From Chloroflexota bacterium (lineage in GTDB: Bacteria; Chloroflexota; Dehalococcoidia; Lucifugimonadales; Lucifugimonadaceae): a DNA stretch of 64,000 nt. Shown here piece by piece: positions 1 to 64,000 of this stretch. Numbering within the stretch: position 1 is the first letter of the stretch; every line of letters starts with the position of its first letter. The position numbers and the translations under genes are program-made. The stretch is from contig PBHC01000003.1 in the NCBI GenBank assembly GCA_002719295.1, positions 4,300-68,299 of the forward strand, read 5' to 3'. The notes under the pieces were generated by a model. It had not been told where the DNA came from and searched no databases. It was given only the letters and a program-made list of their open reading frames with translations.

Positions 1-68
1 GAAATGGGAACAGCTCTGTTTTTTTCTTGGTATATAATATTAATTAGATCTTAGAATAAGGAAAAAAC

Positions 69-161
69 ATGTTTATTTTCAATATAATACTCTTGCCAGT
101 CAAAATAATTTTTATACTTCCTATAAAAATATTACTTAAGGCAATACTTCCAGGCAAATAA
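69..161 (+). CDS. 30-aa hydrophobic micro-protein (MFIFNIILLPVKIIFILPIKILLKAILPGK), not in ORF track
   Basis: AAGGA at 58-62, ATG 69, TAA 159-161; repeated LPxK motif. Confidence 0.55.
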   Translation: MFIFNIILLPVKIIFILPIKILLKAILPGK

Positions 162-172
162 TAAAAAAACTT

Positions 173-472
173 TTGATAAGCAAAGATGACATTAGAATAC
201 CGATTGTTTTTGTAATTGTAGGTTTGATCTCTTTAATGATTTTTCATGCTTGGTTTTCTTCTTTTATAGGAGAAGACGAATGGAAAAAACCAACTCCTAT
301 TCCAGAAAGTCTTGAAAATCTATACATTTGGCCAAAAGGAGTGAACTATCTTGGCACTCCCGAAGCTGAATCAATTGATCCTTTTAGACAAAAAGTAATA
401 GATAATTACAAAAAATACATGGAAAAAAGAAGAAATGCATACGAAGAGTGGAAATTAAAAAATGGGTATTAA
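173..472 (+). CDS. hypothetical protein with N-terminal transmembrane helix
   Basis: 99-aa ORF, TTG start, hydrophobic IPIVFVIVGLISLMIFHAWF. Confidence 0.6.
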   Translation: MISKDDIRIPIVFVIVGLISLMIFHAWFSSFIGEDEWKKPTPIPESLENLYIWPKGVNYLGTPEAESIDPFRQKVIDNYKKYMEKRRNAYEEWKLKNGY

Positions 473-533
473 AAAAGTAGAGTTAATTAACTTGAAATTC
501 TAAAGAAAAGTTAATAAAAGGGAAAAAATACTT

Positions 534-1091
534 ATGAAATATCAACAGTATCATCCAAATAAAGATTTTCTAAAAGCCTATGGTAATAGATATTATAAAG
601 TCACTGATAAAAATAAAGATTATCGAAGTGAATTTGATAGTGGTGACTGTGTTGTTAGAGCTATAACTAAAGCTTTAGATATGGATTATTTAGATGTTGC
701 TAAAGAAGTTGCTATTTATAACAATAAAGATATTAAAAAGATATTGAACGGAAATGTGGTTCCTTATCAATGGTTAAAGGAATTAGGCTTTTATTACTTC
801 TATAATTCAAAGTCTAAAAAATCAAAGTTTTTTTCTAATAAAATTGGTAGAAAAAACTCTTTTAAATCAGATTTGCTGTTCACGAGTACTAGCAATACAA
901 AAATGAAGCATATTTATAAAGAATTTCTTAACAAAATGTTGGGTGACTTTATTGAAGAGTTTGGAAAAAGAGATAAATTAACCATTATCTGGAACTTTTC
1001 TAGATCTCATGTCGCTACATCAATTGACGACACATTATATGATTCTTGGGACTCAAGGAATAAAGGGATTAATGGATTTTGGGTTAGATAA
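534..1091 (+). CDS. phage-type hypothetical protein, probable papain-like Cys-His-Asp fold
   Basis: GDCVVRAI and HVATSIDDTLYDSWDS motifs. Confidence 0.6.
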   Translation: MKYQQYHPNKDFLKAYGNRYYKVTDKNKDYRSEFDSGDCVVRAITKALDMDYLDVAKEVAIYNNKDIKKILNGNVVPYQWLKELGFYYFYNSKSKKSKFFSNKIGRKNSFKSDLLFTSTSNTKMKHIYKEFLNKMLGDFIEEFGKRDKLTIIWNFSRSHVATSIDDTLYDSWDSRNKGINGFWVR

Positions 1092-1096
1092 TTCAA

Positions 1097-1288
1097 TTAA
1101 TTAAAATTTACTTTTCTGTGTTCCAATTCTACTTCTATATCCTTTTTTTCTGAATCTGAGTAAGAGCTCCATCTAGATATTTCATCATATGACCGATAGC
1201 ATCCAACGCAATAGATAATTTCTTCTTTATCAAGTTTGGTAGATGTGTATCGGCAAATGTTTATACACGGAGAGTAATCATTAGTCAT
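1097..1288 (-). CDS. DUF1289-family small Cys protein
   Basis: SPCINIC...CVGCYRSYDEISRW signature. Confidence 0.8.
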   Translation of the reverse strand: MTNDYSPCINICRYTSTKLDKEEIIYCVGCYRSYDEISRWSSYSDSEKKDIEVELEHRKVNFN

Positions 1289-1375
1289 AAAAAAATTCTA
1301 AATCATTAATAATTAATATATAAATATAATTAATTATTGACATTTATATCTAACTTAATTTAAATATTTATATAG

Positions 1376-1501
1376 ATGAAAAATATCAATAAAACTGAAA
1401 CTTTGAACTTATGTGAAATCTGTGATTCAGAAACCCTTAAACTTCATTGTAAAATTATTTGCCATAATTGCGGATTTATAAGGGATTGCTCTGATCCATA
1501 A
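1376..1501 (+). CDS. 41-aa zinc-ribbon micro-protein, not in ORF track
   Basis: MKNINKTETLNLCEICDSETLKLHCKIICHNCGFIRDCSDP; CxxC and CxxCG knuckles; stop abuts the stop of the convergent gene at 1502. Confidence 0.75.
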   Translation: MKNINKTETLNLCEICDSETLKLHCKIICHNCGFIRDCSDP

Positions 1502-1792
1502 TCAAATTATTTCAGATATAGGATATTCTCCATCAGTCCATTTAGGTTCTTCAGCAAGATGTTCCATCATTTTTTGAAAAGATTCGTTTTGTTCTGGTCG
1601 ATTAGCATTATTAACATGATCTTCTTTTGACCTAAATATAGCTACCCCAATCCAGTCTTTGCTTTTATCATCAGGAGTCATTAAAAACCACGCAACCATT
1701 CCTTTTGGGTTTTCTTCTTGTGAGTTCATTTCATCTAAGAGTGCTTTTTCATGACCTTCTTTGACTTTTAAATTAAAAATAGTGCCGTACAT
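1502..1792 (-). CDS. ABM-like (dimeric alpha/beta barrel) small protein
   Basis: 96 aa, MYGTIFNLKVKEG start typical of the ABM fold; AAAGGA RBS. Confidence 0.6.
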   Translation of the reverse strand: MYGTIFNLKVKEGHEKALLDEMNSQEENPKGMVAWFLMTPDDKSKDWIGVAIFRSKEDHVNNANRPEQNESFQKMMEHLAEEPKWTDGEYPISEII

Positions 1793-1857
1793 TATTCATC
1801 CTTTTTGAGTTAAGATTAATATTTATAATACATTTTCAAGAAAGAATTAATAAGTAT

Positions 1858-2253
1858 ATGAAAAAGATAATAATAACAAAAAAAAATAATTTAGAAGAAG
1901 AAATAAACTCAGGTGCAATGATAAGAATGGCTGGTGTTTCTAAAGCACTAAGTAAAGCTGAAAAGATACATATGGCAATTGCTAATATACCTAAAGATAG
2001 GTGCTCTACCACCCATTTTCACACAAATTGCGAATCTGCAATTTATGTTTTATCAGGCAAAGGGCTTTTTTTACATGGTGATAACTTGGAAATAGAAGAA
2101 GAGATCTCAGAAGGTGATTTTATTTTTGTTCCTGACGGAGCTCTTCATCAACCAGTAAATACAGGATCTGAAGACTTAAAACTTATTGTAGCGAGGAACA
2201 CTCCAGTAGAAATAGTAAAAGAAGCTCCAGATTTAGGCAGAAAAGACTGTTAG
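1858..2253 (+). CDS. cupin domain protein
   Basis: HFHTNCE...YVLSGKG and GDFIFVPDGALHQPVN cupin motifs. Confidence 0.85.
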   Translation: MKKIIITKKNNLEEEINSGAMIRMAGVSKALSKAEKIHMAIANIPKDRCSTTHFHTNCESAIYVLSGKGLFLHGDNLEIEEEISEGDFIFVPDGALHQPVNTGSEDLKLIVARNTPVEIVKEAPDLGRKDC

Positions 2254-2304
2254 ATCAAAGCTTTTTTTATACAATATAACAAAATACATAAACACAGAAT
2301 TAAA

Positions 2305-3798
2305 ATGAATAAAATATTACCAAACATATTAAACTCGGGGCAAGACGAAGATACAGCAATAACTATTCCTGATAATTGTAAAATAAATTATTTTGAACTT
2401 AAAAAGCTAGTAAATGAAACATCTGAAAAGCTCATAGATCATGGAGCTCAAAACGAAAAACCAATTGTAATAGTACTTAAAAATAATGCTGAATTTATAA
2501 TAACCTTTTTAGCTGTAACAAATACAAGTGCAATAGCTGCACCATTAAATTCTGGATTTACAGAAGAAGAGTTTAATTTTTACTTAGATGACATTAATCC
2601 TTCTATGGTTATTACTACAGAAGGAAATCTTGTAATCAAGCAAGCTAAATCAAAAAATATCGCAGTTTCAATTGTTTCATTTGAGAACGGAATGCTAAAA
2701 ATGGACTTTGATTCAAATAAAGTCAATAAAAAAGATACAAACAGACCAAATGAAAATAATTCTTGCCTTTTTCTTCATACTTCAGGAACAACAAGTAGGC
2801 CAAAAGGAGTTCCATTAAAGCATAAAAACTTATTAGAATCCCTTAAAAATATAGTTGATACTTATGACTTAAAAAATACAGATATTGCTATGGTTGTTAT
2901 GCCATTATTTCACGTTCATGGTCTCATAGGAGTAGCTCTATCTACTCTTTCAAGCGGAGGAGAAATCGTTATTCCTGAAAAATTCTCAGCTGGAGCATTT
3001 TGGGGATTGCAAAAAAAACATAATGCTACATGGTACTCTGCTGTTCCAACTATTCACCAAATTTTGTTAATAAGAGCAGAGGAAGATAATGCGCCTAAAA
3101 AATCTTTTAGATTTATAAGGTCGTGTTCAGCTGCATTAGCGCCTTCAGTGCTAGGAGATCTTGAAAAAAGATTTGGAGCTCCTGTATTAGAAGCCTACGG
3201 AATGACAGAGGCATCTCATCAAATGAGTTCCAATCCAATGCCGCCTGAAAAAAGAAAAGCAGGAAGTGTTGGAAAGCCAACTGGAGTAAAAATAAATATC
3301 ATGTCAATGGAAAATATTGGGCAAATGCTTGATAAAAACAAAGTAGGTGAAGTTGTAATTCAAGGAGAAAATGTAACAAGCGGATATCACAATAATGACG
3401 ATGCTAATAAAGAAGCCTATGTGGATGGATGGTTCAGAACAGGAGACCAGGGGTTTTTAGATGATGATGGCTATTTAAACTTAACCGGTAGAATAAAAGA
3501 ACTTATAAACAGAGGAGGAGAAAAAATTTCTCCATTGGAAGTTGATGCTGTTCTATTAAATCACCCAAGTGTAAATGAGGCCGTATGCTTTGCTTCACCA
3601 GATGAAAAATATGGAGAAGTAGTATATGCCGCTTTAGTAATAAACTCTGAAGTATCTGAAAAAGAAATTCAAGAATTTTGCTCAAAATCATTAACAAGTT
3701 TTAAAATTCCAGAAAAAATATTCTTTGCAGATGAGCTCCCTCGAACTGCTACAGGAAAAATACAAAGAAGAAATGTAGCAAAATTTTTTAAAAGCTAG
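2305..3798 (+). CDS. acyl-CoA synthetase, oxalate--CoA ligase-like (AAE3/Pcs60 type)
   Basis: HTSGTTSRPKG, RSCSAAL, YGMTEASHQM, RTGD, TATGKIQR motifs. Confidence 0.85.
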   Translation: MNKILPNILNSGQDEDTAITIPDNCKINYFELKKLVNETSEKLIDHGAQNEKPIVIVLKNNAEFIITFLAVTNTSAIAAPLNSGFTEEEFNFYLDDINPSMVITTEGNLVIKQAKSKNIAVSIVSFENGMLKMDFDSNKVNKKDTNRPNENNSCLFLHTSGTTSRPKGVPLKHKNLLESLKNIVDTYDLKNTDIAMVVMPLFHVHGLIGVALSTLSSGGEIVIPEKFSAGAFWGLQKKHNATWYSAVPTIHQILLIRAEEDNAPKKSFRFIRSCSAALAPSVLGDLEKRFGAPVLEAYGMTEASHQMSSNPMPPEKRKAGSVGKPTGVKINIMSMENIGQMLDKNKVGEVVIQGENVTSGYHNNDDANKEAYVDGWFRTGDQGFLDDDGYLNLTGRIKELINRGGEKISPLEVDAVLLNHPSVNEAVCFASPDEKYGEVVYAALVINSEVSEKEIQEFCSKSLTSFKIPEKIFFADELPRTATGKIQRRNVAKFFKS

Positions 3799-3834
3799 CT
3801 AATCTGATCAAAAATCTAATTCAGGAGTAAAAAT

Positions 3835-4581
3835 ATGAATATCAATATGAAGGGTAAAAAAGTCATTGTAACTGGAGGGTCAACAGGTATAGGAAGAGAA
3901 GTAGTCAAAATTTTTGCTGAAAATCAAGCAAAAGTTGCTATTTTTGATGTTAATAACGAAGAAGGAATGAAATTAACAAATGAGCTAAATAAAAAAAATC
4001 TAGATATAAGATACTGGAATGTAGACGTAAGAGATTCAAATCAGGTTTCAGGAGGAGTTTTAGCTGCTACACAATGGCTAGAAGGAATAGACATCCTTAT
4101 AAATTTAGCAGGTGTCTTACAAGGAGCATCCTTAGAAATAGATGAATTCCCTGATGAAACCTGGGAGTCTGTCATAAGTATCAACCTTACAGGAAGCTAC
4201 TTAATGAGTAAGCATGTTGCTTCTATCATGCAAAAACAAAAAAGTGGCACAATAATTCTAACCAGTTCAGGAGCAGGAGTTTTGGGAAGCTCTTCTTCAT
4301 TTGCATACGGATCTTCCAAAGGAGGGGTCCATGGACTATCACTAGTATTAGAAGATAAATTATCAAAATACGGCATAAGAGTCCACGATATACTTCCTGG
4401 GTCTGTAGATACACCTCTAAAAAATGCTCAAATAGAAACTACTAGAGACATAACAGGAAACGAGAAGGATTATAGCGATATAAAAAAAGTTTTAGCCAGC
4501 CCCAAAGGTGTAGCTAATATTATATATTTTATGTCTTCAGATGAAGCATCACTGTTAAGAGGATCAATACGAACAGCATGA
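3835..4581 (+). CDS. SDR family oxidoreductase
   Basis: TGGSTGIG, NLAG, YGSSK. Confidence 0.9.
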   Translation: MNINMKGKKVIVTGGSTGIGREVVKIFAENQAKVAIFDVNNEEGMKLTNELNKKNLDIRYWNVDVRDSNQVSGGVLAATQWLEGIDILINLAGVLQGASLEIDEFPDETWESVISINLTGSYLMSKHVASIMQKQKSGTIILTSSGAGVLGSSSSFAYGSSKGGVHGLSLVLEDKLSKYGIRVHDILPGSVDTPLKNAQIETTRDITGNEKDYSDIKKVLASPKGVANIIYFMSSDEASLLRGSIRTA

Positions 4582-5252
4582 GCATTAAATTATCTGAATT
4601 TAAGGGTATTGCATTTGACCTTGATGATACATTAATTGATAGAAAAAAAGCATTTGATAAATTGTGCTTACGTTTTACTAATGACTTCAAGTGTTTCAGT
4701 GAGCTTTCAAAAGAAGAGGCCTTAGATTACTTTTGGAGTCTTAATTCTAATAATGATTTTGATATCGATTTCGTACTAAAAGAAATAAAGAAAAAATATC
4801 CAGATTTTACACTGAGCTATCAAGAATTTTACGATTATTATTACAAAAATATGTCAGAATTGGTTGAACCTTATGAAGGGGCAAGTGAATTTCTGGATAG
4901 ATGTATAGAAAAAAAATTGAATTTTGGTATAGTAACCAACGGAAGTCATTATCAATATGAAAAAATTAAAAAAACTGGTCTGGAAAATAAGTATAATTTT
5001 GTGATAGCATCTGAAATTTTTGGACACTCCAAACCCAAGAAGGAAATTTTCATAGAAACTGTTAGACAACTAAATTTAACATTAAAAGAAGTTGAAAATG
5101 TAGTATTTATAGGCGACAATCCTTATACAGATATAATTGGAGCACAATCAATCGGAATGATTACAGTTTGGATAAGTATGGGGAGAGAATATCCTAAAAA
5201 TCTTAAACCTCCAGATTATATAATAAAAAATTTTAAAGAATTAGAGATTTAG
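4578..5252 (+). CDS. HAD-superfamily hydrolase
   Basis: FDLDDTL, TNG, KP, IGDNPYTDI. Confidence 0.9.
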   Translation: MSIKLSEFKGIAFDLDDTLIDRKKAFDKLCLRFTNDFKCFSELSKEEALDYFWSLNSNNDFDIDFVLKEIKKKYPDFTLSYQEFYDYYYKNMSELVEPYEGASEFLDRCIEKKLNFGIVTNGSHYQYEKIKKTGLENKYNFVIASEIFGHSKPKKEIFIETVRQLNLTLKEVENVVFIGDNPYTDIIGAQSIGMITVWISMGREYPKNLKPPDYIIKNFKELEI

Positions 5253-5264
5253 AAAGTTGAAATT

Positions 5265-6065
5265 ATGAAACCTCAAGATTTAAAAAACAAACTTAAAAGT
5301 GGCGGCAAAGTATTTGGAACTATGATTAATTTTATTGAAGGAGTAAGATGGGCCGGTGCGTTTTCTTCTAAAGCATTAGATTATGTAATAATTGACGCAG
5401 AGCATGGATCATACTCTAGAGGAGAAATAGCAAGTATGGTGTCTGCTGGACAAGGTATTGGTCTAACTGTGATTGTTAGGGTGGCTGACCCAGATCCTAC
5501 TCTTGTAGCTATAGCATTAGACGCTAAAGCTGATGGGGTTTTAGTACCATATTGTGAAGATGCTGAAACAATACAAAGATGCGCTTGGAAGACATATTTA
5601 CATCCTCTTAAAGGCAAGGCATTTGAAGATGTTTTAAATTCAGAGTCTTATCCAAGTGAAAAAACTAAAGACTATCTTCATAAAAAAAATGGTCATAAAA
5701 TTTTTGTAGTTGGAATAGAGAGTATTACTGCTGTGAATAACTTGGATAACTTAATTAGCAAAGGCCCTATTGATGGAGTGTTTGTTGGTCCAAATGATCT
5801 TTCTACATCTATGGGCATTCCTGATGAGTTAGAGAACAAAGAATACATTGATGCTCTAACAAAAATTATCAACATATCAGAATCTCATAATATACCTGTC
5901 ATGGTTCACGGATTTACTGAAGAAAGAACTCTTAAAACTATGGAACTTGGAGCAAGATTTGTACTTCATAGCTCAGATGGAGGTATGATAACTCAGTCTA
6001 TAGATAGAGAATTTAATTCTATTAGAGATGAAAAAGTAGAAAATACTGAAAGCGAAGCAATATAA
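5265..6065 (+). CDS. HpcH/HpaI aldolase family protein
   Basis: IDAEHG, VRV, IES, FVGPNDLS. Confidence 0.85.
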   Translation: MKPQDLKNKLKSGGKVFGTMINFIEGVRWAGAFSSKALDYVIIDAEHGSYSRGEIASMVSAGQGIGLTVIVRVADPDPTLVAIALDAKADGVLVPYCEDAETIQRCAWKTYLHPLKGKAFEDVLNSESYPSEKTKDYLHKKNGHKIFVVGIESITAVNNLDNLISKGPIDGVFVGPNDLSTSMGIPDELENKEYIDALTKIINISESHNIPVMVHGFTEERTLKTMELGARFVLHSSDGGMITQSIDREFNSIRDEKVENTESEAI

Positions 6066-6066
6066 A

Positions 6067-6807
6067 CTAGTTTAGTTCAAATTTTGCAAAAGCCTCAGCA
6101 TAAGAAACGTTACAGATTTTTCCCAAATCTTCTCTTCTTTTTGTCATATACTCTCTAGCTCTTTCAGGGTCAGGAATTTGGCTAGTGTGTGCTTGTAAAG
6201 CTTTGATTGCTGTATCCAAATCAACTTTTTCTATTGGATTAAAAAACCAATTTTTATTGTTGCCTGAATCCATATTAAACATATTCACCCAAACTTGTCT
6301 TACCTTATGTGGCTCAAGGCCTTCATCTAGCAGCTCAGGAAAGGTCAAGTGATCTCTTGCGCTTGGGAATACTGCAGATAAAGCTGCTTCTCCAGCTGCA
6401 AAGTGGTCAGGATGGCCTAAATATGAAGAGTTAAGTAAATCTCTATTGGGGTTAGTCGTAATTAAAACAGAAGGCTTGTGCTTTCTTATTTCTCTGGAAA
6501 TATCTCTTCTAACATCTAATGAAGGCTCTAAGTATCCATCTGGATATCCTAAAAATTCTATTGCTTTTAACCCTAAGATTTTACCTGCATCCCTTTGTTC
6601 TTTTTCACGAATGTTGGCCAATTCCTTGCTAGTAATTGATCTGTCTTCTGTTCCCTTTGAACCATCAGTACATAACACATATACTACCTCCCATCCTAGC
6701 CTTGTCCATTTAGCCACTGAAGCAGAACATCCCCATTCAGCATCATCAGGATGTGCAGTTACTACCATTGCCGTTTTATCAAGATTTTCGCTCAAATCAA
6801 CCTCCAT
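6067..6807 (-). CDS. PIG-L family deacetylase (start moved to ATG 6807)
   Basis: AHPDDAE, TDGSKG, HPDH, AHTSQ. Confidence 0.85.
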   Translation of the reverse strand: MEVDLSENLDKTAMVVTAHPDDAEWGCSASVAKWTRLGWEVVYVLCTDGSKGTEDRSITSKELANIREKEQRDAGKILGLKAIEFLGYPDGYLEPSLDVRRDISREIRKHKPSVLITTNPNRDLLNSSYLGHPDHFAAGEAALSAVFPSARDHLTFPELLDEGLEPHKVRQVWVNMFNMDSGNNKNWFFNPIEKVDLDTAIKALQAHTSQIPDPERAREYMTKRREDLGKICNVSYAEAFAKFELN

Positions 6808-6859
6808 AAATTTTCTTACAATATAATGATAATTAGATATAAAAATAAAAATAGGCAAA

Positions 6860-7537
6860 ATGGTATCATATTTAACTTTTGGAGATGGCCCTGATCTAAT
6901 TCTTGGGCATGGGATGGCTCAAAACAAAAATTTATGGATAGAAAATGGATGGACAGAAGAGCTTTCAAAAATTAGAAAAGTTCATGTATTTGATTTTTCT
7001 GGACATGGTGAAAATGCCAAATTAAAAAACAATAATTTTGAAGTAAAAGACATGGCTCAGAATATCAAAGATATCTCAATTGATATTGAATGTGAAAAGT
7101 TTGATTATATTGGATTTTCTATGGGTGCCAGAGCAGGTTTTGAAGCAGCTATAAAAAATCAAAAATTAGATAAAATGATTTCTTTAGGGATGCACCCTGG
7201 TTCGCCTAAATTAGAAGAAAAAAGATTTATTAAACGCTCAAGAGCAATGAAACAACTAGGAGAAAAAACTGGAGATCAAAAATATTTGATTTATAGTAAA
7301 ATTTTTGAAAAAGCATTACATTGGAAGGGCGCTATAGATTCTATAAATTGGAATAGAGACAAACACTTAATTATAATGGGAGAAAAAGACGATAATTACC
7401 AACTAACTAGATCATTAATAGATCACATAGATGTTGAAATTTTATATACACTAAAAGATATAAATCACAAAAATACATTTGAAGAACCAAAGCATTCATT
7501 GAATGCTATAATTAATTTTTTACAAGATGGGAGATAA
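6860..7537 (+). CDS. alpha/beta hydrolase
   Basis: HG oxyanion motif, GFSMG nucleophile elbow, GEKD, C-terminal His. Confidence 0.85.
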
Positions 7538-7539
7538 AC

Positions 7540-8037
7540 ATTAAACCTAAAGTTTCAATAATAATGGGAAGCAAAAGTGACCTTGATACAATGAGGCTTG
7601 CCTCAGAAGTACTAAGAGAGCTTAATATTAGCCACGAGACAAAAATAGTTTCTGCCCACAGGACTCCTGATTTGATGTATGATTTTGCAAAAAATGCAAA
7701 GGAAAGAGGAGTACAAGTTATTATTGCTGGAGCAGGAGGAGCTGCGCACCTTCCTGGTATGGTTGCAGCATTAACTGAATTACCTGTTATTGGAGTACCA
7801 ATAAAATCCTCAAATCTTAATGGAATAGATTCATTGCTGTCAATAGTTCAAATGCCTAAAGGAGTTCCTGTAGCAACTGTTGCTATTGGAGATCATGGAG
7901 CAGAAAATGCAGCATTAATTGCTGCAAAAATTTTAGCATTAAACGATAAAAATATTGAAAAAAATCTAAAAGAAAAAATACTAAAAACTAGTCAAGATGT
8001 AAAAAAAGATAGTGACATAGGATCTTGGCCAAAATAA
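7540..8037 (+). CDS. purE: N5-CAIR mutase PurE (probable ATT start at 7540)
   Basis: [42 protein letters not shown] at 7529-7533. Confidence 0.95.
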
Positions 8038-8043
8038 TTCATC

Positions 8044-9168
8044 ATGAAAAAAAATAGTATAGGGATACTTGGTGGAGGGCAACTTTGCCAAATGCTGGCA
8101 GAATATCTTATAAAAAACGGGAGTGAGGTATATTTTATAGACCCGTCGGCTAATCCTCCTGCTAAATTTACAAAAGCGGTCCATATTAATAAAAATTATG
8201 ATGATCTAAGCGCACTTGATGAGCTAATCAATAACTGTGATTTAGTAACTTATGAATTTGAAAATATACCTTTGGAATGCTTAGATTATCTAGAAGGCAA
8301 AATAAACATATTCCCTAGTAAACAAATTCTATCCATTTCTCAAAACAGATTAAATGAAAAAAATAATTTTATAAAATGTGAGATCAAAACTCCAGATTTT
8401 ATTAGTTTCAATAAAAAAAATAACTTAGAAAAAGAATTAGAAAAAGCAGGCATAGAACTCCCCGTAATTTTAAAAACTAACACCTTAGGCTATGATGGCA
8501 AAGGCCAATATCACATAAATAAAAAAGAAAAAATTGATGAAACTATTAATCTTCTAGATAAAAATATTGATTACATAGTAGAAAAAAAAATACAATTTCA
8601 AAAAGAGTTTTCTGTAATTATTGGCAGAACATCTAAAGGTGAAATTTATCACTTTGACCCTATAGAGAATATTCATAAGAATGGAATTTTAGATATATCC
8701 ATTTCTCCTCCACGAATTCAAAATAATACGAAGAAGGAAGCTATATCTTTGGCAAAAAAATTTGTCGAAAGAAATAATCTAATAGGAATAATAGCTATAG
8801 AGATGTTTTTAGATCTAAATGATCAAATATTATTTAATGAAATAGCCCCAAGACCACATAACTCAGGCCATTTGACGATAGAGTCTCATACTATTTCTCA
8901 GTTTGAAATGCTTGGAAGAATTTTGTCAAATAAAAAAATGGAACAGCCTAAATTAAAAAAAACATCCATAATGAAAAATATTTTAGGAGAATTTTTTATA
9001 ACAAAAGATCACAAAAAAATAATTGAAAAGATCTCTTCAAATCAAGACCATTTTGTAAAAATGTACAATAAAGATGAGGCTAAAATAGGAAGAAAAATGG
9101 GACACATAACTATATTTACAGAAGATATAGAAAATTCAATTGTTAAAATTAACGAATTAATCGATTAG
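8044..9168 (+). CDS. purK: N5-CAIR synthetase PurK
   Basis: GGGQL, TYEFEN, GYDGKGQ, NEIAPRPHNSGH, GRKMGH. Confidence 0.95.
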   Translation: MKKNSIGILGGGQLCQMLAEYLIKNGSEVYFIDPSANPPAKFTKAVHINKNYDDLSALDELINNCDLVTYEFENIPLECLDYLEGKINIFPSKQILSISQNRLNEKNNFIKCEIKTPDFISFNKKNNLEKELEKAGIELPVILKTNTLGYDGKGQYHINKKEKIDETINLLDKNIDYIVEKKIQFQKEFSVIIGRTSKGEIYHFDPIENIHKNGILDISISPPRIQNNTKKEAISLAKKFVERNNLIGIIAIEMFLDLNDQILFNEIAPRPHNSGHLTIESHTISQFEMLGRILSNKKMEQPKLKKTSIMKNILGEFFITKDHKKIIEKISSNQDHFVKMYNKDEAKIGRKMGHITIFTEDIENSIVKINELID

Positions 9169-9201
9169 AATATCTAAAAACTAAATAAATGAGGGGTAAT
9201 T

Positions 9202-10011
9202 ATGGAAAAAGAACTAAAGGGAAAAGTTGCAATAGTAACTGGTGCTGGAAGACTTAGAGGAATAGGTAGAGCGGCGGCAGTTGCACTGGCAAAACTAGGA
9301 GCAGATGTAGTGGTTACTGGAACAGGAAGAAAACCAGAAAATTACCCAGAGGATGAAAAAGCAGTTGGATGGAAAGATATAGAGAGCGTTGCGGAACTTA
9401 TAAGAGCAGAAGGAACCAGGGCCTTACCACTGGTTGCAGATGTTACAAATGAAGAAGATGTGAAAAAAATGATAGATCAAACTATCGAAGAATTCGGAAG
9501 AATAGATATATTGATAAATAATGCTGCTTATGCAAGAGCAGAAGATAGAGTTCCTATACTGGATTTAGATGAAAGTGTTTTTCAAAAAGTAGTGGACATA
9601 AAGTTAACAGGAACATTTTTATGCACAAAAGGTGCAGTTGAACATATGGTAAAACAAGGAGATGGAGGTAAAATCGTGAATATCTCCTCAACTGCTGGTA
9701 AAAAAGGATCTGCAAATTTTTTAGCTTACAACGCTGGTAATTTTGGCGTTGTTGGAATGACTCAATCATTAGCAAGAGAACTAGGCCCACACAACATAAA
9801 TGTAAATGCCGTATGCCCTGGTGCCGTTGATACATCTAGAATGGATGTTGTAAGGGACGATTGGGACAACATGGCGGCTGCAACTCCTATAGGGAGAAAT
9901 GGATCAGATAAAGAAGTTGGAGATTTTTGTGCTTACTTATGTACAGAAGCTGCTTCTTGGATTCATGGTCAATCCATCAATCAAAATGGTGGTTCTGTGA
10001 TGGAACACTAG
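9202..10011 (+). CDS. SDR family oxidoreductase (paralog 1)
   Basis: TGAGRLRGIG, INNAA, YNAGN. Confidence 0.9.
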   Translation: MEKELKGKVAIVTGAGRLRGIGRAAAVALAKLGADVVVTGTGRKPENYPEDEKAVGWKDIESVAELIRAEGTRALPLVADVTNEEDVKKMIDQTIEEFGRIDILINNAAYARAEDRVPILDLDESVFQKVVDIKLTGTFLCTKGAVEHMVKQGDGGKIVNISSTAGKKGSANFLAYNAGNFGVVGMTQSLARELGPHNINVNAVCPGAVDTSRMDVVRDDWDNMAAATPIGRNGSDKEVGDFCAYLCTEAASWIHGQSINQNGGSVMEH

Positions 10012-10030
10012 AAAAAGAAAGAGCAAGTTA

Positions 10031-10846
10031 ATGGAAAAAGAACTGAACGGTAAAGTCGCAATAGTAACTGGTGCAGGAAGGCTAAGAGGAATCGGAAGAG
10101 CATCAGCAGTAGCATTAGCAGAAATGGGTGCCAATGTCGTTGTTACTGGAACAGGAAGGGATCCTGATAATTATCCAGAGGATGAAAAATCAATAGGATG
10201 GAAAGATATTGAATCTACTGCTGAGCAAATCAGGAATAAAGGCTCTAGAGCTAAAACTATAGTTATGGACATATCTAAAGAAGAAGATGTAGACAGGATG
10301 ATACAAGAAACAATTGATGAATTTGGAAGAATAGATATTTTGGTAAATAATGCAGCTCCTCCATATGGAGAGGACAGAGTACCTGTAATAGAAGTTGATA
10401 ATGAAATATTTAAGAAAGTTCTTTTTGTAAAAGTTTACGGATCTTACTTGTGCTCAAAAGCAGCCGCCAAAATAATGATTGACCAAGGAGAAGGTGGAAG
10501 AATAATAAACCTCTCTTCAAGTGCTGGAAAAGAAGGCAATCCGCGTATGGCGGCTTATAATGCCGCTAATTTTGGATTGGAAGGTTTTTCTCAGTCGCTG
10601 GCAAAAGAACTTGCATTAAATAAAATAACAGTAAACTGTGTGTGCCCTGGGCAAACCGAAACATCTCGTTTAGATCCATTAGGAAGAGGGGCACTTTGGG
10701 AAAGTAAGGCAGAGCTAATTCCAATGGGAAGAGTTGGCTCAGATGAAGAAGTTGCAGACTTAATTGCATTTTTAGCTTCTGACAAAGCAAGGTTCATCAC
10801 AGGCCAAGCCATAAATATAAATGGAGGCTCCATAACTTCAAGGTAA
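10031..10846 (+). CDS. SDR family oxidoreductase (paralog 2)
   Basis: TGAGRLRGIG, VNNAA, YNAAN. Confidence 0.9.
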   Translation: MEKELNGKVAIVTGAGRLRGIGRASAVALAEMGANVVVTGTGRDPDNYPEDEKSIGWKDIESTAEQIRNKGSRAKTIVMDISKEEDVDRMIQETIDEFGRIDILVNNAAPPYGEDRVPVIEVDNEIFKKVLFVKVYGSYLCSKAAAKIMIDQGEGGRIINLSSSAGKEGNPRMAAYNAANFGLEGFSQSLAKELALNKITVNCVCPGQTETSRLDPLGRGALWESKAELIPMGRVGSDEEVADLIAFLASDKARFITGQAININGGSITSR

Positions 10847-10903
10847 AAGCCCTAATTTAGCATAAAAATATCCAAAACGCCTATGAGCTAATCTTCAGTT
10901 TAT

Positions 10904-10931
10904 TTGACAGCACCCCAAAATATTTTAAAAT
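10904..10931 (+). promoter_or_regulatory. putative sigma70-type promoter of groES-groEL
   Basis: TTGACA 10904-10909, 16-nt spacer, TAAAAT 10926-10931. Confidence 0.55.
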
Positions 10932-11032
10932 AGAAAATGTGTAATTATTAATCTAAGCATTAAGAAGTTAGTAATTATTGAAAATAATGTTTAAAAAATA
11001 AATGTTTAAATGAAATAGGAAGGAATGATTAA

Positions 11033-11329
11033 GTGGCACTTAAATTAAAACCATTAGGAGATAGAATTATCATCGAACCAACAGAGGAAGATGACTCTAA
11101 AAGCTCTGGGGGGATTATTATTCCTGACACTGCTAAAGAAAAACCTCAAAAGGGAAAAGTTGTTGCAGCAGGAGCTGGAAGAGTAAATGACGATGGAAAA
11201 ACCATCGCCCTAACTGTAAAAAACGGAGATGAAGTAATTTATTCCAAATATGCAGGGACAGAATATTCTGAAAGCGGAAAAGAATACTTGATAGTTAGAG
11301 AAAGTGATATTCTCGCTATAGTTGGATAA
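11033..11329 (+). CDS. groES: co-chaperonin GroES
   Basis: [30 protein letters not shown] start. Confidence 0.97.
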
Positions 11330-11369
11330 CAATAAAACATATCTAAAATTAGAAATAAAAATTAGTTAA

Positions 11370-13025
<1,656 letters not shown>

Positions 13026-13043
13026 ATCAAAATTAAAGATCAT

Positions 13044-13080
13044 AAAAAAGAGCTATTATTTTCTAATAGCTCTTTTTTTT
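13044..13080. terminator. bidirectional intrinsic terminator
   Basis: AAAAAAGAGCTATTA-ttttc-TAATAGCTCTTTTTT perfect 15-bp stem between convergent genes. Confidence 0.85.
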
Positions 13081-13738
13081 AATTGCTTAAGCTTTCATAA
13101 AGCTTAGTAAGCGATTCAATCCAAGCTTTCTGTACTTCAGGCGTCCAAGAAGGATCAAACTCAGGATATTTATCCAAAATTATTTTAACGATATTTGTAT
13201 TTTTTTCTACTGAATTTTTTTTAGACAATATAGATTGAGAAACCTGAGTTGTTTGAGATTTTATTTTTTCATTGCTATTTGATTTATTATTGTGCCTTCT
13301 TGCAAGTATATGGTTGGATAAACTTATATCAGAAAACTTTGCCGCTTGAATAAAAAATGATTCGCATTTTACTAAAACCCCTTCTTTAGTGCCAAATTTT
13401 TTAAAAGCTTCTCTAAACTGATATCTAGTAGCATTATCCAAATCTAACTCAAAGATGTGATCATAAAATTTAAATAATATTTTTCTCAATGTTTTTTTTT
13501 GTATACTTAAATCTTTTGAAACCAGGGAATTAAAATCTTGAGATGGAACTCCATCAGAATCAACCAGTTCAAAAAACTTAATTGCTGTCATTAACTGAGT
13601 CCCATTTGATCCTGAAAATCTATTGACCCACACGCTTCGGTCAATTCTACTAGGCATTCCTTGTGATAAAAATTCCAAAAAGGTTTGGAATGTCTTAAAT
13701 GCAACGTATGGGGGAATATTGTTTTTTGTAATTTTCAT
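13079..13738 (-). CDS. DUF5343-like protein
   Basis: PPYVAFKTF...PSRIDRS N-terminus and KYPEFDPSW C-terminus resemble this family. Confidence 0.6.
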   Translation of the reverse strand: MKITKNNIPPYVAFKTFQTFLEFLSQGMPSRIDRSVWVNRFSGSNGTQLMTAIKFFELVDSDGVPSQDFNSLVSKDLSIQKKTLRKILFKFYDHIFELDLDNATRYQFREAFKKFGTKEGVLVKCESFFIQAAKFSDISLSNHILARRHNNKSNSNEKIKSQTTQVSQSILSKKNSVEKNTNIVKIILDKYPEFDPSWTPEVQKAWIESLTKLYESLSN

Positions 13739-13894
13739 TTATCTAAGTTCAATTCATTGTTATATATGACATTATATGAAAAAAATTCCAAACAAAAAGC
13801 CTTTTAAGAATCATAATTTCCCAGCAAGGACAATTTTTGAAATTAGAATTTGGAATCTAGAAAATTAAGGTATAAGAAAAATAAATCAGGGGCA

Positions 13895-14767
13895 ATGATG
13901 AAAATAGAAATAAATGAAATAAAAATACAACCAGATCATCCAATTTTTCAGTATAAACCTATTAAGAATTTGCTGAATAAAAGGAATTCGTCTCAACAAA
14001 AACCGGTTGTTATAAAAAATAATGAAGTGTATTTACTTTATAGTGGAGAAAAGATTTATAGAAACGCAAAAAATAAAAATAAATCAAAGATTGAATGCAA
14101 TATTAAGGAAAAAATAGACGATATTGAATCCTTGAATTTATCTGAAATATATTTTTCAGGACTTAAAACTCCTTCAAAAATCGCCAAAGATTTTATTAAG
14201 TTTAGAGATTCTAACAATATTTCGCAGCAAGAATTAAGTAGAAGAACAGGAATAACACCAGGCACGATTCATCATTATGAATCCTTAATAAAAAAATTAA
14301 GTCCAGCGCTTTTAAATTCCCTAGATGAAGGGAAGCTAACATTTAAAGAAGCTAGATGCATTGCAGATATAGATGATTTTGAAAAACAAAATGAAATTGC
14401 AAAACCGTTTATTTCAGGCGATATTTCAAGTGTTTATGTTGAAAAAATAATTGGAAAAATCAAAAAAAATCCAAAAGCTCCACTAGATAAAATAGTAAAT
14501 TCAGTAATTAATGGAAAAGATATAAGCACTTCAAAAAAACATGAAGAGGTTGTAATAAAAGAAGAAGTTAAGAATCTTTCAATAGAAGAAAAAATTCTAC
14601 ACTTTGCAATTGAATTAGACTCTGTAAGAGAAGAAGAAATCCCTGAATATAGAAGATTGAGGGTTATTTCTACGTTGAAAATATTAGACTCTAAAATAAA
14701 ATCTACTTTAAATCATATGAATAGTACTTTTGTAGAAAACGCTAAAGTCTTTTCAAATAGTAAATAA
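13895..14767 (+). CDS. ParB/Spo0J-like HTH DNA-binding protein (start 13895 or 13898)
   Basis: IEINEIKI..QP N-terminus, SQQELSRRTG HTH, EGKLTFKEAR motif; AGGGG RBS. Confidence 0.65.
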   Translation: MMKIEINEIKIQPDHPIFQYKPIKNLLNKRNSSQQKPVVIKNNEVYLLYSGEKIYRNAKNKNKSKIECNIKEKIDDIESLNLSEIYFSGLKTPSKIAKDFIKFRDSNNISQQELSRRTGITPGTIHHYESLIKKLSPALLNSLDEGKLTFKEARCIADIDDFEKQNEIAKPFISGDISSVYVEKIIGKIKKNPKAPLDKIVNSVINGKDISTSKKHEEVVIKEEVKNLSIEEKILHFAIELDSVREEEIPEYRRLRVISTLKILDSKIKSTLNHMNSTFVENAKVFSNSK

Positions 14768-14777
14768 AGAGGTTGTA

Positions 14778-15878
14778 ATGCTTGAAAGATTTCATGTATC
14801 TGATGAAGACGCTATAAGAATAAATCATAATAAAATGCATTCTGTTACAAGACAAATTTTTGAAAAAATGGGTCTTTCAGAAGAAGATGCGGAGCTTTCC
14901 GCAGATGTACTAATTTATGCTGACTTAAATGGTGTAGATACACATGGTGTGTCAAATATGTTGAGAACCTATGTAAGGATGTACCAAACAAAGAATGTAA
15001 ATCCTAGGCCAAATATTAAGGTTGTCAAGGAGTCTGTGTCTACAGCTGCTTTAGATGGAGATAAGGGACTTGGAGTACACACCGCTCCATTTGCAATGAA
15101 AATGGCTATAGAAAAAGCTAAAAATACCGGTGTCGGTATAGTGACCCTAAATAATGCAGGCCACCTTGGTGCTGCAGGGTTTCATGCTAAGCTTGCTGTT
15201 GATGCTGACATGGTTGGGGTTTGTATGAGTGGAGGAGGAGGCTTTGCAATGTTACCTACATTTGGTGCAGAGCCAAGATTTGGGACTCAACCTATTGCTT
15301 GGGCAGCTCCAGCAAATAAGGAAGCCTATTTTATGTTTGATGCAGCTATGACACAAGTTGCAGGAAATAAAATAAAACTTTTAGAAAGATTAGAAACTCC
15401 ACTAGCACCAAATTGGATAGCAAATGAAGATGGATCTCCGATAGAAGATGAAAAATTATTAACAAAAGAAAATTTTCATGAAGATGGAAGAATGAAAGAT
15501 TTACATATGCTTCCTTTAGGTGGAGACAGAGAGAATGGTTCACATAAAGGATATGGATTTGCGGCTATAGTTGATATTATGTGTTCAATGCTTGGCGGAG
15601 CACAAGCTGGTTTTCTAGGAGGTAGTGGACATTACTTTGCTGCATATAACATTGATTCGTTTAGTGATACTAATTTATTTAAACAAAATATGGACGACTT
15701 TTTAAGAGGGCTTAGAGAAACCCCTCCTGCTCCCGGTCATAAAAGAGTCTTATACCCTGGATTAGCAGAGTACGAATCTAGATTAGACAGAAGTAAAAAT
15801 GGCATCCCATATCATCCTGAGGTAATAGAGTGGTTTGAATCAATCACATCAGAATTAGAAATAAAGATTGATTGGTAA
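14778..15878 (+). CDS. Ldh_2 family oxidoreductase (malate/lactate/sulfolactate type)
   Basis: ADLNGVDTHG, HLGA, GTQP, HKGYG, YPG. Confidence 0.9.
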   Translation: MLERFHVSDEDAIRINHNKMHSVTRQIFEKMGLSEEDAELSADVLIYADLNGVDTHGVSNMLRTYVRMYQTKNVNPRPNIKVVKESVSTAALDGDKGLGVHTAPFAMKMAIEKAKNTGVGIVTLNNAGHLGAAGFHAKLAVDADMVGVCMSGGGGFAMLPTFGAEPRFGTQPIAWAAPANKEAYFMFDAAMTQVAGNKIKLLERLETPLAPNWIANEDGSPIEDEKLLTKENFHEDGRMKDLHMLPLGGDRENGSHKGYGFAAIVDIMCSMLGGAQAGFLGGSGHYFAAYNIDSFSDTNLFKQNMDDFLRGLRETPPAPGHKRVLYPGLAEYESRLDRSKNGIPYHPEVIEWFESITSELEIKIDW

Positions 15879-15879
15879 C

Positions 15880-17286
15880 CTAGAAGTGAATTGCTTCATT
15901 ATTTGTATTAGCTGCAGCTTCCTTTATTACTTCTGAAAGAGTTGGATGTGCATGCGTTAATCTATGAAGTTCTTCGTTTGTTCCTTCTAAGTATTTTAGC
16001 ATTCCGATTTCACCAATCATTTCAGTAGCCTCTGCTCCTATAATATGTGCCCCTAAAATTTCACCTGTTTCTGTATCTGAAATAACCTTAGCAAATCCAT
16101 TAAAATTATTTATTGCTATAGATTTACCAGCAACTTGAAATGGGACTTTTCCGACTGAATAATTAAGGTTTTCTTCTTTAGCTTGCTCTTCAGTAATTCC
16201 TATACTAGCTATTTGAGGAGAACAATAAGTACACCGAGGCATATCTATATAATTTGTAATACCTTCAACATCTTTACCTGCAATAACCTCAGAAGCTAAA
16301 ATTCCTTGATCAAAAGCTACATGAGCTAGAGGTAACTTCCCGGTTACATCACCAATAGCATAAACACCATTAACATTTGTTTTCATGAATTCATCTACAA
16401 TTATAAATCCATTTTCATCAAGCTGAACTCCTGCTTTGTCTAAAGATAATTCGTCAGTATTTGGCTGTATTCCCACGCCTAACATGACCTTATCGAATTC
16501 CTTAGAAATAGACTCTCCTTTAGAATCATATTCTAAGGTAACTGAATTTTTATTCTTTTTCACTTTTGTTATATTTGCAGATGTGAATGCATTTATTCCT
16601 TGCTTATTAAACTGCCTTTCAAGTTCTTTTGAAATTTCACCGTCTTCTTTAGGAACCAATCTGTCCATTATTTCTAATAAGGAAACATCAACGCCATAAG
16701 CATTAAAAAAGTACGCGAATTCACATCCAATAGCAGAAGCTCCTATGATTGCAATTGAATCAGGTTTAGTACGAAGCTCTAATGCCTGCCTTGAAGTGAT
16801 AATTAGCTCTTTATCAATTTCTAAGTTTGGCAAAGATCTTGGTCGTGCTCCAGTTGCAATAATTATATTGTTACCTACAATAATTTCATTGGCCACCTCA
16901 ATTTTTGTAGATGAAATTAATTTCGCAGAACCCATGATCAAATCTATTTTATTTTTTTTGATCAAATACGCTATTCCTTGTGTTAATTTAGAAGAAACTG
17001 ACCTAGAGCGATCAATAGCTTTGGATATATCTGCTTTGAATTCCTTAAAGGAAAAGCCCCATTCATCTGGATTTTTCATTTCATTTAACAGCTCGGCGTT
17101 TTTTAGTAAAGACTTAGAAGGAATACAACCCCAGTTCAAACAAACCCCACCTAATCCTCCTATGCCACTTCCATCATCTTTTTCTACTAAACACACCTTT
17201 AAGCCTAATTGTGATGCTCTTATGGCTGCGTGATAGCCACCAGGACCTGCACCAATAACAACTAAATCAAAATTTTTCTCTGACAT
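15880..17286 (-). CDS. lpdA: dihydrolipoyl dehydrogenase (E3)
   Basis: GAGPGG, GGVCLNWGCIPSK, HAHPTLSE. Confidence 0.96.
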   Translation of the reverse strand: MSEKNFDLVVIGAGPGGYHAAIRASQLGLKVCLVEKDDGSGIGGLGGVCLNWGCIPSKSLLKNAELLNEMKNPDEWGFSFKEFKADISKAIDRSRSVSSKLTQGIAYLIKKNKIDLIMGSAKLISSTKIEVANEIIVGNNIIIATGARPRSLPNLEIDKELIITSRQALELRTKPDSIAIIGASAIGCEFAYFFNAYGVDVSLLEIMDRLVPKEDGEISKELERQFNKQGINAFTSANITKVKKNKNSVTLEYDSKGESISKEFDKVMLGVGIQPNTDELSLDKAGVQLDENGFIIVDEFMKTNVNGVYAIGDVTGKLPLAHVAFDQGILASEVIAGKDVEGITNYIDMPRCTYCSPQIASIGITEEQAKEENLNYSVGKVPFQVAGKSIAINNFNGFAKVISDTETGEILGAHIIGAEATEMIGEIGMLKYLEGTNEELHRLTHAHPTLSEVIKEAAANTNNEAIHF

Positions 17287-17320
17287 ATTTGTATCTTCCT
17301 CTAAATATTTGTATCTTTCA

Positions 17321-17572
17321 TTATTCTACTCTAAAGAAATTATAAAGCTTTAATATAATAACCCCAAAAAGTACTCCAAAAATAAAAAATATTAAAGTGA
17401 CTACTCCTATTAGCAATAAAACAGGAATAGGGTTTCCTGGGCAATTTATGTTTGTTGGGCATATATATATAAGGCTGACCAAAGAATATAGTACTGAAAA
17501 AAGAAATCCTACAATTGAAAAGATTAGTGATGATAAAAAAACAGTCCTAGGAAGTTTTCTGAAATTATACAT
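17321..17572 (-). CDS. small two-TM membrane protein
   Basis: two hydrophobic segments separated by CPTNINCP loop. Confidence 0.55.
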   Translation of the reverse strand: MYNFRKLPRTVFLSSLIFSIVGFLFSVLYSLVSLIYICPTNINCPGNPIPVLLLIGVVTLIFFIFGVLFGVIILKLYNFFRVE

Positions 17573-17633
17573 GTGTTTTATTAGGTAATAATTTTTAAAA
17601 TAATATATAAATATATCATTGTAAAAGACAAAT

Positions 17634-18857
17634 ATGAAAAAAATCCTTAACTCATTTTCAGGCTTAGCGTTAGTTATTGGCTTATCCTTAGGGCACGGAA
17701 TAAAGCACTTCGGACAAGGGGCCCTAACTGTGATTGGCCCATTGTTAAAAGCTTCTTTGAATTTATCAGAAGTTTCTTATGCTCTAATTTTTTCTTCAAT
17801 GAACGTTTCTAGCGGATTATCAAATATACCTGCCGGAATATTATCAGATATGTACAGAAGAAAAATAGCCTGGATGTTAGCAATTTCTATGTTCACTATA
17901 TCTTTCGGATACTTACTTATTGGAATTTCAAAAGTTTATATTTTAATTCTAATCGGTGTAATATTAATTGGTTTTGGAACAAGTTTTTGGCATGCTCCTG
18001 CCTTTGGAACACTAGCAGCTAGATATCCTGAAAGGAAAGGGTTTGCCCTATCTATGCATTTAACTGGAGCTCAAATTGGTAATACAATTGGACCTCCTAT
18101 AATCGGTGGGTTAATATCTGGAATAACCTTGGGTTCCATCATTAAATTTTCAGGCTTTGGATGGGAAAACGTATCCATTTTTCTTGTAATACCAATGATT
18201 TCAACAGGAATTCTTGTTTTGTTTTTATTTAAATCTGCTGGCATAGAATCAAATTCAAACTGGTCATTTGAAGAATATTTAATAAGAACTAAAACATTAA
18301 TTAAGGACAAAATAATCTTAGGATTAATCGTTTTAGGGGCAATGAGAGCTAGCATACATACATCATTTCAACTGTGGCTTGCTGTTTATTTAAAAGAGGA
18401 ATTAAATTATTCTGCTTGGATTATAGGATGGCACATAGCACTCATCACAGCTGCAGGAATAATATCTACTCCAATTATGGGAATTCTTTCTGATAAATTT
18501 GGAAGAAAACCTATAATACAAATTTCTATGTCACTTATGGCAATTTATTTATTTTTATTTCTAATTTTTGATGAAGGGTTAGGTTTGGTTATATTAATAG
18601 GTTTATTAGGTATGTTTTTTTTCTCTGTAATGCCAATAGTTACTGCAGCAACAATGGATAGAGTTCCTAAAGGAAGTGAAGGAAGCGGAACGGCTTTAAA
18701 TTTTATAGGCATGTCTTTAATTGGATTTATGGCTCCAGTTATATCCGGAATAATCTATTCAAAGTACAATTTTCAAGGAATTTCAATTTTTTCAGGAGTC
18801 ATCGCTGTATCTGGAATATTGCTATGTACCTTTTTACCTATGAAAAAAGTTAATTGA
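17634..18857 (+). CDS. MFS transporter
   Basis: GILSDMYRRK and GILSDKFGRK motif A repeats; about 12 TM segments. Confidence 0.9.
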   Translation: MKKILNSFSGLALVIGLSLGHGIKHFGQGALTVIGPLLKASLNLSEVSYALIFSSMNVSSGLSNIPAGILSDMYRRKIAWMLAISMFTISFGYLLIGISKVYILILIGVILIGFGTSFWHAPAFGTLAARYPERKGFALSMHLTGAQIGNTIGPPIIGGLISGITLGSIIKFSGFGWENVSIFLVIPMISTGILVLFLFKSAGIESNSNWSFEEYLIRTKTLIKDKIILGLIVLGAMRASIHTSFQLWLAVYLKEELNYSAWIIGWHIALITAAGIISTPIMGILSDKFGRKPIIQISMSLMAIYLFLFLIFDEGLGLVILIGLLGMFFFSVMPIVTAATMDRVPKGSEGSGTALNFIGMSLIGFMAPVISGIIYSKYNFQGISIFSGVIAVSGILLCTFLPMKKVN

Positions 18858-19617
18858 CTCTTGATAAAAATTTTTCAGAGTTAATTGATGATTGGGTTAT
18901 CGTTTGAATATATTTCTTTGTCACTTCTCTTATTTTTTCCAGATTTTTTACAGTAAAGTTAGATTTACTTACTTTGTTCCATTCATTGTTTATTAGGAAT
19001 CTCATAGCCTTAATAGAATTTTTATCTACTTGTACATAATTATCTGTTTCTGTAGAAAATTTTCTTTCTACCAATCCGCCATTAATAGACGAAAACAAAT
19101 GATTTCCTTCAGGTAAAGTATTTCCGCTTATTTGGCAATTATAAAGGTCTGGTAAAAATCCAGATAAAGATAGCAAGTTTAACTCAAACCATCTCATCAA
19201 TAAGTCTTTATTAACCGTCTTATCAATATTGTCTAAAGTTAAAGAAAGGTGGTAATAAATATCATTATTTGGATCATTTTCAACAGAAAATTTTTCTGCT
19301 AATTCTAGTAAATAAAAGCCTACAGATATAAGAGTTAGATCTTCTTTTATATTTTTATAATTTTCAATAGTTTCTACTTGAGACAGATTACTTAGATTAT
19401 CGTTTAGTGATATGTAGGCATTAATTTTAGATAAAACATCGATATGGCCGCCCATTTTTGATTTTGGTTTTCTTATGCCTTTTGCAACAACCTTAATTAT
19501 CCCTTGTCTTGGAGTTAAGAAAATAAAAATCCTATCTGCATCCCCAAAATCATATACCTTTAAAGCAATTGCTTCGGTTTGGATAAATTTTTTTCTTCTT
19601 TTATAAGCCTTCATCAA
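18850..19617 (-). CDS. recO: DNA repair protein RecO
   Basis: FGDADRI..LT...G...VAKGIRKPKSK; next to recR. Confidence 0.92.
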   Translation of the reverse strand: MMKAYKRRKKFIQTEAIALKVYDFGDADRIFIFLTPRQGIIKVVAKGIRKPKSKMGGHIDVLSKINAYISLNDNLSNLSQVETIENYKNIKEDLTLISVGFYLLELAEKFSVENDPNNDIYYHLSLTLDNIDKTVNKDLLMRWFELNLLSLSGFLPDLYNCQISGNTLPEGNHLFSSINGGLVERKFSTETDNYVQVDKNSIKAMRFLINNEWNKVSKSNFTVKNLEKIREVTKKYIQTITQSSINSEKFLSRVN

Positions 19618-20239
19618 TTACAACCCTTGATCCCAAAGCGTGAGAAATTGTTGTTTCATCTGCATACTCTATATCTGAACCCGATGGCATTCCTCTTGCT
19701 AATCTACTTACTTTCACCTTTGTACCAGAATCTGCTATTATTTGGTTTATATACATAGCAGTTGCTTCGCCCTCAAGATTTAAGTTAGTTGCAACCACAA
19801 TTTCTTTAACATTATTATCATTTTCAATTCTTCTTACTAACTCACTAATTCTAATCTCTTCTGGCCCTACTCCATTTGCTGGAGATAAAGAGCCGTGTAG
19901 AACATGAAAAAGTCCTTTATATGCTCCAGATTTTTCCAAAACATAAACATCCATTGCCTCTTCAACCACGCAAATAATTGACCTGTCTCTTGATTCAGTA
20001 AGACATATTTCGCATTTTGTCTCCTGTGAAATATTTTGACATATTTCACAATAAATAATTTTATTTTTTATTTCAGCAAGAGCTGTTGAAATGCTTTTAA
20101 CTTGGTCACTAGGCATTTTTAAAGTTGCAAAAGCAAGCCTCTGAGCTGTTTTTGGTCCGATTGATGGTAAAAGTCTAAAAGATTCAATTAAATCATTTAA
20201 TGCTTCTGGAATAAAAGGGGAATTATTTAAAGGAGACAT
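19601..20239 (-). CDS. recR: recombination mediator RecR
   Basis: LPSIGPKTAQRL, C4 finger, EGEATA, EYADE. Confidence 0.96.
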   Translation of the reverse strand: MSPLNNSPFIPEALNDLIESFRLLPSIGPKTAQRLAFATLKMPSDQVKSISTALAEIKNKIIYCEICQNISQETKCEICLTESRDRSIICVVEEAMDVYVLEKSGAYKGLFHVLHGSLSPANGVGPEEIRISELVRRIENDNNVKEIVVATNLNLEGEATAMYINQIIADSGTKVKVSRLARGMPSGSDIEYADETTISHALGSRVVIDEGL

Positions 20240-20240
20240 A

Positions 20241-20546
20241 CTACAAACCTGGTATATTTAATCCACCCGTTACTTCTGACATTATTTTTTTTGAAGATTT
20301 TTCAGCTTCCTTAATTCCCTCATTCAATGCTTTTATCAAATTTTTTTCTAAATCTTTAGGAGAAGTTTGAGATAAAAAATCTTCATTAATCTTGATTGCC
20401 TTTATATTGGATGTTCCTTGAATTACTACCTGAATGTTACCATCCTTAGATTCAGATAAAGTTTCAAGCTTATCTATCTTTTTTTTCAGTCCATTCATTT
20501 GTTTCATCAAGCTTCCAGCTTGCTTCATTTTATCCATATTAAACAT
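20241..20546 (-). CDS. ybaB: YbaB/EbfC nucleoid-associated protein
   Basis: 101 aa between dnaX and recR; TGGLNIPGL end. Confidence 0.88.
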   Translation of the reverse strand: MFNMDKMKQAGSLMKQMNGLKKKIDKLETLSESKDGNIQVVIQGTSNIKAIKINEDFLSQTSPKDLEKNLIKALNEGIKEAEKSSKKIMSEVTGGLNIPGL

Positions 20547-20548
20547 AA

Positions 20549-22195
20549 TTACCCTTCTCTTTCTTCTTCAACTTTAGCTCCCATCGCCAAAGCAGACTTA
20601 ACTATATCGCTTTCTAATAAGTTAGATTTTGGATTGCTTTTTTGTTCTTCATCCGGCTCTTCTAATACTAATTTTATTCCATTTCCATAAACTTGAGTTA
20701 CCGCTTTTTTTACTGCTTCTCTAGCAAGTTCAAGTTCCCATTCTACCTTAAAATGATCATGCAAAGACTTGCTCTTAAATTTCAAAATCAGCCTGTCTTC
20801 AACCTTTTTTGGCACTTCTACATTTCTCAATAATGCACCTAGAACCATTTTTCCAAACTTCGCTCTCCTTAAATCAAAAAGAACTTTTTCCCAATCCTGT
20901 TTTTCGCCTGAGTCAACGACAGGGATAGACACTTCTTCAATTTCATCAGCGGGTAGTTGATTTTTTTGAACCGGAGTATCATTTTTTTGCGAATCTTCTA
21001 TTACAATATTTTTTTCTATTGGTTTATTTTTTTGAATCGGAGTATCATTTTTTTGCGAATCTTCTATTACAATATTTTTTTCTATTGGAAGTTCTTCTTT
21101 TTCAATTGCTTTACTTTCAAACATGAAGGTTAAGTACATTAGAGAAGAGTCTAAAAGAGGATCAAAGTGCTCTGTTCTTAATGAGATCATTTCTATAAAT
21201 TTTTCAAGAATTATGATTAATTTTTTAGATTCAATTCCATCAAAAACTGAAGATGTACTCTTAATGAAATCTGTAGAGTATCCTTGAATTTCTGTAGATC
21301 CATTAACAGTAAATATCCCTAATCTCAAAACATCAATAATAGAGCTAGAAAGCATCTTGAAATCTATTCCCCTAAGTCTAAGGTCTTGAAGGGTTTCAAT
21401 GAGCTCTTTTTTATTGTCATCAATTATCATTTTTAATATGCTTAAAGATAAGTTTTCATCTATGATTCCAAATAATTCTCTTGCTTTATCAATTGTTATC
21501 TCATCAAAAGCTATTGATAATTGCTCTAATAAATTACAAGCGTCTCTTAGTGAACCTGAAGAATTTTCTGCTATAAACCATAAAATTTCTTCTTTGCAAT
21601 CTATATTTTCATTTTCTGCTATAAACTTTAATCTTTTCACTACTTCTGAATTAGATACATTTCTAAAATCAAACCTTTGGCATCTAGATACAATTGTTTC
21701 TGGTAATTTTTGATATTCAGTTGTAGCTAAAATCATAATAACCTGAGGTGGTGGTTCTTCTAAAGTTTTTAAAAGAGCATTGAAGGCTTCATTAGTCAAC
21801 ATATGCACCTCATCGATAATATAAACTTTATATTTACCTGATGATGGCATAAATTGAACATTATCTAATAAAGACCTAATGTCATCAATTCTTCTATTTG
21901 AAGCTGCGTCAATCTCTATAAGGTCTAGAAATTTACCATTATCAATATCCTCAGAAATTTTAGAATCAATCTTTGGTTCTCCTTGTTCGTCAACTTCAAG
22001 ATTGAGAGCTTTAGCTAAAATTCTAGCTGTAGATGTTTTTCCAACTCCTCTAGGTCCAGTAAAAAGGTATGCGTGTGCATATTTATTTCGTAGCAAAGAA
22101 TTTCTTAATGTTACAGTGATATGATCTTGACCCATAACATCAGAAAATAGCTTAGGTCTCCATTTTTGATATAAAACTTCCCTTTTTAAACTCAT
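20549..22195 (-). CDS. dnaX: DNA polymerase III subunit gamma/tau
   Basis: LYQKWRP, GPRGVGKT, EIDAAS, DEVHML, SRC. Confidence 0.96.
   Translation of the reverse strand: MSLKREVLYQKWRPKLFSDVMGQDHITVTLRNSLLRNKYAHAYLFTGPRGVGKTSTARILAKALNLEVDEQGEPKIDSKISEDIDNGKFLDLIEIDAASNRRIDDIRSLLDNVQFMPSSGKYKVYIIDEVHMLTNEAFNALLKTLEEPPPQVIMILATTEYQKLPETIVSRCQRFDFRNVSNSEVVKRLKFIAENENIDCKEEILWFIAENSSGSLRDACNLLEQLSIAFDEITIDKARELFGIIDENLSLSILKMIIDDNKKELIETLQDLRLRGIDFKMLSSSIIDVLRLGIFTVNGSTEIQGYSTDFIKSTSSVFDGIESKKLIIILEKFIEMISLRTEHFDPLLDSSLMYLTFMFESKAIEKEELPIEKNIVIEDSQKNDTPIQKNKPIEKNIVIEDSQKNDTPVQKNQLPADEIEEVSIPVVDSGEKQDWEKVLFDLRRAKFGKMVLGALLRNVEVPKKVEDRLILKFKSKSLHDHFKVEWELELAREAVKKAVTQVYGNGIKLVLEEPDEEQKSNPKSNLLESDIVKSALAMGAKVEEEREG
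20957..21088. repeat. 66-bp in-frame tandem duplication inside dnaX
   Basis: 20960-21022 matches 21026-21088 with one mismatch; encodes PIEKNIVIEDSQKNDTP(I/V)QKN twice. Confidence 0.95.
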
Positions 22196-22198
22196 AAT

Positions 22199-22699
22199 CT
22201 ATTCTAAAATAATACTTTTTAATATTTCGTCTGTTTTTGAAAACATTATTTTTTCTTCCAAAATATCTTCATGGTTATATCCTAAAAGATGAAGTGCTCC
22301 ATGAACAGCCATTGTAGATAATTCTTTTGAAAAACTTACGCCATTTTCTAAAGATTGTGTTTGAATTTTTGGAATAGATATGTAAATTTCTCCAATTTCA
22401 TTTTTTGAGTCCTCACCAGGGAAGAGATTGGTCTCATCTATTAACTTTCCATTTTTCCATCCTTCATAAAAATTGAAAGATAAAACATCAGTTTCATAAT
22501 GATTATCTAAAAACTCAGAATTTAACTTTTTTATCTCTTCATTATCAATTAAATAAACATTAAATTTATAAGAATCATTTATATTTTCTGATTTTCTAGT
22601 TGTTTGTATAGATTTTATTATTAGCTCAAAATATTCTTCCCAAGAACTTGAAGATTCACATGAAACAAAAATATTATCTTGTGACTTTGACTTTTCCAC
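22199..22699 (-). CDS. ybeY: rRNA maturation RNase YbeY
   Basis: TDVLSF, GEIYIS, HGALHLLGYNH. Confidence 0.93.
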   Translation of the reverse strand: MEKSKSQDNIFVSCESSSSWEEYFELIIKSIQTTRKSENINDSYKFNVYLIDNEEIKKLNSEFLDNHYETDVLSFNFYEGWKNGKLIDETNLFPGEDSKNEIGEIYISIPKIQTQSLENGVSFSKELSTMAVHGALHLLGYNHEDILEEKIMFSKTDEILKSIILE

Positions 22700-23020
22700 C
22701 TATTTATTACTCATTTTTTGAAAAATATTTTCACGCATTACTCTCATTCTTGAGTAGAAAGGTGCATACTCTGAGTCAATATCTACAATATCTGAAGTAG
22801 ACGCGAGGCAATAATTAATTTTCTCTCTAAGATCATGTTGAGAAAAATATTCAATTTCTATAGAAGTTTTTATTTCAAGAAGTAAAGGGATAATATTTTC
22901 TGCAAAAATAGTGTTTATTTTTTTCTTCTGATCTAATACAGATTTTATTTGAATATCTTCAACAAGCTTATCTATTTCATATAAAAGATCTTTTGTTAGT
23001 ATTTTGGGATTTTTATTCAT
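22700..23020 (-). CDS. hypothetical protein
   Basis: 106-aa ORF abutting ybeY at the head of the operon. Confidence 0.6.
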   Translation of the reverse strand: MNKNPKILTKDLLYEIDKLVEDIQIKSVLDQKKKINTIFAENIIPLLLEIKTSIEIEYFSQHDLREKINYCLASTSDIVDIDSEYAPFYSRMRVMRENIFQKMSNK

Positions 23021-23148
23021 TTAGATAAGATACGTAATTTGATTATTAAAACTATATACAATTATTATATTCTAATCATCAAATTGTTTTAATTTGCTTA
23101 TCGAAATAGTACAAACAAATATATAGAATTAAATAAAAAGCTCAGAAT

Positions 23149-26100
23149 TTGGTCAAATCAAGCAAAATAATAATAAAAGGTGCTCGGGAGCACAACTTAA
23201 GAAATGTCGATCTTGACATTCCAAGAGAAAAATTTGTAGTTATTACAGGAGTTTCTGGTTCAGGCAAAAGTAGCTTAGCGTTTGATACTCTTTATGCAGA
23301 AGGTCAAAGAAGATACGTAGAATCTTTATCTGCTTATGCAAGACAATTTTTAGGAAGAATGGAAAAACCTGACGTCGATCAGATAGACGGCCTTTCTCCT
23401 TCTATTTCAATTGATCAAAAAGGAGTTTCTAAAAATCCAAGATCAACCGTAGGTACTGTAACCGAAATATATGATTATTTCAGACTTTTATACGCCCGAA
23501 TAGGAATTCCTCATTGCTACAATTGCGGAAAACTTGTTGAAAAACAAGATGTACAAAAAATAGTTGAGGACATATTTAACTATGAGGAAGAAACAAGGTT
23601 TATGGTTCTTGCTCCTGTTATCAGGCATATGAAAGGTCAGCATGTTAATGTGCTTGAAAAAATAAAATCTGAAGGTTTTTCTCGAGTAAGGGTTGACGGT
23701 GAAATTTACGAACTAGATGAAGAAATAAAACTAGAAAAAAATAAATGGCACAATATTGAAATAGTTATAGACAGATTGATAATCAATTCAAATGTAGATA
23801 AAAACAGAATTTCTTCTTCGGTGGAAACAGGGCTGAAATATGGAAACGGGGTAATATACGTTGACAAAATCAGTGAAGAAGAAATCATATATTCTGAACT
23901 TCTTGCGTGCACAGAATGCAATATTTCTTTATCTGAACTAGAGCCTAGAAGCTTTTCTTTTAATACCCCTTTCGGCGCCTGCACAAAGTGTACGGGCCTA
24001 GGTTTTTCATTAGAAGTCGATCCCAATCTAATAATAAGAGATGCCAATGCATCCATTAATGAAAAAGGGATGGATATAGTTGAAGATGCAAGAATAGTTG
24101 TAAGTTGGCAAAAAAACAACTTTTACTCTATTCTTGAAGACTTGGAAGTTGATAAAAACGCACCTATAAAAAAAATACATAAATCTATATTAAATTTGCT
24201 TTTATATGGAGTCATAGATTCTGAGTTTCCAAAAAAAGATAACATAGAAGATTTAGAATTCCAACTTAGATATTTTGACGGACTCATCCCTTCTATAGAA
24301 AAAAGGTACTTAAACACAGATTCTGACAAAATAAAAGAAGAAATTCTAAAATTTATGTCTGAAAGCCCTTGTTCAAATTGCAAAGGAGAAAGGCTAAAAC
24401 CAGAGTCTCTGTCTGTAATGGTTCTTGAAAAGAATATTATGGAAGCAACAAGCCTTTCTATTGACGATTGCTTTAAATGGATAAACGAAACAGATAAAAA
24501 TAAAAATCTATTATCTGAAAGTGAAAAAAAGATTTCTGAAGAAATTTTTAAAGAAATTAATTCAAGGTTATCTTTTCTTAGAGAAGTAGGATTAGGGTAT
24601 ATTAGCTTAGACAGAATGTCTTCTACTCTTTCTGGAGGAGAAGGGCAAAGGATCAGATTGGCAACTCAAATAGGCGCAGGATTAACTGGTGTAATGTATG
24701 TTTGCGATGAGCCTTCAATAGGGTTGCACCCCATAGATAATGAAAAATTAATTAAAACGCTAATCAACCTTAAAGATATTGGAAATACAGTTATTGTCGT
24801 AGAGCACGACGAATATGTTATGAAATCTGCGGATCAAATTATCGATATGGGGCCTGGGGCAGGTTCTTATGGTGGAAATGTTGTTGCTCAAGGATCGCCT
24901 GATGAAATAATGAAAAATGAAAAATCCCTCACCGGAATGTATTTGTCTGGCAAAAAAGAAATTTCAATTCCAAAAAATAGAAAGAAAAGCTCAAATTATA
25001 TACAAATTAAAGGCGCTGCTGAAAATAATTTAAAAAATATTGACGTAAATATTCCTTTAAATAATTTTGTTTGTGTTGCAGGTGTGTCAGGTTCAGGAAA
25101 AAGTACACTAATTAACGATATTCTTTCTAAGGCTCTGCTCAAAAAAATAACAAAAAAATCTGTAAAAGAAGGAAAATACTCTGAGATTAAAGGAATTGAA
25201 AATATAGACAAGATTATAGTAATAGATCAATCTCCAATAGGAAGAACTCCAAGATCAAATCCTGCTACTTATACAGGATTATTTACTCCTATTAGAGAAC
25301 TTTTTGCAAAAATGCCTGAAGCAATGAGTAGGGGTTATAAAGCAGGAAGATTTTCTTTCAACGTAAAAGGGGGAAGATGTGAGGATTGTTCTGGAGCTGG
25401 ATACAAAGAAATAGAAATGCAATTTTTACCAGATGTAACTATTCCTTGTGAAGTATGTAATGGAAAACGATATAACAATGATGCACTTGATATTAAATTT
25501 AAAGGAGAATCAATTGCCGATATTCTCAACAAAACAGTTGAAGATTCTATCGAAATATTTGAAAATATACCAAATATTAAGAAAAAGCTAGAAACATTAA
25601 ATAATGTGGGATTAGGATATATAAAACTTGGCCAACCAGCTACAACATTATCAGGTGGAGAGGCTCAAAGGATCAAATTAGCAACAGAATTATCAAAAAG
25701 ATCTACTGGAAATACTTTTTATATATTAGACGAACCAACTACAGGTTTATCTTTTGATGATTGCTCTAAACTATTAAATGTTTTACATGCTCTAGTTAAA
25801 AATGGAAATTCTGTAGTGGTAATAGAGCATCATTTAGATATGATAAAAAATGCAGATTGGATAATTGAGCTAGGACCTCAAGCTGGAGAAAAAGGAGGAG
25901 AAATAATTTGTGAAGGAACGCCTGAATTTGTAGCATCAACAAAAACTGCAACAGGTAAATTTCTAAACGAACTCCCTAATATAAAGAGTGATAAAAAAGC
26001 AGAAGGAAAATTGCATAAAACAAAAAAAATAAAGAAAAGCAATCAAATAAAAATAAAAAACGACTTTCTTCCAGAAAGACCAAAAGATTTAAAGATAAAA

Positions 26101-26157
26101 AAAAGAAAATATACTCTTAGTAGATGGCGCAGAAGAAGGGCTTCAAGGCCTGTTTAA
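23149..26157 (+). CDS. uvrA: excinuclease ABC subunit A
   Basis: GAREHNL, two GVSGSGKS, two LSGGE, zinc fingers. Confidence 0.98.
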   Translation: MVKSSKIIIKGAREHNLRNVDLDIPREKFVVITGVSGSGKSSLAFDTLYAEGQRRYVESLSAYARQFLGRMEKPDVDQIDGLSPSISIDQKGVSKNPRSTVGTVTEIYDYFRLLYARIGIPHCYNCGKLVEKQDVQKIVEDIFNYEEETRFMVLAPVIRHMKGQHVNVLEKIKSEGFSRVRVDGEIYELDEEIKLEKNKWHNIEIVIDRLIINSNVDKNRISSSVETGLKYGNGVIYVDKISEEEIIYSELLACTECNISLSELEPRSFSFNTPFGACTKCTGLGFSLEVDPNLIIRDANASINEKGMDIVEDARIVVSWQKNNFYSILEDLEVDKNAPIKKIHKSILNLLLYGVIDSEFPKKDNIEDLEFQLRYFDGLIPSIEKRYLNTDSDKIKEEILKFMSESPCSNCKGERLKPESLSVMVLEKNIMEATSLSIDDCFKWINETDKNKNLLSESEKKISEEIFKEINSRLSFLREVGLGYISLDRMSSTLSGGEGQRIRLATQIGAGLTGVMYVCDEPSIGLHPIDNEKLIKTLINLKDIGNTVIVVEHDEYVMKSADQIIDMGPGAGSYGGNVVAQGSPDEIMKNEKSLTGMYLSGKKEISIPKNRKKSSNYIQIKGAAENNLKNIDVNIPLNNFVCVAGVSGSGKSTLINDILSKALLKKITKKSVKEGKYSEIKGIENIDKIIVIDQSPIGRTPRSNPATYTGLFTPIRELFAKMPEAMSRGYKAGRFSFNVKGGRCEDCSGAGYKEIEMQFLPDVTIPCEVCNGKRYNNDALDIKFKGESIADILNKTVEDSIEIFENIPNIKKKLETLNNVGLGYIKLGQPATTLSGGEAQRIKLATELSKRSTGNTFYILDEPTTGLSFDDCSKLLNVLHALVKNGNSVVVIEHHLDMIKNADWIIELGPQAGEKGGEIICEGTPEFVASTKTATGKFLNELPNIKSDKKAEGKLHKTKKIKKSNQIKIKNDFLPERPKDLKIKKRKYTLSRWRRRRASRPV

Positions 26158-26678
26158 AAAAATTCTATAATTGAGCCAACCACGTCTACGGCACGGTAAT
26201 TATCTAAAACTTTCCATATGTGCAAAATATACTCTTGAAGTAGCTTTAAGGCTAAAGAAAAAAACAAAACTATAATTATTTTATTTTTGGTAATTTTAAA
26301 TTTATAGTGATTTAAAAAAGCAATACCTATAAACCAAAATTCAAAAATATTTGGGAAGAAAAATAAAATAAATCTTTCCTCAATAATTTCAAAAAGAACA
26401 AAGCCAAATATCCTAAAAACAAATAGAAATATACTTATATTTCTTAATGCAGAACTCCATCTTAAAGTTATAAGCAAAAAAAATGAGATATAGAATAAAT
26501 CCAAAAATTTATCTAGAGCCTGATAATTCCTGACTCCTCCTAAAGAAATTAAGTTCATCATAAATAAATCTGAAAAATCTATCAATATTACAAAAAATGC
26601 ACCTATAAAATTAAACTTGAAAACTATTAGAGATGCGAAAATTCGTACAGATGAAATTATTAATTCTTCTATGGTCAT
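26154..26678 (-). CDS. hypothetical multi-pass membrane protein
   Basis: hydrophobic 174 aa with YQALDKFLD and FPNIFE motifs. Confidence 0.7.
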   Translation of the reverse strand: MTIEELIISSVRIFASLIVFKFNFIGAFFVILIDFSDLFMMNLISLGGVRNYQALDKFLDLFYISFFLLITLRWSSALRNISIFLFVFRIFGFVLFEIIEERFILFFFPNIFEFWFIGIAFLNHYKFKITKNKIIIVLFFSLALKLLQEYILHIWKVLDNYRAVDVVGSIIEFF

Positions 26679-26777
26679 TTTCAGATTATAGAAGTTATTT
26701 GAATTTAATAAAACTGCATTTTTCTAATTATAAAACCTATGGTCCTAAGTAGGTATATAATCATGTAAAATTATTTT

Positions 26778-28256
26778 ATGGATAGTGAAAAAAAATATGT
26801 AATATCAATCGATCAGGGAAGCACATCTACAAGATCTGTTATTTATGACTTAAATTTAAATTTAATATCTTCTAGCCAAATCAAGTTGGAGGAAATTTAT
26901 CCTGAAAATGGTTGGGTTGAATTAGAACCTTATAAAATTATTGAATCAGTAATTAAAACTATAAATAATGCAATACTTGATTCAGGAATAAATATAAAAA
27001 ACATATTATCGATAGGACTTACAAACCAACGAGAAACTGTTGTATTTTGGGATAAAAAGACCCTAAAACCTTTTGGAAATGCAATAAGCTGGCAATGCTT
27101 GAGAGGAATTGAAATTTGTGAAAAATTAAAAAGTACTGAATTTGAAAAAAAATTTATTGAATCTACTGGTCTGAAAATAGACCCTTATTTTTCATTTTCA
27201 AAAATAATATGGGCCATCGAAAATAACAAAGAAATAAACAATGCATTAAAAAACAACCGCCTCCGCATAGGAACAATTGATACATGGATTCTAGCAAATT
27301 TAACAGATAGTGAGGAGCATAAAATAGAAATAACTAATGCTTCAAGAACTGGGTTGTTTAACACCAAAACAGAAGAATGGGACGAAAGTTTATTATCATT
27401 ACTTAATTTAGACAAATCTATTTTTCCTTCAGTTCATCCCTCTGATGCTGTTTTTGGAAAAACTAAGAAAAAATTATTCGGAAAAGAAATAGAAATAAAT
27501 GCAATTTTGGGAGATCAACAGTCGTCTTTATATGGACACAAAGATGGAAATCAATATGAAATAAAATGTACATTTGGGACAGGGGGGTTTCTTCTAATAG
27601 ATACTGGCGAAAAAAGATTTAGCTACAATAATAATTTTTTATCAACAATAGCATTTAAGAAAAATGAAAAAACCATGCATGCTCTAGAAGGAAGTATTCT
27701 TTCAGCAGGATCAACTTTAGAATGGCTTAAAAAAATAAATGTAATTGAAAATTTTGAAGATATTGAAAATCAATTAAATTCAACTCAATTAAATGATGTT
27801 CAGCTTATTCCCGCATTAAATGGCTTGGGCGCACCTTTTTGGGATGGAAAAATTAGAGCAAGCATAGAAAACATAAATTCTGGCACAACAAAAGAAGAAA
27901 TAATTCGTTCAGCTTTTGAAAGTATAGGTTTTTCTACAAAAGCAATATTGGAAAAAATAGAAGAAACAATAAGCTTTCCTGTCAAAGTATTAAAAATTGA
28001 TGGAGGGCTGTCAAAAAGTCCTTTTTTTTGCCAATTTTTATCTGATTTACTAAACATAAAAGTAAAAGCTTCAATTAACAGTGAAATCACTTCAATGGGA
28101 GTGGCAAAATTAGCCATAGAAAAATTTAATATAGATTATAAATTTAAAATTCCGTATAGTGAATTTGATCCTATAAGTAATAACAAGAATGTGTATACTA
28201 ATAAATACAAAAAATGGAAAAAATTAATAGAAAATAAGATCAAAGTAAAGGAATAA
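26778..28256 (+). CDS. glpK: glycerol kinase (FGGY family)
   Basis: IDQGSTSTR, TNQRET, TNASRT, GDQQ, GLGAPFWD. Confidence 0.88.
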   Translation: MDSEKKYVISIDQGSTSTRSVIYDLNLNLISSSQIKLEEIYPENGWVELEPYKIIESVIKTINNAILDSGINIKNILSIGLTNQRETVVFWDKKTLKPFGNAISWQCLRGIEICEKLKSTEFEKKFIESTGLKIDPYFSFSKIIWAIENNKEINNALKNNRLRIGTIDTWILANLTDSEEHKIEITNASRTGLFNTKTEEWDESLLSLLNLDKSIFPSVHPSDAVFGKTKKKLFGKEIEINAILGDQQSSLYGHKDGNQYEIKCTFGTGGFLLIDTGEKRFSYNNNFLSTIAFKKNEKTMHALEGSILSAGSTLEWLKKINVIENFEDIENQLNSTQLNDVQLIPALNGLGAPFWDGKIRASIENINSGTTKEEIIRSAFESIGFSTKAILEKIEETISFPVKVLKIDGGLSKSPFFCQFLSDLLNIKVKASINSEITSMGVAKLAIEKFNIDYKFKIPYSEFDPISNNKNVYTNKYKKWKKLIENKIKVKE

Positions 28257-28259
28257 TAA

Positions 28260-29294
28260 ATGTACGTTGGAACACAAGTTGCGCCGAGAAATATATCTGA
28301 TCTTGAAGCATGGTCTCAATTGGGAGTTAACAATATTTGCGCAGATCCTTTTGAAGAAGATAAAAATGGAAATTATAAAGCAATAAATCCTCACGATTGG
28401 ACTGCTGAAATTTTAGAAAGACATATTGAATTATTAAATAAAAATGGATTAACTTTAGATATGGTTCAAATACCATTGTCTTCAATGCCTCTTGAAAAAT
28501 CACAGAGCCCAAATATTATGCTTGGAAAATCACCTGAAAGAGACAAGGAAATTGATTCTATACAAAATATTCTATCCCTTTGCTCAAAGGTTGGTATTCC
28601 TGCAGTAAAATACAACATGAATATAATAGGTATTCCGCGATCTGAGCAAGAAAAAGGTAGGGGCGGGTCATTAAATTCTACTTTTCGATGGGAAAAAATG
28701 GATAAAAATGCTGAACCTGGAATTGCAGGTATTTTAGATGTAGATACTAATTGGGAAAGAATTGATTATTTTTTGGATAAAATAGTTCCTGTTGCTGAAG
28801 AGTTAAAAGTTCGTCTAGCATGCCATCCACATGATCCATATACTCCTGACGGATATAAAGGGGTAACTCGAGTACTAGGAACTGTTGATGGTCTTAAAAA
28901 ATTTATAAGTTTGCATGAAAGTCCATATCATGGCCTTAATTTTTGCCAAGGAACTGTTACAGAAATGCTAGATGATCCCGGTAAAGAGATTTTCGATGTA
29001 ATTAGATATTTTGGAGAAAGAAAAAAGATATTTAACGTCCACTTTAGAAACATATTAGGAAAAAAGTTGGACTTTATGGAAGTATTTCCTGACGAAGGAT
29101 CAATAGATATGATTGAAGCACTAAAAACATATAAAGAAGTAGGTTATGAATATATGCTTATGCCAGATCATGTTCCAACTATTTCAGGGCCAAATAATAA
29201 AGGGGTCGCATTTGCTTACTGTTACGGATATATAGCTGCTGGACTACAATCAATAGGCCATCACAGAAATATTCCATGGGTAAGAAAAGAATAA
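28260..29294 (+). CDS. mannonate dehydratase (UxuA) family protein
   Basis: CHPHDP, GLNFCQG, VHFRN, MPDHVP. Confidence 0.85.
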   Translation: MYVGTQVAPRNISDLEAWSQLGVNNICADPFEEDKNGNYKAINPHDWTAEILERHIELLNKNGLTLDMVQIPLSSMPLEKSQSPNIMLGKSPERDKEIDSIQNILSLCSKVGIPAVKYNMNIIGIPRSEQEKGRGGSLNSTFRWEKMDKNAEPGIAGILDVDTNWERIDYFLDKIVPVAEELKVRLACHPHDPYTPDGYKGVTRVLGTVDGLKKFISLHESPYHGLNFCQGTVTEMLDDPGKEIFDVIRYFGERKKIFNVHFRNILGKKLDFMEVFPDEGSIDMIEALKTYKEVGYEYMLMPDHVPTISGPNNKGVAFAYCYGYIAAGLQSIGHHRNIPWVRKE

Positions 29295-29325
29295 TACTTA
29301 ACCCTAAAATAAAAGAATTTCTAAT

Positions 29326-29718
29326 TTATGGTGCAGGTTGAATCAATTCTATTCTTATTCCACCTGGAGCACCAATAAAACCTATTTTTCTTCCATCTGG
29401 CTGAGGAAGTGGGCCTTCTTTATGCACTGCTCCTAAAGCAACTAAACGCTCAATATCAGCCTCAATATCATCTGTATCGAATCCAAAATGCTCTAGTCCA
29501 TAATGTGCATCATCATCTGATGGACCTAATTTTTCATCTGTTCTTTCACTTGAAATATTAATCGCAAGTCCGCCCTCTGATTCAGTGATAATAAATGTAT
29601 CTCCAACAGGTCGTACTGTTTCAGAAATAATTTTAACGTTGAAAGCTTTTACAAACCATTCAGCAGTAATTTTTGGGTCTTTAGACTTTAAATGAATATG
29701 ATTTACTTTGTAAGGCAT
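29326..29718 (-). CDS. VOC/glyoxalase family protein
   Basis: NHIHL, LEHFGF, PGGIRIELIQ. Confidence 0.85.
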   Translation of the reverse strand: MPYKVNHIHLKSKDPKITAEWFVKAFNVKIISETVRPVGDTFIITESEGGLAINISSERTDEKLGPSDDDAHYGLEHFGFDTDDIEADIERLVALGAVHKEGPLPQPDGRKIGFIGAPGGIRIELIQPAP

Positions 29719-29737
29719 TAATGTCTCCTTATTTTTT

Positions 29738-30700
29738 TTATAAATTTTCTTGATGTACCGATTTTATAACATCTAATACAAACGGACCTTGCTTTTGAAG
29801 AGTTATTTCCATTTTATTTCTTTTGTATATCTCTATTTCTCTCTCTCCATCTAGAGCTATGGTTCCTGAATAATTAGATATATTAAATTTTTTATCATAT
29901 GAAAAAAGCTGCCAATCTTTGATATAAATTTCTGAAATCAACCCTGGGGCAATTGTAGCGTAGATTTTCTCTCCCTTATTAGAAAAATCTAATTTAATTG
30001 CTTTATTTTTGGGGATTTTAGTAACTTTAGAGCCAATAGAAGAAAGGCCAATTGAAACAGGATTAGATTGCGTCAAAAACAGATGATCTAAAACATTTGG
30101 GTCCCAAATAGCTTTTGAACCGACAAAGTTTTGGTTACTAATGGCCATGTCTATCAATGCTATATCTTCATATTTATTATCAATTGAAATTGAGAGCTTA
30201 GGCTTTTGAGATATAAGATTTTTATTAAATTTTTCTCCTTTAGTCATGATATAAAACCCTGTAGCTAGTCCAGCTATTGTTGGGTCAATAATAATTGGAA
30301 AAGCATTATTCGTGCCCGTAGATATTGGTATCAAGGGAACATTTCCAATATTTTTTGCAACAAGCCTGTTTGTACCATCTCCTCCTAAAACTAAAACGCA
30401 ATCGCAATTCAACTGATTAATTAATTTAGCGGCAAGAAGAGTTTGTTCCGGTCCATCATAGTGTTTTGTATCTAGGAACTTCATGTCTAAATCATTTTTT
30501 AATTCTTCTACACAAGGTCGGAATAAACCTGATTTGTCTGGCATAAAATAAATTTCATTAACGCCTTTATATACCAATCCTTTAACAAATCTTGTGATTA
30601 TATTTGCTTTTTCTTGATTTGAAATGACTCTTCCAGAGGCTACAAGCCTTCTAATGTCTTTTCCAGCAGACGGGTTAGCTATAATCCCTACGCTACCCAA
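29738..30700 (-). CDS. AcoX-like / NAD kinase family protein
   Basis: GIIANPSAGKDIRRL, LGGDGT, STGTNNAFP, ALDGERE. Confidence 0.85.
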   Translation of the reverse strand: MGSVGIIANPSAGKDIRRLVASGRVISNQEKANIITRFVKGLVYKGVNEIYFMPDKSGLFRPCVEELKNDLDMKFLDTKHYDGPEQTLLAAKLINQLNCDCVLVLGGDGTNRLVAKNIGNVPLIPISTGTNNAFPIIIDPTIAGLATGFYIMTKGEKFNKNLISQKPKLSISIDNKYEDIALIDMAISNQNFVGSKAIWDPNVLDHLFLTQSNPVSIGLSSIGSKVTKIPKNKAIKLDFSNKGEKIYATIAPGLISEIYIKDWQLFSYDKKFNISNYSGTIALDGEREIEIYKRNKMEITLQKQGPFVLDVIKSVHQENL

Positions 30701-30701
30701 T

Positions 30702-31883
30702 TTATATACTTTCTATGTTTTTTATTAGAGAGTCCATAAAGTTTGAAGCAGGAACTCCGTCTAAAGCCCTGTGGTCAAATGTAAGAGAAAGATAAATAAA
30801 ATTCTTTAATACAGGATTGTCGTTTTCATCAAAAGCAACCTCTTTATTTACTTTTCCAAGACCCAATATAGCAACTTCAGGTGGATTAATTATAGGATTG
30901 AAATATTCAATATTATAGGAAGAAAGATTTGATATAGTAAAGCTAGATCCAGTAATCTCATCAGGCATTATTTTATTATCTTTTATTTTTTTTGAAAAAA
31001 TTCTTATTTCTTTACTTATTTCTAAAAAATCTTTATCATTAGAATTCTTAATCACAGGGACAATTAAACCGTCAGAAACAGCCATTGCAACCCCAAGATT
31101 AATATTTTTCCAAACTTTCATCTCATTATTTACAAAATGAGAATTTAATTTAGGATTAGCCTCTAAAGTATTTGAAACGACTTTAACTATAATATCGTTG
31201 ATTTGAGGTCTAATTTTTTCACTTCTCCATTGTGAAATTAGCTTTTTTTGATAAGCAAGTAAATTATCAACGCATGCTTTTGAATTAAGGGTTACCTGAG
31301 GGTTTTGAGAACTAGATGTCATTCTGCTAGCAATTACTTCTCTAATGGTTGTACTTTCAATGATTTCATCTAAAACTAAACTTTCATGTGAATCTACGGA
31401 CTCTTGTACAGAATTGCCATTATCATTAAATAACTTAACGTCTTCTTCAGAAATTCTTCCAGATGGGCCCGTACCTTTTACATTTGAAAGATCAACATTT
31501 AATTTTTTAGCAAGGTTTCTTGCTCTAGGTGAAGCAATTACTTTGTTTTCTGAAGGCTTATTTTTAGATTGAGAAACAGGTTCAGCTTTTTCTTCCTTGG
31601 GTTTATCAGGCTTTGAAGGAATATCACTTAAATTTTCCCCTTCAAGTAATATCAAGCCCAAAACAGTACCAACAGGAACTAACGTTCCTTCATTCACATC
31701 AATTCTTCCTAGAATTCCATCAGAAGGAGCCTGAACAGCCGCGTTAACTTTTGTTGATTCTATTTCTACTAATTCTTCTCCCTTTTTTACCTCTTCTCCC
31801 TGAGATTTAAGCCATTTTATTACAGTCCCGTCATTCATTGCCATACCCCATTGTGGCAAATTTATTTCTCTAGGCATGGTCAT
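30702..31883 (-). CDS. dihydrolipoamide acyltransferase (E2, AcoC-like)
   Basis: lipoyl motif ESTKV, ASPRAR..GTGPSGRI, FDHRALDG. Confidence 0.92.
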   Translation of the reverse strand: MTMPREINLPQWGMAMNDGTVIKWLKSQGEEVKKGEELVEIESTKVNAAVQAPSDGILGRIDVNEGTLVPVGTVLGLILLEGENLSDIPSKPDKPKEEKAEPVSQSKNKPSENKVIASPRARNLAKKLNVDLSNVKGTGPSGRISEEDVKLFNDNGNSVQESVDSHESLVLDEIIESTTIREVIASRMTSSSQNPQVTLNSKACVDNLLAYQKKLISQWRSEKIRPQINDIIVKVVSNTLEANPKLNSHFVNNEMKVWKNINLGVAMAVSDGLIVPVIKNSNDKDFLEISKEIRIFSKKIKDNKIMPDEITGSSFTISNLSSYNIEYFNPIINPPEVAILGLGKVNKEVAFDENDNPVLKNFIYLSLTFDHRALDGVPASNFMDSLIKNIESI

Positions 31884-32577
31884 CTCCTGTTTTTCTTAGT
31901 TTTTCAAAAAGCTCATTGAAGTCTTTTACAATAAAATCAGGCTTTAGCATTCTGTGGCACTCTTCATATGGCAAATTATAACGGTTGATGTAAACACCTT
32001 TCATTCCGCAACTCTTAGCCCCCATTACGTCAAATGAATTGGCCGAAACCATCAAAATTTCAGATAAATTAAACCCTGATATTAAGGATGCTTTTCTATA
32101 AACGCCTGAATAAGGCTTAAAGGCTCCTACTTCTTCAACAGAAATAACCTTTTCAAAGTCAAATTTTATTCTGTTTTTTGCTAAATGTTCCAAAAATGGC
32201 TTATTTCCATTAGATAATGCTATTAAAGAAAAGTTTTTGTTCATTAATTGAAGGTTTTCAGAAACTTCAGAAAAAGGAATTAGATTTTGCCAATTATCAT
32301 CCCATAAATCTAACTCTTTTAGAGATGGTTCCATATTAAATTTTCTAGCAGTATATTTAAATGCGTTTTTAACTGTGTTTAAATATCCGCTGTGACCTAG
32401 GTCAAGAATGTTATCTTGGTACTGTTCTATTCGCTGTCTATGGCGTAAAAAAGCCCAAAATTCTTCAGGGGACACTGAAGACTTATTGTTATCTATTAAA
32501 TTTTTTATTGAAGGTTTAGTACTTTTTTCCAAGTCTAAAATTGTTCCAAATAAATCGAAGGTCAAAGCTTTTATCAT
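31870..32577 (-). CDS. haloacid dehalogenase type II (L-2-haloacid dehalogenase-like)
   Basis: FDLFGT, LSNGN, FKP..VY, VSANSFD. Confidence 0.85.
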   Translation of the reverse strand: MIKALTFDLFGTILDLEKSTKPSIKNLIDNNKSSVSPEEFWAFLRHRQRIEQYQDNILDLGHSGYLNTVKNAFKYTARKFNMEPSLKELDLWDDNWQNLIPFSEVSENLQLMNKNFSLIALSNGNKPFLEHLAKNRIKFDFEKVISVEEVGAFKPYSGVYRKASLISGFNLSEILMVSANSFDVMGAKSCGMKGVYINRYNLPYEECHRMLKPDFIVKDFNELFEKLRKTGDDHA

Positions 32578-32580
32578 AAT

Positions 32581-33540
32581 TTATTCCATTACCTTCTTAG
32601 TAGCTGTAATTATTTTTTCTATATTTGGATAAACAAGTTTCTCTAATGAAGGAGTGTATGGAATATGCACTTGTTCAGAAGCAACTTTCATAATTGGGGA
32701 TTGTAAAAACCAAAAGCCCTCTTCGGCTACTATTGAAGATATCTCTGATGCTGCAGAGCAAACTTTGTGAGCAGGGTCAACAACTATGAGGCGACCTGTT
32801 TTTTCAACTGAATTTAAAATCGTTTCTTTATCCAAAGGAACCAATGTTCTGGGGTTTATAACTTCAGCAGATATACCTTCTTTTTCTAGTTCTTTTGCAG
32901 CAGACAGAGATAAATTTACTGAGCCCGCAATCCCAACAATAGTACAGTCTGTTCCTTCTTTAACTATTTGCGCTTTTCCAAAAGGAATTTCTTCTTCAAC
33001 AACTTCTCCTCTTGTTCCATAAAGATTAGCATCTTCAAAAATTATTACGGGATCATCATCTCTTACAGCTGTTTTCAACAGACCTTTAGCATCCGAAGGA
33101 TTTGCAGGGACAGCTATTTTTATGCCTGGCATATTCATAAACATAGGATAAGGTCTGTCAGAATGATGTGCCGCAGATCCACTTCCATACATCATTGAAG
33201 CTCTATAAACCACAGGAAGGGTTGCTTGCCCTCCAAACATATATCGCATTTTTGCCGCCTGAGAAATAAGCTGATCCATTGCAACCCACATGAAACTAGT
33301 AACTGTTTCTACTATTGGTCTCATTCCAACCAAAGAAGCGCCTATAGCTGCTCCAAAAAAACCGTTTTCTGATAATGGTGTATCCAAAACTCGCTCATCT
33401 CCAAATTCATTGTAAAGATTTGCGGTAGCACCATAAACAGAAAGCCTTATATCTTCTCCCATAATAAATACATTTTGGTCTCTTCTCATTTCTTCTGCAA
33501 TTGCTTCATTGATTGCTTCAGCAAAAATTTTTTCTGCCAT
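32581..33540 (-). CDS. TPP-dependent dehydrogenase E1 beta (AcoB-like; start moved to ATG 33540)
   Basis: MGED, DTPLSE, DAKGLL; AAGGAG RBS before MAEKIF. Confidence 0.92.
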   Translation of the reverse strand: MAEKIFAEAINEAIAEEMRRDQNVFIMGEDIRLSVYGATANLYNEFGDERVLDTPLSENGFFGAAIGASLVGMRPIVETVTSFMWVAMDQLISQAAKMRYMFGGQATLPVVYRASMMYGSGSAAHHSDRPYPMFMNMPGIKIAVPANPSDAKGLLKTAVRDDDPVIIFEDANLYGTRGEVVEEEIPFGKAQIVKEGTDCTIVGIAGSVNLSLSAAKELEKEGISAEVINPRTLVPLDKETILNSVEKTGRLIVVDPAHKVCSAASEISSIVAEEGFWFLQSPIMKVASEQVHIPYTPSLEKLVYPNIEKIITATKKVME

Positions 33541-33557
33541 TTTATCTCCTTTTATAG

Positions 33558-34547
33558 CTATGGTTTCGGAATTGGGTTTGCCCACATATCCTCAAATAAA
33601 TCTTCCGGTTCAGGAAAGCTGCTATTTCTAGCAAATTCAACAGCGTCTTCTGTTTCCGCATATGAATTTTTCTCAATTTCATCACACTCTTCTTCAGATA
33701 GAACACCCCTGTCTATAAGCTTCTTTTTATGAATTAAAATAGGGTCTCGTTCTCTCCATTTATCAATTTCTTCTTCTGTTCTATACTCTCCTCTTCTAAC
33801 TCTACCCAGCCCTAATGAGTGTTCTTCAAATCTGTATGTCAAGCCTTCAATCAAAGTAGGGCCTTCTCCATTCCTGGCCCTTTTCACGGCCTCTGTAGTT
33901 GCTTCATACATAGCTTCAGCATTTTGCCCATCGACTAAAATTCCTGGCATATTATAGGCTGGGGCTCTATCTGAAACATTATCAACCGCTACTGAGTTTT
34001 GATAAGAAGTGGTTATGGCAAATTGATTGTTCTCGCATACAAAAATAACTGGCAATTTCCATATTGAAGCGAGATTCATTGATTCGTGGCAAGCTCCTTG
34101 GTTAGAAGCTCCGTCTCCAAAAAAAACAACAGAAACAAAATCTTTTTTGCCTATTTTTGCAGCCAACCCTGCTCCTGTAGCCACAGGGACAGAAGATGCA
34201 ACAATTCCAGATTCACCTAAAATTCCAACAGAAAAATCTGCTAGGTGCATTGATCCTCCCTTTCCGTTACAGTAACCATCTACTTTTCCATAAATTTCTG
34301 CCATAGCTTTTTTTATACTTCCGCCTTTTGCAAGCGGGTGACCATGAGAACGATGGTTTCCTGCTATATAATCTGTATCTTTCAAAGCCAGGCACACTCC
34401 AACGGCCACAGCTTCTTCTCCAATATAAGGATGAGCGGCCCCTACAAATTCTCCAGCTTCATGAACTTCCATTACTTTTTCTTCAAATGTTCTTATGGTC
34501 CACATTCTTTGAAGCATTAATTTTTGAATATCATTGGTTATTTCCAT
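33558..34547 (-). CDS. TPP-dependent dehydrogenase E1 alpha (AcoA-like)
   Basis: HRSHGH, GKGGSMH, GDGA..ENN TPP motif. Confidence 0.92.
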   Translation of the reverse strand: MEITNDIQKLMLQRMWTIRTFEEKVMEVHEAGEFVGAAHPYIGEEAVAVGVCLALKDTDYIAGNHRSHGHPLAKGGSIKKAMAEIYGKVDGYCNGKGGSMHLADFSVGILGESGIVASSVPVATGAGLAAKIGKKDFVSVVFFGDGASNQGACHESMNLASIWKLPVIFVCENNQFAITTSYQNSVAVDNVSDRAPAYNMPGILVDGQNAEAMYEATTEAVKRARNGEGPTLIEGLTYRFEEHSLGLGRVRRGEYRTEEEIDKWRERDPILIHKKKLIDRGVLSEEECDEIEKNSYAETEDAVEFARNSSFPEPEDLFEDMWANPIPKP

Positions 34548-34571
34548 ATTTCTTCCCTATTTTTTTTACTC

Positions 34572-34609
34572 TTGGGAAACATCTTCATGTTGGGAAATAA
34601 TATTGTCAA
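34572..34609 (-). promoter_or_regulatory. candidate promoter/operator of the E1-E2 operon
   Basis: TTGACA on minus strand (34609-34604); TTGGGAAA direct repeat at 34572 and 34590; AACAT-N4-ATGTT at 34578-34591. Confidence 0.4.
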
Positions 34610-34728
34610 GTTTATAAACTATTCTTTTTTATTTTCATCTAATCAAGTTTGATTTATTTATGAAAGTTACAAATAGGTTTCTATAACTTTATAATCGTAT
34701 TCAAATCATATAGTATTTATATATCTAG

Positions 34729-37547
<2,819 letters not shown>

Positions 37548-37551
<4 letters not shown>

Positions 37552-38102
37552 ACAAATTCTCCATCAGGGTTTATTTCAAAAATAGATTCATAATGAAATC
37601 CTTTATTAAGAATTTGTTCAGATCCTCCCATTTTTCTGTCGAGAACGCTTAGTACAAGGCTTATATTACACCCAAAATCTTCAATTGCAGAAATTGCTTG
37701 AAACAATGAGCCTCCGGTCGAAATAGTATCATCCAAAACAATAACTGATGAATTTGGTTGAATATTTCCTTCAATTTGTTTTTGAGTACCATGGTCTTTT
37801 TTATCAGATCTAACAAAAAAGCCACTTAAAGGATTCTCCGTATTCGCTGACATAGCAACAGTTGCTCCTATTAACGGAACAGCTGCAACTGCAGGCCCAC
37901 CAATAAATCTTATTTTGTGTTTTATAGATAGATCAATTATCCATTTTGCTATAATTTGTGAAGATTCAGGGTCCATAGACAATAATCTTCCATCAAAATA
38001 AAAATTAGATTTTAAACCACTTGATAATGTAAAATTACCATAGACAAGAGCTTTTAAATCAATTGCATTTTCTAATAATTTTTTCTTAGTTGCTTTGTCC
38101 AT
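37548..38102 (-). CDS. pyrE: orotate phosphoribosyltransferase
   Basis: FTLSSG..S.FYFD, KDHG, VLDDTISTGGS. Confidence 0.93.
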
Positions 38103-38691
38103 TTTTATATAACATATTATCTTCTATATAATCTGCAATTTCTATTGTGGTATCGTTATTTATTGATTGATTTAATAAAATTTTTTTTCTGATAGCAGAA
38201 GAGCTCAATGATGAAATTCTATCTAAATAAAAACATTCATTCTTCTCTAAACTAAATTTAGATGATTTAGATCTTTTTATAACGATAAAATTATATTTTC
38301 TTTTTAAATAATCGCCTTGTTTCCAACTATCAAGTTCTAGAAAAGAATCCTCTCCTAAAGCTAATGTATCAATAGGAATATTTTTAGATGACAAAAAATT
38401 TAGAGTATCGAAAGTATAGCTGGGGGTGTCTCTATATATTTCATAGTCTATTATTTTTACACTGTTGAAATCATTAAAAGCTAATTTACACATTTCAAGT
38501 CTTTGTAAAGGGGTTGCAACCGGAGGCTTGGGTTTCATATAGGGATTTCCAGATGGAACAACATATATTTTTTCAGGAGAAAAATTTAAATTGATTTTTT
38601 TGACTATTTCAATATGACCATAATGAATAGGGTCAAAAGTTCCTCCAAAAATTAGATTTTTTATTTTTTTATTCTTCCCAGGTAAATTCAT
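38086..38691 (-). CDS. nadD: nicotinate-nucleotide adenylyltransferase
   Basis: FGGTFDPIHYGH, SYT, SSSAIR. Confidence 0.93.
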   Translation of the reverse strand: MNLPGKNKKIKNLIFGGTFDPIHYGHIEIVKKINLNFSPEKIYVVPSGNPYMKPKPPVATPLQRLEMCKLAFNDFNSVKIIDYEIYRDTPSYTFDTLNFLSSKNIPIDTLALGEDSFLELDSWKQGDYLKRKYNFIVIKRSKSSKFSLEKNECFYLDRISSLSSSAIRKKILLNQSINNDTTIEIADYIEDNMLYKNGQSN

Positions 38692-39919
38692 AATTAGAAA
38701 TCTTTATTTTATCTCCTTTTTTTATCCCTAGATTATTTAATTCGTCGGAAATCTTAGATGACTTTAGTTTATATTGAAATTGAACTAAAGCTTTCCAGTT
38801 ACTTAAATCCGACCCTTCAGCTAACTGGATAAAATTTCTATCAAGTATTTCATAAAAATCTTGCGTTTTTTTAACTTTATTAATATTTAAATTTCTTAGA
38901 TTTATAGTTGGTATAAAGGCATCATTTTCAGAGTTATTTACTTCACTCATATTTTTCAGAACAAAAAGTAGTATTTCTTTATTTTTTTCTGAATTTTTAT
39001 TAGAAAAATAAAAAGGAAGCGTTGAAAGGAAGGGAAATTTTTCTAACAATTTATTGTTAATAATCTTTTTCTCGTCTGAATTTACATTTTCTGATTTTGA
39101 GATTAAAACTATAAACTTTTTAGTTAAAAGATTTTCATCGAACGAAGAAATAGAATCAAGTAAATTGTCAATCTGTTCAATGATATTTTCTCCATGCTCA
39201 ACCGTAAGGCAGACAAATTTTGAAAAGTATAAGTGTTTTAAGTAATTAGCACCCAATCCTTTTCCATTATCAATAGACGGCAGTTCAATAATTTTTATAT
39301 TTGAATAATTGACTTTGGAAATTGCTATTACAGGCTCTCTGGTTGTGTATGGATATGTATTTATTTCAGGTTTTGCATTTGAAAAAGAAGATAAAAAGCT
39401 AGACTTGCCAGAATTAGGAAGTCCTAGTAATAACAAATCAGAATTTATTCTATAATCAAGTTCCAAAGAATAGATTTGAGAATGCTGACCCGCTTCAGCC
39501 AACAATGGTTCTTTATTTTGAGAAGATACAAAAGAGGTGTTTCCTTTTCCACCAGATCCCCCTAAATATAATTCTATTTCGGATGTTTCATTTAAAATTG
39601 AGGCTACTAATGTTTTATTTTCACCTGAAATTTCCCAAACCAAACACCCAATCGGCAAATCTAAAGTTAAATTTTTTCCCTTTGATCCAGATTTCTTTTG
39701 TTTAGAGCCATCATTTCCATTTTCAGCAAAAAAACTTTTTTGAAATGAATATTTATTTAAATCTGATAGATTGGAATTAGCTTTCAATATTATATTTCCA
39801 CCAGATCCCCCATTACCACCATCTGGGCCACCCCTAGAATTATTAGAGTCCCTATTGAAACTTACTGATCCTTTTCCACCATTACCAGGTTTAACTTTTA
39901 TTATTAATTTATCTATCAT
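38669..39919 (-). CDS. obgE: Obg family GTPase ObgE/CgtA
   Basis: Gly-rich Obg fold GGPDGGNGGSGG, GLPNSGKS, YPYTT, C-terminal GIKKGDKI domain. Confidence 0.9.
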   Translation of the reverse strand: MIDKLIIKVKPGNGGKGSVSFNRDSNNSRGGPDGGNGGSGGNIILKANSNLSDLNKYSFQKSFFAENGNDGSKQKKSGSKGKNLTLDLPIGCLVWEISGENKTLVASILNETSEIELYLGGSGGKGNTSFVSSQNKEPLLAEAGQHSQIYSLELDYRINSDLLLLGLPNSGKSSFLSSFSNAKPEINTYPYTTREPVIAISKVNYSNIKIIELPSIDNGKGLGANYLKHLYFSKFVCLTVEHGENIIEQIDNLLDSISSFDENLLTKKFIVLISKSENVNSDEKKIINNKLLEKFPFLSTLPFYFSNKNSEKNKEILLFVLKNMSEVNNSENDAFIPTINLRNLNINKVKKTQDFYEILDRNFIQLAEGSDLSNWKALVQFQYKLKSSKISDELNNLGIKKGDKIKISNYEFTWEE

Positions 39920-40049
39920 ATATATGTTTATTTAATAATAATATTTAAATGTGTTGAAATTGTTAATAAAGGAATGGTATTCAAGTTGAATTATTTTTGT
40001 TGAAAAAGGTAAATAACTGTTGAAAGAAATTAATTTTCGGAGAAAAGTA
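39920..40049. other. probable replication origin (oriC) downstream of dnaA
   Basis: five or six co-oriented DnaA-box-like 9-mers (TGTTGAAAN-type on +) next to an AT-rich stretch with TAT triplets. Confidence 0.65.
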
Positions 40050-41354
40050 TTAATTTTGTAAAATAGTTTTCTCTATTTCAGCCTTTAATTGAACATTTTT
40101 TGACAACTCTTTTTTAATTTTGTTGACAGAATAAATAATTGTAGAATGGTTTCGGTTTCCCAGCAACTTTCCTGCTTGACCTGTAGAAAAATTAGATTTT
40201 TCTACTAATAGATAAGCTGCAAAATGTCTAGCATAGTTGGTTTTTTTATCGTTTTTCCGGCTTTTTAAATCTGCTTCATCTATTCCGAACATATATTTTA
40301 TTAAACTGAATATTTTTTCTATTGAAATTGTTATATCTTTTATGGTTTCTAATTTATAGTCTTGAATTATGTTTAAAACCATTTCTTCAGAGACGTTTTT
40401 ATTTAGGAGCTCTGTATGTGCTACTAATGATTTTATGATTCCCTCAATTTCACTAAAAGAATGAAATTTTTTAGAAGAAATAAAGTCAATTAATTTTTCA
40501 TCATAATTATTAAAATTCTTGTTAAATTTATTCAAAATATATTTTCTTGCAGTTTCTTTATCTGGGGTTTGAATTTTTACAATTAATCCAGACTTTAATA
40601 TTGATGTTAATCTTGAAGACATATTTATTTTATTTGGGTGGTTATAAGAAGTTACAATTACCTGTTTTTCTGATAATTGGAGCTGATTAATAATGTGAAT
40701 TAAAGATTCTACTGTTTGTTTTTTACCAGAGAAAAAATCAATATCATCTATGATAAATATGTCGCAATCACGATATTTCTTCATTTCACTTAAATTATTA
40801 TTCTTGATAGATTTTACAAAATCATTTGTATAAGATTCTCCTGTTACAGAAACGATATCTAATCCTTTGACTTTTAATGTTTTGGCTATTGCTTGAATTA
40901 GATGTGTTTTTCCTAATCCCCATTCACCATAAATATATAGAGGGTTATACAGAGCCCCTGGGCTTTCACAGACCTTTTTTGCGGCGGCATAAGCTAAATA
41001 ATTAGAAGATCCAGTTATGAAGTTTTCAAAGTTAAATTTTGGGTTAACCCAGGATCCTTTTATTCTTCCTAATTCTGTTTTTTTTGCTTGTTCTATTTCA
41101 TTTGTAGTAAGAACATATTTAAGTTTATATTTTTTTCCTATTGTCTGTACTAGTGCTTCTGTAATAGAGTCTTCTAATCTTTTTGTAAGCATTTCAATAG
41201 CAAAGATACTTTCAACAGAAACTATTAATTCATCACCATCGATCGTTAGGCCTTTTGTATTTTTAAGCCATGTTTTAAACATGCTTTCTTGGACAACCAT
41301 TTCTAAATATCCAAGGGCTCCGGACCATATATTTTTTGCACTAAAATTATCCAT
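40050..41354 (-). CDS. dnaA: chromosomal replication initiator DnaA
   Basis: FKTWL, FENF, YNPLYIYGEWGLGKTHL, IDDI, RNHSTII. Confidence 0.95.
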   Translation of the reverse strand: MDNFSAKNIWSGALGYLEMVVQESMFKTWLKNTKGLTIDGDELIVSVESIFAIEMLTKRLEDSITEALVQTIGKKYKLKYVLTTNEIEQAKKTELGRIKGSWVNPKFNFENFITGSSNYLAYAAAKKVCESPGALYNPLYIYGEWGLGKTHLIQAIAKTLKVKGLDIVSVTGESYTNDFVKSIKNNNLSEMKKYRDCDIFIIDDIDFFSGKKQTVESLIHIINQLQLSEKQVIVTSYNHPNKINMSSRLTSILKSGLIVKIQTPDKETARKYILNKFNKNFNNYDEKLIDFISSKKFHSFSEIEGIIKSLVAHTELLNKNVSEEMVLNIIQDYKLETIKDITISIEKIFSLIKYMFGIDEADLKSRKNDKKTNYARHFAAYLLVEKSNFSTGQAGKLLGNRNHSTIIYSVNKIKKELSKNVQLKAEIEKTILQN

Positions 41355-41634
41355 TTAACTCCTAAGGTTAAAAAAATTAAATATAAATAAATACTTAAGT
41401 AGCGATTCTTTGCGACGAAGAAAATTTGAAATATTTCTAAAAATAGAAACAATAATTACCGCATGATCAAAAAATAGCATATAAAAATATTAATAACAGG
41501 CTTTTAAAAAATAAAAATATATTATTTTTTGTCTTTTTTTTAATTTCGTATATTTTTTTTTCACCAATAAGATAAAAAATATTTTTTTGAGACATAAACG
41601 CTTATAATTTAATTAATATTTATTTTAAAATTTA

Positions 41635-42555
41635 ATGAAAATAATTTTTTACGGAACAACAGATGAATCTTTAGACGTACTGATAGAGCTGTCTAAAAAA
41701 AATGAAATTTTAGGAGTTATATCTAAAAAGTCTCCTACTGTTACAAAACGAAGAAATATTAAAGTTTCTAAAATTTTAGAATTTTCTTCTGATAAATTTC
41801 CTGTTTTCCAACCTGAGATTTTAGATAAAACCTTTGAAAAACAAATAAAAGCGTTAAATCCAGATTTAGCAGTTGTGGTTGCTTATGGAAAAATATTGAA
41901 AAAGAGTCTAATAGAAATTCCTAAGTATGGAACCATTAATATCCATCCATCATTATTGCCAAAATATAGAGGTCCGTCTCCTGTTCAAAATACTATTCTT
42001 AATCAAGATAAACAAACAGGTTTTACAATTATACAAATGGATGAAGGTATTGATTCTGGAAATATTCTTTACCAGAGCAAAAAATTTAATCTTTCTTTAA
42101 ACGAAAAATACTCAGAACTTCTAAAATTATTATTTAATGAATCTTCACAAATTATTAATAAATTTCTTTTAGATTTAGAAAATAAAAAACTAAAACAAGA
42201 AATTCAAAATTTAGATGAAGGTTCATATACAAATTTGATAAAAAAAGATTCTGGAAAAATAAATTGGAATGAAGCCTCTTCTAATATTTATGCTAAATTT
42301 AGAGCTTTTTATGATTGGCCAAAATTATACTCTTATCATTTAGGAAAGAGATTTATTGTGCATGACTTAGAATTATCAGACATTTCTTCTGAAAAAGCTG
42401 GAAAAATTGAAACTATAAATGGCAATATTTTTATTCATACATCTACAAATATGCTTTGTTTGAAAAAAATTCAATTTGAAGGCAAACAGATAATAGAACC
42501 ATATGCTTATTTTAATAATTTTGATTTATCTAAAACAATTTTAGAGACTAAATAA
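41635..42555 (+). CDS. fmt: methionyl-tRNA formyltransferase
   Basis: VVAYG, NIHPSLLPKYRGPSP, MDEGIDSG. Confidence 0.93.
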   Translation: MKIIFYGTTDESLDVLIELSKKNEILGVISKKSPTVTKRRNIKVSKILEFSSDKFPVFQPEILDKTFEKQIKALNPDLAVVVAYGKILKKSLIEIPKYGTINIHPSLLPKYRGPSPVQNTILNQDKQTGFTIIQMDEGIDSGNILYQSKKFNLSLNEKYSELLKLLFNESSQIINKFLLDLENKKLKQEIQNLDEGSYTNLIKKDSGKINWNEASSNIYAKFRAFYDWPKLYSYHLGKRFIVHDLELSDISSEKAGKIETINGNIFIHTSTNMLCLKKIQFEGKQIIEPYAYFNNFDLSKTILETK

Positions 42556-42589
42556 GCTCTAATTGTTATCCTTTAAATAAGAAAAAGTT

Positions 42590-43795
42590 ATGACAAAAGA
42601 TACAAAAAAAATAAATAAACCATCATCAAACGGAAGATTTGGTAAATTTGGGGGCAAGTTTGTACCTGAAACACTAATGTCTTCATTGAAAGAAATTGAA
42701 ACAGCATTTGAAAAAATTTCTAAAGATGACTCTTTTTGGGATGAATTAATTACTTTACAAAAAGATTTTGTAGGCAGGCCTACTCCAATTTATTTTGCTA
42801 AAAATTTATCGAGAAAGCTAAATCAAAATATTTGGATTAAAAGAGAAGATTTAGCTCATACAGGAGCTCATAAAATAAATAATGCATTAGGCCAAGCTCT
42901 TTTGGCAAAAAGGTTAGGCAAGAAAAGAATAATAGCAGAAACAGGAGCAGGACAACATGGAGTTGCCACAGCTACAGCATGCGCAATGCTAAACCTCGAA
43001 TGCATTATTTATATGGGAGAAGAAGATATAAAGCGACAGTCTCCAAACGTTTATCGAATAGAAATGCTTGGAGCTAAGGTGGTGCCTGTGATATCAGGCT
43101 CAAGAACATTAAAAGATGCTTGTAACGAAGCAATTAGAGATTGGGTAACTAATGTTGAAAGTACATATTACATTATAGGAAGCGCTGTTGGGCCGCATCC
43201 TTACCCATATATAGTTAGAGAATTTCAATCAATCATAGGCCAAGAGTCTAGAAAACAAATTCTTGAAAAAACAGGAAAATTACCAGATTATGTTCTTGCT
43301 TGTGTAGGAGGAGGCTCAAATGCTATTGGAATTTTTTCTGGATTTATAGAGGATCCAGCAGTCGAGCTAATAGGAATAGAAGCAAGTGGAGAAGGCATTA
43401 ATACTGAAAAACATGCCGCTACTTTGACTAAAGGAACCCCTGGCATTCTTCATGGATCATTAAGTTATGTTTTACAGGATGATTATGGACAGATACAAGA
43501 AGCTCATTCCATATCTGCTGGATTAGATTATCCAGGAGTGGGGCCTGAGCATTCATATTTAAAAGATATTGAGCGTGCTAAATATTTTTCAGCAACTGAC
43601 GAAATGGCATTAGATGGATTTAAGCTCTTATCAGTTGAAGAAGGGATTATTCCTGCATTAGAACCTGCTCATGCTTTAGGCTTTTTGCTAGATTGGACTA
43701 AGAATCTAGAACCTAATAAAGACATATTGTTTTTGTTATCAGGAAGAGGCGATAAAGATATGGAAACAGTTTCTAAAAAAATAGATTCAAAATAA
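42590..43795 (+). CDS. trpB: tryptophan synthase beta chain
   Basis: [45 protein letters not shown]. Confidence 0.97.
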
Positions 43796-43839
43796 ATTTT
43801 TAGTATAATCATACAAAAGTTTTATTAGGAAAAAGAAAA

Positions 43840-45123
43840 ATGACCTTAGGTGGACCACTTCAGGATATCGTTGTTGTAGAGTTTGGAAACTTTGTTGCAG
43901 GCCCAACATCAGGGCAACTTTTAACAGACTTGGGAGCCACAGTAATTAAAATAGAACCTCCAGTTGGAGAACCTTGGAGGCACTCCTCTCCAAGCTCTCC
44001 CAAAGGAGAAAGTAGGCTATTTATTGCTTTAAATAGAGGAAAGAAAAGCGTTTGCATTGATCTAAAAACGATAGAAGGGCAAAAAGTTTGCCATGATATT
44101 GTTGCTAAAGCAGATGCCGTAATTTCAAATAACAGAACCTCTACCTCTAAAAAGTTAAAATATGACTGGAATACTTTATCAAAAATTAATCCTAAATTAG
44201 TATATGTCGAATCTACAGCATATGGGCCAAAAGGAGAAAAAGCATCAGAGCCAGGGTTTGATCTCATTATGCAAGCATATACAGGAATAATGTCCACAGA
44301 AAATAAGGTATATCATGGTTCTCCAAGTGCAGTTAGATCTTCTTCTTACATAGATTATTCAACCGGTTATGCTATGGCCTTAGGAGTTGTTTCTGGTATT
44401 TTACAAGCCAAAAGTACAGGTAAGGGAGTTCTTCTTCAGACAAGTTTGCTGGCTCAAGCTTTGTCTATGCAAGCCATGCAAGTTATGAAAGCTGAAAAAG
44501 ATTTGAGCCCTGCTCAAAAATGGATTAATGAAAAAAAAGAAGATCTTTTTGAAAAAAAAGTTCCTTATGAAGAGATACAAGAAGATTATTCTATTCAAGG
44601 AGGCGCTCCTCAAATAGCTCAATATTACAGAGCTTATAAGACTAAAAATGGCGCCCTTGCTCTTGGTTGCCTCGCAATGCACGCGAGAAAAAGGATTGCG
44701 TCTTTATTTAATCTAGAAGATGTTAGGTTTGATCAACAAAAAAAGTTTTCTCCTGAAGAAATGCTAAAAATAGGCAAAGACTTTGAACAAAAGATGGAAA
44801 ATAAATTTTTACAAAAAAATACAGATGATTGGATCGCTTATTTGAGGTCACATGATATTCCTTGTGAACCAATGCAATTCACCGAAGAACTAGTAGACAA
44901 TAAACAGGCGATAGAAAACAATTATGTTATAGAGCTTGATCACAAAACAGCAGGCAAAGTAAGATCTAGTGGGCCAATTTTTAATGTTTCCACCGGAAAT
45001 GCACAGTTAAATACAGCTCCTTTATTAGGAGAAAATACAAAAGAAGTTTTGCTAAATATTGGTTATGATGAGAAACAAATAAAGTCCCTTTATGAGAATA
45101 ATTTTATTGGCAAAAATCTTTAA
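43840..45123 (+). CDS. family III CoA-transferase (CaiB/BaiF)
   Basis: AGP..LGATVIKIE, NRGKKS, GFD, catalytic Asp in YID. Confidence 0.9.
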   Translation: MTLGGPLQDIVVVEFGNFVAGPTSGQLLTDLGATVIKIEPPVGEPWRHSSPSSPKGESRLFIALNRGKKSVCIDLKTIEGQKVCHDIVAKADAVISNNRTSTSKKLKYDWNTLSKINPKLVYVESTAYGPKGEKASEPGFDLIMQAYTGIMSTENKVYHGSPSAVRSSSYIDYSTGYAMALGVVSGILQAKSTGKGVLLQTSLLAQALSMQAMQVMKAEKDLSPAQKWINEKKEDLFEKKVPYEEIQEDYSIQGGAPQIAQYYRAYKTKNGALALGCLAMHARKRIASLFNLEDVRFDQQKKFSPEEMLKIGKDFEQKMENKFLQKNTDDWIAYLRSHDIPCEPMQFTEELVDNKQAIENNYVIELDHKTAGKVRSSGPIFNVSTGNAQLNTAPLLGENTKEVLLNIGYDEKQIKSLYENNFIGKNL

Positions 45124-45332
45124 TATTTCTTAAGAAGGCGTTGTGAGTATATGGATAAACCCATTTTAGGTTTTCGAGAATCATGCCTAAATCTTATGCA
45201 TTTTCTTTCATCAACCTTGTTGGGATATTTTGTATTTATATGACAACTAAAATAATACCCACAATGAATGGGAATGCATAATATTTTGTTATTAATCTTA
45301 GGTCCTGCTTGTTTAGGATTAGAAAATTTCAT
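45120..45332 (-). CDS. small basic Cys-containing hypothetical protein
   Basis: 70 aa, four Cys; TTAA stop overlap with the convergent gene. Confidence 0.5.
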   Translation of the reverse strand: MKFSNPKQAGPKINNKILCIPIHCGYYFSCHINTKYPNKVDERKCIRFRHDSRKPKMGLSIYSQRLLKKY

Positions 45333-45382
45333 TATATAAAAAGTTTATTTAATTTTAGTGCTTATAAAATAAACTTCTAGTT

Positions 45383-46279
45383 TTATGTCCTGTTTCTTAC
45401 TGAAATATACGACCCTGCAACAACTAATATTGTTGCGAAAATAAGCTCAACCCCAGGATCTTCTCCTAAAACTAGCCATGCAAGCATAACTCCAAAAACA
45501 GGCTGAGATAGAGAAATGATTGTTATTTTAGATGGTAAATATTTTTTCAATAACCAGGTCTGACCAATAAAACCAAATCCTGCAATAATCACTCCTTGAT
45601 AAAAAAGAGCAGCTATAAGACTTATTGATATGAAATAATTTTGGCTTTCAAAAAACATAGAAAAAATAAAAAAAGTAATTATTCCTATTAGAGCTTGTGA
45701 TAATAAAATATTAATTTGACGAATTCCTTGAGCTATTTGAGAAATATAAATTTGCCTTGCCCCTAACAGCATTGCAGACGTGAGCATCATTATGTCTCCC
45801 CATAAATAATCAGTTTTTGAATTTTGAAGAGACTCCCAAAATAAAACGATTATTCCAGAGTATGCAATTGCCATTCCAAAGATTTTCAGTTTACTTAATT
45901 TATCATTTGGAATAAATAAATGGGAAAAAATAGATGACCACAAAGGAAAGGTTGTAATCATTATTACTCCATGCCCTCCTGATGTAAAATTTTGGCCTAC
46001 ATTCATAAAACCAAGCTGAACAGAAAATAACAAACCTACTCCAATAAGGGGTAAAATTTCTTTTTTGCTAATCTCGAATTTCTCTTTATTATAAATAGCC
46101 CATAATATAGCTACTATTCCACCTAATAGAAACCGCATCCACCCTAACCTTAAGGGAGGAGCATCTTCTAGGCCAATTTTTATAGAAATAGGATTCCCTG
46201 ACCATAGAACAGATAAAAAGAATGCTAATGCTATTCCTTTTTTATCTGGACTTACTCTTTTTTCTTTATGATCGGTCAA
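45383..46279 (-). CDS. EamA/DMT family transporter
   Basis: LWS, PP..RF, QPV..LGE; about 10 TM segments. Confidence 0.88.
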   Translation of the reverse strand: MTDHKEKRVSPDKKGIALAFFLSVLWSGNPISIKIGLEDAPPLRLGWMRFLLGGIVAILWAIYNKEKFEISKKEILPLIGVGLLFSVQLGFMNVGQNFTSGGHGVIMITTFPLWSSIFSHLFIPNDKLSKLKIFGMAIAYSGIIVLFWESLQNSKTDYLWGDIMMLTSAMLLGARQIYISQIAQGIRQINILLSQALIGIITFFIFSMFFESQNYFISISLIAALFYQGVIIAGFGFIGQTWLLKKYLPSKITIISLSQPVFGVMLAWLVLGEDPGVELIFATILVVAGSYISVRNRT

Positions 46280-46376
46280 TAAGTTTATAAACTTTAAATT
46301 ATTTATTGGTTTTATTTTTCAAATCATAATTGTATATTTGTTTAAATATACAAATAAAAGGGGATTTTTTTCTAAA

Positions 46377-47378
46377 ATGAATAAAATAGTAACGTTTGGC
46401 GAAATTTTATTAAGATTAACCACTTTAAACAAGGAAAGATTTACACAGTCTAAAAACTTTGAAATTACTTACGCTGGATCGGAATGTAATGTTGCAGTAT
46501 CTCTTTCTCATTTCGGTATGAATACTTTTTATGTTTCTTCTGTGCCAGATAACCCTATAGGGCAAAGCTGCATTAACACTGTTAGGCAATTTGGAGTTAG
46601 TACGGATTACATTGCTAAACAAGGAGAAAGGCTTGCTGTTTATTATTTGGAAAATGGAGCTTCTATGAGGGCTTCAAACATAGTTTATGACAGAACAGGT
46701 TCTTCATTTTCTTTAATTACACCGGATCGGTTTGATTGGGATGTTATTTTTGATAATTGTGACCTTTTTCATTACTCTGGCATAACCCCTTCTTTGTCTA
46801 AATCTACAAAAGAATTAACTATCTATGCCTTAAAAGAGGCAAAAAAAAGAAATGTGAGAGTTTCTTGTGATCTTAATTATAGATCAAATTTATGGTCACC
46901 TGAAGAAGCTCAAGAAACAATGATTCCCTTGATGGAATATACAGACATTTTAATTGGTGGGAAAAAAGACCCTGAAATAATGCTGGGAGAATTTGTGAAA
47001 AATGAAGAAGACGAGTCGTATAAAGAGCTTTTAGTAGATATTGCAAAAAAATATGACTTTTCTCAAGTTGGATTATCTTTGAGAGAAAGCTTTTCAGCCG
47101 ACCATAACGATTGGGCGGGGTTATTTTATAATAAGGAAAAAGTCTATTCTTCAAAAAAATATCAAATTCAAATTGTTGATAGGGTTGGAGCCGGAGATGC
47201 ATTTACAGCAGGATTAATATATGGATTATATAGCGATATGTCTAATCAAGAAATTGTTGAATTTGGAGTAGCTGCATCAGCCCTTGCTCATACTTTTCAA
47301 GGAGATTTTAATTTGGCTACAGTTCAAGAAGTTCAAGATGTAGCATCGGGTGATGTTTCTGGAAGAATTAGAAGATAG
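46377..47378 (+). CDS. kdgK: PfkB sugar kinase, 2-keto-3-deoxygluconate kinase-like (start moved to ATG 46377)
   Basis: FGEILLRL, DLNYRSNLW, DRVGAGDAF. Confidence 0.85.
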   Translation: MNKIVTFGEILLRLTTLNKERFTQSKNFEITYAGSECNVAVSLSHFGMNTFYVSSVPDNPIGQSCINTVRQFGVSTDYIAKQGERLAVYYLENGASMRASNIVYDRTGSSFSLITPDRFDWDVIFDNCDLFHYSGITPSLSKSTKELTIYALKEAKKRNVRVSCDLNYRSNLWSPEEAQETMIPLMEYTDILIGGKKDPEIMLGEFVKNEEDESYKELLVDIAKKYDFSQVGLSLRESFSADHNDWAGLFYNKEKVYSSKKYQIQIVDRVGAGDAFTAGLIYGLYSDMSNQEIVEFGVAASALAHTFQGDFNLATVQEVQDVASGDVSGRIRR

Positions 47379-47420
47379 TTATTTCTTTTTATAATAGTTT
47401 CAATAATGTATTATTTAATT

Positions 47421-47978
47421 ATGAAAAAGAATTTAAAGTATTTATTTTTTCTTCTATTTATTGCATTTCAAACCCAAGGAACATCTTTGTTATATGCTCA
47501 AGGAGAAGGATATTCCCAGTACAAACTGTTTCATGAAGAAAAAATAGAGAACTATTTTGTTTCCATATCTCTTTCTCCAAAAAATCCAGTTGTTGGACAG
47601 CAAATATTTTCTATAAATGTAGTTGATAATACAACTAAAGAGGCAGTTGAAAACCTAAAAATACAGGTTTATGCAACTCCCTTATTTAATGATAATAAAA
47701 AAAAATCTCCAGCACTTTCATCTGCAGGGATGAAAGGTTATTATCAAGCAATCCTTAGATTAGAAAAACAAGGCAATTGGGTAATGGATTTTGAAATTGA
47801 TGATGGCAAAAAAGTTTTCATGGTTTCAGAACAGATAGAAATTTTTGAAAGAAACAGGACATTAAATAGTAATAGCTTTTCTTATGGCTTTATAGTTATG
47901 CAACTTGTATTTGTATTTGGAATTGGATTTGTATTTATTACTGCAAGAAAAAAAAGAAAAGAATTATTAAATAAATAA
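47421..47978 (+). CDS. exported Ig-like (YtkA/FixH-like) protein with C-terminal membrane anchor
   Basis: signal peptide ending AQG, beta-rich GYYQA..GNW core, C-terminal TM and basic tail. Confidence 0.55.
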   Translation: MKKNLKYLFFLLFIAFQTQGTSLLYAQGEGYSQYKLFHEEKIENYFVSISLSPKNPVVGQQIFSINVVDNTTKEAVENLKIQVYATPLFNDNKKKSPALSSAGMKGYYQAILRLEKQGNWVMDFEIDDGKKVFMVSEQIEIFERNRTLNSNSFSYGFIVMQLVFVFGIGFVFITARKKRKELLNK

Positions 47979-47980
47979 AT

Positions 47981-49162
47981 CTATTCTTGCCATATTTTTC
48001 CCTTATTATGAATAATCTCAGGATTTAACGTTGCTCCAATTCCATTTTCTTTTGGTAAATGCATTTCACCGTTTATTATTTTTTCATTAGGCAAAAGAAC
48101 TTCATGTCTCCATGGTACTTCTTTCACTGCATGTTCAAGGGGAAGCTTTGAAGAAATTGATGAAGTTATGTGAGCAGAAGTTAATAATGAGATAGGGCCT
48201 GATGGGCAGTGCATAGAAATTTTTTGCGAGGGATCTTGAATGGATTTTTCTAGATTTATTACTTCTGTTGGACCTCCACAAAATTTCACATCAGGCATAA
48301 CAATGTCGATTACTTCATTTGTTATCAATCTTCGAAAATTATCAGCTCCATAAGTCATTTCAGCTCCTGCTGTAGCAATTTTAGAATAGTTATTGATTTT
48401 TATCATTTCTTTTTCATTTTTTTCAGGGTCAACAGGCTCTTCAAACCAATCAACTCCTCTTTCATAAAGCTCATCATGTAAGTAATAACTTGAATTTAAA
48501 TCGAACCTTGAATGACAGTCTACAAATAATTTTGTTTTCTTTGAAAGATTATTTTTTATTTCAGAAATTCTTTCTAGCCCTAAAGCTGATTCTTTAGGTA
48601 TTTTATTTTTTTCCTCAAACGGACTTTTACATTCGTCAAATGGAGCACATTTAATAGTTAAGAACCCATTTTGTTCAAATTCTTTGGCTCTATCTGCAAA
48701 TGATTCAGGGCTTCTATTAACAGGGCCTTGATCGTTAGGAAGCAGAGATCTATTGATATTTGCGTATAATTGAACAGTTTCGCTATTTGTATTTTCTAAG
48801 CCTGGATTTAATTCATATAAGAATTTATTTAAAGGTAATTCCATTCTTTTAGACATTAAATCTAAAAAGGCAGATCTTATACCACTTACCGCAGTAGCTG
48901 TAGATAAATTTCTAGATGCAATATTTTCATTATCAATAAGTGCAAGAAGTTCACTTTCTGAAAATATGTTTTCTCCTCTAAGCCTATTTGATAAATTAGA
49001 AATAATTTTTGTTACCGGAGAGTTTAATTGCGTGTCAGTAATTTCTGAAATTCCTGAAATATTATCGTCAGTAACAAATTCCATAAATTTCCATTCAGTA
49101 TTTCCTCTGACATGAACGGAAAAAAAATTTAGTTGATTAATTTTAATCCAACTACTTTTCAT
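47981..49162 (-). CDS. mandelate racemase/enolase superfamily dehydratase
   Basis: LYANINR, KCAPFD, VDCH, WFEEP, MPDVK, H.PSGP. Confidence 0.88.
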   Translation of the reverse strand: MKSSWIKINQLNFFSVHVRGNTEWKFMEFVTDDNISGISEITDTQLNSPVTKIISNLSNRLRGENIFSESELLALIDNENIASRNLSTATAVSGIRSAFLDLMSKRMELPLNKFLYELNPGLENTNSETVQLYANINRSLLPNDQGPVNRSPESFADRAKEFEQNGFLTIKCAPFDECKSPFEEKNKIPKESALGLERISEIKNNLSKKTKLFVDCHSRFDLNSSYYLHDELYERGVDWFEEPVDPEKNEKEMIKINNYSKIATAGAEMTYGADNFRRLITNEVIDIVMPDVKFCGGPTEVINLEKSIQDPSQKISMHCPSGPISLLTSAHITSSISSKLPLEHAVKEVPWRHEVLLPNEKIINGEMHLPKENGIGATLNPEIIHNKGKIWQE

Positions 49163-49163
49163 A

Positions 49164-50132
49164 TTAATAACCTTTGCTTAAATCGCATTTATGTAATAAA
49201 TCTTTCCCGTTTATAAATCTTCTCAAATTTTCAATAAATATCTTTCTTCTGCCTTCGTACATTTCGGGAGATAAGGCTGATGCATGTTGAGAAATAATTG
49301 CGTTTTCAACATCCCATAATGGAGAAGACTTAGGAAGCGGCTCAATTTTAGTAGCATCAATGCCGGCTCCAGCTAAATGACCTGAATTTAGAGCCTCGTA
49401 TAGATCATCTTCATTAATGATGCCTCCTCTAGAAATTATTACTGTATAGCTGTTTTTTGGCATAAGCATTAAATTTTCTTTTTTAATGAAGTTTTCTGTT
49501 TCTTTAATTAATGGAGATGCGATTATTAACCAGTTTGAAATTTTTAAAATTTTATTTAAATCATTTGGATGGCTTACGCTTTTTTCTATTCCTGTTTTTA
49601 TATTACTTATGGGGTCTATAGCGAAAATATTCATTTCAAAAGCACTTAGTTTTTTTGCTATTGATTGTCCTAATTTTCCATACCCATAAATACAAACGTT
49701 ACCACCTTTTAATTCAACTATTTTTGAATTCCATTGATCAACATCCCATTTTTTATTGGATTGATCTTCAAATAACCTTTTGAAAGAATGCGCTAATCCA
49801 ACCATTGTTCCTACAACATGTTCTGCCATTGGCGTTACGTGTGCTAAAGGCGCGTTTGTAATAATAGTTTTGGTACTAAGTGATTTAGCGTTATTGATTA
49901 TTTTATCTATACCTGTGCCAGGGCACGCAATCCATTGAAGATGGGATCCATTTTCGATTAATTTTTCTGAAGGAAAGCCAAAAAAAACATCTGCATTTTG
50001 AATGTGAATCAATTGATTTTTTTCATCAAAAGCTTTTATAAAATTTGCTTCGGGAAATAAGTCCTGTAGTAAATCTGGAAAGTTTTCACCTAAATGATCA
50101 CTACCGATTATAATGTTCACTGTTTTTCCCAT
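49164..50132 (-). CDS. D-2-hydroxyacid dehydrogenase
   Basis: GYGKLG, ISRG, EPLP, QHAS. Confidence 0.9.
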   Translation of the reverse strand: MGKTVNIIIGSDHLGENFPDLLQDLFPEANFIKAFDEKNQLIHIQNADVFFGFPSEKLIENGSHLQWIACPGTGIDKIINNAKSLSTKTIITNAPLAHVTPMAEHVVGTMVGLAHSFKRLFEDQSNKKWDVDQWNSKIVELKGGNVCIYGYGKLGQSIAKKLSAFEMNIFAIDPISNIKTGIEKSVSHPNDLNKILKISNWLIIASPLIKETENFIKKENLMLMPKNSYTVIISRGGIINEDDLYEALNSGHLAGAGIDATKIEPLPKSSPLWDVENAIISQHASALSPEMYEGRRKIFIENLRRFINGKDLLHKCDLSKGY

Positions 50133-51562
50133 GCTAAAACAGGGTTTCTAGCTGCTTGAGCTTCGTCCAATCTTTCGACAGGAAGATTAATAGGCGCATT
50201 AGTAATTTCTTTAGGGTTAGTTTTAGATAGTTCGCTTATTTTAATCATTGAACTGATAAATTTATCAATTGTTTCTTTCGATTCGCTTTCGGTTGGTTCT
50301 ATCATCAATGCCTCTTCGACAATTAATGGAAAGTACATTGTTGGAGCATGAAACCCTTCATCGAGTAATTTTTTTGCTATATCTATAGCTTTTACGCCAT
50401 CTTCTTTTTGCTTTGAAGCAGACAATACGGTTTCATGCATGCATCTTCTAGAGGAAGTTAGTTCATAATGGTTTTTTAAACGCTCTTGAATGTAGTTTGC
50501 ATTAATTATTGCATTTTCAGAAATCTCTCTTAAGCCTTCGGCTCCTAATGATCTTATATATGCATAAGCTCTAACTAAAATCCCAAATGAACCGTAAAAA
50601 CCATTAAGCCTTCCTACAGAAAATTCAGGTTTATATTGTATGTATTTCTTTCCATCTTTTTTTATGTGCGGATAAGGTAAATATTTTTCTAAAAACTTTG
50701 CAACCATTACAGGTCCAGATCCTGGGCCTCCTCCTCCATGAGGAGTCGAAAATGTTTTATGTAAGTTTGAATGGCATATATCTACACCTAATTCTCCAAA
50801 TTTAGTAATACCAAGCAATGCGTTTAAATTTGCTCCGTCTGCATACACCAGGCCACCATTATCATGAATAATTTTAGTTATTTCTAAAATGTTTGGTTCA
50901 AATAAGCCTAATGTAGACGGAAGTGTCAACATTAGCACTGATACGTTTTCATTTACATTGGCTTTTAGGTCTTCTAAGTCAATGTCTCCTTCTTTAGTTG
51001 TCTTAATTGTTACCGCTTCTAAACCTGCCATTGAAGCAGAAGCAGGGTTGGTTCCATGTGCTGAGTCTGGAATAAGGGCGATATTTCTGTTTTCTTGTTT
51101 ATTTTGAAGGTGATATTCTCTAGCGATAAGAAGGCCTGCATATTCACCTTGCGCCCCAGCTAATGGAGCCAATGAAACAGCAGGTAGCCCTGTAATTTCT
51201 CCTAATTCGTTTTGTAGATCATGCATAATCTCTAGATTTCCTTGTATGTTTTCATCTAATTGATTTGGATGAGATGATGCGAATCCATTTATACCAGAAA
51301 TATGTTCATTAATCTTAGGATTGTATTTCATCGTACAAGATCCTAGTGGATAAAAGTTAGTATCAATTGAATAATTTAGTGAGGAAAGGTTCGTAAAATA
51401 TCTGATTAAATCTAATTGAGCGACTTCTGGCAATTTGATATCTTTTCTAAGAAACTTAGAATCAGGCAATTTAGATTCTGGGACACCTACTTTTGGAAGA
51501 CTAATAGCCTTTCTTCCTTTTTTTGATTGATTCATCAAAAGAGGTTGTTCTTTATTAATCAA
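50117..51562 (-). CDS. gcvPB: glycine dehydrogenase subunit 2
   Basis: PLGSCTMKYNP, SAHGTNPAS, NLHKTFSTPHGGGGPG. Confidence 0.96.
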   Translation of the reverse strand: MINKEQPLLMNQSKKGRKAISLPKVGVPESKLPDSKFLRKDIKLPEVAQLDLIRYFTNLSSLNYSIDTNFYPLGSCTMKYNPKINEHISGINGFASSHPNQLDENIQGNLEIMHDLQNELGEITGLPAVSLAPLAGAQGEYAGLLIAREYHLQNKQENRNIALIPDSAHGTNPASASMAGLEAVTIKTTKEGDIDLEDLKANVNENVSVLMLTLPSTLGLFEPNILEITKIIHDNGGLVYADGANLNALLGITKFGELGVDICHSNLHKTFSTPHGGGGPGSGPVMVAKFLEKYLPYPHIKKDGKKYIQYKPEFSVGRLNGFYGSFGILVRAYAYIRSLGAEGLREISENAIINANYIQERLKNHYELTSSRRCMHETVLSASKQKEDGVKAIDIAKKLLDEGFHAPTMYFPLIVEEALMIEPTESESKETIDKFISSMIKISELSKTNPKEITNAPINLPVERLDEAQAARNPVLAWEKQ

Positions 51563-52868
51563 TGTTTTCTCCTAATATTTGGATAGTTTTACTTATTATT
51601 TCAGGTGTATTTAATTCTGTTACAGCAAACATTATTTTTTTAGAATCTTTGTCTGAAACATCTAAGCCCCCTTCGATATTATTCTTAGATAAAATGTTAT
51701 TGACTTTAGTTATGTCAATTTTAGTTTCTACAATGAATTCATTGAAAAAATTATTTGAAAGAAGCCTAAAGTTATCCATTTTGTCTAATTCTGCAGCAAA
51801 ATAGTGGGCTCTATGATAACAGGTTTCCGCAATACTTTTTATTCCGTTGGGACCCATAGTAGCAAGGTAGACCGCTACCATTAAACCTATTAGTTGTGTG
51901 CTTGTACAAATATTTGATGTGGCACTTTCCCTTCTTATATGTTGTTCTCTTGTTTGAAGAGTAAGGGCGTATGATATTTTATTATTTTTATCAACAGTTT
52001 GACCAATTATTCTACCTGGCAACTGTCTAATGAATTCTTTTTTGCAAGTCAAAAGACCAATAAATGGCCCTCCAAATGACACTGGAACGCCCAATGGTTG
52101 CCCTTCTGCAGTTGCAATGTCAACATTTAATTGACCAGGAGGTTTCAGTAGACCCAAAGAAATAGGATATGTGTGTTGAACGATTAATCCATTTTTGGCA
52201 TGTATTTCATTAGCTAATTTTTCAACGTCTTCAATTTCTCCATATTGATTTGGAGATTGAACAAGAAGACACCCATATTCAGATGAATCATTTTCATGAA
52301 TAATATCATCGTAGCTAATCATTGTTATGTTTTGCCACTTGGAATAAGCTTTGATTACTTCAAGAGACTTATCTGAAATGCTGTTATGAATAACAATAGT
52401 ATTGTTACGTTTAATTCTGCAAGCCATTAGAGCAGCTTCTGCTAGCGCTGTGGGGCCGTCGTACATTCCTGCGTTACAAACTTCCATATCAAAAAGCTGA
52501 GCAATCATAGATTGAAATTCAAACCCAACCTGTAGTGTTCCTTGTGATGCCTCTGGTTGATATGGAGTATAAGAGGTTAAAAATTCTCCTCTTTGAATCA
52601 TTGACTTCACTGTTGAAGGGATGTAATGATTGTATGCGCCTCCTCCCATATAGCTAGATACAGCTTTTGAAGCAAAATTATTATTTGCCATTAGCTCAAA
52701 AAATTCTACTAATTCTTGTTCGGACAATGCTTCTTTAAGGTCCAAAGAAGGAAAAAGCTTTTTTACGGGGACATCATTCAATAAATCTTTAAAAGTTTTT
52801 GCCCCTATTGTTTCAAGCATTTCTTTCTGATCTGAATCTGTACTAGGTATATATGGAGAATTTTTCAT
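51555..52868 (-). CDS. gcvPA: glycine dehydrogenase subunit 1
   Basis: YTPYQPEASQG, TREQHIRRESATSNIC. Confidence 0.96.
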   Translation of the reverse strand: MKNSPYIPSTDSDQKEMLETIGAKTFKDLLNDVPVKKLFPSLDLKEALSEQELVEFFELMANNNFASKAVSSYMGGGAYNHYIPSTVKSMIQRGEFLTSYTPYQPEASQGTLQVGFEFQSMIAQLFDMEVCNAGMYDGPTALAEAALMACRIKRNNTIVIHNSISDKSLEVIKAYSKWQNITMISYDDIIHENDSSEYGCLLVQSPNQYGEIEDVEKLANEIHAKNGLIVQHTYPISLGLLKPPGQLNVDIATAEGQPLGVPVSFGGPFIGLLTCKKEFIRQLPGRIIGQTVDKNNKISYALTLQTREQHIRRESATSNICTSTQLIGLMVAVYLATMGPNGIKSIAETCYHRAHYFAAELDKMDNFRLLSNNFFNEFIVETKIDITKVNNILSKNNIEGGLDVSDKDSKKIMFAVTELNTPEIISKTIQILGENID

Positions 52869-53245
52869 TATATTATTTTTTCATATTCCTCAGAGTCTAA
52901 TAATTCATCTAAGTCTTTTTTATCGTTTATCTCAAGTTTTATAATCCATCCTTTATCGTAGCAGTCTTCATTTACAAACTCTGGATTATTTAATAGTGCT
53001 TCGTTTATTTCAATAACCTTTCCTGATATAGGAATGTATAGATCTGAGACAGCTTTTACAGATTCAATCTCTCCAAATTTATCAAATTGATTTAGATTTT
53101 TGTCAATTGAATTAACGTCAACATAAACAATGTCCCCTAATGATTCAGCTGCGTGTAAGGTTATTCCAACAGTAGCTACATTGTCATTGATTTCTACCCA
53201 CTCATGATCTTTAGAGTATTTTAGATTTTTAGGGATTTCACTCAT
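52868..53245 (-). CDS. gcvH: glycine cleavage system H protein
   Basis: HEW, LGDIVYV, ESVKA. Confidence 0.96.
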   Translation of the reverse strand: MSEIPKNLKYSKDHEWVEINDNVATVGITLHAAESLGDIVYVDVNSIDKNLNQFDKFGEIESVKAVSDLYIPISGKVIEINEALLNNPEFVNEDCYDKGWIIKLEINDKKDLDELLDSEEYEKII

Positions 53246-54318
53246 TTTCTTTTTCTCCTATAAAACGGAAGCTTTACTATTTTCGCCTCTAGAAATTTTT
53301 CTCTTACTTTTATTTTAACCGTATTTTGAATATTATTGTAATCTTTTTCTATTTTTCCTATAGCTATTGCACTTTTAATTCTAGGTGAATGTGTCCCAGA
53401 AGTAATGTATCCAATTATTTTGTTATCTATATATATCTCATTTCCTTCTCTGGCTATGCCTCTATCAAGCATTACTAGTCCTGCTAATGATTCTGTTCCA
53501 TTTTTTATATCTTCACCGTTTATATAATCATGATTTATATAATGTTTACTTTTTGATTCTAGCAATCTGCTTAAACCTATATCGATTGGATTTGAATCTT
53601 TGTTTATTTCATGGCCGTATAAATGTAGTCCAGCTTCTATTCTTAACAAGTCTCTTGCACCCAAGCCGCATGCCTCAATTTTATTTTCAATAAGAAGATC
53701 CCAAATATTTTCAGCATCATTGTTATCGCAGATTATTTCAACACCATCTTCTCCTGTGTAACCAGTTCTTGCTGCAAAAATCGAATATTTTAGCAATTTT
53801 ATTTCTTTGTATTTGTACCTGCCAAGATCTTTAATTGAATTATTTGAAAGAAAGTTTATTTTATCAAGTGCTTCTGGACCTTGAACTGCAATCATTGATG
53901 TATATGAAGTTGTATTATTTATAGCTACATCATCATTTACTTTTGTAATCCACTCTAAATCTTCATCTGTATTTGAAGCGTTTATAACTAGTAAATATTT
54001 ATCCTCAGAAATTTTATATATGATTAAGTCATCTAAGATTTCTTTTTTTTCGTTAATTAGTAAAGTGTATTTTGCACTTCCAATTTGCAGTAAATTTACA
54101 TCTATGGGCAATATTTTTTCGATAAAACTTTTTGCATTTTTACCTGAGACCTCTACTCTACCCATATGAGAAACATCAAACATACCGCACGACTCCCTAA
54201 CAAAGGAAGACTCCTTAATAATTCCCGCGGGATAGTTTATAGGCATCTCCCAACCAGCAAAATCTACAAGCTTTGCATCTAAGTTTTTATGCCTGGAGTT
54301 TAAAATTGTTTTTTTCAT
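53242..54318 (-). CDS. gcvT: glycine cleavage aminomethyltransferase T
   Basis: FAGWEMP, FDVSHMG, RTGYTGEDG, GLGARD.LR.EAG. Confidence 0.96.
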   Translation of the reverse strand: MKKTILNSRHKNLDAKLVDFAGWEMPINYPAGIIKESSFVRESCGMFDVSHMGRVEVSGKNAKSFIEKILPIDVNLLQIGSAKYTLLINEKKEILDDLIIYKISEDKYLLVINASNTDEDLEWITKVNDDVAINNTTSYTSMIAVQGPEALDKINFLSNNSIKDLGRYKYKEIKLLKYSIFAARTGYTGEDGVEIICDNNDAENIWDLLIENKIEACGLGARDLLRIEAGLHLYGHEINKDSNPIDIGLSRLLESKSKHYINHDYINGEDIKNGTESLAGLVMLDRGIAREGNEIYIDNKIIGYITSGTHSPRIKSAIAIGKIEKDYNNIQNTVKIKVREKFLEAKIVKLPFYRRKRK

Positions 54319-55487
54319 TTATCTAATTCCTCTCCTACTATGATATTTTGTTTATATATACTGGGCAATTCAAATCTTTGAGGAAATTCATCTAAAAGAG
54401 GAATCATTTTTATGAAATCCTGATTTATTTCTCCTTCATTAAGAGAAATTGAGCTATCAAAATTAGAATCTAATCTAACAAAATAATTACCCATCCCATT
54501 AGGCTTTATAAGCTGATTGATGGCATATCTATTTTTTATTATTTCTTCTCGATTAAGCCCCAGATTTGATAAATGCACCAAGCTTTCTCCAAGCCCAAGA
54601 TTGTATAGAAATTGCCTTTGACTTGAAATAAAAAGATTAGAAAAACCTATTTTCTCAAATTCTTTGTTTAGATCTTCCATATCTACTTGAAATGTTATAT
54701 CAGAAAGTCCTGGTTGATGAAAATATTCATCTTCAAAATTATGATTATTTATTACACTCATAAAAGAATTTTTTTTACCATTATAAAATAAATCTTTTTC
54801 CTTCATTCCGTAATCTATACTTAAGATGTACCCCTTATCCAAAACAGATATAAATTTATTGACCATTTGATGTTTTTTACACATAATTTCACCCTGAATA
54901 TTATCTAGATTATAAGTAATATCACTTAATCTTTTTTCTATACAATCGTCTGATGGTTCATCTAGAATTTCTGAAAATTTATTATTGTTTATCTCTACGT
55001 ATTTTTCAAATACATTTCCGTCTTTTACGTAAAATAAGTGATGCGGAAGTGCATCAAAAAGTTCATTTGATAAAATTATTCCGTTTGATTTATCGAGATT
55101 CTTCAAATCATTAATTACTGGAAAAATTGAATTTGATTCAGTTATATCTATTGCAACATATTTGTAATTTTTTTGACGAATTGCCTCTAATCCATTTGTA
55201 ATGTCATATGCTAAAGTTCCATTTCCAGCTCCAAATTCAAAAATTGTTATTTCATCTGTTTGTTTGAAAGAACTTATTAATTTATCTAAAAATATAGAAA
55301 TCAAATATCCAAATAGTGGGTGAGAAAGAGGAGCTGTTGCAAAGTCTTTGAAGTATGCATTTCTTAAATTTCTTGTATAAGTGTAATAGCCATTATCGCC
55401 ATATAAGCAGGCAGTAATGAAATCTTTAGATGAGATTTTTCCTTTTTCAGATATTAAATCTTTGAGATATTCTTCTAAATTATTGAT
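54315..55487 (-). CDS. MidA/NDUFAF7-family SAM-dependent methyltransferase (extended to probable ATC start at 55487)
   Basis: EFGAGNG, SNELFDALP, IDYG, DIT; upstream in-frame CLY..GYY..DFATAP..LFG. Confidence 0.85.
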   Translation of the reverse strand: MNNLEEYLKDLISEKGKISSKDFITACLYGDNGYYTYTRNLRNAYFKDFATAPLSHPLFGYLISIFLDKLISSFKQTDEITIFEFGAGNGTLAYDITNGLEAIRQKNYKYVAIDITESNSIFPVINDLKNLDKSNGIILSNELFDALPHHLFYVKDGNVFEKYVEINNNKFSEILDEPSDDCIEKRLSDITYNLDNIQGEIMCKKHQMVNKFISVLDKGYILSIDYGMKEKDLFYNGKKNSFMSVINNHNFEDEYFHQPGLSDITFQVDMEDLNKEFEKIGFSNLFISSQRQFLYNLGLGESLVHLSNLGLNREEIIKNRYAINQLIKPNGMGNYFVRLDSNFDSSISLNEGEINQDFIKMIPLLDEFPQRFELPSIYKQNIIVGEELDK

Positions 55488-55488
55488 T

Positions 55489-56628
55489 CTAGTCCCTTTT
55501 ATTTATGGGTATGTACTCTTTAGATCTTTCACCTGTATATTGCAAGAGAGGTCGAATTAAAATATTGTGTCTCATTTGCTCCAATATTTGAATTGTCCAA
55601 CCTGGAATTCTTCCTACAGCAAAAATAGGAACAAATAAGTCTTGAGGTATTCCTATTAGGTAATAAACAGCTCCGGCAAAGAAATCAACATTTGCATGAA
55701 TTCCTCTTCGTGCATAAGGTGTCATGGCTTCTTGAACTGCGAGTAAAATTTCATACCAAGCTGTCTCACCTTTTTCTTCGCTTAATCTTTTTACACCTTC
55801 TTTTAAGTGTTTAGCTCTTGGGTCTGCAGCTTTATATACTCTGTGACCAAATCCCATTACTCTTTCTCTATTAGCTAGAAGATTTTTAACGTGGGCGGCG
55901 GCATTTTCAGGGGTTCCGACATCTTTAGCAAGCTCCATGACTCCTTCAGCAGCTCCTCCATGTGATGGACCGGACAAAGCAGCAATTCCAGCTGTTATAG
56001 ATCCATAAAAGTCTGCATTAGTTCCTGTAACTACTCGAGTAGTAAATGCTGATGCATTGCATCCATGATCTGCATGAACAACAAAGTCAGTATCCATTAA
56101 TTTTGCAGTGTCTTCACTTGGCTCTTCACCTTCAAGCATGTACAAAAAATTTGCAGCATGAGGCAATGTTTTTGAGGATTCTATGGGATCTAGCCCTTTT
56201 CTCATTCGATTATGAGCCATAACTATAATTGGAACCTGTGATGTTAGCCTGATTCCTTTTCTTATAATGGCATCTTCTGAAAAATCATCTCTGTCTTCAT
56301 CAAATGAAGATAGAGTAGAAATAGTAGTACGAAGAACATCCATAGGATGAGAATCTTTAACTATGTCTATAACATCATATGCTTGTTGAGGAAGGGTTCT
56401 AGCACTCTTTAGCGAAGCGTCAAATTCGTCCAATTGCTTTTGATTAGGTAATTCACCATACATAAGCAAGTATGAGGTTTCTTCAAAATTAGAATTTTCT
56501 GCAAGGTCATGTATGTTATATCCACTATATTCTAAAACACCTTCTTTTCCATCAATAAAAGTAGTGTTTGTTCGGTCAAGATATACACCTTGAAGGCCTC
56601 TATTTAGTGAAACTTCTTTTTCAGCCAT
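55489..56628 (-). CDS. gltA: citrate synthase / methylcitrate synthase
   Basis: HADHG.NAS, GPSHGGA, MGFGHRVY..DPR, NVDF. Confidence 0.9.
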   Translation of the reverse strand: MAEKEVSLNRGLQGVYLDRTNTTFIDGKEGVLEYSGYNIHDLAENSNFEETSYLLMYGELPNQKQLDEFDASLKSARTLPQQAYDVIDIVKDSHPMDVLRTTISTLSSFDEDRDDFSEDAIIRKGIRLTSQVPIIVMAHNRMRKGLDPIESSKTLPHAANFLYMLEGEEPSEDTAKLMDTDFVVHADHGCNASAFTTRVVTGTNADFYGSITAGIAALSGPSHGGAAEGVMELAKDVGTPENAAAHVKNLLANRERVMGFGHRVYKAADPRAKHLKEGVKRLSEEKGETAWYEILLAVQEAMTPYARRGIHANVDFFAGAVYYLIGIPQDLFVPIFAVGRIPGWTIQILEQMRHNILIRPLLQYTGERSKEYIPINKRD

Positions 56629-56729
56629 TTTATTCCTCTTTAAATCAAATAAATTGGTTTTTTCAAATTTGATTCTATAATCTTATTTATTTATATGATA
56701 GCTAAAAATTGATAAAAATATAATCTATT

Positions 56730-58454
56730 TTATAAGGATAGTAATTTTTCAATAAATTCATCATGAGAAAGCGACCCTAAATCTCCAAGCTTTCTTGTTC
56801 TAACTGACAAAGAATTTGATTCCATTTCTTTATCTCCTATTATTATCATTGCAGGAATTTTTTTTAATTCGCTATTTCTGATTTTTTGCCCCAGTCTTTC
56901 ATTTGAATCATCAACTTTAACTCTAAACTTTTTTTCTAAAAGAATATTTAGGACTTTTTGTGAGTACTCATGATGTTTATCTGAGATAGGAATAATATTA
57001 ATTTGATTTGGAGCAAGCCAAAATGGCAGATCTCCTCCTGTGTGCTCTAAAAGAATCCCTATAAATCTTTCTATTGATCCAAGCATAGCTCTATGAATAA
57101 CTACAGGCTTCTCTTTTTCTCCATCGCTATTTATAAAATCTAGATTAAATCTCTCCGGTAAAGAGAAATCCATTTGAGCTGTACCAAGCTGCCATTCTCT
57201 ACCCATAACATCTGGTATAAATATATCAATTTTTGGTCCATAAAAAGCACCTTCTCCTTCTACCTCTTCAAAGTCTGAGTCAAATTCTTTTATTACCTTT
57301 CTGAGTTGCTCTTCAGCTAAATCCCACATTTCGTCACTTCCAGCCCTTTTTTCAGGACGTAGAGATAATGTCATCCTTGGATCATTAAACCCAAAAGCAG
57401 AATAACTTTCTTTTAGCATCTCTAAGAATTTTTTAACTTCATTACCTGCTTCTTTTTGTTCACAAAAAATATGAGCATCATCTTGAGAGAAAGACCTAAC
57501 TCTAGTTAATCCGTGAGTCACCCCTGATCTTTCGTACCTATGTAATCTTCCAAAGTCGGCAAATCTTAGCGGGAGGTCTCTGTAAGACCTTAAAGCTGAT
57601 TTATAAATAACAGCATGGGCAGGACAATTCATGGGCTTTACCCCTACCTCGTTCTCATCAATTTCCATCATATACATGTTGTCTAGGTAGAAATCATAAT
57701 GTCCTGATGTTTTCCATAAATCAGTTGAAAATAATTGAGGTGTTATAACTTCTTCGTAATCATACTTTTCGTAAAGTTCTCTTACAAATTCAATTAGCTT
57801 ATTGTATATAAATGCTCCATTTGGTAAAAAAAATGGATTTGCAGGACTTATTGGGTCTAAAAAAAAGAGGTCTAAGGATGTTCCTAATTTTCTATGATCA
57901 CTTTCAATGGCTTTTTCTCTTTTATCAAGGTAATCTTTTTGTGATTCTTCATTTTCCCATGCAGTTCCATATATTCTTTGGAGCATAATATTGTTTTCAT
58001 CGCCTCTCCAGTATGCTCCAGCTGTAGATAATAGTTTGAATGCTTTTATCTCTCCTGTATTTTCTACATGGCCACCTTTACATAGGTCTTTAAACTTTCC
58101 ATCTGAGTGGCTATATTCAGTAATTATTTCATCTTCTGGCATTGCGTTTATAATTTCTAATTTGTAAGGATTGTCTTTATATATTTCTAATGCTTCTTTT
58201 TTAGAAAGTTCCTTTCCTTTAAATTTGGTGTTTCTTTTTACAGACCTTCTCATTTCTCTTTCTATCGAAGCAAGATCTTGAGGAGAAAAAGTAATATCAA
58301 TATCAAAGTCATAATAAAACCCGTCTGAAATTGGAGGGCCTAATGTCAATTTTGCTTCCGGGTGTATTTTTTGTACAGCTTCGGCGAGTAGATGTGCAGC
58401 TGAATGCCTTAAATGATTCCTGTATTCTTCAATATTTTCTATATTTTTTTTCAT
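56730..58454 (-). CDS. thrS: threonine--tRNA ligase
   Basis: RHSAAH, GAYWRG, KPMNCP, QDDAHIF, HRA. Confidence 0.97.
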   Translation of the reverse strand: MKKNIENIEEYRNHLRHSAAHLLAEAVQKIHPEAKLTLGPPISDGFYYDFDIDITFSPQDLASIEREMRRSVKRNTKFKGKELSKKEALEIYKDNPYKLEIINAMPEDEIITEYSHSDGKFKDLCKGGHVENTGEIKAFKLLSTAGAYWRGDENNIMLQRIYGTAWENEESQKDYLDKREKAIESDHRKLGTSLDLFFLDPISPANPFFLPNGAFIYNKLIEFVRELYEKYDYEEVITPQLFSTDLWKTSGHYDFYLDNMYMMEIDENEVGVKPMNCPAHAVIYKSALRSYRDLPLRFADFGRLHRYERSGVTHGLTRVRSFSQDDAHIFCEQKEAGNEVKKFLEMLKESYSAFGFNDPRMTLSLRPEKRAGSDEMWDLAEEQLRKVIKEFDSDFEEVEGEGAFYGPKIDIFIPDVMGREWQLGTAQMDFSLPERFNLDFINSDGEKEKPVVIHRAMLGSIERFIGILLEHTGGDLPFWLAPNQINIIPISDKHHEYSQKVLNILLEKKFRVKVDDSNERLGQKIRNSELKKIPAMIIIGDKEMESNSLSVRTRKLGDLGSLSHDEFIEKLLSL

Positions 58455-59381
58455 TTATTTGTATCTTGGAACATTGTGTTTATTTAAAATATTATCAAGT
58501 TCATTTATTAGGTTTTTTGAAGGCGTTTTTGATGGAGGCCTAGGTGGGCCTGCTTTTAATCCAACTAATTCCATTGCTACTTTTATGAATGGGCCTTCTC
58601 CACCTGTTTCTTTAACCACTTTCCCAACCCATTTCATCCAATCAGATTTAAATCCTGATAAAAGATCTTTAGTTTTTTCATAATTTTTATCAATCATTGA
58701 ATCCCATATTGATTTAGGGTATTCTGGCCAAAAGCTACTTAGGTGAGTAATAAAACCTGTCGCCCCATAAATATTGCTAAGAATATGATTGCCCGAGTTA
58801 TCAATCATTGAAACTTTTTTAGAATATCTTTCAAGTCCTTGTTTAAATAACTGAATGTCTTCGTGACTCCATTTGATTGAATTGACGTTAGGTATTTCGA
58901 CTAACTGATCCAGCAAGTCAAAATCCATAATAAATCCATCCCACCAAGTATGATATATCATTAGATTGACGTCACTCTCGTTTGAAACGTTTTTAAATAA
59001 TTCAAAAACATCGTTTTTTGAAGGCATGTAATAATATGTTGGACCTAATTGACATCCATATATCCCGGCATCCGAGGCAGATGATGCCATTCTATTAATT
59101 TCTCTCCAATCTGTATGCTGAATAGATGTAAGAATAGGAACGCGGTTATCAGCTGTATCTACACCAATTTTCATAAGTTCAATTCTTTCATTTACATTTA
59201 ATGCAGGATGCTCCCCTCCAGCACCACCTATTAGTAAGGTGGAGTTTCCATTTGTAAGCCCTTTATTGATCATAAAGTTTAGATTTGTTTCAAAGGCAGC
59301 GTAATCTACAGTGAAGTCTTCTTTGAAAGGGGTTGCAACTGCAACCATTGGTCCAACTATTTTTTTATCTAGTGAAGTCAT
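58455..59381 (-). CDS. DHDPS/NAL-family aldolase (not canonical DapA)
   Basis: TPF, GAGGE, IYH, IKWS Schiff-base Lys. Confidence 0.85.
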   Translation of the reverse strand: MTSLDKKIVGPMVAVATPFKEDFTVDYAAFETNLNFMINKGLTNGNSTLLIGGAGGEHPALNVNERIELMKIGVDTADNRVPILTSIQHTDWREINRMASSASDAGIYGCQLGPTYYYMPSKNDVFELFKNVSNESDVNLMIYHTWWDGFIMDFDLLDQLVEIPNVNSIKWSHEDIQLFKQGLERYSKKVSMIDNSGNHILSNIYGATGFITHLSSFWPEYPKSIWDSMIDKNYEKTKDLLSGFKSDWMKWVGKVVKETGGEGPFIKVAMELVGLKAGPPRPPSKTPSKNLINELDNILNKHNVPRYK

Positions 59382-59418
59382 GATTTATCCTTAAAGCTAT
59401 TAAATTTATGTTAAGAGG

Positions 59419-59529
59419 TTAAATGTAAGTTTCATTTGACTTATTGTTAATAAGTTCAGTGCAATCACAATCAATGCATCTGCAAGGATTGCATTTACAA
59501 TATTTATTTTCACAACGATCATTTTCCAT
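59419..59529 (-). CDS. 36-aa metallothionein-like Cys-rich peptide, not in ORF track
   Basis: MENDRCENKYCKCNPCRCIDCDCTELINNKSNETYI; 7 Cys with three CxC pairs. Confidence 0.7.
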   Translation of the reverse strand: MENDRCENKYCKCNPCRCIDCDCTELINNKSNETYI

Positions 59530-59569
59530 AAATTATATTCTATTACCTTATTTATAAAAAAACATTATT

Positions 59570-59737
59570 TTATTTAGATTTTACTTTTAGAAGAATGGCC
59601 ATTAATAATAAAACTAAGATTACTATTAGACCTGGAATAATATAAGAGAATTGTATCTCAGTAAAAAAAATCAAATAAATTGTTACCAAAAGTAAACTGG
59701 AAAAACTAATGAAAAGATTGATTTTATATAAATTCAT
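59570..59737 (-). CDS. 55-aa two-TM membrane micro-protein, not in ORF track
   Basis: MNLYKINLFISFSSLLLVTIYLIFFTEIQFSYIIPGLIVILVLLLMAILLKVKSK. Confidence 0.5.
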   Translation of the reverse strand: MNLYKINLFISFSSLLLVTIYLIFFTEIQFSYIIPGLIVILVLLLMAILLKVKSK

Positions 59738-59791
59738 TTTATTGTTTTCTTATATCTTTTGACATCATTATATAAACATTTCATAATAGCC

Positions 59792-61048
59792 TCAGAGTAA
59801 ATTATTTGACAAAATATCATTTACAATAAATTCTGCATCTTCTGCTACACCAATAAATTGAGCAGATTTTGATGAATGCATCCATTGAAGACCCATAAAA
59901 TAAAAACCTAAGAAATTAGTTATTCCTCTTCTTTGCATGGGGTGATTATTGCTATCAGTAATATCAAGATCTATCCAATCATAGTTGTATCTAAATCCAG
60001 TTGACCAAATAATACTGTCATCATTATTTAATTTCAGATTTTTAGTTGAGGAGAAACTATTTGAATTAATTCTTTTATCAGGTTCTAGTTTTTCATATTT
60101 ATTTTCAACTTTGTTGTTTTTTATGTACATATCTACATCTTTAGACCAATTTAAAGCGTATTTATCTGAAAACTTAATATTTTCAAATAAATCATTATTT
60201 ATAACGAGATTATTTTTTTCACATTCTCTAATTGTTCCACATAAATTTAATCCAGATTCTTCTAGATCTAAAAGATTGATATCGTGACCACCTTTGCTTC
60301 CAGATGTGTGAGCACTACATTTCCATCTATCTTCAAAAGGAACTTCATCAACAGTTTTGTCGAATAATCCCATTTCATTATTCCACCATGAAGAATCCTT
60401 ACCCCTGTATCTTCTTGGCCTTCTTCCGCATCTACTAACAGCTAGCCAAACCTCTTTTCCCGATTCCAGTAAATCTTCAGCAATTTGAGCTCCAGATTGA
60501 CCAGAACCAACAACCACAACCTTGCCTTTTTTTAATTGAGAAGAATTTTTATACTCAGAAGAATGAATTTGAAATATTTCACTATTTAGATTAGAGCTTA
60601 TTTTAGGTTTATGAGCTTCACCAAAGGCACCACTTGCTACAACAACTACATTGCAATTGATTATTTGCTTAGATGTTATTACTTTATATTTATTATTTAT
60701 TTTAGAAATATTTTCTACTTTTTCCTTTTCATGAATTTTGGGTCCTATAAATTCAGCAAATGACTGAATGTATTTTATAACTTCTTTTTTATTTAAAAAT
60801 CCATCTGGATTCTCAAATGGAAAATTATTAGAATCAATATCAAATTCAGGAATCTTCATTGCCCAGTTGGGGTTTACTAAATGGAAATTATCCCATCTTT
60901 CATTTATCCAACTATTTCCTACAACACCTTTTTCAATAATAATATGCTTTATATTTTTTTTAGTAAGAAAGTAACTGATGCATAATCCTGCAATTCCAGC
61001 ACCTATTATTACTATTGAAATATCATTTGTTTTTTTTAAAGAATGCAT
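59792..61048 (-). CDS. flavin-containing monooxygenase-like oxidoreductase (CzcO/TrkA type)
   Basis: GAGIAG, W..ERWD, HSSEY, GSGQSGAQIAEDL, WSTGF. Confidence 0.88.
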   Translation of the reverse strand: MHSLKKTNDISIVIIGAGIAGLCISYFLTKKNIKHIIIEKGVVGNSWINERWDNFHLVNPNWAMKIPEFDIDSNNFPFENPDGFLNKKEVIKYIQSFAEFIGPKIHEKEKVENISKINNKYKVITSKQIINCNVVVVASGAFGEAHKPKISSNLNSEIFQIHSSEYKNSSQLKKGKVVVVGSGQSGAQIAEDLLESGKEVWLAVSRCGRRPRRYRGKDSSWWNNEMGLFDKTVDEVPFEDRWKCSAHTSGSKGGHDINLLDLEESGLNLCGTIRECEKNNLVINNDLFENIKFSDKYALNWSKDVDMYIKNNKVENKYEKLEPDKRINSNSFSSTKNLKLNNDDSIIWSTGFRYNYDWIDLDITDSNNHPMQRRGITNFLGFYFMGLQWMHSSKSAQFIGVAEDAEFIVNDILSNNLL

Positions 61049-61065
61049 TTATAGATAATATGAAT

Positions 61066-61911
61066 TTAATGATTGATAATTTTAAGATTATTTTGATCCT
61101 TAAATCTTTCCTTCATTATTTTTATAGCTTGATCATAATTATCAATAAGAATAGCATTTCGTTCGTTCATTATTGCAGCTTCACCTGTTGTTCCCGCTCC
61201 TGCAAAAAAATCTAAAACAGTATCTTTTTTATTTGAATGTACTTTTATTATTCTATTCATAATTGCTATCGGTTTTTGAGTAGGGTAACCCGTTTTTTCT
61301 TTACTATTTGGGCTTACTATAGTGTGCCACCAAGAATCTGTTGGAGTTTTTCCTTTAGCAGCTTTTTCTGGACCTACTAGATTGGGTGCCAAGTATGGAA
61401 TTCTATCTATATCTTCGTAATTAAAAGTATAATTTTTTGGATCCATTGCATACCATAAGATATTGTCATGTTTTGCTGACCATTTGCTTTTACTTCTAGC
61501 TCCATAGTCATAAGACCAAATAATTTCATTTATAAAAGAATCTCTTCCAAAAATCTCATCACACATTATTTTTGCATAATGGATTTCTCTGTAATCAAGA
61601 TGCAAGAAAAAGCTACCATTTGGTTTAAGGATTCTTTTTGCTTCTTTAATTCTTGCTTTTAGGAATTCAATATAATCATCAAAAATATCAGAATAACTTT
61701 GTTTTCCTATTATTTCAGTTTTATAAGATTGTCCCTTAAAACCAATTCTATCTCCATCATCAGATCGTGTGGTTTTTATCTGAGTCCTTGATTGTACTTT
61801 CCCTGTGTTAAATGGAGGGTCTATATAAATTAAATCAATTGAATTAGCTTTGATTTCTTTAAGGATTTTTAGATTATCACCTAGGTGAAGTTCGATATTA
61901 TTATCTGCCAT
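61066..61911 (-). CDS. site-specific N4C/N6A DNA methyltransferase (beta class)
   Basis: DPPF before TQKP and DFFAGAGTT. Confidence 0.92.
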   Translation of the reverse strand: MADNNIELHLGDNLKILKEIKANSIDLIYIDPPFNTGKVQSRTQIKTTRSDDGDRIGFKGQSYKTEIIGKQSYSDIFDDYIEFLKARIKEAKRILKPNGSFFLHLDYREIHYAKIMCDEIFGRDSFINEIIWSYDYGARSKSKWSAKHDNILWYAMDPKNYTFNYEDIDRIPYLAPNLVGPEKAAKGKTPTDSWWHTIVSPNSKEKTGYPTQKPIAIMNRIIKVHSNKKDTVLDFFAGAGTTGEAAIMNERNAILIDNYDQAIKIMKERFKDQNNLKIINH

Positions 61912-61967
61912 ACGATTTATTTATTACACTGAAATGATAGCACAAAAGATAATAATTTAAACTATAT

Positions 61968-62069
61968 CTAAAGCAGTTTGCAAATTGCTAATCCCATTAT
62001 GGCGCCAGTGATTATTGCAAAGGCATAAGATGTTAAATTTAATTTTGCGAGCTTATTTAAGTAATCCAT
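61968..62069 (-). CDS. 33-aa single-TM peptide, not in ORF track
   Basis: MDYLNKLAKLNLTSYAFAIITGAIMGLAICKLL. Confidence 0.45.
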   Translation of the reverse strand: MDYLNKLAKLNLTSYAFAIITGAIMGLAICKLL

Positions 62070-62079
62070 ATTTTTTATA

Positions 62080-62247
62080 TTATTTGTTTTTTCGTTTTTG
62101 TTTTAGATTTTCAGAGTAAAGAGTTAAAATAAAAATTCCAATACCTATTATTATCCCTATAAAATATCCTAGTCCGAGCCATAAACCAAAAAAGCTTCCA
62201 ATCACAATCCCGTAAATAATTGCTAATACATATATTCTATATTTCAT
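62080..62247 (-). CDS. 55-aa glycine-zipper membrane peptide, not in ORF track
   Basis: MKYRIYVLAIIYGIVIGSFFGLWLGLGYFIGIIIGIGIFILTLYSENLKQKRKNK; starts 2 nt after the upstream stop. Confidence 0.65.
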   Translation of the reverse strand: MKYRIYVLAIIYGIVIGSFFGLWLGLGYFIGIIIGIGIFILTLYSENLKQKRKNK

Positions 62248-62249
62248 AA

Positions 62250-62600
62250 TTATTTATTTTTTCTAGCTTCAACAAAACTCTTTATAAAAATCAAGATAGA
62301 GAATGAACATGTGGCAATCATTATTAAAAGCCTTAATAGCCCAACTCCTCCTTCATCTAAAGATTTTGGAAGCCTTGTGCCTATAAGGGAGAATAGAATT
62401 AGAATGGTTAGCACTATAGCAACATGTGCAAAAATTAAGTTTAGTTTTTGATTTCTTCTCGAAAGAAAATAACAAATAAAAATAAGAACACCAAATACTG
62501 AAGGTATAAGTGCTGTAGGGGAAGAAACATCTATAAATCCCCAAATTCCCATTAGTACAAGCGAAACAGAATTGATAATGTTAGCTGTTTTTGTATTCAT
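62250..62600 (-). CDS. small four-TM membrane protein
   Basis: SPTALIP..FG, AH, SF..AR motifs; AGGAG RBS. Confidence 0.75.
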   Translation of the reverse strand: MNTKTANIINSVSLVLMGIWGFIDVSSPTALIPSVFGVLIFICYFLSRRNQKLNLIFAHVAIVLTILILFSLIGTRLPKSLDEGGVGLLRLLIMIATCSFSILIFIKSFVEARKNK

Positions 62601-62654
62601 AAATACTCCTATAGTTAATTCTATATCATTTATTCTTTAAAAAAATCTCTATAT

Positions 62655-63245
62655 TTATTTATTTTCTATACATAATTTTCCAATGTCATTAAGTGCATTC
62701 CACTGATTAATATTCATTGAAATATTCGGAGCACTTATTAAAGGAAATGGAGATTTGTTAAACTCAAGTTCTATACTATATCCTGAAAACTTTTCATGTA
62801 AACTTTGAATTTTTATATTACCTAATTCTTTAGAAAGTGAATTTATTTCAGAGCTTTTAGTGATTTTATTTCCTAGTGCATTTCCTTTGTCATTAAATTT
62901 CCATTCTATAGATTTAATCTTACCGAATACAGGGAATGATTTTTTTCTGATTGATTTCACTTCAATATAATCTGTTTTATTTTCTGAGGTTTTGAAAGGG
63001 ATTGCGAAATAAATCCACCATCTAGGGGGATCATTTTTGCTCCCCCATTTTTTTATAATATTTATATATTTAATTAAATAATCTGAGTTGATGTTTATAA
63101 TACCCAAACTAGTTCTATGCCAAGGGTTAAATAACTTTTCTTCAACAATGCCTCTTTCAGCTAGATCACAATTTATGCCGATATCAAGTAATTTTTTTTG
63201 AAGTTTGTCTCTAGTTTTATCTCTAAAAATTTGTTTTATATTCAT
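62655..63245 (-). CDS. hypothetical basic protein
   Basis: 196-aa ORF with no recognisable motif. Confidence 0.6.
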   Translation of the reverse strand: MNIKQIFRDKTRDKLQKKLLDIGINCDLAERGIVEEKLFNPWHRTSLGIININSDYLIKYINIIKKWGSKNDPPRWWIYFAIPFKTSENKTDYIEVKSIRKKSFPVFGKIKSIEWKFNDKGNALGNKITKSSEINSLSKELGNIKIQSLHEKFSGYSIELEFNKSPFPLISAPNISMNINQWNALNDIGKLCIENK

Positions 63246-63356
63246 TTTCTCGAGAATTTTCCTGTCTGAATTTCATTAGATAAAAAATTAAGTTTATTAA
63301 TGCAGATAGTACATTATTTTTTTAAAAAACTACAATATTTTATGACTTTAAAGATT

Positions 63357-64000
63357 CTAATATCTCTTGGCATAATCAACGTACTGGGTTTTTTCAATGG
63401 AAGATATTACAAGTTTTTGTTTATAAGAGCACTTTTTATCAATGTATTCACTTTTAGATTCTTTAATAGATACTTTTATATCTTCGTGATCAACCCCACC
63501 TAAAAATGCTTCATGAATTACCCTTCCATCAAAATGAGTGTTTGTCTTTAATCCCAAAAGATGAATAATAGTAGGAGTTAAATCAATGTTACCTGTAGGT
63601 GTTGAACATACTAATCCTTTCTTAAAATCTGGACCAAATACACCAAATATATTATTCATTTCATGCTTACTAATTGATCCATGTTGTCCTAAATTTATAT
63701 CTCCACCAGAGCTATAAGCCATACCTTTGTAACCAGCCGAGTTTTTTTCAGAACTCCATTGAAAAGACATAGTAATATCAGGACAACGTGCTCCTTCAAT
63801 TCCAATCAATTTAGCGGGTAGTAATCCTTTTATTTTTCCTGTTTTTTTAGAATAAAACATAGGTCCACACCAATCAAATTGCATTAAAGCTCTAGCTAAT
63901 TCTGTAGCGAGTTTATTATCTGAATTTTCTACATAAAAAAGGACACTCCCACCATTTTCTGCTATGAGTACTTTATTGTCATTTTCATTTTCTAATAAAC
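63357..64000 (-). CDS. alkaline phosphatase / phosphodiesterase superfamily protein, C-terminal part (truncated by window edge)
   Basis: frame stays open to 64000; QHGS and GNIDLTPTI..LLG..DGR motifs. Confidence 0.75.
   Translation of the reverse strand, partial: LLENENDNKVLIAENGGSVLFYVENSDNKLATELARALMQFDWCGPMFYSKKTGKIKGLLPAKLIGIEGARCPDITMSFQWSSEKNSAGYKGMAYSSGGDINLGQHGSISKHEMNNIFGVFGPDFKKGLVCSTPTGNIDLTPTIIHLLGLKTNTHFDGRVIHEAFLGGVDHEDIKVSIKESKSEYIDKKCSYKQKLVISSIEKTQYVDYAKRY

Follow-up and report, generated by a model that had tools for sequence, protein, structure and literature searches.

A conserved cysteine-rich micro-protein of marine Dehalococcoidia, a candidate minimal metallothionein-like thionein

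The micro-ORF and its surroundings

The DNA analyzed here, referred to as the window, is a 64-kb stretch of ordinary chromosomal sequence with a G+C content of ~32%, holding dnaA, gyrB, groESL, glycine-cleavage genes, thrS and citrate synthase. Within it, a minus-strand micro-ORF encodes a cysteine-rich protein of 36 aa (MENDRCENKYCKCNPCRCIDCDCTELINNKSNETYI, as translated from the ORF), which is followed by a DHDPS-family gene and preceded by a 55-aa ORF and a flavin-dependent oxidoreductase (Table 1). The seven Cys residues (i.e., 6, 11, 13, 16, 18, 21 and 23) account for 19% of the protein and for 7 of the 18 residues of a core spanning residues 6-23, where they are spaced as C-x4-C-x-C-x2-C-x-C-x2-C-x-C and thus form three CxC pairs with two residues between the pairs. 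A first-pass annotation of the same DNA had described this 36-aa ORF, its seven Cys in 18 residues, their spacing and the absence of His correctly, leaving the strand unstated. As a stop codon lies two codons 5′ of the ATG, the micro-ORF cannot be longer than given here. Hydropathy analysis revealed no hydrophobic stretch in the micro-protein, so that it is probably cytosolic.

Table 1. Coordinates of the micro-ORF, its neighbors and further features of the window.
Feature	Position	Strand	Remarks
DHDPS-family (DapA-like) gene	58455..59381	minus	PF00701, E 5.6e-32; starts 37 nt after the micro-protein stop
36-aa Cys-rich micro-protein gene	59529..59419	minus	ATG at 59529, TAA at 59421-59419
40-nt spacer between 55-aa ORF and micro-protein start	59530..59569	minus	TAGAAT 7 nt before the ATG
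55-aa ORF containing two hydrophobic stretches	59570..59737	minus	upstream of the micro-ORF; hydropathy
Flavin-dependent oxidoreductase (Pyr_redox_3)	59792..61048	minus	upstream of the micro-ORF
N6/N4 DNA methylase gene	61066-61911	minus	PF01555, E 1.1e-50
55-aa hydrophobic ORF	62080-62247	minus	
116-aa membrane protein	62250-62600	minus	weak Tmemb_14 match, E 4e-4, below cut-off
gyrB	34777-37182	plus	
dnaA	40050-41354	minus	

Elsewhere in the window, gyrB and dnaA lie close together, and the lowest G+C content (26-27%) is reached at 38-42 kb. The chromosomal replication origin may be located near this region, as suggested by these sequence features; no clear turn of the cumulative GC skew is seen at this place.

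Conservation of the micro-ORF in related genomes

A phmmer search of 1.84 billion (1.84e9) representative proteins at E ≤ 0.001 yielded four matches, each of exactly 36 aa and 67-86% identical to the window protein. Furthermore, we scanned 185,579 species genomes for the pattern, which gave 130 matching stretches; tblastn confirmed six of them (loci L001-L006). All six stem from metagenome-assembled genomes (MAGs) whose titles name Dehalococcoidia, Dehalococcoidales, Chloroflexota or the SAR202 cluster. In the following, the seven genomes are the window and these six loci, and the protein alignment comprises nine distinct sequences. An intact ORF of 36 codons is present in each of the six related loci; three different stops are used among them, and one of the starts is GTG. 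A family HMM run on the six-frame translations of the window and the six loci detected exactly one copy in each and no paralog, the next-best match having an E-value of 0.41.

The seven Cys are invariant in all nine sequences, and so are ten non-Cys residues (i.e., N8, Y10, K12, P15, E25, K30, N32, T34, Y35 and I36). His is absent from all nine, and two members (L002 and P0003) carry an eighth Cys at position 31. As the family is tiny, the invariance partly reflects close kinship, and the neighboring proteins are 62-98% identical across the relatives.

A frame of such composition might also be a chance ORF in AT-rich intergenic DNA. Of the 1588 stop-to-stop segments that span 20 aa or more in the whole window, 3 reach seven Cys within 18 residues; of 200 first-order Markov simulations of the window, just one did so anywhere. 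The micro-ORF is the sole intergenic segment among the three. The other two are minus-strand frames antisense to groEL (11430-11663) and trpB (42917-42988) and thus by-products of coding on the opposite strand; they serve as a warning that Cys-dense frames can arise in this way. Cys density by itself is weak evidence of a gene, and the start codon in the window lacks a canonical Shine-Dalgarno sequence, which would also fit a chance ORF.

Conservation shows more than chance. The micro-ORF is intact in 7/7 genomes despite saturated synonymous change, and its frame is the only one of six that is open in all of them. Variable columns are distributed over the codon positions as 11, 10 and 32 of 36, and the Cys codons alternate freely between TGT and TGC across the orthologs. 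Nei-Gojobori estimates gave dN values of 0.06-0.27 over 21 pairs; in nine of these dS was saturated and gave no ratio, and the remaining twelve showed a dN/dS well below 1 (0.006-0.435), the highest value belonging to the closest pair with just eight differences. Moreover, Shine-Dalgarno-like sites precede the start in L003, L004 and L006. Intact orthologs, dN/dS and the codon-position pattern refute a chance ORF in practice, leaving it a negligible probability. Our comparison thus shows that the micro-ORF is a protein-coding gene under purifying selection at the protein level. The micro-protein evolves at about the pace of its enzyme neighbors, its 67-86% identity standing beside 74-91% in the DHDPS-family protein and 62-77% in the flavoprotein.

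Within the reach of these searches, the micro-protein is confined to a marine, low-GC lineage within the Dehalococcoidia (SAR202-type Chloroflexota). This corresponds with the first-pass annotation, which had pointed to marine Chloroflexota MAGs as the place to look for homologs with conserved Cys and an undisrupted frame; relatives were found there, and both the Cys spacing and the ORF are preserved throughout the seven genomes. The same annotation had called the micro-protein unannotated. Indeed, none of the sources gives a name to the database clusters that hold it, but it has already been gene-called in public metagenome protein sets.

Scans of the window protein against Pfam and NCBIfam at E ≤ 10 returned no family. 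When all nine members were scanned against Pfam at E ≤ 10, we obtained a single unrelated chance match (E 1.6) and no metallothionein family, with the reservation that HMMER filters may drop weak matches of Cys-biased sequences. Sequence and profile searches of the PDB (E ≤ 10) matched no chain, a PADLOC scan matched no family, and tblastn against phage and plasmid collections gave no match. Likewise, no Rfam family was found in the whole window at the gathering score or in 59300-59850 at E ≤ 1, and a tRNA scan found nothing. The top score in the ESM Atlas was 0.84, among unnamed clusters, and no usable named match was obtained. Thus, the micro-protein belongs to no curated family. AlphaFold2 modeling of the metal-free protein on the nine-sequence alignment gave a pLDDT of 49.2, a pTM of 0.17 and no secondary structure. 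Such a lack of a predicted fold would fit an apo-thionein or a metal-dependent fold, yet it is uninformative and proves nothing.

One database entry (P0006), located on a contig of 605 nt, is a 132-aa protein in which an incomplete DUF6495 domain (positions 1-106 of the 156 in the profile, E 3.4e-42) passes without a break into the very micro-protein sequence that L004 carries. Residues 93-132 of this entry, used as a query for fused forms, matched only P0004 among the shorter proteins and nothing of near or longer length in a search whose word index is insensitive. Most likely, this entry is a chimera made in assembly and not a fusion that exists in nature.

Genomic context across the relatives

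In five of the seven genomes (i.e., the window, L001, L002, L004 and L006), the micro-ORF is located 9-49 nt upstream of the DHDPS-family gene; thrS and citrate synthase come next, and all of these genes share one strand. The DHDPS-family gene, which has its own Shine-Dalgarno-like AAGGA, scored 106 bits against the dapA model TIGR00674 (cut-off 206). As no terminator-like site was called between the two genes in the window, the micro-ORF and the DHDPS-family gene are probably co-transcribed. In L003 and L005 the micro-ORF lies in another context, and the retrieved stretches contain no DHDPS-family gene. Altogether, the micro-ORF occurs in three different contexts across the seven genomes, and in all seven a gene on the same strand follows within ~110 nt.

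Upstream, the first-pass annotation had proposed a small metal/thiol-redox module made up of the micro-ORF, a two-TM micro-protein (the 55-aa ORF next to it) and the flavoprotein. Both neighbors are present on the same strand, but their linkage to the micro-ORF is not conserved. tblastn matches to the 55-aa ORF, whose variable columns by codon position number 12, 0 and 24, were found in three of the seven genomes only (the window, L001 and L002), and in the same three only does the flavoprotein adjoin the locus. In L003 and L005 the flavoprotein lies 2.6-3.9 kb downstream of the micro-ORF, and in L006 it is missing between the Tmemb_14-like gene and the micro-ORF. With the flavoprotein interrupted in L004, out of place in L006 and distant in L003 and L005, we rejected such a module. 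The best NCBIfam match of the flavoprotein is the MSMEG_0569 family, which is not a metal-linked family, at 380.9 bits and below the cut-off of 498; it scored 127.7 bits against the ArsO family.

The interruption in L004 concerns positions 3147-4391, where the flavoprotein ortholog is split into two ORFs (3147-3659 and 3672-4391) that tblastn aligns as one piece. This in-frame break means a pseudogene or an error in the sequence; in the same MAG, the micro-ORF is intact.

Farther upstream in the window, a DNA methylase gene is inserted between the flavoprotein and two small membrane ORFs. Its ortholog in L002 is 91% identical; none was found in L001, where the flavoprotein lies directly next to the small ORFs. 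The methylase gene is thus a variable insertion, and no restriction partner was noticed. The pair of small membrane ORFs is kept in L001 and L006, with L002 having just the 55-aa ORF and L004 just the 116-aa protein.

Another local feature is a 31-nt element with imperfect inverted ends, absent from the window, which lies just upstream of the micro-ORF in L003 (770-800) and just downstream of it in L005 (6115-6145). The first 11 bases of this element are repeated right before the ATG in L005. Its RNA fold is no more stable than that of shuffled sequences (z = 0.33 and -0.59). This arrangement suggests a local rearrangement or duplication around the micro-ORF.

With respect to the start of the micro-ORF, the first-pass annotation had noted a TAGAAT 7 nt before the ATG and taken it as a sign of a leaderless transcript. 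The hexamer indeed ends 7 nt upstream and overlaps a TATAAT that ends 2 nt before the ATG. A nearly identical spacer with TAGAAT is present only in the window, L001 and L002, where the alignment shows it to be conserved better than the coding sequence. A promoter scan of the window called no sigma-70-like site at this spacer, and the -35 candidate 17 nt upstream is a poor hexamer as judged by eye. Shine-Dalgarno-like motifs were found 6-8 nt before the start in L003 (AGGAG), L004 (AAGGA) and L006 (AGGA). A leaderless mRNA is possible in the clade of the window, where it fits the three closest genomes, but judging from the start regions of the other relatives it is not a feature of the family.

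Finally, no metal sensor or regulator, metal efflux pump or transporter, or metal chaperone was found among the neighbors in the seven genomes or, at the level of strong matches (E ≤ 1e-30), in the 64-kb window.

A possible thionein and its alternatives

The reading that we favor, at about even confidence, is that the micro-protein is a minimal, His-free, metallothionein-like thionein, made constitutively. Its periodic core (C...CxC-xx-CxC-xx-CxC) would wrap one small metal-thiolate cluster with, by analogy, room for about two divalent ions or for four to six Cu(I), and the protein would buffer Zn, Cd or Cu(I) or hand them on. Its gene would be expressed from a housekeeping string formed by the DHDPS-family gene, thrS and citrate synthase. 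As the locus is not part of a metal-inducible operon, constitutive buffering appears more likely than inducible detoxification. We infer metal binding, its stoichiometry and the physiological role by analogy with known metallothioneins (MTs).

MTs are proteins of small size and high Cys content, with CxC and CxxC motifs and few aromatic residues, that form metal-thiolate clusters; classical members are poor in aromatics and tolerant of change outside the Cys. The micro-protein conforms to this picture in its size and Cys motifs (36 aa, 7 Cys), and departs from it with Y10, Y35 and its ten invariant non-Cys residues. Furthermore, it matched no profile of the curated MT families in Pfam-A and NCBIfam, be they bacterial, plant, fungal or animal. 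Ten such residues exceed what a generic metal sponge would require, most clearly so Y10 and the invariant K-x-N-[ED]-T-Y-I at the end of the protein, and point to a specific fold or partner. Their role may be in shaping the cluster or in binding a partner; one during translation is less likely. Tyr occurs in some accepted MTs, e.g., that of Yarrowia, and a C-terminal Tyr is reported to stabilize a Cu(I) complex in a fragment of a yeast MT (PMC13107397; sections 3.3.4 and 4 for the latter).

To place the micro-protein, we compared it to four groups of known MTs.

Plant MTs consist of two Cys-rich domains with a long Cys-free linker between them. The micro-protein, a bacterial one, shows no such two-domain build and is made up of one 18-residue, seven-Cys core and a conserved Cys-free tail. 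It shares with the C-terminal Cys-rich domain of plant MTs (types 1-3; Pfam Metallothio_2 according to PMC11151532) the CKCNPCxC motif, the CxC pairs, the small size and the lack of His. The first-pass annotation had recognized this motif as typical of plant and fungal MTs, and the CKCNPCxC stretch of the micro-protein is contained letter for letter in GANCKCNPCNC, a MEME motif found in the MTs of Broussonetia papyrifera (PMC11151532, Table 2). Since no profile match was obtained at E ≤ 10, this likeness resides at the motif level and is probably convergent.

Fungal family-I MTs differ in their Cys spacing and Gly/Ser-rich filling. No sequence match to them was found, and they are devoid of the conserved 13-residue tail. 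Nevertheless, those of Neurospora crassa and Agaricus bisporus are likewise single tiny seven-Cys domains and provide a precedent for a seven-Cys thionein, and such single-domain proteins bind ~six Cu(I) (PMC13107397).

BmtA/SmtA-type MTs carry an N-terminal C-x-C-x-P-C-x-C motif and comprise about 50-80 aa; their Pfam family is Metallothio_Pro (PF02069). The micro-protein has no match in Pfam or NCBIfam and none in the PDB, including SmtA and PflQ2 MT if deposited. It also lacks the His ligands of this type, and no regulator family is present nearby that would correspond to the SmtB/ArsR-type or Zur control of the cyanobacterial systems. BmtA/SmtA-type MTs, including those of Pseudomonas, are likewise bacterial, cytosolic and small, and the Pseudomonas MTs also have no neighboring metal-responsive regulator (PMC7387436). 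They employ His together with Cys in Zn3-4 clusters, e.g., Zn3Cys9His and Cd4Cys9His in PflQ2 MT (PMC7387436), compared to the 36-aa micro-protein without any His.

MymT, the copper MT of Mycobacterium tuberculosis, is a 53-aa protein that contains His. Its sequence and length are unrelated to those of the micro-protein, and no match appeared in our searches. It is likewise a small, lineage-restricted bacterial thionein missed by family models. A role in copper detoxification is described for it (PMC7387436).

The strict conservation outside the Cys could also be explained by a zinc-stabilized mini-domain that acts as an adaptor or regulatory subunit. Here, the metal bound by the Cys core would be structural only, and docking on a partner, possibly the DHDPS-family enzyme, would fall to the invariant K-x-N-[ED]-T-Y-I tail. 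Points in favor of such a subunit are the invariance of ten non-Cys residues, the last three of the protein among them, the position directly upstream of the DHDPS-family gene in 5/7 genomes, with no terminator-like site between the two in the window, and a rate of change near that of the neighboring enzyme. However, the neighborhood alone is weak evidence, the micro-ORF lies in another context in L003 and L005, where the retrieved stretch shows no DHDPS-family gene, and no form fused to a larger protein was found except for the probably chimeric 605-nt contig. We thus regard an adaptor as unlikely, although it deserves to be kept in mind.

A thiol-redox peptide, serving as a sacrificial or recyclable oxidant scavenger or as a disulfide relay with perhaps the flavoprotein as its reductase, appears improbable. 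The high thiol density would suit this role, and a flavin oxidoreductase is encoded on the same strand within 4 kb in six of the seven genomes. Yet redox relays typically use CxxC, and an odd number of Cys with CxC spacing is atypical of them. Moreover, the flavoprotein matches monooxygenase-type families (Pyr_redox_3, MSMEG_0569, ArsO) far above disulfide reductases, and it is adjacent in 3/7 genomes, interrupted in one and absent from its place in another, with the micro-protein intact throughout. Scavenging of reactive species has also been reported for MTs themselves (PMC7387436).

We consider it very improbable that the micro-ORF is a cis-acting regulatory upstream ORF, i.e., a Cys-codon attenuator or a ribosome-arrest peptide that controls the following gene. 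Conservation is highest in its last seven residues, right up to the stop codon, and a same-strand gene lies within ~110 nt downstream in every genome, as such a role would imply. Purifying selection acts on the whole peptide, however, and not on its end alone, the downstream gene differs in L003 and L005, and no Rfam leader or riboswitch was detected at E ≤ 1. The gaps of 9-49 nt in five of the seven genomes are too short for terminator/antiterminator hairpins, and none was called in the window; an attenuator, which needs such hairpins between ORF and gene, was therefore rejected.

Another idea is a metal- or thiol-sensing nascent or regulatory micro-protein in place of a passive metal sponge: its core would fold on metal, and the invariant tail before the stop would couple this state to the expression or activity of the following gene, which in most of the genomes heads the string of DHDPS-family gene, thrS and citrate synthase. 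We give this idea very little weight.

A precursor of a ribosomally made and modified peptide (RiPP) with Cys-derived crosslinks or heterocycles is highly improbable and was rejected: the micro-protein is small and Cys-rich with a conserved C-terminus, but no conserved adjacent maturation enzyme exists, as neither a peptide-maturation enzyme (radical-SAM, YcaO, lanthipeptide or other maturase) nor a protease or exporter family was found among the neighbors scanned in the seven genomes, the genomic contexts are of three different kinds, and the peptide is conserved end to end with no division into leader and core. An Fe-S peptide was set aside only on the Cys spacing, which is unlike the CxxCxxC...CP motifs of ferredoxins.

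To our knowledge, few sequence families of bacterial MTs are known. Those named in the papers cited here are SmtA/BmtA, MymT and the Pseudomonas MTs. We found no paper linking an MT to SAR202, and among the matches listed for MT together with Chloroflexi or Dehalococcoidia, no title concerns such a protein. Since metagenome mining has predicted hundreds of unconventional MT-like genes, many of which confer metal tolerance (PMC11705764), the MT-like kind is already known, and the micro-protein would be a new small variant of it.

As our analysis shows, comparative sequence alone can verify conserved micro-proteins that are shorter than the 40-50 aa at which annotation tools stop; as to the function in the present case, we infer it. 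If the sensing idea were true, it would represent a cis-regulatory peptide of a new kind, responsive to metal, in one of the major bacterial lineages of the deep ocean. If the thionein reading is true, the micro-protein, as a 36-residue His-free thionein, would be the first reported for Chloroflexota and, by the lengths known to us, smaller than any characterized bacterial MT. It would also provide a clean case of convergence on the CKCNPCxC motif of plants. SAR202-type bacteria abound in the dark ocean, so a constitutive thionein could matter to their handling of Zn, Cd and Cu at trace levels.
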